Shown here: positions 1 to 64,000 of the stretch, in pieces
Position numbering within the stretch: the stretch's first letter is position 1
Layout: each line of letters starts with the position of its first letter
Assembly: GCF_001194135.2 (NCBI RefSeq)
Contig: NC_068986.1
Span: 66,199,315 to 66,263,314, forward strand
DNA from: Octopus bimaculoides
Lineage: Eukaryota
Length of the DNA: 64,000 nucleotides
Reading direction: 5' to 3'
Translations under genes and position numbers: made by a program
Notes under the pieces: generated by a model
The model's input: only the letters and a program-made list of their open reading frames with translations
What the model was told of the DNA's origin: nothing
Databases searched by the model: none

Positions 1-342
1 TGTAGTTTCCAGCTCAGAATTTCTGGAACTACTGTTGACACTGGCTTGTTGTCCAATCTTCATATACTACACTAATATTCCTCACACTTTCCATTGTGTT
101 GTTGCCTTTATTGAACTCATAAAGCAAAATATACTGTATATGCTCTTTTGTCATTTCCATTATAGATTTGAAAAAATAACTTAAAATTGAACTGCACTCT
201 AAACTTGCACTAAGAAAAAGGATGAGGTAAAATTATTGCCTGCTTTTATAGCAAGTTGATGCAGGTAGTTTATCCCGTTCCCCTCTGACTTTTAGTTCAT
301 GCAATTGAAAAAAAAATGCATTATTTATGGGATGACCCAATA
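1..342 (-). mobile_element. Degenerate mariner transposon, 5' end (TIR plus N-terminal HTH of transposase)
   Basis: The minus strand from ATG at 160 reads MEMTKEHIQYILLYEFNKGNNTMESVRNISVVYEDWTTSQCQQ*FQKF*AGN, resembling the mariner HTH region and containing in-frame stops. A TIR-like TATTGGGTCATCCCATAAATAATGCA ends at a TA at 341-342. Confidence 0.8.
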
Positions 343-504
343 CAATCATTAATGAAAATCAGTTGAAAATATAATTATCCTATGCATCCACATTCAATAA
401 ATATATTGTGTAAATATTATAGACACAAACTAACTTATGTTACATTTAGTCTTATTATTTTTCATTTCCATCAAAGTCTCATTGTGATTGGTATATTACA
501 CATA

Positions 505-830
505 TCATCATCATTTTAACATCCATTTTTCCATGCTTAGATGGGTCATATGAGATTGACTCAAATTTCTTACTAAATACCCATCCTTTCACCAAACCTC
601 ACCTGTTTCCAAGTAAGACAATATTTCCCCATGGCCAGACATGTTTCTTATAGAAGATTGCAAATGAAGAACACTATTTCTATGACACTTGCTTACAACT
701 ATAACACAATGTCGAAACAAGGAGACAATAACATACACTTTATATAAATGACGGGCTTCTTTCAGTTTTCATTTACCATTCCTACTCATAAGGCTTTGGT
801 TAGCCTAAGATGACATATAGTGGGAACTAT
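505..830. mobile_element. Decayed SINE fragments
   Basis: A (CAT)n-TTTAACATCC..CCATGC start, followed by ACGGGCTTCTTTCAGTTT..AAGGCTTTGG, matches SINE families repeated elsewhere in the window. Confidence 0.6.
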
Positions 831-2995
831 ATATATATAAATTGGGCATGTGCAATTGAAGCAGCATTGAATTAGAATAGCCATCATATGTATTATATAT
901 ACCACCATTGACAAACAAGACACTACAGTTTTCATCAGAGGTATAAATCACATATAGACATGGTGTACAAAAAACACAGTATCAAAGGGAAGAGAAAAGT
1001 AATCCTGGAAGCAGCTAGCAAGATTGCCAGATGCATTTTGTCAATGACATACATACAGGCAGGCATATGCCTAAACAAAAATTGTTGCCTCTGATATATA
1101 GGAAACAGGTGAATAATACATTCACTGATATTGAGAAGAGCCACTGGGCTGAATAAAATTTGGTGTTCTCAGTTGAAGCAACATTAAATTCAAATAGCCA
1201 TCTATGTATAATACCTAATGTATATACATTGCTGACAAGCAAGATCAAGTAATCATTGTTTCTAACATAACCATAAGATCTGAAATTTGGACGAGTGAAT
1301 TTGTCAATAGTATCAACTCCAGTACTATCCACAGAAAAAAAAATCCTAAACTTCTACATAGCAAAAAACATCAATATATTCTGTCCCAGTTTGTATATAC
1401 AACAGAAATCCAACACAAAAATGTGTTTTTATACGTATTATGTAAAAATAGCTTTAAGAGCGGTAGAGTAGGTATGAGGTTAATTTCATATTTAATAGAC
1501 GAAGAATGCAATAAAAGCAACTAATGGAAAACAAAAAGCTATAAAATTATAAATAACAAAGCAAATTTAGCCCAATACTAACAAACTACAGGAAGATGAT
1601 ATTAAATAGTATCTAATAATAATTGTTATTTCTCCCCTACTTAATTGCATTGATGAAAATTTCACAAGGATTAGACAGTTCTACTAATATAAAGAGCTCA
1701 TTAATAAAATTAGAGTGGCCAAATTATAGAAGAATTTGACACTGGAAGTAGAAAGTAATTAGCAAGTAAGAATAACAATGTAATTAGAGTTAGAATTTTA
1801 GTTAAACATCTCATAATACAAGTTTGATGAGATTATCAGAGAATTTTGAAAAAAAAAAAATGGTTTTAAAGGCAAAATTGATAAAATATTGGAAAATAAA
1901 AAACCTTCTGCCAATCATTTATTCAGATATTAACAGACACTCCTTTTATTCTTACTTTAAATATATATTCTGTTCCAGATTAAACAATTTGTTGAAAGAA
2001 TAAAAATGATGCAACTGTGTGGTTAAAGAGCTTGATATGCAAACATAAATCTTAGGTTTGATCAAACTGCATGGCAACAGAACAGCATTACCAAGGAAAC
2101 AGTCTAAATTGCTTCCTGTAGGTTTCCTAGAATGAACCACTCATGCCATCTATATATATTTACTGCAGCTCACGAAGACTTGACAATTGAAGTCAAAAAT
2201 ACCATACTTAAGACTTTTCAAACAAATTTTTGCTAGAGTATAAGGATCTCACTATCTCATTTCTTAACCCTGGTTAATTAGTTGGACTGTTGTCATTCAT
2301 TTGTTTTAATACTTCCTTTGTAACATTTTGACAATTAAAATCAAAAAATTACTGTAATTCTATATATTGTTGCCTATGTGATTTGGCTGGTATGCAGTGG
2401 GTGGACACCTGTCACTGAATATTTGCAGTATGTTGAAATCATGTAATCTGACAGTTTGGGCACACACAGTAGACAATTCTCATCTGCTAATGATATACAT
2501 GTGATTTTATGTACCAGGCACCTATATGAGAGGGCCTTCTAAGGTAAATACTACAGTATTTAAGATTCAGCATTCTAAGAAAACATACATGTTAAGAATG
2601 CAATTTGAGAGAGGTTTGACAGTTACTTTTAGCAAGTTGCTCCACTTCATACAGGTTCCTTAATTGGCTCAAAGCACTTCACATAGTATATAATAAAGAT
2701 GTCACAGAACTAATAAGATCATTTCCATTTTAATCAAATAATGACTGAAAATTGTCCAGTACTGATCTCCATGTTCCTATGTAAGAAATCTAATAGATTT
2801 TTTAAATAGGCACATGACCAGAAACTGTGAAATAATATAGGCATCAAAAATTTGGAGATAGTTTAATATAAGCAATATACTAATAACCATATAGTTATAA
2901 CCCTGGCATATCAGCCACCAGAAATGTGAATTGACTGATAAGACAGAATGAAAAGGCATATAGGAAATATATATAGGAAAACAAATGCACAGACT

Positions 2996-3034
<39 letters not shown>

Positions 3035-5184
3035 TGTAAATAGATGATGCATGAAAGGTGTAAAAGCACCATTAATTAACAGTAAAAAATGTCCATGGTA
3101 GGAAATAATGTAAATCTATAAGATTTAGAAAGAAGTGTTTCAGTGAGAATTGATAACAATGGTCCTCATTGAGACAAGCTGAAGCATAAGAATGGTAGAC
3201 AGAGAGATGCATTTTATCTTAACCAATCTATGCCATTATAGAAGACCAGACACTAAAATGCTAGTGATAGGATGATTAAACATACTGCTTACAAGAAAGA
3301 ACCGTTTTTACTTACATACAAAACTAAAAGCAAGCTACACATTAGATGACAGCCCAAATCAATCATATGAGAGATATTGAGGAATTTCTAAAGCTATTAA
3401 GAGATACGATGTAGATACTATTGAACCAATACAAATAGTTGTAATAAATATCTAGCTTGTCTAGTTGAAAATAGATATCAGTTCCTCTTTATAGCTTGGT
3501 GATTGTCAATAAGAAAGATATCTTACTGTAAAGCAATGACTCATAAAAATAGCAATTTCTAAATCATTCGTTGTTGTTTAGCCCCAGGTCATCTCTGACT
3601 GAGCAAAAATATATAACCAAAATCATTCAATCTTATAACCATCCAACTTTCTTTTAATAAGTATCCATCGAGGACCAGTGTTTTCTGCTATTAAAATGGT
3701 AGAGTATGAGAGAAGAAAGATTTGGCTATGATTTCTGGCAGGTTGAGCAAAGATGTAGCAATTACCTTGTATTTATGTCAGCATTCAAACAAACTAAGAC
3801 AAAAATGTGTGAAAATAAAAAAGATATTTTTTACAAAATCAGTTATAATTTTTATTCAATAATTACACAGCATACATCAATTCCTAAAAGGCCTAAAGGG
3901 ATCCAAACACAGTAGAAATCCCAAAAACAGCAGAAGACTCAAAGAGCTGAAGTCCCAGTGTTAAAGCAAGAATAGGTGAATTTGATATTCATTTATGTCA
4001 AATATTTTTCTAGAATATCAGATTCTATTATGTCAAGCAATCATTGAAACACTATAAAAGATCAAGAAACACTACAAAGGTCATATGTATAGAGATAGAA
4101 AGAGACAGCTGGAGAGTGAAGAGGGGAAAGAGAAGATAGAAATACCAGGTGAAGTAAAAAGAGAAAAACTGCAATCACAGCCCTCACCCACCCTGCAGAA
4201 CACTGAAAGTGGAGGCTAGAGACAGTAGTGCAGTAATCAACTAAAGGAAACCCTTTGATTCACCTGGCTTACTCTTTTTATTATACCTGTGATGTTGCTT
4301 AGTCTACCTTCTTCCTCTGTACTCTGTACATATGTGTACATTTACACATGCACACAAACACAGCACTGAGTTTGACACAGATACTCATGCATACACACAC
4401 ACATCTTTACTCTAGGCACAACCTGTTGATATTTGATATTTTTCACTATCTTAATGTTAGGTTATTCATGAATATATAAATTATAAGATATAATAAAATC
4501 AGAACACAAGCTACCTTGCACTAGTTCAGGTAGGTATTACTAGAAAGAGAAAACAAAACACTGTTTGATATACTGACCCCAAATATAGCTACTTCTCCAC
4601 CATCCTACTTCCCACAAGCAACTCTCCACCCAAAAGGGATAGGTTGCATATAGTCTAAGATATTGTTGAAACTACTGTAATTCCTGTTGTTATTTACCTC
4701 TCTGTCCATGCGAGTCAATCAGACTTATGATCAAAGATACTGTAGCTGTAAACATCCAGTCTTTACACAAATTATCTAATATGTCCTTCCTTTTTTCTTT
4801 AAAAAGGATAAAGTGCAATTTAAGAAGGATCTGACTGTTATCTCTAGTAATTCATGCATGTATATAGAGGTACCCATCTTTGACCATGTAATTGTAAACT
4901 TTGTGAGGTCACCACACTATGTTAAGAGTTAAATCATTTAAAGATTATTTCTTTATCTTCCCTAAAAATGTATTCTAATAAAAGCCACTCAATTCATCTG
5001 GTAGAATATGATACATAACAAAAGCAAATGGTGTTAAAATTTCTTTACATAAGTCAATCACTGGTATCTTAGACTGCACTCAAAAGAAATTTATGTACCA
5101 GACCAATAAAATATACACATTTACTTAATTTCTAGAACAGTCACATTGTGTTGAAATTCTGAAACTGCAGCTATAAATATGCAC

Positions 5185-5375
5185 AACACTTCAGAATTAA
5201 CTGGCTTGCATTGCTTTTTAAACTACAATTACAATACATATTGCATTTCAGAATTAACAGACAGCAATATTTCTTAAATGCTAGTCATGATACACACTGC
5301 ATTTTAGAATTAATTTATGACACTTTTTCTTAAACCACAACACACAAACACACACTACATTTCAGAATTCACTGG
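5185..5375. repeat. Degenerate tandem repeat, about 57-bp period, 4 units
   Basis: The core TTCAGAATTAA (with variants) occurs at 5190, 5247, 5303 and 5361. Confidence 0.7.
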
Positions 5376-6745
5376 TTACAATGTTTCCAGGACACCCAGC
5401 TTTCTCCTATAACATTATATACAATCTGTATGTTAAACTATTAGCCAATAACAGCCATTTCTACCCATGCTAATCATGTATTCCCACATCACACTACTTC
5501 CCAAATGTTTTGAATTCCAGAGTAACTAAACCAATCTCATTCACCCCTTTAACTTTCTCACATGAGAGCTCTCCTTCCACATACTTAAAAATGTGGACAA
5601 TAATGACATCAAAACAAAGACATAAAATATTAAATATATAAACATACACATATACACACAGGCATATATACATACACACACACATATATACATGCATACG
5701 CACACACATGTATATAGTCACTTAGTGGTTAACAATTTAAATTGTACACTGTGTATATATGTATATATTGTTTTCTAGCATATTGGATGACCACCTAGTG
5801 GTCATCCCTTCTTATACGCATACTGTTGTACAATATATAGATACATGTATTTAATCGTGATCATTATGAAGAACCAGTAACCATCATTATCTAAAGTGTA
5901 CATACAAGTGAAAAATATTGGATTTCCATAACAGCCACAATTCATTTATGGTTATTGTAAAAAATAAAATGATAAATAATGAGTGTAGAATAAAAGTTAT
6001 TTCAGATGTCACAGAAAAGAGAAATTTGATATTAGGATAGCATGTTACATACAATAAAGCAAACCTGTCTCTCGTGCCACTGTTACAAGACATACACGTG
6101 GCTGTTTAAAGAATAACCTTGTTTAAAGATAAAATTTCATAAAACTTAACATTTGACTCAGTGCATGTATACTTTGATAACTCTTACAAACTATTCCTCT
6201 CCTATTTAATATAAAAGTAAATTAAAACTATTACAAAGAAAAGAAAATAAAGTTGTATACAGGGCAAAACAAATTAAATTAAAATTCTTGCCTGATTAAC
6301 TCTGCCCTTTTTAACATGTTAAGGATGTAATTGTTTCACAAGAAGTTAAAATGAAGATCATTTTAAATCATTTTTTGGAGGTAATTGTGCAATCATTTCA
6401 CAGTCCATTTTTATAACTTGTTGGCACAAAAATGATCCAAAATAGCATATAGACCTACAGAAAGATCTCTACGAATTATTCCTTAAATTTTTCAGGCCAT
6501 TGCTCCCTTAAATACATCAACTTCAACATTCTGTAACTAATGTCATTAAAAAAACACAGATCAGACAAGTAGTTAGCGTAAAACTAAATAAGGACTGACA
6601 AAAGCTTCAAGATTTTGATATCAGCTAATTACTTTACAGTCCAGTAACTGAACTGAGCTGCACCATAACCCAGCATTTACTTGCACCTTTCAGCTTCCCT
6701 TAAGTAAATTCACGATATAAATCAAGTAAACTACTCAGAGAAAGA

Positions 6746-6968
6746 GAACCCTTTTGTTACGATATTTCTCTTTGTATACACTGCCTTTGTTTCAAGTAAT
6801 TTTGAAAACAATGAAGAATTTAGTAAAATAATTATTATTAAGTTGATGTTTGGAAGATAAATTAACATGAAATTTTAATGGTACACTTTAATTTAAAATA
6901 CTTCAAAACAGGAATTTATATCACAGAATTAGGGATGGTTTCAAGCAAGTTGATATCAAAAGGGTTAA
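6746..6968. mobile_element. MITE with CCCTTT TIR, family A (piggyBac-like)
   Basis: Ends are AACCCTTTTGTTAC and AAAAGGGTTAA; the internal sequence is shared with 49572-49831. Confidence 0.7.
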
Positions 6969-8850
6969 CATTTGTTGGTTTGTAAAGTGTAACAGATTAG
7001 AATTTAAAACCAAATATGATGATGATACAAGTGACAATGATGACATTGTACATTTGCTGTTCTACTTACTAATCTCAGTGTGATTCCAGTTATTTAAGAT
7101 GCTACATGTTATATTACTTTACATTAAGAAAATAATACTTGGAGACCATGAAAAGAATTTTATCTTTTTTAAGTCTGTTAGAATAGATTTGCTGTTGCTA
7201 GCTAGCGGTAAAATTGGACCATATATTGAATAATGTTCAACACATTATTTGCTTTGAATCTATACTCTAATGGAGAAAGCTGCTTATTAATTAGGTATGT
7301 AACAATTACTAAAAGTAAGCAATTGTTAAAGGGTTAAACTGTCTGGAAATATTTTTATAAATTCATATTCTAAGAAATTTCCAATAACTTCAATTTCTCA
7401 AGTTTATTGAATCTTTTTAACTCCAATTTCTCGCAAATTTAAATATTCACTGCGTCCAATTCATCACAAATTTAAATATTCATTGCATTCACTGCGGAGT
7501 ATTCCATTTTCATTTGCAAAGTCTCACTTTCTCTTTTAAGTTTTAATTCGCTATTAATGCATACATAATGTAAAAACATTATTTATTGAATGAAAATTTT
7601 TTTAAATACCCATATAATTTTTGAACGCAGGATAGCTGTGAGAAGAGCCTAGAAAGTTAGGTGATTATTATTAGAAGATGAGGAGAAAAAAAAACAAAAA
7701 GTTACTGACAAGAACTTGAAACTTGCACCTTATTCACAGTTTCCAAACACAACTTCAACAGTGACACACACAAACACACCAATACACACTCGTGCACACA
7801 CATTGATACACATACACACAAATGAAAAGTAAAGAATGTGTGTGTGTGTGTGTGTGGATGCATGCGTGCGTGTGCATGCATGTGCTGTTCACTGACAACT
7901 TCATGCTGCATCACTTTTGTAAAATTTTGTCAGTGAACAGGTGGTGGTTTCAAAGCAATGAAAATATTTTGACACAAATGAAGTTTTAGTGTCGAAGTGA
8001 AACTAATGGTAATTGTGCGTTCTTGAATGGTTTACAAACATCTTCCATGCTGCAATTGTTTTTGTTTCAGCACACAACCTCAGATCAAGTCACTNNNNNN
8101 NNNNNNNNNNNNNNNNNNNNNNNNNNNNNNNNNNNNNNNNNNNNNNNNNNNNNNNNNNNNNNNNNNNNNNNNNNNNNNNNNNNNNNNNNNNNNNNNNNNN
8201 NNNNNNNNNNNNNNNNNNNNNNNNNNNNNNNNNNNNNNNNNNNNNNNNNNNNNNNNNNNNNNNNNNNNNNNNNNNNNNNNNNNNNNNNNNNNNNNNNNNN
8301 NNNNNNNNNNNNNNNNNNNNNNNNNNNNNNNNNNNNNNNNNNNNNNNNNNNNNNNNNNNNNNNNNNNNNNNNNNNNNNNNNNNNNNNNNNNNNNNNNNNN
8401 NNNNNNNNNNNNNNNNNNNNNNNNCATACAAAGGTGCCCCCACCCCAAACCCATCATTTCGAAGGCTGTGGTTTTAAAAAAAATGGGGAAGATCCCAAAA
8501 AACTTTTCCCCACAAATTTCTTTATACTCATAATCTATGCCGTTTGAAGGGGATTTGTATAAATTTTCATTAAAAGACACCCATCTTCCAGAAAGTTACA
8601 AGGGAAAAAGTCAGATCGTGTGAATTTTCTGAAACTCCTCTCTCCACTCCCTTGCAAAAATTCTTTCCCATAAATCGCTATATACTCTGAAGCCACAATA
8701 TCCAAGCAGTATTTGTAGAAAATTTTGTTAAGAAATCCATTTTTCTGGATGTTATGAGGCAACAAAGTCGGGGGCATGTATATCTGTAGTAATGCCCTTT
8801 TGTTTATACTATTTTTTCATTTCATGTTTATTTCATTCATTGTTTGCAAT

Positions 8851-8956
<106 letters not shown>

Positions 8957-9493
8957 TGTAAAGCTTACAGATAGGCTGCTGAATTGAAATCTCTATATTG
9001 CTTTGAGGGGAAGGTAAAACTTGACAAACTGCTTCTCCCTCTGTTGTTGGACTACTGTAATGTTTCTTTAATAAAGAGAGATTATGACTGTGATAAAATA
9101 ATGAAAGCAATATTTACTAAGTAAGTGAGCACTGTTATACAAAGAAAGAATTTGACATAAAATATAAAAATTATTAGAAATGGGAATCAAATGTGAAAAT
9201 GTTATCAAGGGGCTAGCAGAAAACCGCCCGGAAAGCAGTCTTTCTGCTAGTATTGCTAATTACTACTGGGTAAAACTTGGCACAGTTATTTGAGTAAATT
9301 GCAAGAGATCAGTCAAGTAATATAACCAACATAAAGCTACCTATTAAAGGGTATCTTAGCACAATGGCTTTAGAATACTTTTTTTTAATTCGTGGTATAC
9401 TTTGGAGGAAATCTTAATAGTCAAAATTTGAAACCATGATGGGGTCAATGAAAAAGGTAGGAACAAACCCTACAGAAAAACTAAACTCTTCTT

Positions 9494-9732
9494 TTAACAC
9501 TATTCATACCACAGACATATAAGCATCTCTTATCTATAGCTGTGAAATCCCAAATGGACAGTTAAAAGATGCACATGAGCATCTCTGGGATTTTACAACA
9601 TAGTGAGTAAGGCGCATATTAGCATCTCTGGGATTTTATGGCTGTCTATGAGTGACAAATACATGCACTACTAGGATTTCCTAGTTATAGATAAGCAACA
9701 CTTATTGCATCTGTGGTATGGATAGTGTTTAA
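9494..9732. mobile_element. Fold-back MITE-like element
   Basis: Inverted termini CACTATTCATACCACAGA / TCTGTGGTATGGATAGTG with TTAA-like flanks. An internal inverted pair ATCTATAGCTGTGAAATCC / GGATTTCCTAGTTATAGAT is also present. Confidence 0.7.
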
Positions 9733-10179
9733 ATTAACAAGGAAGCAAGCATGAATTAAGACCAGTAAACGATACAGATTAGAATCAGGTGTAAGGAACA
9801 ATTTTGGACATGCTTAATGTATGAGAAGTATTGAAAAGTGAAACTAGATAGAAGCCGAAATAATACTAAGTAGAAATGACCACAGAGAATAAGAGTATAC
9901 AGAATATATCCATATATAAAACCCACATTTCTATTTTTAAAAGGACTATTCAGTTAGTACTATCTTGGGTCAAGAAACTAAAAAGTAATTTTTCAATTTT
10001 ATTCAAATCACAGGAGTATAAATATTTTATTCAGACATAATAACTATTTTAGTCACTTCTGTATTTAGCAACAGTTACACTATACTTTCAAATGTAGGAG
10101 TGAACTTCCATTTTCTTTTCACAACATCAGTACATAACTTAAAATAAATTAGGAAATAAAAACTGCCAGTGAGTCTTAC

Positions 10180-10192
10180 CTCATAATTCTGG
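10180..10192 (-). CDS. Candidate 13-nt microexon (CCAGAATTATGAG) of an unidentified gene
   Basis: Minus strand reads tctttctattttag|CCAGAATTATGAG|gtaaga. Supported by splice signals only; chance matches are common in AT-rich DNA. Confidence 0.25.
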
Positions 10193-11537
10193 CTAAAATA
10201 GAAAGACGGTATCAGTGAAACGAAGTAAGATATTTATTTAGTAAATGAAACCAGTTATATAGACCTGACCAACAAGTTATTTAACTGCTTTACATCTCAA
10301 AACCATCTGACACCTACAAACTACATGTTTTTTGAGCCAATCCTTTAAAGAATTTTACTTTGGTTTGTCACCATCTGACTTAATTAGATGGTAACAAGCT
10401 GAATTTAAGAAAAATTAAATAAATTAAAGATTAAATAAATCTCCATATGAATTCACATTTCTTCATAAAATTCTTGGAATTTGAATCTTAAATGTCAAGT
10501 AGTTTCACTTTTCTAGAATTTTAGGCAACCTGATATGGTGCACAACACTTTCTAGTTAAAGCTATGAAACCAAAACTAATATGTCACTAGCAAGCAACTG
10601 ACAAATCTTTTACTGCTATTGACCTCAAGTAATACTTCACAGGCGTAACTTACAAAACATCCTACATATAAGAAACTGAAAGACTTTCCAGAGCATCATT
10701 CATCAGTAGATCTAGAAATCAGTTGCATGAGTTTAGATAAGTTAAATATAACTTGTGAATATCTACAAAATCAACACATAGGAATTTGAACAGAACATAC
10801 TTCCTGACCATATTCCTAATATAATATATTATGTGTTCCAATTAATAATTTTGATAATAATCAAGAATTTTGAATGGTTTATTAATTTCTCTATTATTAA
10901 ATCAGTGGATCAAACGACTTAAAAATTTCTGACATAAAATCATATTTGAATGTTTAAACACGAACACTTTAAACAGAATAATTCAGAAACATCACCAAAC
11001 CTACAAGTTTATTATATCACAGATTTCATATCATAAAACTCTGGGGAATCTCTGGCAAGTTAGTACGAAAACAATCTATCTAGTAAGGAGGTTCTTAATA
11101 AAAATTGGGAACAACCTAAAAATGAGTTTAGTTTTAACTACAATTGAAAAAAAGAGAGTTCATCTATATCAATTTAAATCTACAATTGCCAATTTCTCAT
11201 CCACGGAAACTTAAAACAATTACAGAGCACCCACTATGAAAGAAGCTGTAGATCATCTAGCTTTGTTGTTATCGGGATCTAAGTTCAAATCTTGTTACAG
11301 TAAGTATTTTCTTAGAGAATCTGCTTCAAACCTATAGATTACAATATAATTGTGAAAGGGTTGCAAAGACAGAATATTTTATCTTTGAAATATTTCATAA
11401 AATCTAAAATATTCATTACAGGATTACTGAACAGTAACCAACATTTATTACAAAGACAAAACAAAGCATCAAGTGCTAATGCTATTAAATTTTTAGAAAG
11501 TACCTTTTTTGGGGGGGGGGGATATATAGACACAGGC

Positions 11538-11815
11538 ATAGCTATGTGGTTTAAGAATCTTGCTTTGTAACCACATGGTCAATAAATTTGGTAAATGGAA
11601 GCTGTGCAAAAGCCCATTTTACGTGTGTGTGTGTGTATGTCACCACTCCATTGCTGCTTGACAACTGGTGTTGTTTTGTTTACATCCCAATAACATACCA
11701 GCTCAATAACAGAGACTGATAGAATAAATACTAAATCAGTTTGTTCAACCAAAACCCTTCAAGGCAATGCCATAGCATGGCCACAGTCCAATCACTAAAA
11801 CAAATAAAATATAAA
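11538..11815 (+). mobile_element. tRNA-head SINE (family 1), decayed and internally deleted
   Basis: GCTATGTGGTTTAAGAATCTTGC head and AGCATGGCCACAGTC..AAACAAATAAAA tail. Confidence 0.75.
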
Positions 11816-12222
11816 ATATTTAAAATATGGATTGTGAAGGGTTACTGATTTGCCAAAATGACTAACAATGGTAAAAAGTAACCTCTGTATCAGGGACTTT
11901 ATTTAAGACAATAATGACTGATTTCAAATTTTAGCACAATGCCAGCAATTTCGAGGGAGGGGCAAGTTGATTACGACAACCCAGAACTCAACTGGTAAAA
12001 GAATGAAAGGAAATTTCATCTCAGCAGAATTTAAACTGAGATTATAAAAAAGCAGGAGGAATGCAACAAAGCAATCTGGCTGACATACTAATGATTCTGC
12101 CAGCTCACTACCTGAGGCACAGTAATGATAACAGAACCATGAGAATAATAAGAATCCAGCTAAAAAGACTCCTCACTCACCAGCAAATAAGGTTCATTGA
12201 TATAAGTTGCTAAATTAGTTAC

Positions 12223-12237
12223 CTTCAAATTCTGCCA
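12223..12237 (-). CDS. Candidate 15-nt microexon (TGGCAGAATTTGAAG)
   Basis: Minus strand reads tatattagtttag|TGGCAGAATTTGAAG|gtaact. It joins 10180-10192 in frame as AEFEARIM. Supported by splice signals only. Confidence 0.25.
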
Positions 12238-12716
12238 CTAAACTAATATAAAGTAAACATTGCTGATTTGTAGAATCAAGTTTAATTAAACTTCTGATTA
12301 CTTCTGAATAATCGTTGACACATAAGTAACATATGGAATACTAATTCCAAAAGAAGGTATCAGAAGTCAATCAATTAAAAGATTTATAAATTCATTAAGC
12401 ACTAGTACACTTTAGAAAACATTAATTAGAGCTTTTTTTTCTTCTTCTTTACTTTCTTGTTTCACTTCATCTTGAAGAAATTGGATACACAGGAAAATCT
12501 TTTTTTAAGCTATAGTAATAGTAGATAATTTGACCTGTTTGTATGTTTAACATACTACCAAGGATTGGACAGGGACTTACTAAAGGCAGGACTTTATGAC
12601 CAAATGCTGTTTTGCAAACAAGGTTTGTTTTGGGGTTTTCTTTTTTATTCCATGTGCTTTTTAAAGCAACAAGTCAATGTTAATAAAGCATGTAAATATC
12701 ATATCACCATTTCATT

Positions 12717-12749
<33 letters not shown>

Positions 12750-13458
12750 ATTTATATATATATATATTTATATAAATATATATATATTTTCATTTTATCT
12801 AGTTTCAGCTCATGAGCTGTGGCCATGCTGGGGCACTGCCATTTGGTGTTGCTANNNNNNNNNNNNNNNNNNNNNNNNNNNNNNNNNNNNNNNNNNNNNN
12901 NNNNNNNNNNNNNNNNNNNNNNNNNNNNNNNNNNNNNNNNNNNNNNNNNNNNNNNNNNNNNNNNNNNNNNNNNNNNNNNNNNNNNNNNNNNNNNNNNNNN
13001 NNNNNNNNNNNNNNNNNNNNNNNNNNNNNNNNNNNNNNNNNNNNNNNNNNNNNNNNNNNNNNNNNNNNNNNNNNNNNNNNNNNNNNNNNNNNNNNNNNNN
13101 NNNNNNNNNNNNNNNNNNNNNNNNNNNNNNNNNNNNNNNNNNNNNNNNNNNNNNNNNNNNNNNNNNNNNNNNNNNNNNNNNTATATCTTTTACTTGTTTC
13201 AGCCATCAGACTATGGCTTGGAAAACTTTTAGTCAAATGAATCAGCTCCAGTGATGGTTATTTTAAGCTTGGTACTTATTCTATCATCCCTTTGGCCAAA
13301 CTGTTAAGTTATGGGGACATAAGCACACCAGCATCATGTGTTAAGAGGTGGTGGGGGACAAAAAGACACAAAGACACGCATTTATATATATATATGGTGC
13401 TTCAGCATGGCCGCAGTCAAATGACTGAAACAAGTAAAAGAATAAAAGGATATATATA

Positions 13459-13620
13459 GGCACAGGAATGGTTGTGTGGTAAGAAGCTTGCTTTCCAACA
13501 CATGGTCCTGGGTTCAGCCTCACTGTGTAGCACCTTGGGTAAGTGTCTTCTACTATAGCCTCGGGCCAACCAAAGCCTTGTGAGTGAATTTGGTAGATGA
13601 AAACTGAAAGAAGCCAGTCC

Positions 13621-13655
<35 letters not shown>

Positions 13656-13840
13656 TCCCCCACAATTGCTTGACAACCGATGTTGGTGTGTCTATGTCCC
13701 CATAAATTAGCAGCTCAGCAAAAGATACTGATAGAATAAATACTAGGTTTATAGAACAAAGGCCCTGGGGTCAACTAAAGGTGGTGCTCCAGCATGTCCA
13801 CAGTCAAATGACTGAAACAAGAATAAAGAAATAAAAGAAT
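13459..13840 (+). mobile_element. tRNA-head SINE (family 1), full length
   Basis: GGCACAGGAATGGTTGTGTGGTAAGAAGCTTGC head, internal (TG)n, and GGTGGTGCTCCAGCATG..GACTGAAACAAG tail. Confidence 0.9.
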
Positions 13841-13849
13841 ATATATATA

Positions 13850-14212
13850 TTCTTTTATTCTTTTACTTGTTTCAGTCATTTGACTGTGGCCATGCTGGAG
13901 CACCACCTTTAATCGAGCAAATCAACCCCTGGACTTATTCTTTGTAAGCCTAGTAGCTATTTGTGTCTTTTGCTGAACTGCTAAGTTATGGGGACATAAA
14001 TACCAGCATCAGTTGTCAAGAAATGTTGTGGCAATAAACACAGACACACATACATATATATATATACATATATATGATGGGTTTCTTTCAATTTCTGTCA
14101 ACCAAATTCACTCACAAGGTTTTGGTTGGCCCGAGGCTATAGAAGACACTTGCCCAAGGTGCTACACATAACCATGTGGTTGGGAAGCAAGCTTCTTACC
14201 ACACAGCTATGT

Positions 14213-14216
<4 letters not shown>
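13850..14216 (-). mobile_element. tRNA-head SINE (family 1), tail-to-tail with the preceding copy
   Basis: Reverse complement of the same family, separated from the preceding copy only by a short (TA)n. Confidence 0.9.
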
Positions 14217-14244
<28 letters not shown>

Positions 14245-14245
14245 G

Positions 14246-14276
<31 letters not shown>

Positions 14277-15170
14277 AGATGCATATAGACTGCCATACAG
14301 TTTGATTGAACATATTCACTCACAAAAGCACTGATTGACCCAGAGCTATGGTAAAAGACATTTGCCCAAGGTGCTAAACAGTAAAACTGAACCCAAAATC
14401 ACATGGTTGCAATACAATTTTTTTAACAATACATCTGTAACTAAAGCTGATGCTTACAGTACCTAAGTCTTCTAAGTGGTGAGAAAGAGTGCTTTCAAAT
14501 TGACAGACAAGTTATCTATTTATAATACATTAAAAGTCAGTTTGAATCTTGCTTGCTTGCTTGCAATGTTACCCAGCCAAACTGGCACATAATGGGAAAA
14601 TACTATGAATCAAGTCTACCCTGAAATGTTAATACAAATGGAGTGAAACAAGTTTCACATAAACTGGAGCAGTAGTTATTAAGATATTCAGGGTTTGGGA
14701 GTATAAATACCCAAAACGGTGCATAATGAGAAAATGTTCCAAATATAACTTCATCTCAAAAGGGAAGAAACTCTAACCTTTCGATCAGACAGTGATTTGA
14801 CAACAAAAAAATATGATTCGTTATACTTGCAGTAAATGTTTCTATTTTCGCTTTTGTTAAACACAATATTTTAATCATTTAGAAATATTTTTAAGTGAAT
14901 CTAATTTCAGAAATGTATGTTGTTTGTACAGTAAGTATCTATATTCTAGCTTTCTTTAAACAGACAATATTTTAATGTTTTTTTTTTTTAACTATTTTCA
15001 AGGGAATACCATTACAAAAAATTGTTTTGGCATATTTAAAAAATATTTTAAAGTGAAAATGACTTTAAAAATACAGCAAATATTTTGTAAAAGACCTGTT
15101 TGTAACCTTTTTGTGAAATAGTTTTTTTCCATAGGTTTTTTTAGTGCATTCAACATATCTCACCTCCAAA

Positions 15171-15282
15171 GATTTGGCTGCTATTTCTAGTACGCCTGCT
15201 ACCATGTAACAGCTATTTGTGATAAAGGACCCAAAATGCCTGTTATGTGGTAGCAGGGCCTGTAAGAAATAGCAGCCAAATC
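15171..15282. repeat. Fold-back element built from the GATTTGGCTGCTATTTCT repeat family
   Basis: GATTTGGCTGCTATTTCT / AGAAATAGCAGCCAAATC and CCTGCTACCATGTAACAG / CTGTTATGTGGTAGCAGG form nested inverted pairs. Confidence 0.75.
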
Positions 15283-15621
15283 TTTCTTTTCTGGGGAAAG
15301 CCATTTATGCGTGATTTCAATGTCACATTCATTGAAAGCATGCAAAATAACCTGGAGAAGAAAAAATCCATGAACCAAACCTCCATTGCTGGGGAACTCA
15401 GAGTTTTCCAGTGACCCAACAGGTTACAGGTAGTCTAGTATTAATTAAAACCAGTCACCAGTTCTTAGTGATATGACGGATCATTTGGTATCCATAGTTG
15501 ATGATATGCAAAAACACAGAAATGCATGCACCCTAAGATGTAATGATATCATTCATGTCTCAATGGTGTTTTTCACACATACGGTCTATAAGGTAAATTT
15601 TTCCCCTAAAGTGCTAAAAAA

Positions 15622-15623
<2 letters not shown>

Positions 15624-15698
<75 letters not shown>
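15624..15698. repeat. (TG)n microsatellite
   Basis: Pure TG run seen directly. Confidence 0.98.
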
Positions 15699-15702
<4 letters not shown>

Positions 15703-16089
15703 CACACATATATACACACATATATTACTCCAGTTTTAGCAATAATAAAACTACCAGCTGAAATAATTACAAAACTAACCTCTAATCAGAAATGTTCTGT
15801 TTCATATCACAAATTAAAATCTATTGGCAGAGAAATGTGAGTAGCAAATTATTCTTGCTGTTCTATTTCACAATCTTTATAAAGAACGAAACTATCAACA
15901 AATCATTTTCCTTTTTTTTTTTTTTTGTTCTTCTTATATCAAAATGTATTAGCATACCACTGATATCTAAACTCCTTAATAGAGTTTTATCATTTCATAA
16001 CAATTTGGAAAATGTAGTGCTTATCATATTATTAAGAGGAATTTAAGAATTTTTTTTTTCCATGTACTTAGCAATTCAACAGTTCAAAA

Positions 16090-16440
16090 AAAGGTTATCT
16101 GTCTTTTATCTATCTTTTCATGTTTCAGTCATTGGACTGTAGTCATGCTGGGGCACCTTTAAGGGTTTGAGTTAAATAAACCAAGTCCAGTCCTTCTCTT
16201 TTATCGGTCTCTATTGCTAAACCACTAAATTATGAGGATGCAAACAAATCAACATTGGTAATCAAGTGATTGTAGGAGTGAGGTGAGGTGTCAAACACAG
16301 ACACAAAGAGACACACACACACATTCAGCAGCTTCTACACAGTTACTCTCAAACAAATTCATTCACAAGGCATTGGGTAGCTCAGGGCTATGGTACTAGA
16401 CACTTGCTCAAGGTGTAGCACAGAGGAACTCAACTCTAAT
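16090..16440 (-). mobile_element. SINE family 1, decayed
   Basis: TTTCAGTCATTGGACTGTAGTCATGCTGGGGCACC tail and GACACTTGCTCAAGGTG body in reverse orientation. Confidence 0.75.
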
Positions 16441-17439
16441 CAACTGAAATAATATCTATAATGGGAAGAAAAGTCATCAGCATTAATGACAATTCTTGCC
16501 AGGGAGAATTCTTGCAAGGGAGAAAACTCCAAAATCCAAATTGATTAAAAATTTAATGAAGATATGCAATGCTGAATGAATTTGATCTGTGGTAGTAACA
16601 GTGACAACTCCAGAAATGTTTCAGCCTCACTAGACCTCTTCAGTAAGGTATAGTACAAAATCTAACTATTGTAACTCCCAGAACTTAGAATGACATTTAG
16701 AGGACATAGCTTTTTTTTTTACAAAAGTTATGTCTGATTACAGAATTCTGACTACAGAATTTTAATAACATTGAAAAATTTCCCAAGGATGCTTTCTGCA
16801 TGAAAACTATACTGTTAATGTAGTGAGCCAAAAAGAATCTTTAAAACAATTGAACTTACAGCCATTATAAGAAGTTACTTAATTCTATGTTCTTAAGGCA
16901 GAAGGTATCCTTGAGTATTTTTTGCTAATAAACTAAATTACTAAGACAAACAATAATTACTATGCTAAAGTTATATATAGTAGTATCATAAATATATTTG
17001 TATACACCTGTAAAATTCCTACTCACAATAGGTATGTAAACCTTTCCAATTCCATTTGTCAACTTACAGTGGCATGAAAATAAATCTAATATACAAGAAT
17101 AAAAACAAATGACTATACAACTTTTAAATAAACACTCATAAATAAAATTTATAACCACCAACTAACCTATTACACAACCTTCAACATTATATCTTAGCAT
17201 CAATATTCATGCTCTTGTACCTATGTTTTATACAGGTCAGGAAAAACTGAGTTTTTTCCATGTCTTTCTTGTAAGTCCCCAGTTCTATTTCTGTTATATA
17301 TAATTTATTTACTCAAACAGATTTAGTAAGCCCAACTGAAGGAGAATAGCATTTTATTAAGTGGAGTTTTTAAATATTTTTTCATGTTAAGCTCAACAAT
17401 GACAAAGACTTGGAGTTGACAAACAAATTATTATTATTA

Positions 17440-17880
17440 AGGTGGAATACTGGCAGACTTGTTATCACATCAGAAAAAATGCTTAGCGGCATTTCATCCA
17501 TCTTTATGTTCAAGTTCAAATTCCAATAAGGTTGACTTTACCTTTCATTCTTTCAGGGTTGATGAAATATGTACCAGTTGAGCAATGGAGTCAATGTAAT
17601 TGACTATCCCCTTCCTCTAAATTTCAGGCCTTGTGCCTATTGTAGAAACAATCATTATCATCAGTATGTGGATAGTGAATTGGAGAACTGATACTGCATC
17701 AAATATAAATGCTTTGTGTTTTTTTTTTCTAGCTCTTTATATTCTTTAACTCTCATTAAGGTTAACTTTGCCTTTTCTACTTCTAAGGATGAAAATATAA
17801 AGTACCTGTCAAGTATTGGGATCAATTTAATCAACTTGTTCCCTCAAAATTACAGGTCTTCAACCTAAATTGAAGTAGTA
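17440..17880 (+). mobile_element. Two adjacent copies of SINE family 2
   Basis: AAATGCTTAGCGGCATTTC..GTTCAAATTCC..GTTGACTTTACCTTTCAT..TTTCAGGCCTTGTGCCTA, followed by a more decayed second copy. Confidence 0.7.
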
Positions 17881-20570
17881 GTCGGAGAGTATTACAGCTG
17901 ATTTTAATTAGACCAGTACTGACTACTACATTATTTGAGATCGTACAGTGAATTCCAAAGAAAGGATTTAGTATCAGGAAGAGAATACAATTTTCCTCTG
18001 AGACAGGAATAAACTACGCTCAAAATAAAATAGTCAGTGGAGTTATCCAAAATTCTATTTGGATATTTTGCAATAAAGTAAACAACTTGTGACTGACTAT
18101 ACAAATATGTTTAGAGGACAAATGGTACAGTGTCTCAGTCCCCAACATGTCAATAAAGCTATGTGTTGGAAATTTAAAAGTCTTATTTATAAACAGTTAA
18201 ATATTTGGAAGAGCTAGAAATTAACAAGGAATCTACCAGAAAAATATGGTCTACTTAACTGAAATATATTTTATTTATTTAATTTGTAACATTGTCAAAA
18301 TGGAACAAGAATAAGAAATACTAACATAAGCAATGATCAACAATAATCTTTTTTCTCTCTCATTATTCTCATTTTTCATTTTGGAAACATACACACACAC
18401 TATCTTCAGTAATAAAAAGGACTGTGTCAATGATAATACCTTCCTTCTTCTCACCAGTTTCAGATTCTCAGGGAATCTGAAACTGGTGAGAGGGAGGATG
18501 GTATCATCAAATTACAAACCTCGCCCAAAAGCTTACAATAGAGTGGACTGCACTAAAGGCAGCCAGAGACCAGCTGGTGGTGTTCAACTGGGCAACAAAT
18601 TAAGTTTAACACCCAAGCAGACCATGGCAGGATTTGAACTCAGAATGCTAAGAGCCAGAATGAATATGGTCTTTCATCCTAGGCTGGTATTTTATTTATT
18701 GACCCCAGAAGGATGAAAGGTAACTCTGACCGTGACAGTGTTTCAGCTTGGAATACAAGAAACTGGATTGCTGCAAGGCATTTTGGAAGTTTATACAGAT
18801 AAATTACAAAACCTAACTTATAAAAATTATAACCATTCCTCTTTTAGTATAGGAATGATGACAACGAAAACCTAAACAATGAAGAAATTATAATCCCCTC
18901 CTTAGTATTTTGCCCTTTGATACAGTAATATATTTACATTATATCTATTACAGATGAGTGTTGACACACTGAGATGGTATCAGTGAATGAAAATAGTTTT
19001 AAAAATTTATCTTGACATTTATGAGAAGCAATAGAATCATCTTGATTATGATATGACCTCAATCACAGAAGATAAGGTGCCATTGTGATATGATCTTAAA
19101 TGTTGAAGATAAGATGTCGCTCATCAAACTAAATGAGTGCTATGAAGGAGCAACCACTGATGGGTTTAATCTTTTTATGAACCGATATCATCCATCTCCC
19201 AACACATTTTGCTTCATTTTCTAAAGACCTCCTGCATTCCTAAAATTGTTATCTGTAAAATTACTAATTACACTTCATTTCTGTTGTCAATTAATTGAAT
19301 GAAAGGCAGGCAACCAAAAAGAGACAGATAAAAATTACAATAATTCAAAAATTTCTTCATAAACAGAATGCTCTTCAAATTATATCAACCCCTTTCACCC
19401 TTCACTAGATAAGAGTAATGTGTCTTATCTAACAATACAATGTAATTTATGGATTTCAAATGATGGTCTGTAGACAATTATCTAAACACCTTAACTAGCC
19501 AGTTATAATTAACACAACAATCACACACTAATTTCTCGAGAAAATCTCAAAAATTGAAGCACATACTTTCATTCCTTTCTGAGATAAAAAAAAAATTTTT
19601 GCAAAACAACACCTAGCAAGCATAAAAAAAAATGTAGTATTTATGCCTTTTAGCTAAGTCATGCAGAGAACCATTTGAAAACTGAAAGCTAGGTACAGAG
19701 TCACCATACTACATCCCAAGATAGTTTCATATATTACACAAACACACACTTCTGAAAGATGTGTAAAATATCTTATTTTGAATGCAAAAAACTTGGTCAC
19801 CATGTTAATAGGGTCATTCTTAAAATCAAAATTATTCAATTCTTTTTAAGTTGTATTTATTTAGTTGTACATTTTATTAAGATCTTGCAAGAATATTTTT
19901 AGGGCAACAAATTAAGCCAATAACTTATAGGGATGAAAAAAAATTATTTGAAATTAAAAAAAAAAAATAACATCTTTCTTTAAACAAGAACAGATAGTTA
20001 CATTTAATATAATAGCTAAAAGAAAAAACTATAAAAAGGTGACCTAGTTAACAGACATCCAAGATATTTTTCCCTTAGAGACCTCTCCTACCTGATTTTC
20101 TCAGTCCAGGGTTGATAAAAATTAGGTCAATATACCAACTTGTTAGCATCCAGCTGATTAAATACTAGTATTCAAACTTCAGGTTTTGTAGGATAGGATA
20201 AGAGCAATTTTAAGAAAATAATGCACTGGGGTATTTGGACATGATAAAAATATATAAATTCATTGCTTATCCTTTTTACTACCATATTTCAATTGAAATA
20301 CAGTGTTTTAGCTGCAGTTAATTTTGAAAATAACAAAGAATTTATTGAAATAACTTTGTTAATATTAAGCTCACATCTGTAACAAATTAACATGAAATTT
20401 TCATGGAAGTTTTAATTTAGATCACTATTTTTCAATCTTTGTTGTAAAACCACTAGGCTATTAGACCAATGTAAACATAACTGACACACTTTCTGTTATG
20501 ACAATGAGGGTTCCAGTTGAATGGAACAGCCTGTTCATGAAATTAACATGCAAGTTGCTGAGTACTCCAC

Positions 20571-20797
20571 TTAACCCTTTAGTGTTTGCATTATTCTGCC
20601 AAAATTAATGCTTTTTGATCCACATTGTTTTGAACTAACCATGCATTATCTTGTAGCTATGAGATTTTGATGAGGTAGCTGTTAATTTTTAAAACGATAT
20701 TGTAGGGTTGGTAAGAGACCAGATTTGGCCAGTTTGAACATAAAACAAGCAGAATACTTTTGGCCGAATATGGCCGGTTTAAATGCTAAAGGGTTAA
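20571..20797. mobile_element. TTAA-flanked MITE, family B
   Basis: TTAACCCTTTAG ... CTAAAGGGTTAA termini. Confidence 0.85.
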
Positions 20798-21554
20798 ATA
20801 CAGTTCTCAGGAAGATTCAACATGACACAGAATTACAGGTACTACATATGACCCTCTGAATTACAGGTACTGCACATTTTTGCCAGCTGAGTGGACTAGA
20901 ACAACATGAAGTAAAGTATCTTGCTCAGAGACACAACATGCTTGCTGCCAGTTTTCGAACTTGCCATCTTATGACCATGAGCCAAATACCCTAATCACGA
21001 AGCCATACACACAGACAAAATGAATTTCTATGTAGTTTTGTCTACCAAATTTCTCTAACAAAATATTGATCAACTTGAAGCTATAGAAGGGTGCCTCAGT
21101 ACTGTGCAGTGGGATCAAACCTGGAACCACATGGTAGCAAAGCAACCTTCTTAACTAATGTACTAATTTATTTTTCATATTCAAAACATCACCTGTGATT
21201 GATGAGTAACCATTAGGTCAACAGCAGCATAAAAATTGATCTGTTTGGAATCTAACTTTTGATATTTGACTTTTGTATTATTGTATGGCTTTTTTCAGGT
21301 ACTATATTTTATCTATAAATATAAACCATCTGTTATACTGTTAGTTGCCAGTAACTCCTTAAATTTCAGTCCTGAATATTATTTCACTCTATTTAACTGC
21401 ATTGCATATTTTATTCACTTAACTGTATAAAAAACCAGTTTTCTATTCCTCTCTTCATACACTCATTTCTGCTCAGGCACCAATCCAAATACAACATATA
21501 ACTCAGACTGTGGGCAACATGTAACACATACAACAGTAACAATAACAACACACT

Positions 21555-21860
21555 GCAGCACCTTGGTTAAGTACCTTCTACTTTAGCCCCAGGTTGACTA
21601 GCACCATGTGAGTGAATTTGGTAGAGGGAAACTTGTGTGAAAACCTATCATGTGTGTGTGTGTGTCCTCACCCACTTTGCTTAACAACCAGTGTTGGTTT
21701 GTTTACATCCCCATAACTCAGCAGTTTGATAAAAGAGACAGACAGAATAAGTACCAATCTAAAAACTAAATACTAGAATCAATTTGTTCAACTAAAACTT
21801 TTAAGGCAGTGCCCCAGCATGACCACAGTTTAATAACTGAAACAAGTAAAAGATAAAAGA
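21555..21860 (+). mobile_element. SINE family 1 (5'-truncated)
   Basis: CACCTTGGTTAAGTACCTTCTACT..GTGCCCCAGCATGACCACAG..CTGAAACAAGTAAAAG. Confidence 0.75.
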
Positions 21861-24800
21861 AATATATAAAACCTCCTGGAAGAAATTACATTTCTGTAAG
21901 AGGGTTTGTTTGATATTGGAGCAATTGGTCCAATAAAGCCCATTCTAAAGTAATTTTCTACACAGTTTCTCTTCCCCTTGATAGTTTGCATTTTTCTTTC
22001 CTTTCCAGTTTACAGACCTCCATATTTGGTCTAGTGCTAAGTATCAGATATGTCTTAAATAAACCATGCACATTCTAGGGCTAGCTCTGTGAAGAATAAG
22101 TGAAGTGCATTGAACTGTCCAAAACATTTAGACATCACATCCTAAGGTAAAATGACAAGCCAACGAGAAGATCTATACGTGGCCATTTTGTCAGGTTACA
22201 AATAGCAGTAATATTTCTCTGAAGCTACACTTTAAAATCTTGAAATTGGAAAGAATACATTATATAAAACACTAAGGATAAGTTGTCTGAAAATAAGATA
22301 GAATGGTCATGATTGGAATGTTTTGAACAGAGGTTTACTTGATCAGATCAGACAAAAATTAATTTATGATGACAGTAACAACAACTGATGAAAATCATAA
22401 AGTTTTAATCGATAGCATAATGCCTAATCCTTTAGTATATATATCTATGCTAAACCATTTTCACTTAATATATAGCAGGATTACTCTTTGGAAACTTTCA
22501 ACAATGAGAAAGGTCACTTTCAAACCAAGTCTTTACAAAATCTCAAAATTAAGTACAAGAATTTGAATACAAGGCAAAAATTGATAATTTGTTTGAAGGA
22601 CAATTTGAGTCATATATGGTAACTTTGAGATGATTATAGCAAGAGTAGGTTATTAACTCTTATGTTCCTGTTTACAGTAGACTGTGACTGATCTTATTCT
22701 CACAGTAAATGTAAAAATAGAATGCTTGCAGAAAGTTGGGGAATATACTAATCAAATGTTTTTTATCATAAACCAGTAACAAAATACATAAATCATCATT
22801 TAATGTGTTTTCCAAAGTCTTTTTTGGACCTTGAAGCAAAGTATATAATTTGATTTCACTTTCATAGTTCAAAAGTAGTTACCACATTTCTATTTAGAAG
22901 TTGACTGACTGTATCAACATCTGTTAGAAAACTACAGACATCTGGCCTCATAAAATCATTCAACCTTTCTTTGTATGTAAAAATAAGTTGCAGCAAAAAA
23001 AAAAAATTACTGAACTTGACTACTGAAAATATGTTGATATAACCAGTAAATATGTTTGTTGTCTAGCCAATCTTTTGGGGACATCTTGGACTATATTATC
23101 TAATAAGTCGCTTTTTTTTTTTTCAATTCTTAGGGTAATATTTGAGCGGGGTCCTATTATTTTTCTAGGCTGAGCAATCATGTATGCTGTTTAATTCCAA
23201 GTAAGAACGTCTAAAGTACAAGAAAATGAGAACCCACAGATAGCAGTAGAAGTCATTTAATATTTTGATATTTTAGATTTCCTCAAATAACATAAAGGAA
23301 GTCCATTTTTATAGAGACATAATAATTCAATGGACCTCAACTTCTTACTGAACACAGACTCAACAGGAACAAAGCTTAATACAAGAAAACATTTTACTGT
23401 CAGTGGCTTTCCTAGAAGGGTAAGAAGCTAAGCTCTTGTACCACAGAAACCTATCCCAAATGTAAAAATCAAGGGATACACAGAGTACAGTGTTGTTTTT
23501 CTTGCATCTAGGAAAATAGCTAGGATATTGATTTGATCTCATTGCCCTTAACAAAATAAAAATGTTTTTAAAACTAAGTTACATTAACGTCAACTTAGCA
23601 CACTTATTAAACAGGAATTTAGCTTTGCCATTATACACACAACACTGACAGAGCTGGTATTAGACATATTTCGCAGATATTATCTAAAATATTTCTATCC
23701 TAGTAGTATAAAATGTAAATTGCAATGTTTAGCGTTTAGAAAGTTAATTAGCTGACAAGCTCAAATTGTTGATAATCAAACTAAATGTAGAGACTAAATT
23801 GTTATCTTTATCACAAAATTTTGTGAAAGCTGCCAGTTAATGGTGTGTTTTTTCTATCGTATGTTTATACAACAGTCACTTTAAAATTGATAACCTTTCC
23901 TCAATACTGTGCAGTCTCTAGAGTGAAATCACTAGAAATTAACAAACTCGCTGACTTGTATACTTACTTCATCAACAGGATTTATAGTGAGAGTGTAGTA
24001 GTATTTTGTAGTTTGCAATTATATACTTTACAGCTATAGTTTACAGAACCTTTCAAATTTCCAGCTAGATCTTACATTTAGTCTTCAACAAGATTGAAGT
24101 AAATAATATTTAATATTAAAACAAAACAAAGACAGACAGAATAGTGCCTCTAATGAAGTTTAAATACTCTTACATTCTAAATCCTTCAAAATCTTTTTAA
24201 TAAGTATTTCAACAGTTTTAAACTTATATTAGTGTTTTATAAGAACCATTTCATCTAGAAAGGCAATAACATTAGTGATAGGGTAAGTTAACTGTAATAT
24301 ATTAAGATGTAATATTTCTTCCTATTCAACCAACATGAGATCAGAACTCTAAAAATAGTAAAACAGTGAAGGGAGTTCAACAACCAGCACCAAATTTTGT
24401 CTCTGCAATTGAGAAACCAAAGTCAACCAAAGAAAATAAACCACCCCCATAGAAAATATTTTAAACATGTCTCACCCTATCTCTAAAGATAATAAAAAAA
24501 AATTTCTTTTTAAATTAAATGAAGGGAGACACAGACAAACCAAGTTCCCACAGTGACATGAAACTGTCTCAAATTTCTCTACAGAATCAACCTCAAGCTA
24601 TAAACCAGAATTTTCTTTGCAGAGAGAGAGAGGCTAGTGAAAGTGTCACTTCCTTTCATTATAAGTTGCCAACCCCTCCCACCTGTAAGTTGATAATGTA
24701 ATAGGGGGCGGGGTGAACTGTTTGGGTACATTTCCTCCCTATGTGTCAGCCTGCTCTCAAAGTTAAGTTCTTATATAAATCCAACTTTTTCACACCCTAC

Positions 24801-26338
24801 TTTAGTGTTGTAATCCGAGTGTCAGAACAAATACACAATACAATCAAAGTTTTGTGTCATCCCCCCCCACACTACTTTTTTTTCTTATTATTTAAAAACA
24901 ACCACTTTACTGAAAGAATATGTTAATATATCATCGGAATGTTAAAGGCTATTATGTTACAATCAGACAAATATAATCTAACTAACTGTAATTCTGTCCT
25001 AGTAACTAATCATCAATTAAAGATCATTGCATATTGTATATAATGAGGAAGTTTTGCATCTTAATATACTAAAATACATTGGTATCTTTTCATTAGCTGC
25101 AAATGTTTTATAATTTCTTGAGAGGAGAAGGAAAGTGTTGGTGTTCATGCTTTTGACAAGGTTATTATCAAATTAGGTGAAGAGCTGTGAAACCAAGTCA
25201 CAATTTCTGCTGACATACACAATTTACTGTACTAATCACTTGCATGACACTAACATGCATTATTTGCTAAAACTGTAAAACTTTTAGAGTTGATGTAAGC
25301 ATGGGAAAATAACTAATACATTGGCAGAGCTATGACATAAATCACATTTCCTAAGTTTTCTTAGATTTAAAATCTTGGCAACTACAGCTTTCGTTCCTCT
25401 GAAATAGTTAGCTCTTCACCTGTTCCTCCTCATCCAAGCACCTTAACTATCCAGACCTCACATTAAATAGCTCACTAGAGTTACAACCTTCTGGAACTTC
25501 CTTCCATTATCAACTGAATATTCAGTTGATAACATATTCACACTGAACATCAAATGCATCAATCTCATCTGTTTAAGTGTGCTGATAGAGGAAGGAAAAG
25601 GTATAGTGCTTAACTCATTAATTATCAGAAAGATATTTGCTGTCAATGTTATAAATAGGTTCATTATGTGCCTCCATTGGTTTAGTAACTATCACACACT
25701 GTCATCCAGCAATGCACTTGTACCAGAACTTCTTCCAAGATGGCATAAACAAAATGAGCAGCTGAAACATAGATCAGTACGACCAAGTCAGACCATTCAT
25801 CAATATCTTGTCCTTTCACATAATACATTTGCCATTGGTATTATGACTGATTGACAATCTCCATTTCAGACAACTATGATTTCTCAGCACTGTCAGCTTC
25901 TGCTTGCAATGCTGCTGATTCGGTGGTTAGAGCCAGGTGAACAAAAACACATTAAACAGAGCTGTTGGATACTGGACCTATACTGATCAATTCTAAGAAA
26001 CACTGGTGAAAGAAGAATGAAAATCAAGTGACCAATTAATTATGAATTAGAAGCAGCAATGTATGTGCTTTGCTTATTTGCCAGTTTGCAGCTGCATAGC
26101 ATTTTGGGGATGACTCTCTCCTAGTACTGGATGTTAAAACACCAGTAAACAAGCAAAACACATACATTGAGTATGTGCTATCACTAATAAATATTATATA
26201 TATACATAGGGATATGTACACACATTGATATAAAAAGAAACTTAAGGAGAAAACTTTTGATGTAACTTTACATAACCTTTATACATGTGAAAAAATACAT
26301 CAGGATTCTTTTTTTCTTTATCATAGCAACTTACTTAC

Positions 26339-26351
26339 ACATTTAATTGGT
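26339..26351 (-). CDS. Candidate 13-nt microexon (ACCAATTAAATGT)
   Basis: Minus strand reads cctttttcttcag|ACCAATTAAATGT|gtaagt, with a strong acceptor and donor. No homology evidence. Confidence 0.25.
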
Positions 26352-27269
26352 CTGAAGAAAAAGGTGTTTAACAGACAAGTCCAAGGAGTTGTTGATTGCC
26401 ACTGAAATTTTATTTCAAGAGATATAGGAGCCATTTAAGTAGTTCTTTCATTTAATGAGATCTTCACATTAACTGAAACCCTCCTACGATAGTTTACCCC
26501 AAAATAAATGACACACTAAACAGTTTGTCACACACACACACTTAAAAGTGATACAAGAACATACCAGAAGAACTAAATTGTGCATATGATTTAAGAACAT
26601 TTTAAAACCTCTTCAAGAAAACTAAGAGAATGTCATTCATTACTAATGATAAAAACAGTTAATCTATTTTGTCAGTTCACAATTGTATTGCCATTCAATA
26701 AGTTAGATCAATCTCCAAAGCAAACTATATATACGATCTAATGGTGTCACATTTAAATGTCATTATCTAAGTAGTTTTGTTCAGCCCCAGGTCAACCTTA
26801 ATTGAGTAATCCTATAACCAAAAGGCATTCCACAAATAATGTAGCTACAACTACATTATCAAATGTGTCTTTAAAGACAGTAGAGTGTGATAGGAATGAA
26901 AATTGGCAACTGCTGCTGGGAGGCTAAGTAACACCATAAAGATTCCCTTTTAGCTCACACTTACATCTAAGCTACAGCCAAAAGAAAAAGATTTCCAGAT
27001 AATAACTAATTTCAAGAACCAAACTTAGTAGTAATGGAAGCATGAAGTTTGATGACACTCAGCTAGTGTAACATCACTAAAAATGGTAAAATGTAAAATT
27101 GTGGCAATTAATTCCTGAAATAATAATAGTAAATGTAAAATTAAAACGATTCTATATTAGATCCTGAGTTTAATTCGGCAACAAACTACCAGCAAGTAGA
27201 CAAACTCATATCTACTGTCAGTTTTTTGTCTGGAGCTCTGAAAAGGGAACTTCATGCTCAATGTCTCAC

Positions 27270-27303
27270 CTCTTGTAGCACTGGGGCGTACATATCTTAT
27301 ATC
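27270..27303 (-). CDS. Candidate 34-nt exon (DIRYVRPSATR or GYKICTPQCYK frame)
   Basis: Minus strand reads acattcctag|GATATAAG..ACAAGAG|gtgaga and is locally GC-rich. The frame is ambiguous. Confidence 0.25.
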
Positions 27304-30300
27304 CTAGGAATGTTACCAGTGATAGACTGAATAGTTATCTCACATCTGCTTAACACTACAGAATCCCATGCCTTATTGGAATATCAAATTTATAGTAGAA
27401 TAATATATTAATGTTAATTTACTGATAAAATACGATCAATAATATAAATGAGTCACAAGGATTACTGAGATCTGCAGTATAAAAATAAAGTGCATTTGAA
27501 ACTGAGATAGTGGGAATAAATTAAAAAAAAAAACAAAAGCAATTAAGTTCTTATTGAAAACAGTTGGTTCTGCATGTTAAAGTTGCATTACAGACACAAG
27601 ATAAGATTGACAGAAAACAGAGAGAAAGTGCCAAGATGTAAAAAACACTTTATTTAAATAATCAACATGTTCAATGTAGTGACTATATTTTCTTTAACAA
27701 AGCATGTTTGTGTGGTTAAGCTAGCTTTCTAACCATGTAACTCTGGGTTCAGTCCCACTGTGTAACATCGTGGGCAAGTATTTTCTATTATAGCCCCAGG
27801 CCAACTAAATACTTGTGAATAGATTTGGTAGATGGAAACAGGAGCAAGTGTGTGTGTGTGTGTCTCTCTCTCTCCTATCACTGCTTGACAGGGTTTTTAT
27901 TCATAACTTTGAGTTGACCAGTATTTTGTAAATGGAATTTGGTGGATGAAAATTGTGATGGAGTTTATTCTTTATATATTATCATTTAACGTGTGGTTTC
28001 CGTACTGTTATGGGTTGATCAGTACTTAATTATAGACATTCCTTGTCACTACTGCCATCAAAAATACTATTAATTATAAATTATAAAATCCAATGACTGA
28101 AAAATTGCGATGAGAAACCTAGAAAAACCAATGATTTATGTACTGGAAATTTATAACCAATGACATTTTTGTTCACAAAGTAATCAATTTTCCATACAAA
28201 TATCCAATTAAAGTAAAACTGTAATTTAAAAAATGTTCATTAAACAATAGTTAAACAGTTTATTCAATTAATATTCTGACTGGAAAAGAATATTAACATT
28301 GTAGAGTCAAAGTTAGCATCTGCCTGTGTATACAGTGCTTGTCCTAGCACTACTATGTGCCTCTGAGAGAAAGTAAATTAAGAGTGGGATGACCTTTAGA
28401 AAAAAAACACTATAACCTTCTCATCTAACACTTTTGCTTGTCTAAAACACTATAGGATTTGGTCTAATTATGCTTCATTTCCTGTTATGAATGACTGTGT
28501 TGACAGTCTCAAGCTTCAATATGGGGGAAGGACCATGTTACAATCACTCACAATACACAAACAAAAGTAACAACTTCCTCAAACAAGTAGCAACAATAAT
28601 GTAGACTAAACCAATATATTTGAACAGTTACTCGAGTTTCCCCCCATATGGTGTGCTAATGATATTAAAATTAGTAAGCTAACAATACAATGTAGGCGGA
28701 ATTCCCTATTACCTGTTTCCTTCTTGGAGCAACAATATATGAACAAAAAGAAATAAATGAAAATCAACTAAAATAAACAAAGTTTCTATTTATGTAAATA
28801 AGTGAATAGTATTTTGTGAAACCAAATCTCTAAGTTTTTCACTTTGGGGAGAAAAGAACAATATGGAAAATATAAATATTAATTCAAATAATGAATTTTC
28901 TATTTTAAAGTAAGCTCAAACTCAAATACTAAAACACCATAGAATAAATACAGAATATTAGTATAGAAACACTGAAGGTAAATGAATGCAAATTGTATCA
29001 ATTGATCAATACGTCAGTGTCATTAAAATTATTACATTACATGCCAAATGACTTCCACATGGAAAAAAAATTAGTAAATTAGACATCACTGTAAAAATAA
29101 AACTGTTGGAAAGTAGAAGTTAATGAAGTTTAATATCTTTGCAAAATTCAAAATGAGTAGATAATTTCTCTTGCCCGAAAGTTATAGTTAGTTCTAAAAA
29201 CAAGGTACTCCACTTTCTCCCCATCTCAACTGTTTTAAGTAAATAAAATTATATTTCCAGTTCTCCAAGCCCTTCTGCAATCTACCAGATAATAATGATG
29301 GACTTTTACATCACAAATGATATACAAATGCTTGATAAAAATCTCATATATCGCTGGTACTGAACTCACGTATGATTGTGAGGTGCTAATCAGTTTTATC
29401 ACAAACGACACACTCATACATTGATTTTGCCATCCAACACAACTCATCTACCTTTATAATAAATATGTGCCTTCAAGATTCCAATAATAAAACTATTATT
29501 GGAATCTTTATTTGCTATAAGGGTACATGGATTTGTATCATATGGCAAGAATCAATGATACAAACCCATCTACCTTTATAACAAATATGTTCCTTCAAGA
29601 TATTTCAAACATTAGCAATTTGACCATGCAAGTTGATACCTTAAATTCTTTAATTTAAATTCAGTGCTAATTAGAGTAGGTGTCAGCTATGGCAATTAAC
29701 AAAGGACCTGAAAGTATTTTTAAAAGAATATTAAATTGCAGAATACAATTCTATGTTATAAGAAATAGACACAGTATAGCAAGTATAGTTGCATATGTTT
29801 GCAACAGTGAGCTGTCTAATGCACATATCAAATGGACTTTGTGGAACATGATACTGTAATATTTTTTTCACATATTACCAGGTGCAGTTGGTGATTTGGT
29901 TATCCACACAAGTGTTTAGAAACTCTACCTTTCATTGCACTACAATGCAACAATGTATAAATATACTATATTTTGATATGCCCAAACACACCACAGTACA
30001 TTCATTAATTTCTGTATATTAATTAGTCAAATATGAAAGATAATTTTTTTGATTAAATAGGAACAATGCCAATTTGCTTGTTTTGTTTTTGTTTTTTATA
30101 GTAAGGTCATTGTCAAATAAATTTATCTCATATCACTAGCACTTGAGATATCTCAACAGATTTTTACTCAAATATTTGAAGCAAACAACAGTAAAACACC
30201 CATTTCACCTTTCCTCTACCTTGACACAAAATATAGTATTCTACAATTTAGTAGTTTTTTTTTTTTAACTAGTTCTGGGCTCTGTAAATTACCATGGCTG

Positions 30301-30833
30301 ACACCTACTTTAATTGGCACTGTATCTAAATAAAAGAATTCAAGGTACCAACTTACATGGTCAAATAGTTGGTGTTCTTAGTTATTGTTTTATTTATTGT
30401 CATCAGTCAAAAGACCATGAAGTTCTCTAAACTTGTTTATCACACCCATATCATCAACTGAGTTTCCTGTGAATACTGAGTGACTCTAATAAGTTGCAAT
30501 ATCAAGCACTTTATCATTTACATGAAAGATTTTGAATATCTTGAAGCTGAATAATTATTTTTCTTCAAAATACAAGTAAATCTTATGGGGAAGAAACCAG
30601 TTGCTAAAATACCCAGTTACCATCAACTACCACCCACTCTCTTTCTTAAAAGAGGATCCTGCCAAAGATCCACTTTAATCCTTTTATCATCATGTCATAT
30701 TTCTGTTGAAATACACTGTCTTCTGTTTCAACTAATTTTGAAAATAATGAAGAATCTACTAAAATAGCTTTGTCATTATTAAGTTGTTGCTTGGAACATA
30801 AATTAACTAGAAATTTTGATTGAAAGTTTTCAT

Positions 30834-31063
30834 TTAACCCTTTTAGCATTTAAACCAGCCATATCCAGCCCAAATGTTTTACATGTTTTTCATTCAAACT
30901 GGATACACCTGACCTCTCACACCTACCCTACAATGTTGTTCTAAAAAGAAACAATCACATCAGTGAAATCTTGAAGCTAGGAAGTAATGCATGATTAATT
31001 CAATACAATGTGAATAAATAAGTATTACATTTGACAAAGCAGTCGTAAATACTAAAAGGTTAA
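30834..31063. mobile_element. TTAA-flanked MITE, family B
   Basis: TTAACCCTTTTAGCATT ... ACTAAAAGGTTAA. Confidence 0.8.
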
Positions 31064-31559
31064 TTTACTTTAAAGCAGGAAGTTTGTATCATATAAACCA
31101 GAGTTGCGGGGGTGCGTTGATATCAAATGGATTAAAACACTTGTTTTAAGTGTGCTGTTTTAGTGATTTGTTCACCTTTATATATCTTTTAAAATTTGTA
31201 TTACAAATTTATATCATCCAGGTCAACGTCTTGATTGAACATGGCTATGATCAAAGGCATTTCAGCCATGACCATCCCATTTTTTCAAGCATTGTAAATT
31301 TAGGACTACATCTTTCAATGTTTCTTCCCTTATATGAAGATAAGGTGTGATATGAGGAAGATTTAGCTATGATTTCTAAGTAGACTCCCACATCGGCTCA
31401 AAATACCCTATATGTGAATTGCAAATAACTTAGTAGTTCAATAAACAGAACTCAATCTATTAGGTTCAGACTGAGATAAATACTAAGACCAACATGATCA
31501 GTTAAACTCTTGAAGGTGATGCCCCAGCTTGGCCACAGTCTTATTAATAACATCAGTAA

Positions 31560-32120
31560 AAGAATAAATGTATAACCCATGTATTGGCAATATGCCGTGC
31601 TTGTGAAGACCTGTTGAACTGAGTGAAATTGTAGTCATGGCCAATGTCAGTGCTGCCTAACTGGCACCCATGCTGGTGGCATGTGAAAAGCACCATCTGA
31701 GCTTGGCCGATGCCAGTACCATCCAAATGGTACTTATGCCAATGGCATGTAAAAAGCACCATTCAAGTGTGGCCGATGCCAGAGCCACCTGACTGACACA
31801 TAAAAGGCACCATTCAAGTGTAGCCAATGCCAGTGTAGCCAATGCCAGTGCAGCCTGACAGGCATCCATGCTGGTGGCATGTAAAAAGCACCATTCAAGC
31901 GTGACTGATGCCAGTGCTGCCTGACTGGCTCCCGTGCCAGTGACAAGTAAAAAGCACCCACTACACTCTCGGAGTGGTTGGCGTTAAGGGCATCCAGCTG
32001 TAGAAACCTTGCCAAATCAGATTGGAGCCTGGTGCAGCCTCTTGGCTTGCCAGTTCTCAGTCAAACCATCCAATCCATGCCAGCATGGAAAGCAGGCATT
32101 AAATGATGACAATGATGATT
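31560..32120 (-). mobile_element. SINE family 3 (ending in a GATGAT tail) with an internal tandem array
   Basis: Repeated CATGTAAAAAGCACCATTCAAG units at about 31680-31960, then GGGCATCCAGCTGTAGAAAC and CCATGCCAGCATGGAAAG..AAATGATGA. Confidence 0.85.
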
Positions 32121-32269
32121 ATTATCATCAGTTCTGTTATATATCTAGATGTTATACTTGTTATATATTATAATATTATGAAAGAGATGACAGAGGACTG
32201 AGATATGTGGTGCATTGCTGAACTAAAGATCTGCACACCACAACAGAACTGCAATCCTAAAACCAAGGT

Positions 32270-32520
32270 AGAATGTAAAAAGCATTGGTGCAGGTGCTGG
32301 TACCATGTAAAAAGCACTGGGGTGCTGGTGTCACATAGAAAGCAGCCAGTGCACTCTGTAACATGGTTGACATTAGGAAGGGCATCCAGCTGTAGAAACC
32401 AAGCCAAAACAGAATGTGGAACCTGGTGTAGCCCCCAGCCTTGCCAGTAACTGTCAAGCAGTCCTACTCATACCAGAATGGAAAACGGATGTTAAATGTG
32501 ATTATGATGATGATGATGAT
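32270..32520 (-). mobile_element. SINE family 3
   Basis: GGAAGGGCATCCAGCTGTAGAAAC..GGAAAACGGATGTTAAATG..(ATG)n tail. Confidence 0.8.
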
Positions 32521-34846
32521 GAGGCAATAATTTTGCTATATAAATTATAATTAATACTTTTCTAGCAACAATAAACTCACTCTTTTTTTTTTTTGTTTTG
32601 TTTCTTTTTTTTGAGGAGGGGAAACTTTAGCATGGCTACAGTCCACTGCATAAAAAAATAACAGCTTATGTAATCTAGTTTTATATTCCTTCAAAATAAA
32701 TTATTTATATGTCATACATATATAATTAGATCACAAAAAGAACTTATAAGAGAGTCTCAGTCATGTTGATTAAAAATGATATTCACTATATTTGCAAACA
32801 TTGATATATATTACATAAAATATATTTCATGTAATACACACAGGTTATATATCTTAATACATAGTAACCCAGCTTTTGGAACCCTCTATCCAAAATTAGA
32901 AGAGAGAGATATTTGATATAATGACCAATCTTTCTTGGCTTTCATTATCCCAAAATAGAAAGGTCACTTTAATTAGCGCAATGACATTTCAGCACATACT
33001 GTGTAGAGAAATACAGGCTAATCATAGTTATTTATATATCCAAAAATGGATGTTAATGTAGAAGCAACACTTTATACCCTGGTAATACTAAGTTTCATAC
33101 AGAAAAAGACCTTGTTGAACAGAGAGAATCTCACAAGTGCAACAAGGGAGCCCTTACTTGGTCACTGAAACTGCTAAAAATAATCAAATTACATTGCATC
33201 AGATTACATTCTACCATCCTGAATAAGAAAGAACACATTAGATGATGAAATGCTAAATAACCCTAAAACGATACAATGCACAAAGCTCGATAAGTCTCCT
33301 TGACTAGAGTTGATTTTGAGTTTAACATTGTCCTAAGGCAAACCTGAATATGTATTTATGAAATAAATCACATTTTTAAAGGGACGAGAGTTATAATTTT
33401 TTTAAATATTAAAGATAATTTGATACAAGTGGAAAAAATATGATATTAGCACAAGTTCTACATATATGTCTGATATCACAACTGAAAAGTGAGGTCATAA
33501 AGGTTTCATTCATTGACTTTTATTTTTAAAAAGTTAATAGATGAAGGGGAGTTAGAGGAGCTTTACACATCCAATAGTGGTCTCATTTCTTAGTCTTTTA
33601 CAACATTGCCAAATACTAAGTTAGTTACTTCAGAATGAGCAAGCAAGGGTAAAATTATACTTCAGCTGATAAGAGTTAAAACCACCCAACAAAAAAAAAA
33701 ATGTGTTTTCTCTAGTTTGCCAACAGAATAACATCAATAATGTTAACTAAGCTCCAATACATCTATCCTTGCTTATCACGAAGATAAACAGTTATCATCT
33801 CCATGCATTTTGTAAATGGAACAAATGGTAGAGTCACTGATGCCAAACTCATGGCCCACAGCTGCAAAGATTCCACCCTTATGCATTTTCTTAATCATAT
33901 CTACCTTTTCCTGCATCATTTGTTAGGATCAGGTGCTTTTATAGTTTTTCTGTTCTTTGGTGGATGCTAACAAGTACATAAATCTATATAAAAAAATATG
34001 CAGTCAGTGCATTCTGGGTAGTTGAGTATTGTGGATAGCCAATGAGGCATGCTTTTGTGGTACAAGTGAAATGTTTGACTGATTACTGACTCATGTCATC
34101 ACAGATCAATCCATGGTATGTATAACATGTCTCACAATTTAGAGTAATATGTTACTTTGAATCAGTAATAAATTAATCCATAAATAATGATGGATGTGCT
34201 GTATGTAATACTACTGTAGATTTTTGATGATGAAACATCAGAAGCAATGAAACCCACCACTTTATACTTAATTAGCCATAAAGTTTTAGAATTAGAGCAA
34301 AAAAAATGTTAAAATTATTAGTCCTTCCCAAAAGCATTAGCATTACTTGAGGACAAAGCTTTTAATATAAATAATAAAGATTCCATTTGTTATTTAGCAG
34401 CTGAAATGACGAAATAATATCTCAAACAGTGAAACAAATCTCTGTAGGTGTGTTTTGTAGTTGCTTATTTATTTTTCATTCTAGTTAGTTAACATTAACC
34501 TACAGAGACAAGAAACCAGTTTTTCTCTCAGTATATGTACACTAACACACATTGCACTTCACATAGTTATATGGTATTGTGAAACAGGGTTAATCCCAGA
34601 CCAGGCAAACCACCTAAGACATTCTAATCTCCCCCACCCATCCCTGGAATAGTGTATCCTGAATTATACTATGCAATGTGTGTTTTTTTAAGACAGTAGA
34701 ATATAATATAAGTGGGATTTGGTGGTTGTTTTATAATAGTTTGAGTGAAAACTTAAAAGCTTTAAGTATTTATTATAACAGGATTTGGTATCTATTTGTA
34801 AACCACAGAACAGCATCTTATGTGAAGGTTTTCTGCTACCACATAC

Positions 34847-34883
34847 CTCACACTAGGCCAAAGTAGAACTACTAAACCTTCAT
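34847..34883 (-). CDS. Candidate 37-nt exon (xEGLVVLLWPSV)
   Basis: Minus strand reads caagatttcag|ATGAAGG..GTGTGAG|gtatgt; only one frame is open. No homology evidence. Confidence 0.2.
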
Positions 34884-35238
34884 CTGAAATCTTGACCTTT
34901 GTGTAACTCTGGATTTTAAGAAAATGAAACTTTTATACAAAAATGCTTACACATAAATTTTCCATTTAAATTCAGGTATTGTCATTAGAGCATCGTCTCT
35001 TCTTGGCACAAATCTTTATAACTTATGACAAGTGTGGAAGTGAGAAGTTGAGACTTGTTTCTCCTAAAGCCATTGGCACAAATGAATTTATCCTAACTGG
35101 AAATTGGAACCACGACACGGAATATACATGAACACACAAAATGTATATCATGCAGGGTACTTTTGTTAAGTGTCCCTTGGTGCTTATATGCAATTAAAAT
35201 AAATACATTCATCAATGTGTAGAAAAGTAATAAATGAT

Positions 35239-35658
35239 TTAACCCTTTAGCATTCAGATTTCTTTGTCAAATGTATTGCTTATTTATTTACACTGATTTG
35301 AATTACTCATGCATCATCTTACAGCTTCAAGATTTCAATGGTATATTTTTATAATTTTAGAATGATATATCAGTATAAGTCTTAGAGATTGGATCTGGCT
35401 AGTTTTAACATAAAACATGTTGAACATTTGGGCCAGATCAAATGCTAAACTGGCCATATCCAGCCTAAATATTTTTCCTGTTCTATGTTCAAACCAGCTA
35501 GATGCAGCCTTCCACACCTACCCTACAATGTCCTTCTAAAAATAAGCAATCATATCATGAAAATCTCAAAGCTACAACATAAATGCACAGTTAATTCAGA
35601 GCAATGTGAATAAATAAGCATTACATTTGACAGAATAATCTGAATGCTAAAGGGTTAA
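35239..35658. mobile_element. Composite TTAA-flanked MITE, family B (about double length)
   Basis: TTAACCCTTTAGCATTCAGA ... TCTGAATGCTAAAGGGTTAA termini, with two family-B halves inside. Confidence 0.8.
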
Positions 35659-38183
35659 TGGCAATTTCCTGCTAGCAAACTGTGGCCCAATTATCATTTG
35701 AATTTTACTGTCTTTAGAGAAGGCATGAACATCACATGGCATTGCGTGCCTGTGGCAGAAATCTTAAAAACCAAAATGAAAAGAAAGAGAAACTATAGAA
35801 AATTGTCAACATTCCAAAGCTGAACAATTTTAAACATTGTCTACACAAATAAATAATGAAAAATAATAAAATTGAACCACTTAAACCTATAACAGATTAA
35901 AAGAGGGATGTAACAACTGCAAACTAAAGTTTAATTGAAGGTTCTATTTGTTGAAACAATAATTAGATAACCTGTAAAACTGGAAACAATTAACAAAACA
36001 TTAATTAAGGAATTAACTGAAGAGATGGCATGAGAGTTTTTGACACCAATGATGTCAATAGTAAGAGAAGAAAAACAATACTGTTCTTTGGCAGGTGGCT
36101 TCATTATATGTTTATTGTTGATGTTCAAATCCAGGTCTTGCTCTACACAATTAAAACACTGCAGTCATAAACAACCCATCTATTATTGCAGACAGTGTGT
36201 CTTACATTATCCAATATCCAATCTATGCCAGTGTGATAAAATAGACATATAATAATGATGTCTTCCCTTTTAAAAAAAAACTGTGTAATGTGAGAGCAAT
36301 TTCGCAACCATTTTAAGCAAATGAAATGACAATATAAATGTACCCTCTTTAACTCCATTATTATTGGGTTACAATCATTTAGGTCAATCCTGACTCGATA
36401 GCCTTATGACCATTCCATCTGCATTTTTTTTTCTTTCTGAAGTGGAAGGATTTAACATTACATTGTATGTATCTTTCCCCTTTTTTTTATTTTTAAGATA
36501 GAATATGTTTTGAGAGAGATTTGACTGCTATTTCTGGCAGTTCAAATAACCACAATGTACTTCAGAGTCCCATTATATTGTGATTTGAGGGCAATTTAGC
36601 TGCTACTTTTAGCAGGTTGAGCAATCACATAGAGAACCCCACCCGTCATTGGCTCAGCAAAAGCTGATGATGGTGGATTTCTACCATTTGACAACTCATT
36701 TGTTCAATCCACTGAATTATCTACTGTGGCTGAGTATTCCACAGTCCTGGGTACCCATAACATAATTGTTAGAATCAGCATGTTGTAGTGTATAAAACAA
36801 GGATGTACCTCTTGAATTACAGGTACAATCCACCCAATGAGCTTCTATGCAGTTTCTGTCTACCCACTTTAATCACAAAGTATGGGCCAACCCATGGCTA
36901 AAGGAACTGACATTTGCCCAAAATGACCCTAGACCTTATCTTTGTGAAATGAACTTCTTAACCTGTCAGTCATTCTGTATCTGTGCTCAGCAAACAATTA
37001 TGAAATAATCAAGAATACTCAAGTTTATATGCATAATAAACAGCTATGTTTATAATACTAATAATATTTTGTTTCACTTTCCATCTTCTTAGGGTCAGCT
37101 TTGCTTGTCATTCACAATCAGTAAAATTGCAAAATAACCTAACTCACTATAACTTTCATTTTACAAAAAGAAAAGGGCTTTGCTACAAAGTAACTGCTCA
37201 TATATACATAAATTCAAATGCATACAGATTATCACAATTACCCTAAGGTCTGATACGCACAAGTAAAACGATGCTTTACCAAAAATCAAACCCTTTCCTT
37301 GCTGCATCTCCCTATTCAATTTTTAATCAATTAGGAATTCAGAGTTGTCTTTCTTGTCTTTCTTAACAAAAAATATCACTAATGTATGTCAATGTTCTTT
37401 CTTTTCATTACAAGCATACTTTTAATTGATTCAACTGTCTTCTAAGGCTTTCTAAGTTAAGCAGGATGGCTCCCACTTAAGCATAGAAACACTGTCAAAA
37501 CAGATTCACATACCAAGTTACATCCATGCAAACTGCTAGAAAAAATAAATAAATAAATAAATAAAACATTCACTGAAGCACAATTACTCAAACACAACCA
37601 CTAAATTGACAAATGAATTAATATCTCACAACACTTCAGTAATGAGAATAATTACTTTAACATTAAAGGATATAATTAAGATTTGCTAAGCACTGTAGGG
37701 GAAGGAAAGTGAGCAATCATATTTAGGAGTGGTTGACTCATGTCATCATGTACACATAGCAAACCATATTCAGAGAGAAAAAAGTCATTATGAGCAACAA
37801 AATATTCCATCAACTTTGTCACCCTACATCTAGCTTTACATACATTGTTAATGTACACTTACCTTGATTTCATCTTGGGGTCCTACACCAAATATTAATT
37901 ATAATCATTAGTCTATACAGCTATTCTTCCTATTACAATCAATTACCCACCACTTGAGCCATTGAAAGAGCTTCACCATGGTCACTTGACTTGCTAGAAA
38001 TTACAACCAAATCTCCATTAAACTTCACCAAACCATCTTAAAAAAGAACACTGGATAATGTAACACTGGGTGTTGTATGCTTAAAAAATAAAAATAGAAA
38101 GTTACAACTGGAATACTTTTGACCATAAATTATTTTTCTTGCTTAGCCTAATGTCAGCTTTTTGGATCAAGAGTAACATGGGG

Positions 38184-38422
38184 TTAACCCTTTGCCTGTC
38201 AAAAGCATTTTCATAAGTTTGTCCTATTACATTCATACTTGTTTTCAGATTTTTAGTTAGCCCTTGTTTCATACATTTTGAGTAATATAAAGTTTTTCTT
38301 TCATAAATCACAAGATACTTTGGTGGTTGAAAAAAAAACTTAGAATATGTATCATATACGATGCATGGATGCCAAGGTAATATGCCTTGTGTATGAGACA
38401 CACGAGACAGGCAAAGGGTTAA
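38184..38422. mobile_element. TTAA-flanked MITE with perfect TIRs
   Basis: TTAACCCTTTGCCTGTC / GACAGGCAAAGGGTTAA is a perfect 17-bp inverted pair that includes the TTAA. Confidence 0.85.
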
Positions 38423-39259
38423 AGAACAGAAAAAACTTCAACCCTTTAAGAGTAACGCTAAATAGGGTAATAAGTTTTACAGAAATAGTGGAAAACCAGG
38501 CTAAATGCAGTACACTATTTAAGGGTATAACTATGCATTCTACCCCTAAAGGCTCAGTAAAATACTGGCAAACATTGGGATCAATTATATCAACTGTACT
38601 CATTCTCTAAACAATTCTTGTGTCCAGCTGAAAAGAAAATCAATAGTGACACTAAATGTTCTTTAAATCAAATGTTAAATGACAGAATGACAGATCAGAC
38701 TCAATTGTACAGACCTATCTATGGTCAAGTACTTTTCTGTACTATTTTGTAGTCTATTAAAAAAGTGCTCATAAAACTACAATATTCGAATATGTCCTTC
38801 CTATTTTAAGATATTAAGGTGTTATTTGAGAGAGATTTGGTGGTTGTTTCTAGCAGGTAGGATGATCATGTAGAGCAATGATTCACAAACAGATTACTAA
38901 TACTTTAAAGTTTTACAACTCTTTGAAAAACCAATTATGGCAAAACTTAAATCATATCAGGACAAGGAAGCTCATAGTTGTGGCTGATGCTGGTGTCACA
39001 TAACTGGTAGCATGTCAAAAGCACTCACTACACTCTTGGGGGGATTGGCATTAGGAAGAGCATCCAGCCATAAAAAAAACCATACCAAATCAGATTGGAA
39101 CCTGGTACAACTCCCTGGCTTATCAGTTCTCTGTCAAACCATCCAACCCATGCCAGCATGGAAAACAGATGTTAAATGCACTTATTAAAAGGTTAAAATA
39201 TATTCTTTCCAATTCATTGTTTTACTTCATGCACGATCTACACTAAAATATTTTTATAT

Positions 39260-39517
39260 GCATCATCATCATCATCGTTTAACGTCCGCTTTCCATGCTA
39301 GCATGGGTTGGACGATTTGACTGAGGACTGGTGAAACCGGATGGCAACACCAGGCACCAATCTAAATTTGGCAGAGTTTCTACAGCTGGATGCCCTTCCT
39401 AACGCCAACCACTCAGAGAGTGTAGTAGGTGCTTTTACGTGTCACCCGCACGAAGGCCAGTCAGGCGATACTGGCAATGGCCACGCTCGAAATGGTGTCT
39501 TTCATGTGCCACCCGCA
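39260..39517 (-). mobile_element. Young SINE family 3 copy running into a gap
   Basis: (CAT)n CGTTTAACGTCCGCTTTCCATGCTAGCATGGG..CTACAGCTGGATGCCCTTCC with CpGs retained. The strand is assigned from the tail position. Confidence 0.9.
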
Positions 39518-39989
39518 NNNNNNNNNNNNNNNNNNNNNNNNNNNNNNNNNNNNNNNNNNNNNNNNNNNNNNNNNNNNNNNNNNNNNNNNNNNNNNNNNNN
39601 NNNNNNNNNNNNNNNNNNNNNNNNNNNNNNNNNNNNNNNNNNNNNNNNNNNNNNNNNNNNNNNNNNNNNNNNNNNNNNNNNNNNNNNNNNNNNNNNNNNN
39701 NNNNNNNNNNNNNNNNNNNNNNNNNNNNNNNNNNNNNNNNNNNNNNNNNNNNNNNNNNNNNNNNNNNNNNNNNNNNNNNNNNNNNNNNNNNNNNNNNNNN
39801 NNNNNNNNNNNNNNNNNNNNNNNNNNNNNNNNNNNNNNNNNNNNNNNNNNNNNNNNNNNNNNNNNNNNNNNNNNNNNNNNNNNNNNNNNNNNNNNNNNNN
39901 NNNNNNNNNNNNNNNNNNNNNNNNNNNNNNNNNNNNNNNNNNNNNNNNNNNNNNNNNNNNNNNNNNNNNNTATATATAAGCAAGCTTAC

Positions 39990-40026
39990 ATACAGAAGTT
40001 TCTTCCATGAAGATATATGCAAACTT
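39990..40026 (-). CDS. Candidate 37-nt exon
   Basis: Minus strand reads ttttctcccttgaag|AAGTTTGC..CTGTAT|gtaagc. All three frames are open, so the product is undetermined. Confidence 0.2.
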
Positions 40027-41841
40027 CTTCAAGGGAGAAAAAAAAAGAGGGTGTGAATGTATGCATCCTCAATTTGGGGAAGAAGATTTCATTGACTGCA
40101 AAAACCATTCTAAATTTTTGTTTTTGTTTTTTTTGTTATGGGAAAGAGTATTTTTCCCTTTGCTTCAACCTACTTTTCTTTTTTTTTTAACAGCAACTAA
40201 GGAACAGTAGTAGGATAGATAGGTCAAGAAGCCAGCTACCCAACCCTGTTTCAAAGAATTCCTGAGTCATCATTTGGCATGATCTAGATAGAGATGAGAA
40301 ATTTGACTCCTTCAGCTTTGCAACAAGAGAAGTAATACAACTACAGATGTGTATATAGAGAATTCAAACTTATTCTGGAATAAAATAAACATTTAAGATC
40401 AAAGCTGTCTCCTCAGAGAACTCAACAGAAATCAACAAGTCTAGGTTTTATAACTTTCCCAATTTCTGTTATCTAGGGAGTTTTATTTAAAACCTTTTTA
40501 TGAAACCGTTTTAGGTAAAATATACAGAACTTGTTGATATCAGGGAGACAAAGAAAAGTAAAACCAAAAAAAAAATAATGAGAAAACTGAAATGAGTCAT
40601 ACAACACTGAGGAAAAAGAAAAATAAGTGTATCAAAATATAGAGAAAATTTCAGAAATTTTCATCAGACCACTGAAGCTACAAGAGGAAGTGCAATTAAG
40701 AGTTTCTGAGTGTGTACATGATTCAGCAAAGATGTCTTGATGTTTTTATCTTAGTTAGTACAGTAGAGAAGAGTTAGAGATACAATAAACATTTTAGAAA
40801 ATGTAGTTATCAATGATACTTTTAAGACCACCAAAAAGCAAGATGTAGGCTTCTGTCAATTAATGGGGAGGGGAACCTGCATTGCTCCATCTGTTAGAAA
40901 TAGCAACCAAATCTCCTTCACATTACACCCTCTGTATTAAATAATCCTTTCTACAATAGGCACAAGGCCTGAAATTTTGGAGGGTGGGGCTTGTCAATTG
41001 CATCAACCCCAGTGCTCAACCTGTACTTATGGAAAAGGTTCCACTACGCATTTTGTCCAGCATGCTAATGATTCTGCCAGCTTGCTGCCTTCTCTATTTT
41101 AAATAATCCAATGTAATATAGTTACTGATGTACAAAAATATAATGTAGTTAAGGCTGGAAAGGCTGGAAAGACTTTGATCATTGCCCTTCATTGTAGTTG
41201 GATGAGCCCAAGGAGTCATTCAAGCAGCAATGGATCGGAAAGTGTGGAATAACATCACCACCAGAATACATCATATAGCAGCATGCTGGCTCAGGGGACA
41301 GCCTCCTCCTCCAGTCACCAGCTCAGGATTTTACTTTACTTACTAGTGACACTGATGTCATCAGAGAAAAATATGTCTCACTTTCAGCGAACCTCTTATG
41401 AAATCAACATTATGTATTTAGTGTACAACCAGAAAATTAATGCAGAAGACAAATCATCATCCTCATCCTCATCATTTAACATCTATTTTCCATGCCAGCA
41501 TGAACATTTTAGATCAAATGACTTAAAACTTTCTTTGTCCCTTTCTTTGTAGATTTTATTCCCTTTCCATGACTTCACTTAATCACTAAAAGATTTACAA
41601 TTAGAAAAGTTATAAATGGTAACCATTATAAAATTTGTTACAATTCTAAAAGATTTTTAACATCTAAGGATTACAAATATCAGAAAAGGGAAACAGAGTT
41701 AAAGGCCGTCAGATTTCCATTTATGAATGTCAACCAAATAATTGTCTTCATCTCGGATTTCAAAATTCTCCAGAGAAATCTTTCTGCAAACATTATGGCT
41801 ATTGATTGTACAACTACATTTTAACCCCAAGAATCATTTAC

Positions 41842-41874
41842 CCTTGTTGACAAAGATGATCTTTAAAACATGAT
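41842..41874 (-). CDS. Candidate 33-nt exon (xHVLKIIFVNK or SCFKDHLCQQG)
   Basis: Minus strand reads tgtgttttatctag|ATCATG..ACAAGG|gtaaat, with strong signals. The frame is ambiguous. Confidence 0.25.
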
Positions 41875-43479
41875 CTAGATAAAACACAATAAAAAGTGAG
41901 CCCTCATGCAATCACTCAACATGCTAAAAGCAGCAATCAGATTCCCTCAAATCATACTGCCTTAAAGAAGGATACACTGGATTATGGTAGTCCTAGATAT
42001 ACAAAACAAGGAGGATGGTCAGGAATGTCTTTGATTATACATCTAAACAACATTTAGATATCCTCTCCAACCCATACACTACAAAGGAAAACTAAAAATT
42101 GCTTTATATTTATTTAGAAACAAGAAAAGAGATTGAGTGCCATTAGTGTTTTTTTGTATGGGTATTACAAGAGAAACGTTTACAGCAGAACCAAAACCAG
42201 ATGTAAACCATTATGAACAATATCTGAGGAGATTTCAATAATGTTAATTAGTCAGTCAAAATCCAAATAAAATGTCATAAATTTATATTATTTATATACT
42301 AAATATCAATACTCTTCAAATTTGACATTAAATACCCAAAAGTTTAAAAGAACCAACCAAGTCGTCAGGTCACTGAGTAAACATTATCAGTGACCTTCCA
42401 TGAACAATATTATCACAGAAAATATAAAGAGTAGCTGTAAAGCTGATATCTCCATTTAAGCCCATTAACAAGTACAAGGTTTTATGGTTCAGATGAAAAA
42501 TTTCCATAAACATATAAAGCAATTTCTAACAGTGGAGCACCGATGAAACGAGAATATGTTGGATATTACGTGTTTGTAAAATAAATCCCATGAATGATTT
42601 TTAACATAAATACAAGATTTTCAATTAAGTGTATGGAGTACAGTTAGATACATCACTTCACTGGTACTTTTATTAGTGCCAGAAAGATGCAAAGTCAATA
42701 CCAGAGAGAATTGAACTCAGAATATAAATAGCAGTAGTAGTCTGGCATTCCACCATTTCTTTCAACCCATCATGAATGACAATATGCAACATTTACAAAT
42801 AATACGAAAGAGAATGGATATAGTTATGGGGTAGAAATTGTAGCAAACCATGATGTCTAATAAATGTATCTTAATAAATTACCCAAGATTTAGGTGAACT
42901 GAAATATTTTAAAGATCTCTAGGACAAAAATATATTATAGATCTCATGTTAAACCCAACTTTAATATTCTATGCTAATATACTTTATAAAATTCGCATTT
43001 TTTAATATATGTTGGTTTAACCAAGTCAGCTCTAAATTGCTTTGCTTTTTTAAAAAATAGTTTTTTTATCTATTCTACTTTCATACTAAATTGCTATCAT
43101 GGGTGTCCCAACATCCTCAATACTACCCTATACTCATTGTATGGCAATAAGGTCAGATTCCTTTATTAAGAGAAAAGGTGTATCTATCATTTGTAGCAGT
43201 TTCAGATGTTACATATACATGTACAAGTGAAATCAGTCCCCTCTCAGCAACAGATCATACATCCATCAGAAAGTAAAACCTTAAGATTAAGAAGCTAGGA
43301 GCCATTTTCATACAAAATGTGTTGGACATGAAACTGCCAATTTTAAAGAGTTCAAATCTGATCTAAAAAAAAAAAAGCTTATATCATAATTTTATGAATT
43401 ACTGTTTTTAAAAGTTTCAAACACTAGCTTTAATAATGGGTTGTTTTACAAAATCCTTCCAAATTTTTGAATGGTCTCA

Positions 43480-44341
43480 AATTTTTGACATCAAATCCCA
43501 TAAATTTGACACTTAGTCCCACACTAGTTTATACTGCCAATATATTTCGATTTCTATTGTCCAACAATTATATTTATTGCAAACCTCTCGTAATATATAA
43601 AAAACAATGAATTAAAATATATCAACTTCGAATTCATAATCATGTATAAATACACGCCTGGTCTAACAAAAAAGAAAGAAAAGAAAAAAAGGAAAAAAGG
43701 AAACAACTAGCAATTTGGTATTTTTCTCAGAAATACAAACACCTACACAACGATGACAAATGTGCATAATGTATACAAATTAACAACTGTTTCATTGGAA
43801 GAAACAGATGACCTGAAGCATCAACTTAGAGCAGACCGGTGAAGTTAACATTTACTTCTTCCAATATAATCATCATCTTCATCATCATTGTTTAACGTCC
43901 ACTTTCCATGCTGGCATGGGTTGGACGGTTTGACGGAGGACTGGCAAGCCAGGAAGCTGCACCAGGATCCAATCTGATCTGGCAAGGTTTCTACAGCTGG
44001 ATGCCTTTCTTAATGCCAACCACTCCAAGAATGTAGTAGGTGATTTTACATGCCACCAGCACAAAAGCCAGTCAGACGGCACTGTCATTGACACTCGAAT
44101 GTTGCTTTTTACATGCCACCAGCACTGGAGCCAGTCAGGCAGCACTGGCATCAGCCATGCTTGAATGGTGCTTTTTACGTGCCACCAGCACAGGAGCCAG
44201 TCGGGTGGCACTGGCATCGATCACACCTGTATGGTGCTTTTTATGTGCCACCGGCACAACTATAGTAAGTTTTATGAAATAAATAAAGACAAAAAAGGTA
44301 CTGAAGAGAGAATGCCAATCAAGTAGATAAATGACAAAATT
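43480..44341. repeat. Local duplication copy 1 (order A-B), interrupted by a SINE at about 43870-44258
   Basis: 43480-43790 matches 46954-47270. 43796-43866 plus 44259-44341 matches 46767-46925. Confidence 0.9.
43870..44258 (-). mobile_element. SINE family 3 inserted within segment B of the duplication
   Basis: (CAT)n TGTTTAACGTCCACTTTCCATGCTGGCATGGG start, followed by an internal tandem array. The flanks are contiguous in copy 2. Confidence 0.9.
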
Positions 44342-44623
44342 AATTGGAAAACATATACAGTCCTGCAAATATAGTCCTGGTGCCAACTGCAAAGCCAGAA
44401 ATGTGGTCTACAAAATAAGCTGTATGGATGGTGAGTGTAAAAACAGAAACACGATATACATAGGTGAAACGGCAAGAAGTTTGGCTGAGCGTGTAAACGA
44501 ACATTGGAGGGACTATAATAATCAAAAACAAACCTCGGTGCTCTACCAGCATGCCAAAGAACAACATGGTGGTGTACTGGACAGAATTAGCATAGAAATC
44601 CTGTCTAGACACCCCGGTGACGC
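44337..44623 (+). mobile_element. Penelope-like retroelement GIY-YIG endonuclease fragment
   Basis: The open frame reads KLIGKHIQSCKYSPGANCKARNVVYKISCMDGECKNRNTIYIGETARSLAERVNEH..SVLYQHAKEQH..IEILSRHPGDA. It has VVY-x-I-x-C..C..YIGET..R..EH..H..H, the PLE GIY-YIG pattern, and is truncated by a SINE tail at about 44624. Confidence 0.9.
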
Positions 44624-46761
44624 ATCATCATCATCATCATCATCATCGTTTAACGTCCGCTTTNNNNNNNNNNNNNNNNNNNNNNNNNNNNNNNNNNNNN
44701 NNNNNNNNNNNNNNNNNNNNNNNNNNNNNNNNNNNNNNNNNNNNNNNNNNNNNNNNNNNNNNNNNNNNNNNNNNNNNNNNNNNNNNNNNNNNNNNNNNNN
44801 NNNNNNNNNNNNNNNNNNNNNNNNNNNNNNNNNNNNNNNNNNNNNNNNNNNNNNNNNNNNNNNNNNNNNNNNNNNNNNNNNNNNNNNNNNNNNNNNNNNN
44901 NNNNNNNNNNNNNNNNNNNNNNNNNNNNNNNNNNNNNNNNNNNNNNNNNNNNNNNNNNNNNNNNNNNNNNNNNNNNAAGTCTATCTGATCTGATATAAAC
45001 GAAATTGTTACAAACACACATATGGACGCACATACTTACATATAAGCACGAACACATAAGTGCGTGCACATATGAGTGTGCACACATACGAGCTTGCACA
45101 CACTCACATGCTCATACCGAACAGTTTCGAAACAACGCCAAAACAACGCCAGATCATACATTCAAAATAAATGGAAGTGGAGAGACAAGTTACTGAAGAG
45201 ATTGCAAGAGTGCAATGAAATAATTTAACAAAAACTATATAAATTAATAAAGGACTGAACCAGTGCATGTGTTTATTACTGGCATAATGCCTCTCCCAAG
45301 GTTTAATTGTATTTCTTTCAACACACGTATCCACATCAAGAATCTTGCACACGAAATACACATACGAAATATACAGTGTATTCCACTAAAAATGTCATCA
45401 CAAAAGAGTTAAAAAGACCTGTATAATTGTAAACTGAATATTTCCTCTTCCTATAAATAAAACATTTAAATTACACTTATACATGCTTTTATTGCATTAA
45501 AATATAAGTAATGGAAGGAAAATGTATTTCCTGACCATCATTTCAATTTATTATAGTCTCATCAAAGAATCTTGAGTTTAGTCATAAAGAAAGATGAGTG
45601 CTCCTCTTTAAAATTTCATTGTATGATTAAGTACTTGAAATTACAAATTTGTAATGACTACACAAGTGAAACATATTTGACCACAAGAAGTTTATTACAA
45701 TGTCTACGATGTAATGAGTAATTTTCTTGGCATACTTTGAATGACCTTTAAAAGCTATCAAGTCTAATAATGGCTATTACTTATATGTAAATCTCTGATG
45801 TCAGTTAGTTAACCCTTTGCGTTTAATGGCCTCAACAGCAACTACATTAAATTATTAACATTTCAAATCCAAGCATATAAAACAAGAGACTAAAACACTA
45901 TATGGTATTAATGAAATGCAAAACAGAGGGCAGCTGACTGCTCCATATTTGAAAAGCACAAATAAATAATAAACTTAGGGTTCATGAAAAATTCATACTG
46001 ATTCATGAATTAGCATGGAAATGTTTTTTGTTTCTAAATGTTCCAGATCGAGAATTTCATTTACTTTTGTTAGCACAACCTATTCAATACCAACAGCAAT
46101 TTATATGAGTTACTAAGGGACCATCTATACAGCTGCTCAACCTGCTAGACATAGCAGCTCAAATCACAACCTACTATCTTGAAAAAAAGTAAGGCTACGT
46201 TTAGGTAATGTAGTCAAAAATACACAAAAAAGACTGTCTTTGAACATGAGTCTACTCAATCAGAACTAACAACTTATTCCTATGCAAAACTGACCCAATG
46301 AGAATAACATATAGAAAGAATAAATATGAAATTATTAGATTCCATTTTTAATTGATATCACCAAGTTTGATTTGTTTTGGTAGCTGCTGCTTTCTAAATT
46401 GCAATATGTAGCACTAGAAACCACCTATGAGTTGATGAAGGAGCCATTGTGATTTGCATAACCTGCTAGAAATAGCAGTCAAATCTCAAATTATACTCTG
46501 CAGTCTTAAGAGAAAAACAAACTTTGAATAATGTATCATAACTAAACTGTAGCTGAAAATTTTTTTTAAAAAAGTAGAAGTGATGGCCAGAACACTTAAT
46601 CAGATTTACTCAATCAGGATTGATCTGACTAACCAAGAAGAAAAAAACTTACATATCTTTCATTAAATTATGTGTGTTTCCATTTAAAACAGAATCTATG
46701 ATGCACCGATTTGTTAAAACTTTGCAGCTTTCACTAGAATTCCATTGTTATTACCATCGGA

Positions 46762-47274
46762 TTACATGGAAGAAACAGTTGACTTGAAGCATCAACTTAG
46801 AGCAGACCGATGAATATAACATTTATTTCTTCCAATTTAATGACTATAATAAATTCTATGAAATAAATAAAGACAAAAAATGTACTGAAGAGAGAATGCC
46901 AATCAAGTTGATAAATGACAAAAATTATCAGTACAAAATATGGTACATTTTATAATTTTTGACATCAAGTTCCATAATAAATTTAACACCTACTCCCACA
47001 CTGCTTTACACTGCCAATATATTTTGATTTCTATTGTCCAACAACTGTATTTATTAAAAACCTTTCAAAATATATTAAAAGCAGGTTATTATGAATTAAA
47101 ATATATCAAATTCAAACTCATAATGATATATACATACAGACCTTGCCTAACAAAAAGAGAAAAGAAAAGAAAATAGGAAACTACAACTAGCAATTTGGTA
47201 TTTTTCTCAGAATACAAACACCTACACAATGATGACAAATGTGCATAATGCATACAAATTAACCACTGTTACAT
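46762..47274. repeat. Local duplication copy 2 (order B-A) bounded by TTACAT direct repeats
   Basis: TTACAT at 46762-46767 and 47269-47274; the segments match copy 1 in permuted order. Confidence 0.9.
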
Positions 47275-47427
47275 CAATCTGAGTGAGATTGCTTTACAGT
47301 TAGTTATTTAGTTTAACATGAATTGCTATTTCCTGTGGAGGAGGTTAATAAAACTATTGCTACACACCCCTCTGTCTTTTAAACATCTTCACAGCAAGAA
47401 ACCAGTCTAAGCAAGAAATTTCACAGA

Positions 47428-47900
47428 TCATCATCATTAACATTTAACAACCATTTTCTATACTGGCATGGGTTGGACAGCTTGACAGGAACTGCTAAGG
47501 CCAGGATCCACAACAAGTCCCTTAGTTTGTTTTGGTTTCTATAGCTGGATGCCCTTCCTGATGCTAACCACTTTACAGAGTGTACTGGGTGTTTTTTTAT
47601 GTGGCACCAGTGCCAGTGCTTTTTACATGGCACGAGCACCAGTGCTTTTATATGGCACGAGCACCAGTGCTTTTATATGGCACAAGCACCAGTGCTTTTT
47701 ATGTGACACCAGCACCCACACCAATGCTTTTTATATGGCACCTTGGTTTTAGGATATCAATTTTGTTGTGGTGTGCAGGTCTTCTTGAGAACAGCAATGC
47801 TCCACATACCTCGTCATCTTTGTAACACCCTGCATTTTGAGATCAGTCTTCAATACTTCATCTCAGGTCTTCCTGGGTGTCTCTCTGCTATAACTTGCCT
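47428..47900 (-). mobile_element. SINE family 3 with internal tandem array
   Basis: (CAT)n TAACATTTAAC..GGCATGGGTTGGAC..AGCTGGATGCCCTTCC..(GCACCAGTGCTTTTATATG)n. Confidence 0.8.
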
Positions 47901-48991
47901 TTACTTTTAGTGGTCAACACTTCTTCATGCAACATTTAAACATTAGCCTCACGCTGGTTTTTTTTTTTTTTTTCTTTTTTAACAATGTTTTAGGGTCAAG
48001 CACAAACAAAAATACTTCAGAATTTCTTTGATATACATGCCAAAGCAGACATTGGGGACAGATGCAGTCCTGGAACACATCAGTTCCTGTCATATCATCC
48101 AAGCCGTTTCAGCATGGGACAAAAGCATTAAATAATGATGAAAATAAGAAATTAATATATAAGCTCAATGTGTCCACACACACAAAGAAAATATACAAAA
48201 TCCAACAATTTTGTTATTTAAATCCATTCCATATAAAAATGAAATATGTAATAGGTTTGTTATATAAACACATACATTAGTATCAAATAACAGTTGGAAA
48301 CTAACACAAGTCAAACTAATTAATGTATGATGTTAAGGCAAGCTAAGAGAGAGTTATCTCTATAATGAAAAAGAAGAAAAGAAAAATGACATTTCTACAG
48401 CACCAAACATGCCCTCAAATTCCATTTATAGCAAATAACATAGTTAACCTATCCTTAAAGCTGGGAAATGTTGGCAAGAGAGTGGAATGCCAGATATTTT
48501 TTTTTTTTTTTTTATGGGTGAATCTAGTTCATTATCAGTCTGGACTCAAATTCTAACAAGACCAGCTTTACCTTTCATTTATCACAAGGAATTTATACTG
48601 AATAATCAAGGCCATGGAGTTGAAAAATTGCAGCCAGAAGGATATATTATTGGATTACTAGAGCTAGTAAAAATATACCTACTCCAAATGTAATATAGAA
48701 CATGTTAAAATTTCCAATTTCACAGATACTAATATAAAAATAATCTAATCACATTTTAGGATCTGGTAAACATTATTCTGTCTCTAAGAACCAGATGTTC
48801 ATAAATTTTAGATTCAATTTTTTCTATTTAACACCTATTCAACAGATAGGTGTTCTTTAATAAATTTTTTAGGGATAAACTTTTTAATCCTGAACAAGAG
48901 AGTTTTTATTCTATTTCATATAATCTTCCTACCATATTTACTGGAATTTTATATTCAAACAATGCTTTAATCTCAAAGAAGAAGGGTTATA

Positions 48992-49173
48992 TACAAGGGA
49001 GTGCTGAAAAGTTTCTGGCTTTGAGTACAAGAAAATACAGGAGAATCAGATTCACACGTTTATTGTAGCAGTCATTCAGTTTTTCTAAGCCTTGTAAAAG
49101 AACTTGGAAGGTTGGACCTCCAACTGGGCCTTCCATGATACCCTTAAAGCCAGGAACTTTTCAGCAACCCTTT
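48992..49173. mobile_element. Mariner-derived miniature element
   Basis: TIRs GGGAGTGCTGAAAAGTTTCTGGCTTT / AAAGCCAGGAACTTTTCAGCAACCC. Confidence 0.75.
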
Positions 49174-49571
49174 TAACCTGAATTTATTTCTTTTAAAATA
49201 GTCATTTGTTAAGTTACTTTATGTATTTAGCCTTTTAAGTTTAAAGTATTTTAGATTTTTGAACTGGCAAACAAAGATGTTCTTGGATTTTAATGTTAAA
49301 TTTTGCTTTTTTATAATTTAGTCTTCAAATAAAAGTCCCCCATCTGCAATTTTTTAAATTCTGCCTTATGCTTAATTGTCTGTAACTTTAATAAATGCAA
49401 AAATGCCACAGCAATAGAGCTATGACGTTTAAGTTGAAACTTTAATGGGCTAGGATGTTAGAAAGTAACCTGAGGATTCACACTAGCCATGTGGATTGTG
49501 TGGCTTCAGTGAATACAAGAAATATGTGATTAGTTTAATTACAAATAAAGGAGTTGGAGGTATACAATATA

Positions 49572-49831
49572 TTAACCCTTTCGTTACTGTATTTATTTTG
49601 AGATGCTCTGTGTTTCTTTCAATTACTTTATATATAACAAAGAATTTAGTAAAATAACTTAGTTATCATTCAGCTAGTGTTAGGAACATAAATTGTGACT
49701 AAGGTTTGGTGGAAGATTTTAATTCAGAACTTACAATAACCAGACATTTGTATTCAGAGCCAGAGCCGGTTTCAGCCAGAGCCGGTTTCAGCCAGAGCCG
49801 GTTTCAGCCAGGTTGGTAACAAAAGGGTTAA
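49572..49831. mobile_element. TTAA-flanked MITE, family A, with an internal 16-bp triplication
   Basis: TTAACCCTTTCGTTAC / GTAACAAAAGGGTTAA; (AGCCAGAGCCGGTTTC)x3 at 49758-49805. Confidence 0.9.
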
Positions 49832-50744
49832 GGAGTTAAAGAATTAATATCCATAGGCCATATACGTATAATCAACTAGATTCTTCTAGAATAATTAGCC
49901 TGGTCGAAACAAAAGATATCATGTAACATCCAACAAGGTATAGGTTGTAGATAGACCAGTCACTCAACACCCATTTCTGTAATATTGATAGGTATAGGAA
50001 GTTAACAAATCCTGGACAGAATGCTAATATCTGTTAAAGGTAACATTCTTGAAAAGATCTCCCTCATAACATTTCATCAACGTATAAAATGTCTTTGGTG
50101 GGCTTTTAAAGGTCAATGCTCAATGTGGTTTCATGTTTTCAGTGGATAAGATTGCCAAGCTATCTCATATAACATTCCCAAATGAACTGACACTTTATTC
50201 CGAATTGAGTTTAATGTCCCAATACCCAACAAAACAAACACCTGCAGATAAAATAAGTTTGTGTTGCCATTTCATTTTAGCTGATACATGTTGAGAAGAG
50301 GTAAACAGAATTAAATAGCTTACTAAGAGATACAGGATACTGGCAACAGGTAAAATAAACTCACCATTGTGTTAATAAAGAAACAAATAAAAAAAAATAT
50401 ATATATATGCACAAACACAATGTGCTTCCACCCAGTTTCCCCTCTACCAAATTTACTCACGAGGCATTGACTGGCCTGGCACTATAACAAAAGACACTTG
50501 ACCAAGGTGCCACACAGTTTGACTGAATCTGAAACCACATGGTTGCAAAGTGAACATCTTACGCATGCAGCCATGTTTACTCCTATATGCTTCTATAAAA
50601 TTTCTGTTGATTATAATCTTCACAGTTTATATTGTTAATTTTGGGAAATATTTTCATGTGTGGATAGTATAGTCTGGTTATTTTACTATTTAAGTTTTAT
50701 TTTGAGGAACATTGGCACCCTAGTGTTAAACTGTTAAAATTGTT

Positions 50745-50982
50745 ATTTTAACATTCAGATAATTCTGTCAAATGTAATGCTTGTTTATTCACATTGTTTT
50801 GAATTAATCAGACATTATTTCAAAGCTTTGAAATTTTGATGATGCATTATGACATCGAAATTTGGTGACATGATTGTATATTTTTAGTATGACATTGTAG
50901 AGTACATGTAGGAGGCCAAATCTGGCCAGTTTGAATAAGACAGGTAGAACATTTGGGCTAGATATGGTCAGTTTAGGGTTAA
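50745..50982. mobile_element. MITE family B
   Basis: ACATTCAGATAATTCTGTCAAATGTAATGC ... GATATGGTCAGTTTAGGGTTAA. Confidence 0.75.
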
Positions 50983-51865
50983 AGTTTGCAACTGATATTT
51001 ATAATGTGTCAAGATGTGTGTATGACTTGGTCAAACTAGTTGAAAATCAGTGCCATTACATTTGTAATGTTTGGCATTATACAAGAATCAAAGTTTATAA
51101 CAATTGAAATAGATTCTTTTTTGTTCGGTTATTTAGATGAATTTTCAGATTCATCTGATCTGCACAAGAATGTACAAAAACATTAAAAAATGTCAAAGGA
51201 ACAACATATAAACGCATCAAGAAATAGTCACTGTAAAGTGATAAATGGATGTTAAAGTTGAGTTTAAAAGATATGTCACTGAAGACGTAATATCACTAGT
51301 TTAAATATATCCTGTGAAATCTAGGTGCCCCTTATATTATATACATATATATATATATACATACACACACACACACACATATATATATATATGCATGTAT
51401 GTATGTACATATGTATGCATGTCTTTGTGTGTGTTCCCCACCACTGCTTGACAACCAGTCTAGGTTTGTTTATGGTCCCCATAACTTAGCAGTTCAGCAA
51501 AGACCAATAAAATAAGTGCTGGGGGTAATTTGTTTGACTAAACTTTTGAAGGTGGTGCCACATTTCAATGATTGAATTAAGGTGTGTGTGTGTGTGTGTG
51601 TTTTCATTTTATTGTCTGTTTTTCCATGCTTGCATGGATTCGGATGGGGAGTTATTTGAACCAGATGCTACCAGTTTTCAAACAAGGGATATCTTTATTC
51701 CAGAGATCCTCAATTAATTAGCCATAATGTCTACAAGTAATGGCGAGCATGCACAAACACACACAACATTCATGCATGCATATATGCATACAACAGGTGC
51801 TTGTAATTTCTGACAGATTCTACCCCAGGGTCAGTAGCTAACTTAAGGCAAAAGTAGACATTTGC

Positions 51866-52084
51866 TTAACCTTTTAGCATTTAAACTGGCCATATCCAGC
51901 CCAAATATTCTACCTGTTTTATGTTCAAACTGTTAAAATCTTACATCTACCTTACAATGTCAATCTAAAAATATATAATCATATCATTGACATTTCAAAA
52001 TTACGAGATTATGCATGATTAATTTAAAACTGCAAATTAATAAATATTGAATTTGACAGAGTAATCTAAATGCTAAAGGGTTAA
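51866..52084. mobile_element. MITE family B, opposite orientation to 50745-50982
   Basis: TTAACCTTTTAGCATTTAAACTGGCC ... AAATGCTAAAGGGTTAA. Confidence 0.85.
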
Positions 52085-52774
52085 AGTGCCACACAGTGTG
52101 ATCACACTAGGAAACATAGTTGTGAAACAAACTTCTTAATCACACAGTCAAGCCCACTCCCATTATATATCATTTGAAAAACACTTTACGATTCAATATA
52201 AGAAGTTTGCAAATGGTTTTAAATAATCTTCTTGAATAATTTGCTTTAAAATGTACTTCTAAGAAATATTTTCTCACCCTCATTTTCTAGTGTTTCCAAA
52301 TTACTGGTATTTCAGTATCAAATCAAAGGCCACCCACTCAGACCTACTGCCCACACCATTTGAAAATAAACATATTTACTATTTCCTGCAGATGATCAAG
52401 AGGCTTTATTTTTAGCACAAATATGTAATACCTCTTCCTGAGCAAGAATTGTAATAGATAAAGTCACTATGGGAACACACAACAAAATTATTTTAATTCA
52501 GAAGAATTTTGACAGCTTTTTATAGGAGGGGGAGTAAGTGTATTTGTGAGTGAATGTATATATATATATATATATATATATCATCATCATCATCGTTTAA
52601 CGTCCGCTTTCCATGCTAGCATGGGTTGGACGATTTGACTGAGGACTGGTGAAACCGGATGGCAACACCAGGCTCCAATATATATATGCATATATATACA
52701 CACATACACACCACGCATGCACATACATATAAATATATATATACACACACATATATATACATCTATATACATAT

Positions 52775-52951
52775 TGAATGGGAGAAAGAGAGCCTGCCTT
52801 ATGTCGACCCAATAGAGGGACCAGCTATCCGAGTTGATAGTACCAGGGTAGATAAAGCAATTAAGAGTATGAAGACCGGGAAAGCCCCCGGCCCATCAGG
52901 AATCACTGCAGAGATGCTCAAAATATCTGGCAGTGTTGGCTATAGCCTAGT
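52775..52951 (+). mobile_element. RTE-type LINE ORF2 fragment (pre-RT region)
   Basis: EWEKESLPYVDPIEGPAIRVDSTRVDKAIKSMKTGKAPGPSGITAEMLKISG contains the KAPGP.GI..EMLK motif of non-LTR RTs and runs into a gap. Confidence 0.85.
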
Positions 52952-53365
52952 NNNNNNNNNNNNNNNNNNNNNNNNNNNNNNNNNNNNNNNNNNNNNNNNN
53001 NNNNNNNNNNNNNNNNNNNNNNNNNNNNNNNNNNNNNNNNNNNNNNNNNNNNNNNNNNNNNNNNNNNNNNNNNNNNNNNNNNNNNNNNNNNNNNNNNNNN
53101 NNNNNNNNNNNNNNNNNNNNNNNNNNNNNNNNNNNNNNNNNNNNNNNNNNNNNNNNNNNNNNNNNNNNNNNNNNNNNNNNNNNNNNNNNNNNNNNNNNNN
53201 NNNNNNNNNNNNNNNNNNNNNNNNNNNNNNNNNNNNNNNNNNNNNNNNNNNNNNNNNNNNNNNNNNNNNNNNNNNNNNNNNNNNNNNNNNNNNNNNNNNN
53301 NNNNNNNNNNNNNNNNNNNNNNNNNNNNNNNNNNNNNNNNNNNNNNNNNNNNNNNNNNNNNNNNN

Positions 53366-53779
53366 AAAATAATGGAAACACCTTAAAATTTCAAACAAAT
53401 TTATTTTAATATGGGGCAGGACCACCTTTGGCAGTGATTACAGCTTGAATTCTATGAGGTATGAACTCGTACAAAGTTTGAATTGTTTCCAAAGGAATTT
53501 TTGTCCATTCTTCAGCTAAAAGTCTCTAGTTCTTGTAGTGATGGTGGAGGATATCGACTCCTTACTTGTTTTTCTAAAATGCACCACAAATGTTCAATAA
53601 TATTGAAATCTGAGGACTGTGGTGGCCAGATAAGATATTCAACTTCAATAGAATGTTCCTCATGCCATTCAGTAACAACTTTAGCTGTGTAAATTGGTGC
53701 ATTATCATCCTGAAAGATTGCGTTTCCCCCTGGAAACAGTTCCGCAACCATAGGATGAATTTGATCAGATAAAATGCTT
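53366..53779 (-). mobile_element. Tc1 transposase, C-terminal DDE fragment
   Basis: IFQDDNAPIYTAKVV..WPPQSSDFNIIEHLW..; after a frameshift it continues IPHRIQAVITAKGGPAPY*. These are Tc1-family motifs. Confidence 0.92.
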
Positions 53780-54280
53780 AGTCTTGGTCAAGGTTACAAA
53801 AGTATTGAAAAATTAAAACAAAAAAATTCTTTGAAAGCATATATAACATCTCTTGGGTCAAGGATGTTGGAACAACGGTGGTTGAGAAATATGTCACTCA
53901 ATGCATCTGTGAATATCATATAACATCAACGGGAGATGATATTGTGTTTCAACAGTTGACATTCCTTCTGAAGTAGAGTCTAAAATTGTCAATGCCTATC
54001 ATATAAGTAAGATGAAGAAGTTACCAAAATACAAACTTTGTGATTTTTTAAAATCTTTTACTTGTTTCAGTCATTGGACTAGAGCAGTAATTCTAAACCA
54101 TTTCTTTTCTATTTTACTCAAATGGACCCTTATAGTCATTCGATGTTTAAAAAAATCTCATTATATTTATATGATTAAATATTATTAGGAATTGTATAAA
54201 AAAAAAATCATTAAAATATTTTGTGCATTGTAGAAGTAACCAATTTATTGCACCAAAATTTTAACAACAAAATCTTATAT

Positions 54281-54670
54281 AGGTGGTAAGTAGCTTGCTT
54301 ACCAACCACATGGTTCTGGGTTCAGTCTCACTGCGTGGCACCTCAGGCAAGTGTCTTCTACTATAACCTTGGGCCGACCAAAGCCTTGTGAGTGGATTTG
54401 GTAGACGGAAACTGAAAGAAGCCCGTCGTATATATTCATATGTATATATGCATGTGTGTGTGTATGTTTGTGTGTTTGTGTTTGACCCCCCAACTTCGCT
54501 TGACAACCGATGCTGGTGTGTTTACGTCCCCCGTAACTTAGCGGTTCAGCAAAAGTGACCGATAGAATAAGTACTAGGCTTACAAAGAATAAGTCCGGGG
54601 TCGATTTGTTCGACTAAAGGCGATGCTCCAGCATGGCCGCAGTCAAATGACTGAAGCAAGTAAAAAAGTA
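54281..54670 (+). mobile_element. Young full-length SINE family 1
   Basis: GTGGTAAGTAGCTTGCTTACCAACCACATGG..GGGCCGACCAAAGCC..GCATGGCCGCAGTCAAATGACTG with CpGs intact. Confidence 0.92.
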
Positions 54671-54724
54671 AAAGAGACCCCCAAGGGTCATATGGACCCT
54701 GATTGAGAACCATTTGACTAAGGT

Positions 54725-55015
54725 CATGCTGGCTCACTGCCTTGAAGGGTTTTAGTCAAAAAAATTGACACCAGTACTTATGTTTTAATGCCTGGTACAT
54801 TTTTCTATCAGTATCTCTTGTCAAACTGCTAAGTTACAGGGATGTAAACAAACCTACACTGGTTGACAGCTTCTTTTAGTGTCCATCTACCAAATCCACT
54901 CACAAAGCTTTGGTCCAGGGCTAGTGCAGAAGACATATGCACAAGATGCTATGCAGTGGGACTGAACCCAGAATCGTGTAGTTGGGAAGCATTTTGTTAA
55001 CCACACAGTCATGCA
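54725..55015 (-). mobile_element. Older SINE family 1, inverted relative to the preceding copy
   Basis: CATGCTGGCTCACTGCCTTGAAGGG..CTACCAAATCCACTCACAAAGCTTTGG..GGGACTGAACCCAGAA. Confidence 0.8.
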
Positions 55016-55140
55016 CTTGGAGGATACATTAAATCGTGCAACAAAAAGAACTTTCAAGCTGCTGGTACTTTAAAAAAAAAGTGATGAATGTGTAGAACAA
55101 ATTGAGGTGTTTAACAATAAAGTAAATGTGTTTAATTACA

Positions 55141-55430
55141 AAGCAAGCAAAAGATCACTTGAAGCTAAACTGGATAACATCATAGAAGGATGAGGCAAGC
55201 TGGACACTGCATCAGACACAATGATGAAATTGCTAACAAGCTAGTGCTCTGGCAACCAATGGAAGGAAGTACCAGGAAAGGAAGACGACCTATATTGACA
55301 ACTTGCTGGAGGATACTGGTATGGAAGGGGTACAGGAGCTGAGGACCATTACGGAAGATCGAGATGAATGGGGAAAACGTATGGAAACAGTCTTGGGGCA
55401 TCCTGTGGGATGACCTAGATAGATCAGTTC
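55141..55430 (+). mobile_element. RTE-type LINE 3' coding end
   Basis: RRMRQAGHCIRHNDEIANKLVLWQPMEGSTRKGRR then YIDNLLEDTG..ELRTITEDRDEW resembles the C-terminus of RTE-clade ORF2. Confidence 0.75.
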
Positions 55431-55879
55431 GAATATGCAAGTGGATAGCTGAAACAAAGTTATCTTAATTCTACAGAACTTTTAGTATTAATCAAGATTT
55501 GTTTAATTCAACTCCTAGTAGTTAATTTGCCTTTTACTCATTAGCTGAGACAGAATGTACCACCAAACACAATAATGTTAAAGAAATCACTACCATTAGC
55601 ATTCCAATTTATTTGTTCAGTTATGTGCCTTATGGCACAAAAACAAAGCAGTGTTATTTTTGAGCATGTAAAATAAAAAAGAAAAGAATGGGAGATGATA
55701 TAAAAAATAAAATGATCTATCAGAAATACAGATTATCCTAAAGAGGAATTGAACCAAAAGACCAAACTTAGAATGGATGAAGTGAGTGATGTAAGTAAAT
55801 ATGACTATCATTAATTCAGATAAATTTGTATTTAACAGTTAAAAGGAAATTGATGTTTATTCTAATAAGAAAGAACTGG

Positions 55880-57340
55880 AGACCTTTTTAAAGTTGGTGA
55901 TATTTTAGGTCAATGTTTGCCAAAATATTCTGAAATGGTGGAATAATTTGCAAACTGCACAGTGCATTTGGTATAGTCTTATTGAGAAACTTGCTACAAA
56001 TGTATTTGATGCCAACAAAATTGTCCTATTGACAACTGATGCCAGTGAAAAATCTATATCAGTGATTTTATCACAATGCTATTTCATTATGGAGATTAAT
56101 TGCTGTTGACTTTATTCAAGCATTGACATTTATATAGACCACAAACACAGCCCATCAAATTTGTTTACTAAGTAAAAAACCCTTGAGTTCATCTAAGTCA
56201 GTGATTCTCAACTAGGGTTCCCATGACCCTTGGGGGTTCATACAAGATTTTGTTGATAAAGTTTATTTGCAATTAATTGGTTATATTTCTATAATACACA
56301 AAATATTTTATAGTTTGTTTTTTTTTTATAGAATTCCTAATAAAATTTAATCATAAAAATGTAATGGGATTTTTTTAAACATCAAATTAGTATGGGGGAC
56401 CAGTTGAGTAAAATAAGAATCAAAGGGGTCCATAGATAAAAAAAAATGGTTGAGAGCCACTGATCTAAGCAAAGAACTTCAAAAGGTTATTTCTTCAAGA
56501 ATACTGAGGTGGACCAACCAAACACTTGACAGTATTTAATTTTAATATCAAAATTCAAGGGAAATTCCATTTCTGACATTGACACACTGTTCACTAAATT
56601 TTAGACAGCAACTGCAGAATACAAGTTCAGGTTGATGATTATTTCATACACTAAATAGGAACTGATGTGTAATGTCAAGGTAGTCTTGTTTCAAAACACT
56701 GCATAATCCAGCATGACATAAACATCGTTTCCAGACTGAAAAAGAATGTCTGCAGAAATTGCTCTGAGACTGAAACATTTTGTAAGTGTGTCAAACATAA
56801 ATTAACACAGAAAATGATATTCTTTACCATGGTGATCTCAATGTTTCACCTGAAGTATCTAGGAAGCAAATTAGTAAAAGTATTCATAATGATGTTCATT
56901 ATAGCATTACTGCTATGCAATTGCATAAAAATTGAAGCATGGTGTTCAGGCTATTCACACTGCACCGAGGACTACATATTTAAATGTCCTAAATGAGTGA
57001 AAATAAATGTTTAAATAAACAGGCTCCATTCACAGCCCAAGAGTTACGCCCTTAAACAATAATAGATCATGACCATGTTAATGGTATCAGTCATCACATC
57101 GGATTATCACACTGGATTCCTTTCCAGGGTGGTCAGAAATTATTTGTGCTCCTGATTGGAAGAAGTCAACTGAAAACAGGTGTTACAAAGTAAATTTTCA
57201 CTCAGAAAGGTTTTGGTATTAAACAATACCCCTGCATTTTCATAACAGTAGTCTGTTTAGGCTGCATTTCCTTACAAAACACCCCCTTATCACCTGCAGT
57301 CAAATGAGACTGCAGAATGAATGGTTCAAACATTTAAAAT
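55880..57340 (+). mobile_element. Highly decayed Ty3/gypsy pol remnant (RNase H and integrase)
   Basis: FDANKIVLLTTDASEKSISVILSQ (RNase H TDAS motif, about 56005-56075) and KTPPYHLQSNETAE*MVQTFK (integrase PYHPQSNG.AER motif, about 57275-57340). Confidence 0.75.
56199..56462. mobile_element. hAT-family MITE nested in the gypsy remnant
   Basis: TIR CAGTGATTCTCAAC / GTTGAGAGCCACTG; 8-bp TSD ATCTAAGT (56191-56198) / ATCTAAGC (56463-56470). Confidence 0.85.
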
Positions 57341-57950
57341 GGAGTTAAGGGTGTTTTCACTTCAGGGCAAACAATCAATTACTGCTTAATTATTTATAAA
57401 TAATAGTCCTCATGTTGACAGGTTAAAAAGTCATTTTGCTTAGAATAGGAATCATGTCCTATTCCAAGACATGAATCTTGCTTATGATTCATGTCTATAG
57501 ATGAGCAGATGTGCAGTTATAAAAACATAAAAAATAACTGTTCAGCAGCAGAAATTACTATCTTTGTAATGCAAGCTGGAAACAACAATGTTATGGTTAC
57601 AAATGATGGGATTGGAACATTGATTGGATAATGCTGATGATTAAAACTTGAACCTTGAAACAAATGTGGAGGATGGTGATGGTGTACATTGTGAGGTAGT
57701 GCATCTCCTATTTTCAGAAAAACTTGTATTGATAATGTGGACAGGATTACACCTAATGTGAAAATTAAAAATATTCAATCTACCTAGTGTTTTAAGCTCT
57801 TGTGTTTCAAGAGGTAAAGATACTTGTGTTATACAGTGTTATTGTAGAAACAAGGGACTCATGAATAATCTACACTTTATTATCTTTGTGTGTATGCATG
57901 TGTGTGTGTGTGCACACACACAAAGATAATGCATGCTCACACACACACAC

Positions 57951-58959
57951 GTGTACATTCTAAAAGTTTTAAGACTTTTTAGTAGAAGCAGTTATAACTG
58001 GTCTAGATTATTATAATTTTAGTATGTCATTACTATACTTCTAAGAATCTGGCCTGACAACTTCTGTTATTCCAGATTGAAGGAGATAGCTGTAACACCA
58101 CTTTAAACACAACCTACTAAACAATGCTTGTCACAGCTGATTAGTCAGCAGAATGCAGTCAGGACATTGAAAAACTCACTATGCAGTAAAGTTTTGTGTT
58201 CAACTGGGCAAAAATGCTGTAGAAACTTTTGAGATGTTCCAGATTACTTATGGATCAACTTTTTCTCTACAACAAGAGGTTCAAGGACAGTAGAGAGGAG
58301 GTGAGAGACAATGAGAAGTGTGGGAGGGAGAGGGACATCAGATCATCAGAGCTGGTTGAGTATTTTGCAATTTACTGGATGAAGATTGTCACATGTCTAT
58401 AAAGACAATAAGCATACAGTTTGGAATTTGTATAGCAAATGTACACAGAAACATTCATGAATATCTGAACATGTGCATAGTTTGTTTCAAGGGGGCTCAA
58501 TGAAGAGCATCCTGGTAACCAGTTACTTGACTGAGACGGACATCAAAATTGTCCCTCATCCATCCTACAGTCCAGACATGCTCCCCATGATTTCTGAAGG
58601 AAAACCTCAGGGACAGCTATTTTGAAGATGAAGGAGACTGTGACAAAGGTCCTGGACACCTTCAATATGGAGGACTTCCATGGAGCCTTCACAAAGTAGC
58701 TGGAGCACTACAAGAGCATTGAAGTGAGAGGACACTGCTGTAACTAGAGTGTGTGCCGCCTACAGGCTGCCACAAAGAATACATAATGCCTACAGCTGAC
58801 CCAAAAGTGGTACCACCCCCATAAAAATGCTGCCCGGGGTAGATCCCCCTCCCCTCTAGCTACCCTAGCGTCAGAGGATCCTTCTTAGGAGATTAGAGTT
58901 TTGTACTTCTTTGAAATTAATGTCTCCTCTGAAAAAGTCTCAAAACTTCTGGAATGCAC
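57951..58959 (+). mobile_element. Internally deleted mariner element with both TIRs
   Basis: TIRs GTACATTCTAAAAGTTTTAAGACTTTTT / AAAAAGTCTCAAAACTTCTGGAATGCAC. It contains HYAVKFCVQLGKNAVETFEMFQITYG, a PYSPDM motif and VTKVLDTFNMEDFHGAFTK, plus a nested small insertion at about 58735-58882. Confidence 0.85.
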
Positions 58960-60720
58960 ATTGCGTGCGTGCGTGTGCCCGTGCGAGTGCATGCACAGTT
59001 GAGACCATTTTAATATGTACTATATTAAACGTTCAGTGTATACTGGTAGTTCTTTTTACACAAATGTATATACTTGAATTATTTAGTTTATTGTCATAAA
59101 TAAATTTACCTCAGTGTAAGTTTTTATATCCCATAAATTATCACTAAATAATAGTTTATATCAACTAAGAAAAAATAAAATCTGTACATACACATCCCTT
59201 ATAATTCAAGTGCTGTAGAATATTTAATTGCAGAATATTTGTAACAGAATGTCAACCGAATATTTCTTAAAACATCGACGCAATGAAGAGAGAGAGGGGG
59301 GGGGGTTCGACAAAGTCATGGGAAAGTTGTTCAGACAGTTAAAAATGTTTCACACGCTATCTGGTTTCCTAGATAGCGTCAGAAACAATCTTTTAGTGAA
59401 TGAATGGCTTTCTAACCATTCCTCACCATTCTGCACGACTGCCTTCACAACATACATCGATTGACATAAATATCAGCAGAAGCAGAGACAAAGAACTAAA
59501 AGTAATGATGGCTTTAAAAAAATAATCTAATTTACTTGTAGCAGTCCTGTGGCTTTCTTTTTTAAGCGATTCATCATAAATATTCTGCCTAGCAATAAAC
59601 TAATATTACCACGATCCAAAGAGAGAGCCTCGTCACTAGACCTGCTAGAAAAAGTAATCAAATCTTCTACAAAGCACACTACAATCTTTAAAAAAATATG
59701 TACATTAGGCAGTAAGCTTTATATTCGATGTACCCTAAAAAAAACAAAAAGGAATTAAACAGTTGTGATTGAAATGCCTTTTCTTTATAAATATTCTCAA
59801 CCAGGGTCCACTTCCAGCTAGAAATCTATAAATAAATATTTCATTACTTGTCAAAAACTTAAACGACGCAGAAAAAATGGTTTAAATCACTAAATTCTTT
59901 TTCGCAATTTAGTCTACATGTATCTGTACAATAATAGTTGTCCGATTCGATTAATTATTGTCGTTGTTCTCAAATTTCAAAAGCTATCTCATTGAATCTT
60001 ATACACTTAGTTTGTAAAATTAACTTTTACATCTGTGCAACCTAGTGCTAACAAGAATTTAATTCAATTTACTATAAAATTAACAGACATAACTACAGAT
60101 ATGTGCCCCGCCTCGATTTTATAACTTTCTGAAAAATATATATTTCTCTAATGAAATTTTCCTGACATACATTTTACATAGTGTAGACTTAAGGATATAT
60201 CAAAATATGTAATGAAAAAAGTTTTTTTTTTTTTTCTGGAGAGGTGGAAAGTATCGGATAATTCACACACCTATTTGTTTCCTCATAAGTTTTTGGAAAT
60301 AGGATATCTTGTGTTAAAATTGTCTACATATATGGCGCAGGCGTGGATCTGTTTAAGAAGTTTGCTTCCCACTACGTGACATCTTGGGTAAGTGTCTTTC
60401 CACCAACCAAAGTCTTGTGAGTGGATTTGAGNNNNNNNNNNNNNNNNNNNNNNNNNNNNNNNNNNNNNNNNNNNNNNNNNNNNNNNNNNNNNNNNNNNNN
60501 NNNNNNNNNNNNNNNNNNNNNNNNNNNNNNNNNNNNNNNNNNNNNNNNNNNNNNNNNNNNNNNNNNNNNNNNNNNNNNNNNNNNNNNNNNNNNNATAACA
60601 GGCTTTACGAAATAAGCACAGGGGTCGATTCGTTCAACTAAATTTCTTAAAGGTGGTGCATCAGCATGGCTGCATTCTAATGACTGAAACAAGTAAAAAA
60701 AATAAATAAAGAGATATATT

Positions 60721-60890
60721 TTAGGTTACGACTGTCTTGGAATTTGATGTGAAAGAAAAAAATGGGTTGCGGTTCGGATAATTCACAACTTTGTTCCCAC
60801 ACACGTTTTGATGAGGTGTGTGAATTATCCGCCCCCGTTCCCACACCATTTTTCTCTTCCACATCAAATTCTGATATGATCGTAACTTAC
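60721..60890. mobile_element. Fold-back MITE-like element
   Basis: Inverted pairs AATTTGATGTGAAAGAAAAAAATGG / CCATTTTTCTCTTCCACATCAAATT and CGGATAATTCACA / TGTGAATTATCCG. Confidence 0.7.
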
Positions 60891-60899
60891 ACCACCTGA

Positions 60900-61213
60900 A
60901 GAGTATCTGTTGAAAGTTTTACTTGAAAATATCGCTTTTTCACAAAGTTATGAGGAAGCAAAATCAGAGCTAGGCATACATTTGGAGTTATGCCAAAAAA
61001 TCTTCCAAATAATAACCAGAATTCTTGTCCGGTACCGGATCGATCCCAAAATCTAATCAGCTCGTGCCAGTCACGAGGCCAAACATCCCTGAAAGTTTCA
61101 TTCGAATCCCTCCAGCGGTTCTTGAGATATCTTGTCCACGGACAAACTAACGAACAAAACAACAAACAAACACGACTAAAAACAATACCTCCACATTCGC
61201 TAGAGCGGAGGTT
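60900..61213 (+). mobile_element. Helentron-associated non-autonomous element (HINE/DINE-1-like)
   Basis: CCGGATCGATCCCAAAATCTAATCAG core, (ACAA)n microsatellite and 3' subterminal hairpin ACCTCC..GGAGGT (61187-61212). The family assignment is from recalled architecture. Confidence 0.5.
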
Positions 61214-61534
61214 TGTGACAGTGAAATAGTAGAATCTGAGGAAACTATTGACACTCTGCCTCATAAGTATAGTGATGTAAATAACTCAAGCGGTGGAATA
61301 TATTTTATGCCGTGGGGAAGAAGAAAAATCTAATGTTTCAGACAGAACCCTTCGTCATAGAGAAACGAAACGATTCAGACTGGAACAGCTCCAACCGAAG
61401 TATTCAGCTCGAGACGTTAGACTTTTCTTTCTCGCGGCAAATGATTTATTGAACTGTTTGAACTCTTTACAAATTAATTGTTTGACTTTAAGAGCAAAAA
61501 TTTAAACGCAAACAAGAATTAAGTATTTTCTTTT

Positions 61535-61876
61535 ATTTTTTACTTATTTCAGTCATTAGACTAGCCATACTGGGGTACCGCCTTGAATTTTTAGTCGAAA
61601 GAATCGATCCCAGCATTTTTTTAAGGTACTTATATTATCGGTTTCTTTTGTCGAACCTCTAAGTTATAGGGACGTAAACGTAGCAACACATGTTGTGGGG
61701 AGCTTCTTCAAACACACACACACATATATACGACGGGGTTCTTACAGTTTCTCTATACCAAGGTTTTGGTCGGCTCGAGGCTATATAGTAGAAGTCACTT
61801 GCCCAAGGTGCCACGCAGTAGGACTGAACCCGGAACCATGTGGTTGGAAAGCAAGCTTCTTACCACATAGCCATGT
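61535..61876 (-). mobile_element. SINE family 1 with CpGs retained
   Basis: CTTATTTCAGTCATTAGAC tail ... GGAACCATGTGGTTGGAAAGCAAGCTTCTTACCACATAGCC head in reverse orientation. Confidence 0.85.
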
Positions 61877-63388
61877 GTGAATTATAAGTGAGAGAAGTAG
61901 TTAAATTTCTTCTAGCCACTTAAATTTCAAAAAAATTTCATTTTTCTCAAACTTTCTGATGACGAAACTAATTTTCGTCACCAGCATGCAAAAAACTACA
62001 TCAAAACCACACTTTTTAAAGTATGGTGTAAAAGTTTCAAGTGGTTGAAAGAAATTTAACAAGATCCAATGAATGGATAAATTGGGAGAAATTAAATCAT
62101 ACAAGTTTATTTAATAAAAATTCTCNNNNNNNNNNNNNNNNNNNNNNNNNNNNNNNNNNNNNNNNNNNNNNNNNNNNNNNNNNNNNNNNNNNNNNNNNNN
62201 NNNNNNNNNNNNNNNNNNNNNNNNNNNNNNNNNNNNNNNNNNNNNNNNNNNNNNNNNNNNNNNNNNNNNNNNNNNNNNNNNNNNNNNNNNNNNNNNNNNN
62301 NNNNNNNNNNNNNNNNNNNNNNNNNNNNNNNNNNNNNNNNNNNNNNNNNNNNNNNNNNNNNNNNNNNNNNNNNNNNNNNNNNNNNNNNNNNNNNNNNNNN
62401 NNNNNNNNNNNNNNNNNNNNNNNNNNNNNNNNNNNNNNNNNNNNNNNNNNNNNNNNNNNNNNNNNNNNNNNNNNNNNNNNNNNNNNNNNNNNNNNNNNNN
62501 NNNNNNNNNNNNNNNNNNNNNNNNNNNNNNNATATATATATATATATATATATATAAAACGAAAAGTTTACTTTTTATATTTTGTTCGGTATTTTGACTC
62601 TGGTATAAAACTAGCAGTACAAACATTGAGATAACAATTTTCTCAAGTTTCAACTTGAAAACAATGAAAATCTGTTGGAAAGAAACTATTTTAATCAATT
62701 CTAAATCTATTACAACACTGATCTTAAAATTGGTATCTCAATTAGAAAGCAATTGTTTTATCTACCACCAGCTTCCCCACTAATTCTTCTGACAGCTTTT
62801 GTTCTCTGTAACCTCCAGCAAATTATCTAAATTTCGAATTGACTGAAATGCTTTCAAAACTCATTCTGAGTGATGTACATTGGATCACTACATAATTTCA
62901 CAACAGTATTCTTTATATTGATAACTATTTTTGATATAACATTGGAGGAGACGATCGAGCGCAGAACGTCAGATTACAGACTTTGCTAAAAAAAAAAAAA
63001 ATCCGGTTCACTTGTAACTAAATTTGTGTTCAAATCCCAGTTAAGTCGTCTATTTCATTCATATTCCTGGATTCCATAGGGTAAGGGATCTATTGTAGGA
63101 CACCCAAGAAAAATAATAAAAGTATTAGTACAGTGCGTTTTCTATAATATGAAAAGTTCTTTCAAGAAAATATATACAGCACAGAAAGTGGTAATCCTGA
63201 ATACGGGGTTCTCTGAAGTAAATGGTGTGAGAAAAATTCCACCGAAATTATATTTAGTTAAAACTTTCAGACAATTTTCACTTGTATCCTTCCTTTTCCT
63301 ATATTTATACATTACTGTCACCATCATACTGACTATAGACACATTGGGTGTGTACTTGGTAATTATCGAGATTCCAAAAGCAAAAAAA

Positions 63389-63537
63389 GGCAATTTTTCA
63401 GATTAACACCAGCACTTTCTTCACTAGAGTGTTAGGGTTACGGTAACGGTTAGGGAATTCCGTCCCTAACCGTAACCCTAAACACTAACCCTAAAACCCT
63501 AGTGAAGATCGTGCGGGTATTAATCTGAAAAATTACC
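63389..63537. mobile_element. Palindromic MITE-like element with TTAGGG/CCCTAA-like core
   Basis: GGCAATTTTTCAGATTAACACC..CTTCACTAG pairs with CTAGTGAAG..GGTATTAATCTGAAAAATTACC. The core GTTAGGGTTACGGT..ACGGTTAGGGA / TCCCTAACCGTAACCCTAAAC is also inverted. Confidence 0.75.
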
Positions 63538-64000
63538 CCCAAAAATACTATAGTAATATTTTCATTATTGAAGATACGTAGATTTCATTATTTTGCTCAA
63601 GAATTCTGCAACATGGTCAAATAAGTGCCTCATTTAAAATTTAAACAAAAAAATAAATAAATAACACGCTGAAGCGAATCAGTGCCCGACAATCGTGAGT
63701 TTTTACCTTTAAAAATGTTCCTTCATCAAGTCAAAAAGAGAGCCCCTACAATGGTCAAGGGCAAACAGCAGTCCGCGGGGACTTTCTGAATGGCACACCA
63801 AACGAAAAATTACCTTAAAACCTTTTTAGGAGTGCGGCCCACCGGATGATGAGCCTTGTTTCTCGAAAAAGGTTACCCATACATGCTCTACATAGTGACT
63901 CGACCCGCTAGAAAAAGCAGACCATTTTTCTTTCAATTTAAGGAAGTATACTAGAAAATAAAATTGGATGGCCACGGCTTAGCGCCTCTGAAGATAGATT

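What the first reader, a model, noticed from the sequence alone, without database searches (positions are those of the whole stretch)
43480..47274. Circularly permuted ~0.5-kb duplication (A-B ... B-A) with a 6-bp microhomology, suggesting reintegration via a circular intermediate
Seen: segments A (43480-43790) and B (43796-44341, minus an inserted SINE) recur 2.4 kb downstream in reversed order but the same orientation, as B (46767-46925) then A (46954-47270). Copy 2 is bounded by TTACAT at both ends (46762-46767, 47269-47274). The A-to-B junction of copy 1 carries one diverged version of that motif (CTGTTTCATTGGAAG). Neither simple tandem duplication nor a TIR element gives this order. Established: small eccDNAs often close at short direct repeats, and permuted duplications via circular intermediates are documented in animals. 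Inference: copy 2 was copied as a circle closed at TTACAT, then reopened elsewhere and inserted upstream, as DNA or as a reverse-transcribed circular RNA.
Basis: partly seen in the sequence, partly recalled or inferred. Interest (0 to 1): 0.72.

Follow-up and report, generated by a model that had tools for sequence, protein, structure and literature searches.

The report
Permuted half-kilobase duplicate in octopus DNA
A non-coding stretch of about 0.5 kb occurs twice, 3.5 kb apart, with its two halves in swapped order; this is a real, old, local duplication best explained by a small DNA circle or a looped template, a kind of event already known from cattle and humans.

Summary
A (43480-43795) and B (43796-43870 + 44259-44344, split by a SINE) recur in the same orientation as B' (46767-46928) then A' (46954-47274), at 84-93% identity. 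Copy 2 is bounded by TTACAT on both sides and copy 1 carries one diverged TTACAT at its A|B joint. Neither copy touches the assembly gap. One Penelope-like retroelement fragment lies collinear on both sides of the gap, which supports the scaffold join.

That fragment (44362-45368) is a separate insertion with its own 9-bp target duplication. Before it and the SINEs arrived, the two copies were about 1.4 kb apart.

No remnant of A or B flanks either copy, so an eroded tandem array has no support. I found no third copy in about 107 kb of octopus DNA. There are no splice sites, ribozyme, poly(A) or target duplication, so an RNA route is unsupported.

A DNA circle closed at TTACAT and reinserted nearby fits best (about 0.4). 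Replicative template switching and a low-copy mobile or tandem family remain open, because no octopus-wide search or orthologous locus could be reached.

This is a known kind of event, non-coding and about 10% diverged. Interest is modest.

The parts
43480..43795 (+). A1: segment A of copy 1
   Evidence: It matches 46954-47274 at 83.6%. Substitution divergence is 13.9% in its 5' two-thirds and 4.3% in its last 93 nt.
43787..43801 (+). Novel A|B joint of copy 1 (CTGTTTCATTGGAAG), holding one diverged TTACAT
   Evidence: (family D5). The two donor repeats lie at 46762-46767 and 47269-47274.
43796..43870 (+). B1a: first part of segment B of copy 1
   Evidence: 90.7% identical to 46767-46841.
43871..44258 (.). 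SINE-like dispersed repeat inserted into B1 after the duplication. It starts with (ATC)n and holds 66-bp internal repeats.
   Evidence: At least 8 partial copies in the window and copies in L002. B' lacks it, so 46841/46843 is the empty site. TRF finds period 66.
44259..44344 (+). B1b: second part of segment B of copy 1
   Evidence: 92.9% identical to 46843-46928.
44353..44361 (+). Left copy of ATATACAGT, the putative target-site duplication of the retroelement fragment
   Evidence: The same 9-mer lies at 45369-45377. Random window pairs of this size share a 9-mer or longer in 0.9% of trials.
44362..45368 (+). 5'-truncated Penelope-like retroelement fragment: GIY-YIG endonuclease domain plus 3' region. 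It is interrupted by a second SINE (from 44618) and by the assembly gap 44664-44976.
   Evidence: Pfam GIY-YIG E 2e-4. phmmer gives 730 hits; the best is O. bimaculoides LOC128248506, 78% identical by phmmer and 83% over 86 aligned residues by tblastn. DNA is collinear with L001 and L002 on both sides of the gap.
45369..45377 (+). Right copy of ATATACAGT
   Evidence: Homology to L002 ends at 45372.
45378..46766 (+). Original spacer between the two copies (about 1.39 kb with the 17 nt at 44345-44361). It holds an older ~320-bp tandem duplication (46103-46403 / 46425-46744).
   Evidence: No A- or B-like sequence in it. C1 versus C2 gives alignment z = 9.7.
46762..46767 (+). TTACAT, left boundary repeat of copy 2
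46767..46928 (+). B': segment B of copy 2, uninterrupted
46929..46953 (+). 25-nt linker between B' and A'. It is the place where the unit is broken in copy 1.
   Evidence: No significant counterpart at the ends of copy 1.
46954..47274 (+). A': segment A of copy 2, ending in the right TTACAT (47269-47274)

Best explanation
This is an old, local, non-tandem duplication made at the DNA level through a circular or looped copy of about 502 bp.

Proposed steps (all inferred from the product):
1. The source was copy 2 (46768-47274), which happened to be bounded by the 6-nt direct repeat TTACAT.
2. The segment was joined end to end at that microhomology, as MMEJ does when it makes small eccDNA. This created the A-end/B-start joint.
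3. The circle was opened inside the 25-bp stretch between B and A.
4. It was ligated, without a target-site duplication, about 1.4 kb upstream in the same orientation. This gave copy 1 (A-B).

Shown by the sequence: a SINE later landed in B1. A 5'-truncated Penelope-like element with its own 9-bp duplication sits 17 bp downstream of copy 1, and a SINE sits inside it.

The unit is non-coding, and nothing suggests a function.
For: The order is permuted, the strand is the same, and identity is 84-93%.

The outer ends of copy 1 map to points only 25 nt apart in copy 2. The outer ends of copy 2 are adjacent in copy 1. That is what one opened circle gives. Two independent breakpoints in a 508-bp unit would do this in about 5-10% of cases (my estimate).

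The 6-nt repeat lies exactly at both ends of copy 2 and once at the joint of copy 1; chance is 5e-4 to 2e-3.

There are no leftover A or B pieces upstream of A1, downstream of A', or after B1 once the retroelement is removed (nhmmer).

Copy 1 has no target duplication, as expected for end joining rather than a transposase or TPRT.

Circle-mediated permuted duplications are documented (PMC7188851). Small eccDNA depends on MMEJ (PMC9527254).

Both copies lie inside contigs, and the gap between them is bridged by one collinear retroelement.
Against: The circle is not observed; only its expected product is. A free circle has no reason to land 1.4 kb from its source, although the scan could only see local cases.

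Twenty-five nt of the unit are missing or unrecognisable in copy 1.

Divergence is uneven: 13.9% in the 5' part of A against 7.1% in the rest (Fisher p = 0.02). This hints at a less simple history or at mutation-rate differences.

Copy number in the genome is unknown.

The retroelement sits only 17 bp from the end of copy 1, and I can only call that a coincidence.
Confidence: 0.4

Rival explanations
1. Replicative template switching (FoSTeS/MMBIR) without a free circle. A nascent strand left the fork at 43479 and copied A' (46954-47274). It then slipped back at the TTACAT microhomology to copy B' (46768-46928) and returned to its original template.
For: The mechanism is inherently local, and the copies were about 1.4 kb apart. 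It predicts microhomology at the internal joint. It predicts no target duplication.
Against: It gives no reason why the second segment should stop within 25 nt of where the first began; I estimate 5-10% by chance. The two outer junctions show no clear microhomology (read).
Confidence: 0.2
2. A-B is a low- or moderate-copy repeat family whose master is a tandem array or a circle, for example a non-autonomous retroelement or a rolling-circle element. On this reading the two copies are separate insertions with different phases.
For: The region is full of mobile elements: SINEs, a Penelope-like element, a Tc1/mariner-type DDE remnant. Penelope-like elements and their non-autonomous derivatives form tandem or partial-tandem copies (PMC11167929; bioRxiv 10.64898/2026.07.22.740005). 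Translations of A weakly resemble the linker of the element's ORF (hmmsearch E 0.15-0.3).
Against: I found no third copy in the 64-kb window or in 43 kb of other octopus loci, even with an nhmmer profile, whereas the SINE recurs often. Two independent hits 1.4 kb apart in the same orientation by a rare family are unlikely. There is no hammerhead or other ribozyme, no inverted ends and no target duplication at copy 1. DNA similarity to the Penelope-like loci is not significant. The six-frame protein search gave nothing.
Confidence: 0.2
3. Multi-step linear history: an A-B-A-B-A array, or a duplication followed by a tandem duplication, later trimmed by deletions and split by insertions.
For: This is the common false positive for circle-like patterns (PMC7188851). 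An older ~320-bp tandem duplication lies right next to copy 2, so tandem duplication does happen here.
Against: No residual A or B sits at any of the four outer edges or in the spacer. The 17 nt before B' are only about 65% like the end of A, whereas the true A ends are about 96% alike. It needs at least three events with deletion ends that coincide with unit boundaries.
Confidence: 0.08
4. Reverse-transcribed circular RNA: a back-spliced or ligated transcript of copy 2, copied for one lap and inserted, possibly by the Penelope-like reverse transcriptase next to it.
For: Permuted retrocopies of circRNAs exist (PMC4897178). A Penelope-like fragment in the same orientation lies 17 bp from the end of copy 1.
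Against: No AG...GT pair at any phase of the TTACAT junction on either strand. No ribozyme. No poly(A) or target duplication around copy 1. The retroelement has its own 9-bp duplication, so it is a separate insertion. RNA folding z-scores are only -1.1 and -1.9.
Confidence: 0.05
5. Assembly artefact: a mis-joined scaffold or a chimeric contig.
For: The draft assembly has seven N gaps in 64 kb. One lies between the copies and ends inside a SINE.
Against: Both diagnostic joints (A1|B1 and B'|A') lie inside uninterrupted contigs. The copies differ by about 10%, which is too much for collapse or haplotype confusion. One retroelement copy continues in order across the gap.
Confidence: 0.04

Closest known systems
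eccDNA-mediated insertional duplication (Takahashi & Innan 2020, PMC7188851).
   Same: The duplicate has its two parts in swapped order and the same orientation. The ends of each copy are adjacent in the other. No extra flanking pieces are present.
   Different: This case is much smaller (0.5 kb against kilobases to hundreds of kilobases). It lies 1.4 kb from its source on the same chromosome, is non-coding, and lacks outgroup or read-level confirmation.
microDNA / small eccDNA formed by MMEJ at short direct repeats (review PMC9527254)
   Same: The size class is similar: the review gives an average of 100-400 bp, and this unit is about 502 bp. The circle closes at a short direct repeat.
   Different: microDNA is observed as free circles in cells. 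Germline reinsertion of one is inferred here, not shown.
circRNA-derived pseudogenes (Dong et al. 2016, PMC4897178)
   Same: Permuted order relative to the parent locus.
   Different: The junction is not at splice sites. There is no exon origin and no hallmark of retroposition.
Penelope-like element partial tandems / pLTRs and non-LTR retrozymes (PMC11167929, PMC8557442, bioRxiv 10.64898/2026.07.22.740005)
   Same: Tail-to-head joints of a repeated unit next to a GIY-YIG retroelement fragment.
   Different: The unit shares no significant sequence with the neighbouring element or with its relatives' flanks. There is no hammerhead ribozyme and no tandem array. The element has its own target duplication.

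Membership tests
Circular-intermediate (eccDNA-type) permuted duplication | Two copies in the same orientation with their parts in swapped order | tested here: met
Circular-intermediate (eccDNA-type) permuted duplication | The outer ends of each copy map to one point (adjacent positions) in the other copy | tested here: met
   The ends of copy 2 are adjacent in copy 1 (43795|43796). The ends of copy 1 map 25 nt apart in copy 2 (46928 and 46954). The 25 nt themselves are not recovered.
Circular-intermediate (eccDNA-type) permuted duplication | No additional partial copies flank either copy (this excludes tandem duplication plus deletion) | tested here: met
Circular-intermediate (eccDNA-type) permuted duplication | Short direct repeat or microhomology at the closure joint | tested here: met
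   TTACAT occurs twice in copy 2 and once, diverged, in copy 1. Chance is 5e-4 to 2e-3.
Circular-intermediate (eccDNA-type) permuted duplication | Donor and recipient settled by presence or absence in related genomes, and breakpoints confirmed by independent reads | not testable with these tools
   No octopus genome or read set is searchable by DNA. Exact-ORF look-ups found nothing.
circRNA-derived pseudogene | The permuted joint coincides with a back-splice (AG...GT) junction of exons | tested here: not met
   None of the 7 possible phases within TTACAT has AG before and GT after, on either strand (sequence).
circRNA-derived pseudogene | Hallmarks of retroposition (target-site duplication, A-rich 3' end) | tested here: not met
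   No poly(A) at 44330-44361.
Non-LTR retrozyme / Penelope-like non-autonomous element | Hammerhead ribozyme in the unit | tested here: not met
   Rfam search at gathering thresholds and at E<=10 gives no ribozyme hit.
Non-LTR retrozyme / Penelope-like non-autonomous element | Tandem or dispersed multi-copy family | tested here: inconclusive
   Only two copies in about 107 kb of octopus DNA.
Penelope-like element pLTR (partial tandem) | The repeats are the element's own UTRs and flank its RT-GIY-YIG ORF | tested here: not met
   A and B share no significant DNA similarity with L001 or L002. The fragment is 5'-truncated and carries its own 9-bp duplication.
Tandem repeat / satellite | Head-to-tail array of the unit | tested here: not met
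   TRF finds no array with a period near 500. The copies are separated by 1.4 kb of unrelated DNA.
TIR transposon / MITE | Terminal inverted repeats | tested here: not met
   0 inverted repeat pairs of 30 nt or longer in 42000-49000.

The most novel reading that the evidence does not exclude
This would be a germline record, in a cephalopod, of a roughly microDNA-sized (~0.5 kb) extrachromosomal circle. The circle closed by 6-nt microhomology and was reinserted next to its source. If the genome holds more such permuted pairs, small-circle reinsertion would be a measurable source of local duplication. A more exotic variant is one-lap copying of a ribozyme-less circular RNA by a Penelope-like reverse transcriptase. 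It is not excluded, but nothing supports it.
Probability: 0.1. Interest if true: 0.55.

Novelty: new member of a known kind. Interest (0 to 1): 0.3.

Why it matters
If the circle reading is right, this is a small and clean example that short eccDNA-like circles can re-enter the germline and leave permuted duplicates in an invertebrate. Such events have been described mainly for large segments in mammals. By itself it is one old, non-coding event without visible consequence. Its value would come from a genome-wide count of similar permuted pairs. The practical result here is an annotation of the locus: which parts are SINEs, which part is a Penelope-like fragment, and evidence that supports, but does not prove, the scaffold join across the gap.

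Tried and rejected
Hammerhead or other ribozymes in the unit: Rfam at gathering thresholds and at E<=10 found nothing relevant.

A viroid-like rod structure for the unit: z-scores are -1.1 and -1.9.

Remnants of a middle A copy after B1, once the retroelement is removed: not significant.

B upstream of A1, or B downstream of A': not significant.

The 25-nt linker of copy 2 being present at the ends of copy 1 (an exact rotation): I saw it by eye, but a permutation test gives P = 0.66.

A and B as decayed coding sequence of the Penelope-like ORF linker:
- By eye there are motifs (W..K-rich..WY, ER.G...K).
- hmmsearch E is only 0.15-0.3.
- tblastn gave nothing.
- DNA comparison with L001/L002 gives p > 0.07.
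- I treat this as not shown.

A chimeric retrocopy of Penelope-like RNA plus circRNA: disfavoured, because the 9-bp duplication bounds the retroelement alone.

Attempts to find further copies or the orthologous locus:
- The protein word search with the endonuclease ORF gave no candidates.
- The six-frame translation of the unit gave 0 hits.
- Exact-ORF look-ups gave none.
- DNA pattern scans of the metagenome and prokaryote collections gave 0.
- ENA/NCBI loci L003 and L004 turned out to be unrelated taxa.
- No host exon could be recognised among ORFs of 55 aa or longer in the window, so no anchor for an orthologous locus was available.
Full report
OBSERVATION

The region was read directly and compared with itself by the repeat finder, by blastn at two stringencies and by Smith-Waterman alignment. 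Three blocks match on the same strand:
- A1 43480-43795 with A' 46954-47274 (83.6% over 329 columns).
- B1a 43796-43870 with 46767-46841 (90.7%).
- B1b 44259-44344 with 46843-46928 (92.9%).

The order is A-B in copy 1 and B-A in copy 2. The 388 bp that split B1 (43871-44258) are a dispersed SINE-like repeat with at least eight partial copies in the window and more in an O. sinensis locus. B' is the uninterrupted empty site, so that insertion is younger than the duplication.

A 6-nt identity at two fixed points has a chance of 5e-4, or 2e-3 with 2-nt slack. blastn extends the left repeat to about 17 nt, but beyond TTACAT the match is 7/11 with an indel, which is at chance level. It is also far below the roughly 96% identity of the true A ends.

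The left edge of A is sharp at 43480. The preceding 27 nt are 52% identical to copy 2. The 25-nt linker between B' and A' (46929-46953) has no significant counterpart at either end of copy 1 (P = 0.66). Copy 1 is therefore about 95% of one unit, broken inside that linker.

THE GAP

The gap 44664-44976 lies between the copies. Left of it is an open reading frame with a GIY-YIG endonuclease domain (Pfam E 2e-4). phmmer gives 730 hits. The best is O. bimaculoides LOC128248506, 78% identical by phmmer and 83% over 86 aligned residues by tblastn. Longer relatives carry an RT-like domain upstream: RVT_1 in P0021, and YVDD and PLRP motifs in P0035 by my reading. I therefore call it Penelope-like.

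The DNA around LOC128248506 (L001) matches the window on both sides of the gap, in the same order and strand. Window 44366-44625 matches L001 10543-10802 (90.8%), and window 44980-45312 matches L001 11010-11383 (78.5%). A second SINE starts at 44618 and runs into the gap. So one retroelement copy, interrupted by a SINE, bridges the gap. About 207 bp of the element plus the rest of the SINE are hidden in the gap, which suggests the true gap is longer than 313 bp. This supports the scaffold join but does not prove it. Both diagnostic joints of the finding lie inside contigs.

WHAT LIES BETWEEN THE COPIES

Homology to an O. sinensis copy (L002) runs to 45372. The 9-mer ATATACAGT lies at 44353-44361 and at 45369-45377, at the two edges of the retroelement homology. 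Random window pairs of this size share a 9-mer or longer in only 0.9% of trials. I read the fragment 44362-45368 as a separate, 5'-truncated insertion with its own target duplication.

Removing it and the SINEs leaves copy 1, then 17 nt plus 45378-46766 (about 1.39 kb), then copy 2. That spacer contains an older, much more diverged ~320-bp tandem duplication (46103-46403 against 46425-46744, z = 9.7). It contains nothing that resembles A or B.

TESTS OF THE ALTERNATIVES

(a) Eroded tandem array. There is no B before A1, no B after A', no A after B1 and no A or B in the spacer. An nhmmer profile of the unit finds only the two copies. TRF finds no array. PMC7188851 shows that tandem duplication plus deletion is the common false positive for circle-like patterns and that it is recognised by such leftovers. 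None is present here.

(b) Repeat family. No third copy was found in the window or in 43 kb of other octopus DNA, whereas the SINE recurs often. A six-frame protein search, exact-ORF look-ups and DNA pattern scans found nothing, but none of these collections is an octopus genome. This rival is weakened, not excluded.

(c) Relation to the neighbouring Penelope-like element. A and B share no significant DNA similarity with L001 or L002. Translations of A give only E 0.15-0.3 against a profile of the ORF linker. The unit is not shown to be part of that element, and it is not its pLTR.

(d) RNA route. No AG/GT pair lies at any phase of the joint on either strand. Rfam finds no ribozyme. Copy 1 has no target duplication or A-tail. 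Folding z-scores are -1.1 and -1.9.

(e) Artefact. The copies differ by about 10%, the joints are inside contigs, and the gap is bridged.

MECHANISM

No one- or two-step linear path (tandem duplication, deletion, insertion) turns B-A into A-B ... B-A. One joint must be new, and the A|B joint carries the microhomology signature. The ends of copy 1 map only 25 nt apart in copy 2. One opened circle predicts this. Two independent switch points would give it in about 5-10% of cases (my estimate).

I therefore prefer a DNA circle or looped template of about 502 bp, closed at TTACAT by MMEJ and end-joined about 1.4 kb upstream (confidence 0.4). This is in line with what is known of small eccDNA (PMC9527254) and of circle-mediated duplications (PMC7188851).

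Replicative template switching (0.2) explains the closeness of the two copies better, but explains less well why the ends of copy 1 map so close together. A low-copy mobile or tandem family (0.2) needs genome-wide data to test. The remaining rivals are a multi-step linear history (0.08), a circRNA retrocopy (0.05) and an artefact (0.04).

The direction (copy 2 as donor) rests on one argument. A 6-nt repeat is a natural closure microhomology, whereas a 6-nt duplication at the ends of an opened circle would be odd. Outgroups are needed to settle it.

Two things remain unexplained:
- The uneven divergence: 13.9% in the 5' part of A against 7.1% elsewhere (p = 0.02).
- The retroelement landing only 17 bp from the end of copy 1.

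VERDICT

The event belongs to a known kind. It is old and non-coding, and its mechanism cannot be proven from the product alone. Interest is 0.3.

Noticed in passing
window 44362-45368 (with L001 10543-11383 and L002 10385-11476): A 5'-truncated Penelope-like retroelement fragment: GIY-YIG domain with an intact reading frame up to a SINE insertion at 44618. It is flanked by the 9-bp repeat ATATACAGT. In O. bimaculoides the closest relative is annotated as a gene (LOC128248506), which is probably a retroelement ORF rather than a host gene.
   Followed up: yes
window 46103-46403 and 46425-46744: An old, strongly diverged ~320-bp tandem duplication directly upstream of copy 2 (alignment z = 9.7). 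It is unrelated in sequence to A or B.
   Followed up: partly
window 43460-43470 and 43478-43488: The 11-nt motif CAAATTTTTGA occurs twice, 18 nt apart, exactly at the left edge of copy 1. The second copy is the start of A. It could be microhomology used at the insertion joint, or chance.
   Followed up: no
window 31636-32125, 32364-32517, 39004-39517, 41452-41502, 43871-44258, 44618-44663, 47427-47760, 52570-52679: Many copies of one SINE-like repeat that starts with (ATC)n and has internal 25- or 66-bp tandem repeats. Three of the seven assembly gaps start right after such a copy (39518, 44664, 52952), so this repeat appears to break the assembly.
   Followed up: partly
window 53515-53787 (- strand): A remnant of a DDE transposase of Tc1/mariner type (Pfam DDE_3, E 4e-12).
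   Followed up: partly
window 52659-52950 (+ strand): An ORF running into a gap whose sequence (..KAPGPSGITAEMLK..) looks like the N-terminal part of a LINE reverse transcriptase. Pfam gave no hit for the 51-aa piece tested.
   Followed up: partly
window 45007-45121 (- strand): Sub-threshold Rfam hits to several miRNA hairpin families (mir-297: 34 bits against a gathering score of 90) in a CA/TG-rich low-complexity tract inside the retroelement's 3' region. L001 holds the same tract in expanded form. These are most likely chance hits to simple sequence.
   Followed up: no
L002 9853-9925 versus 11350-11476: In the O. sinensis locus, part of the retroelement's 3' region recurs upstream in inverted orientation. 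This is the kind of inverted partial copy described for Penelope-like elements.
   Followed up: no
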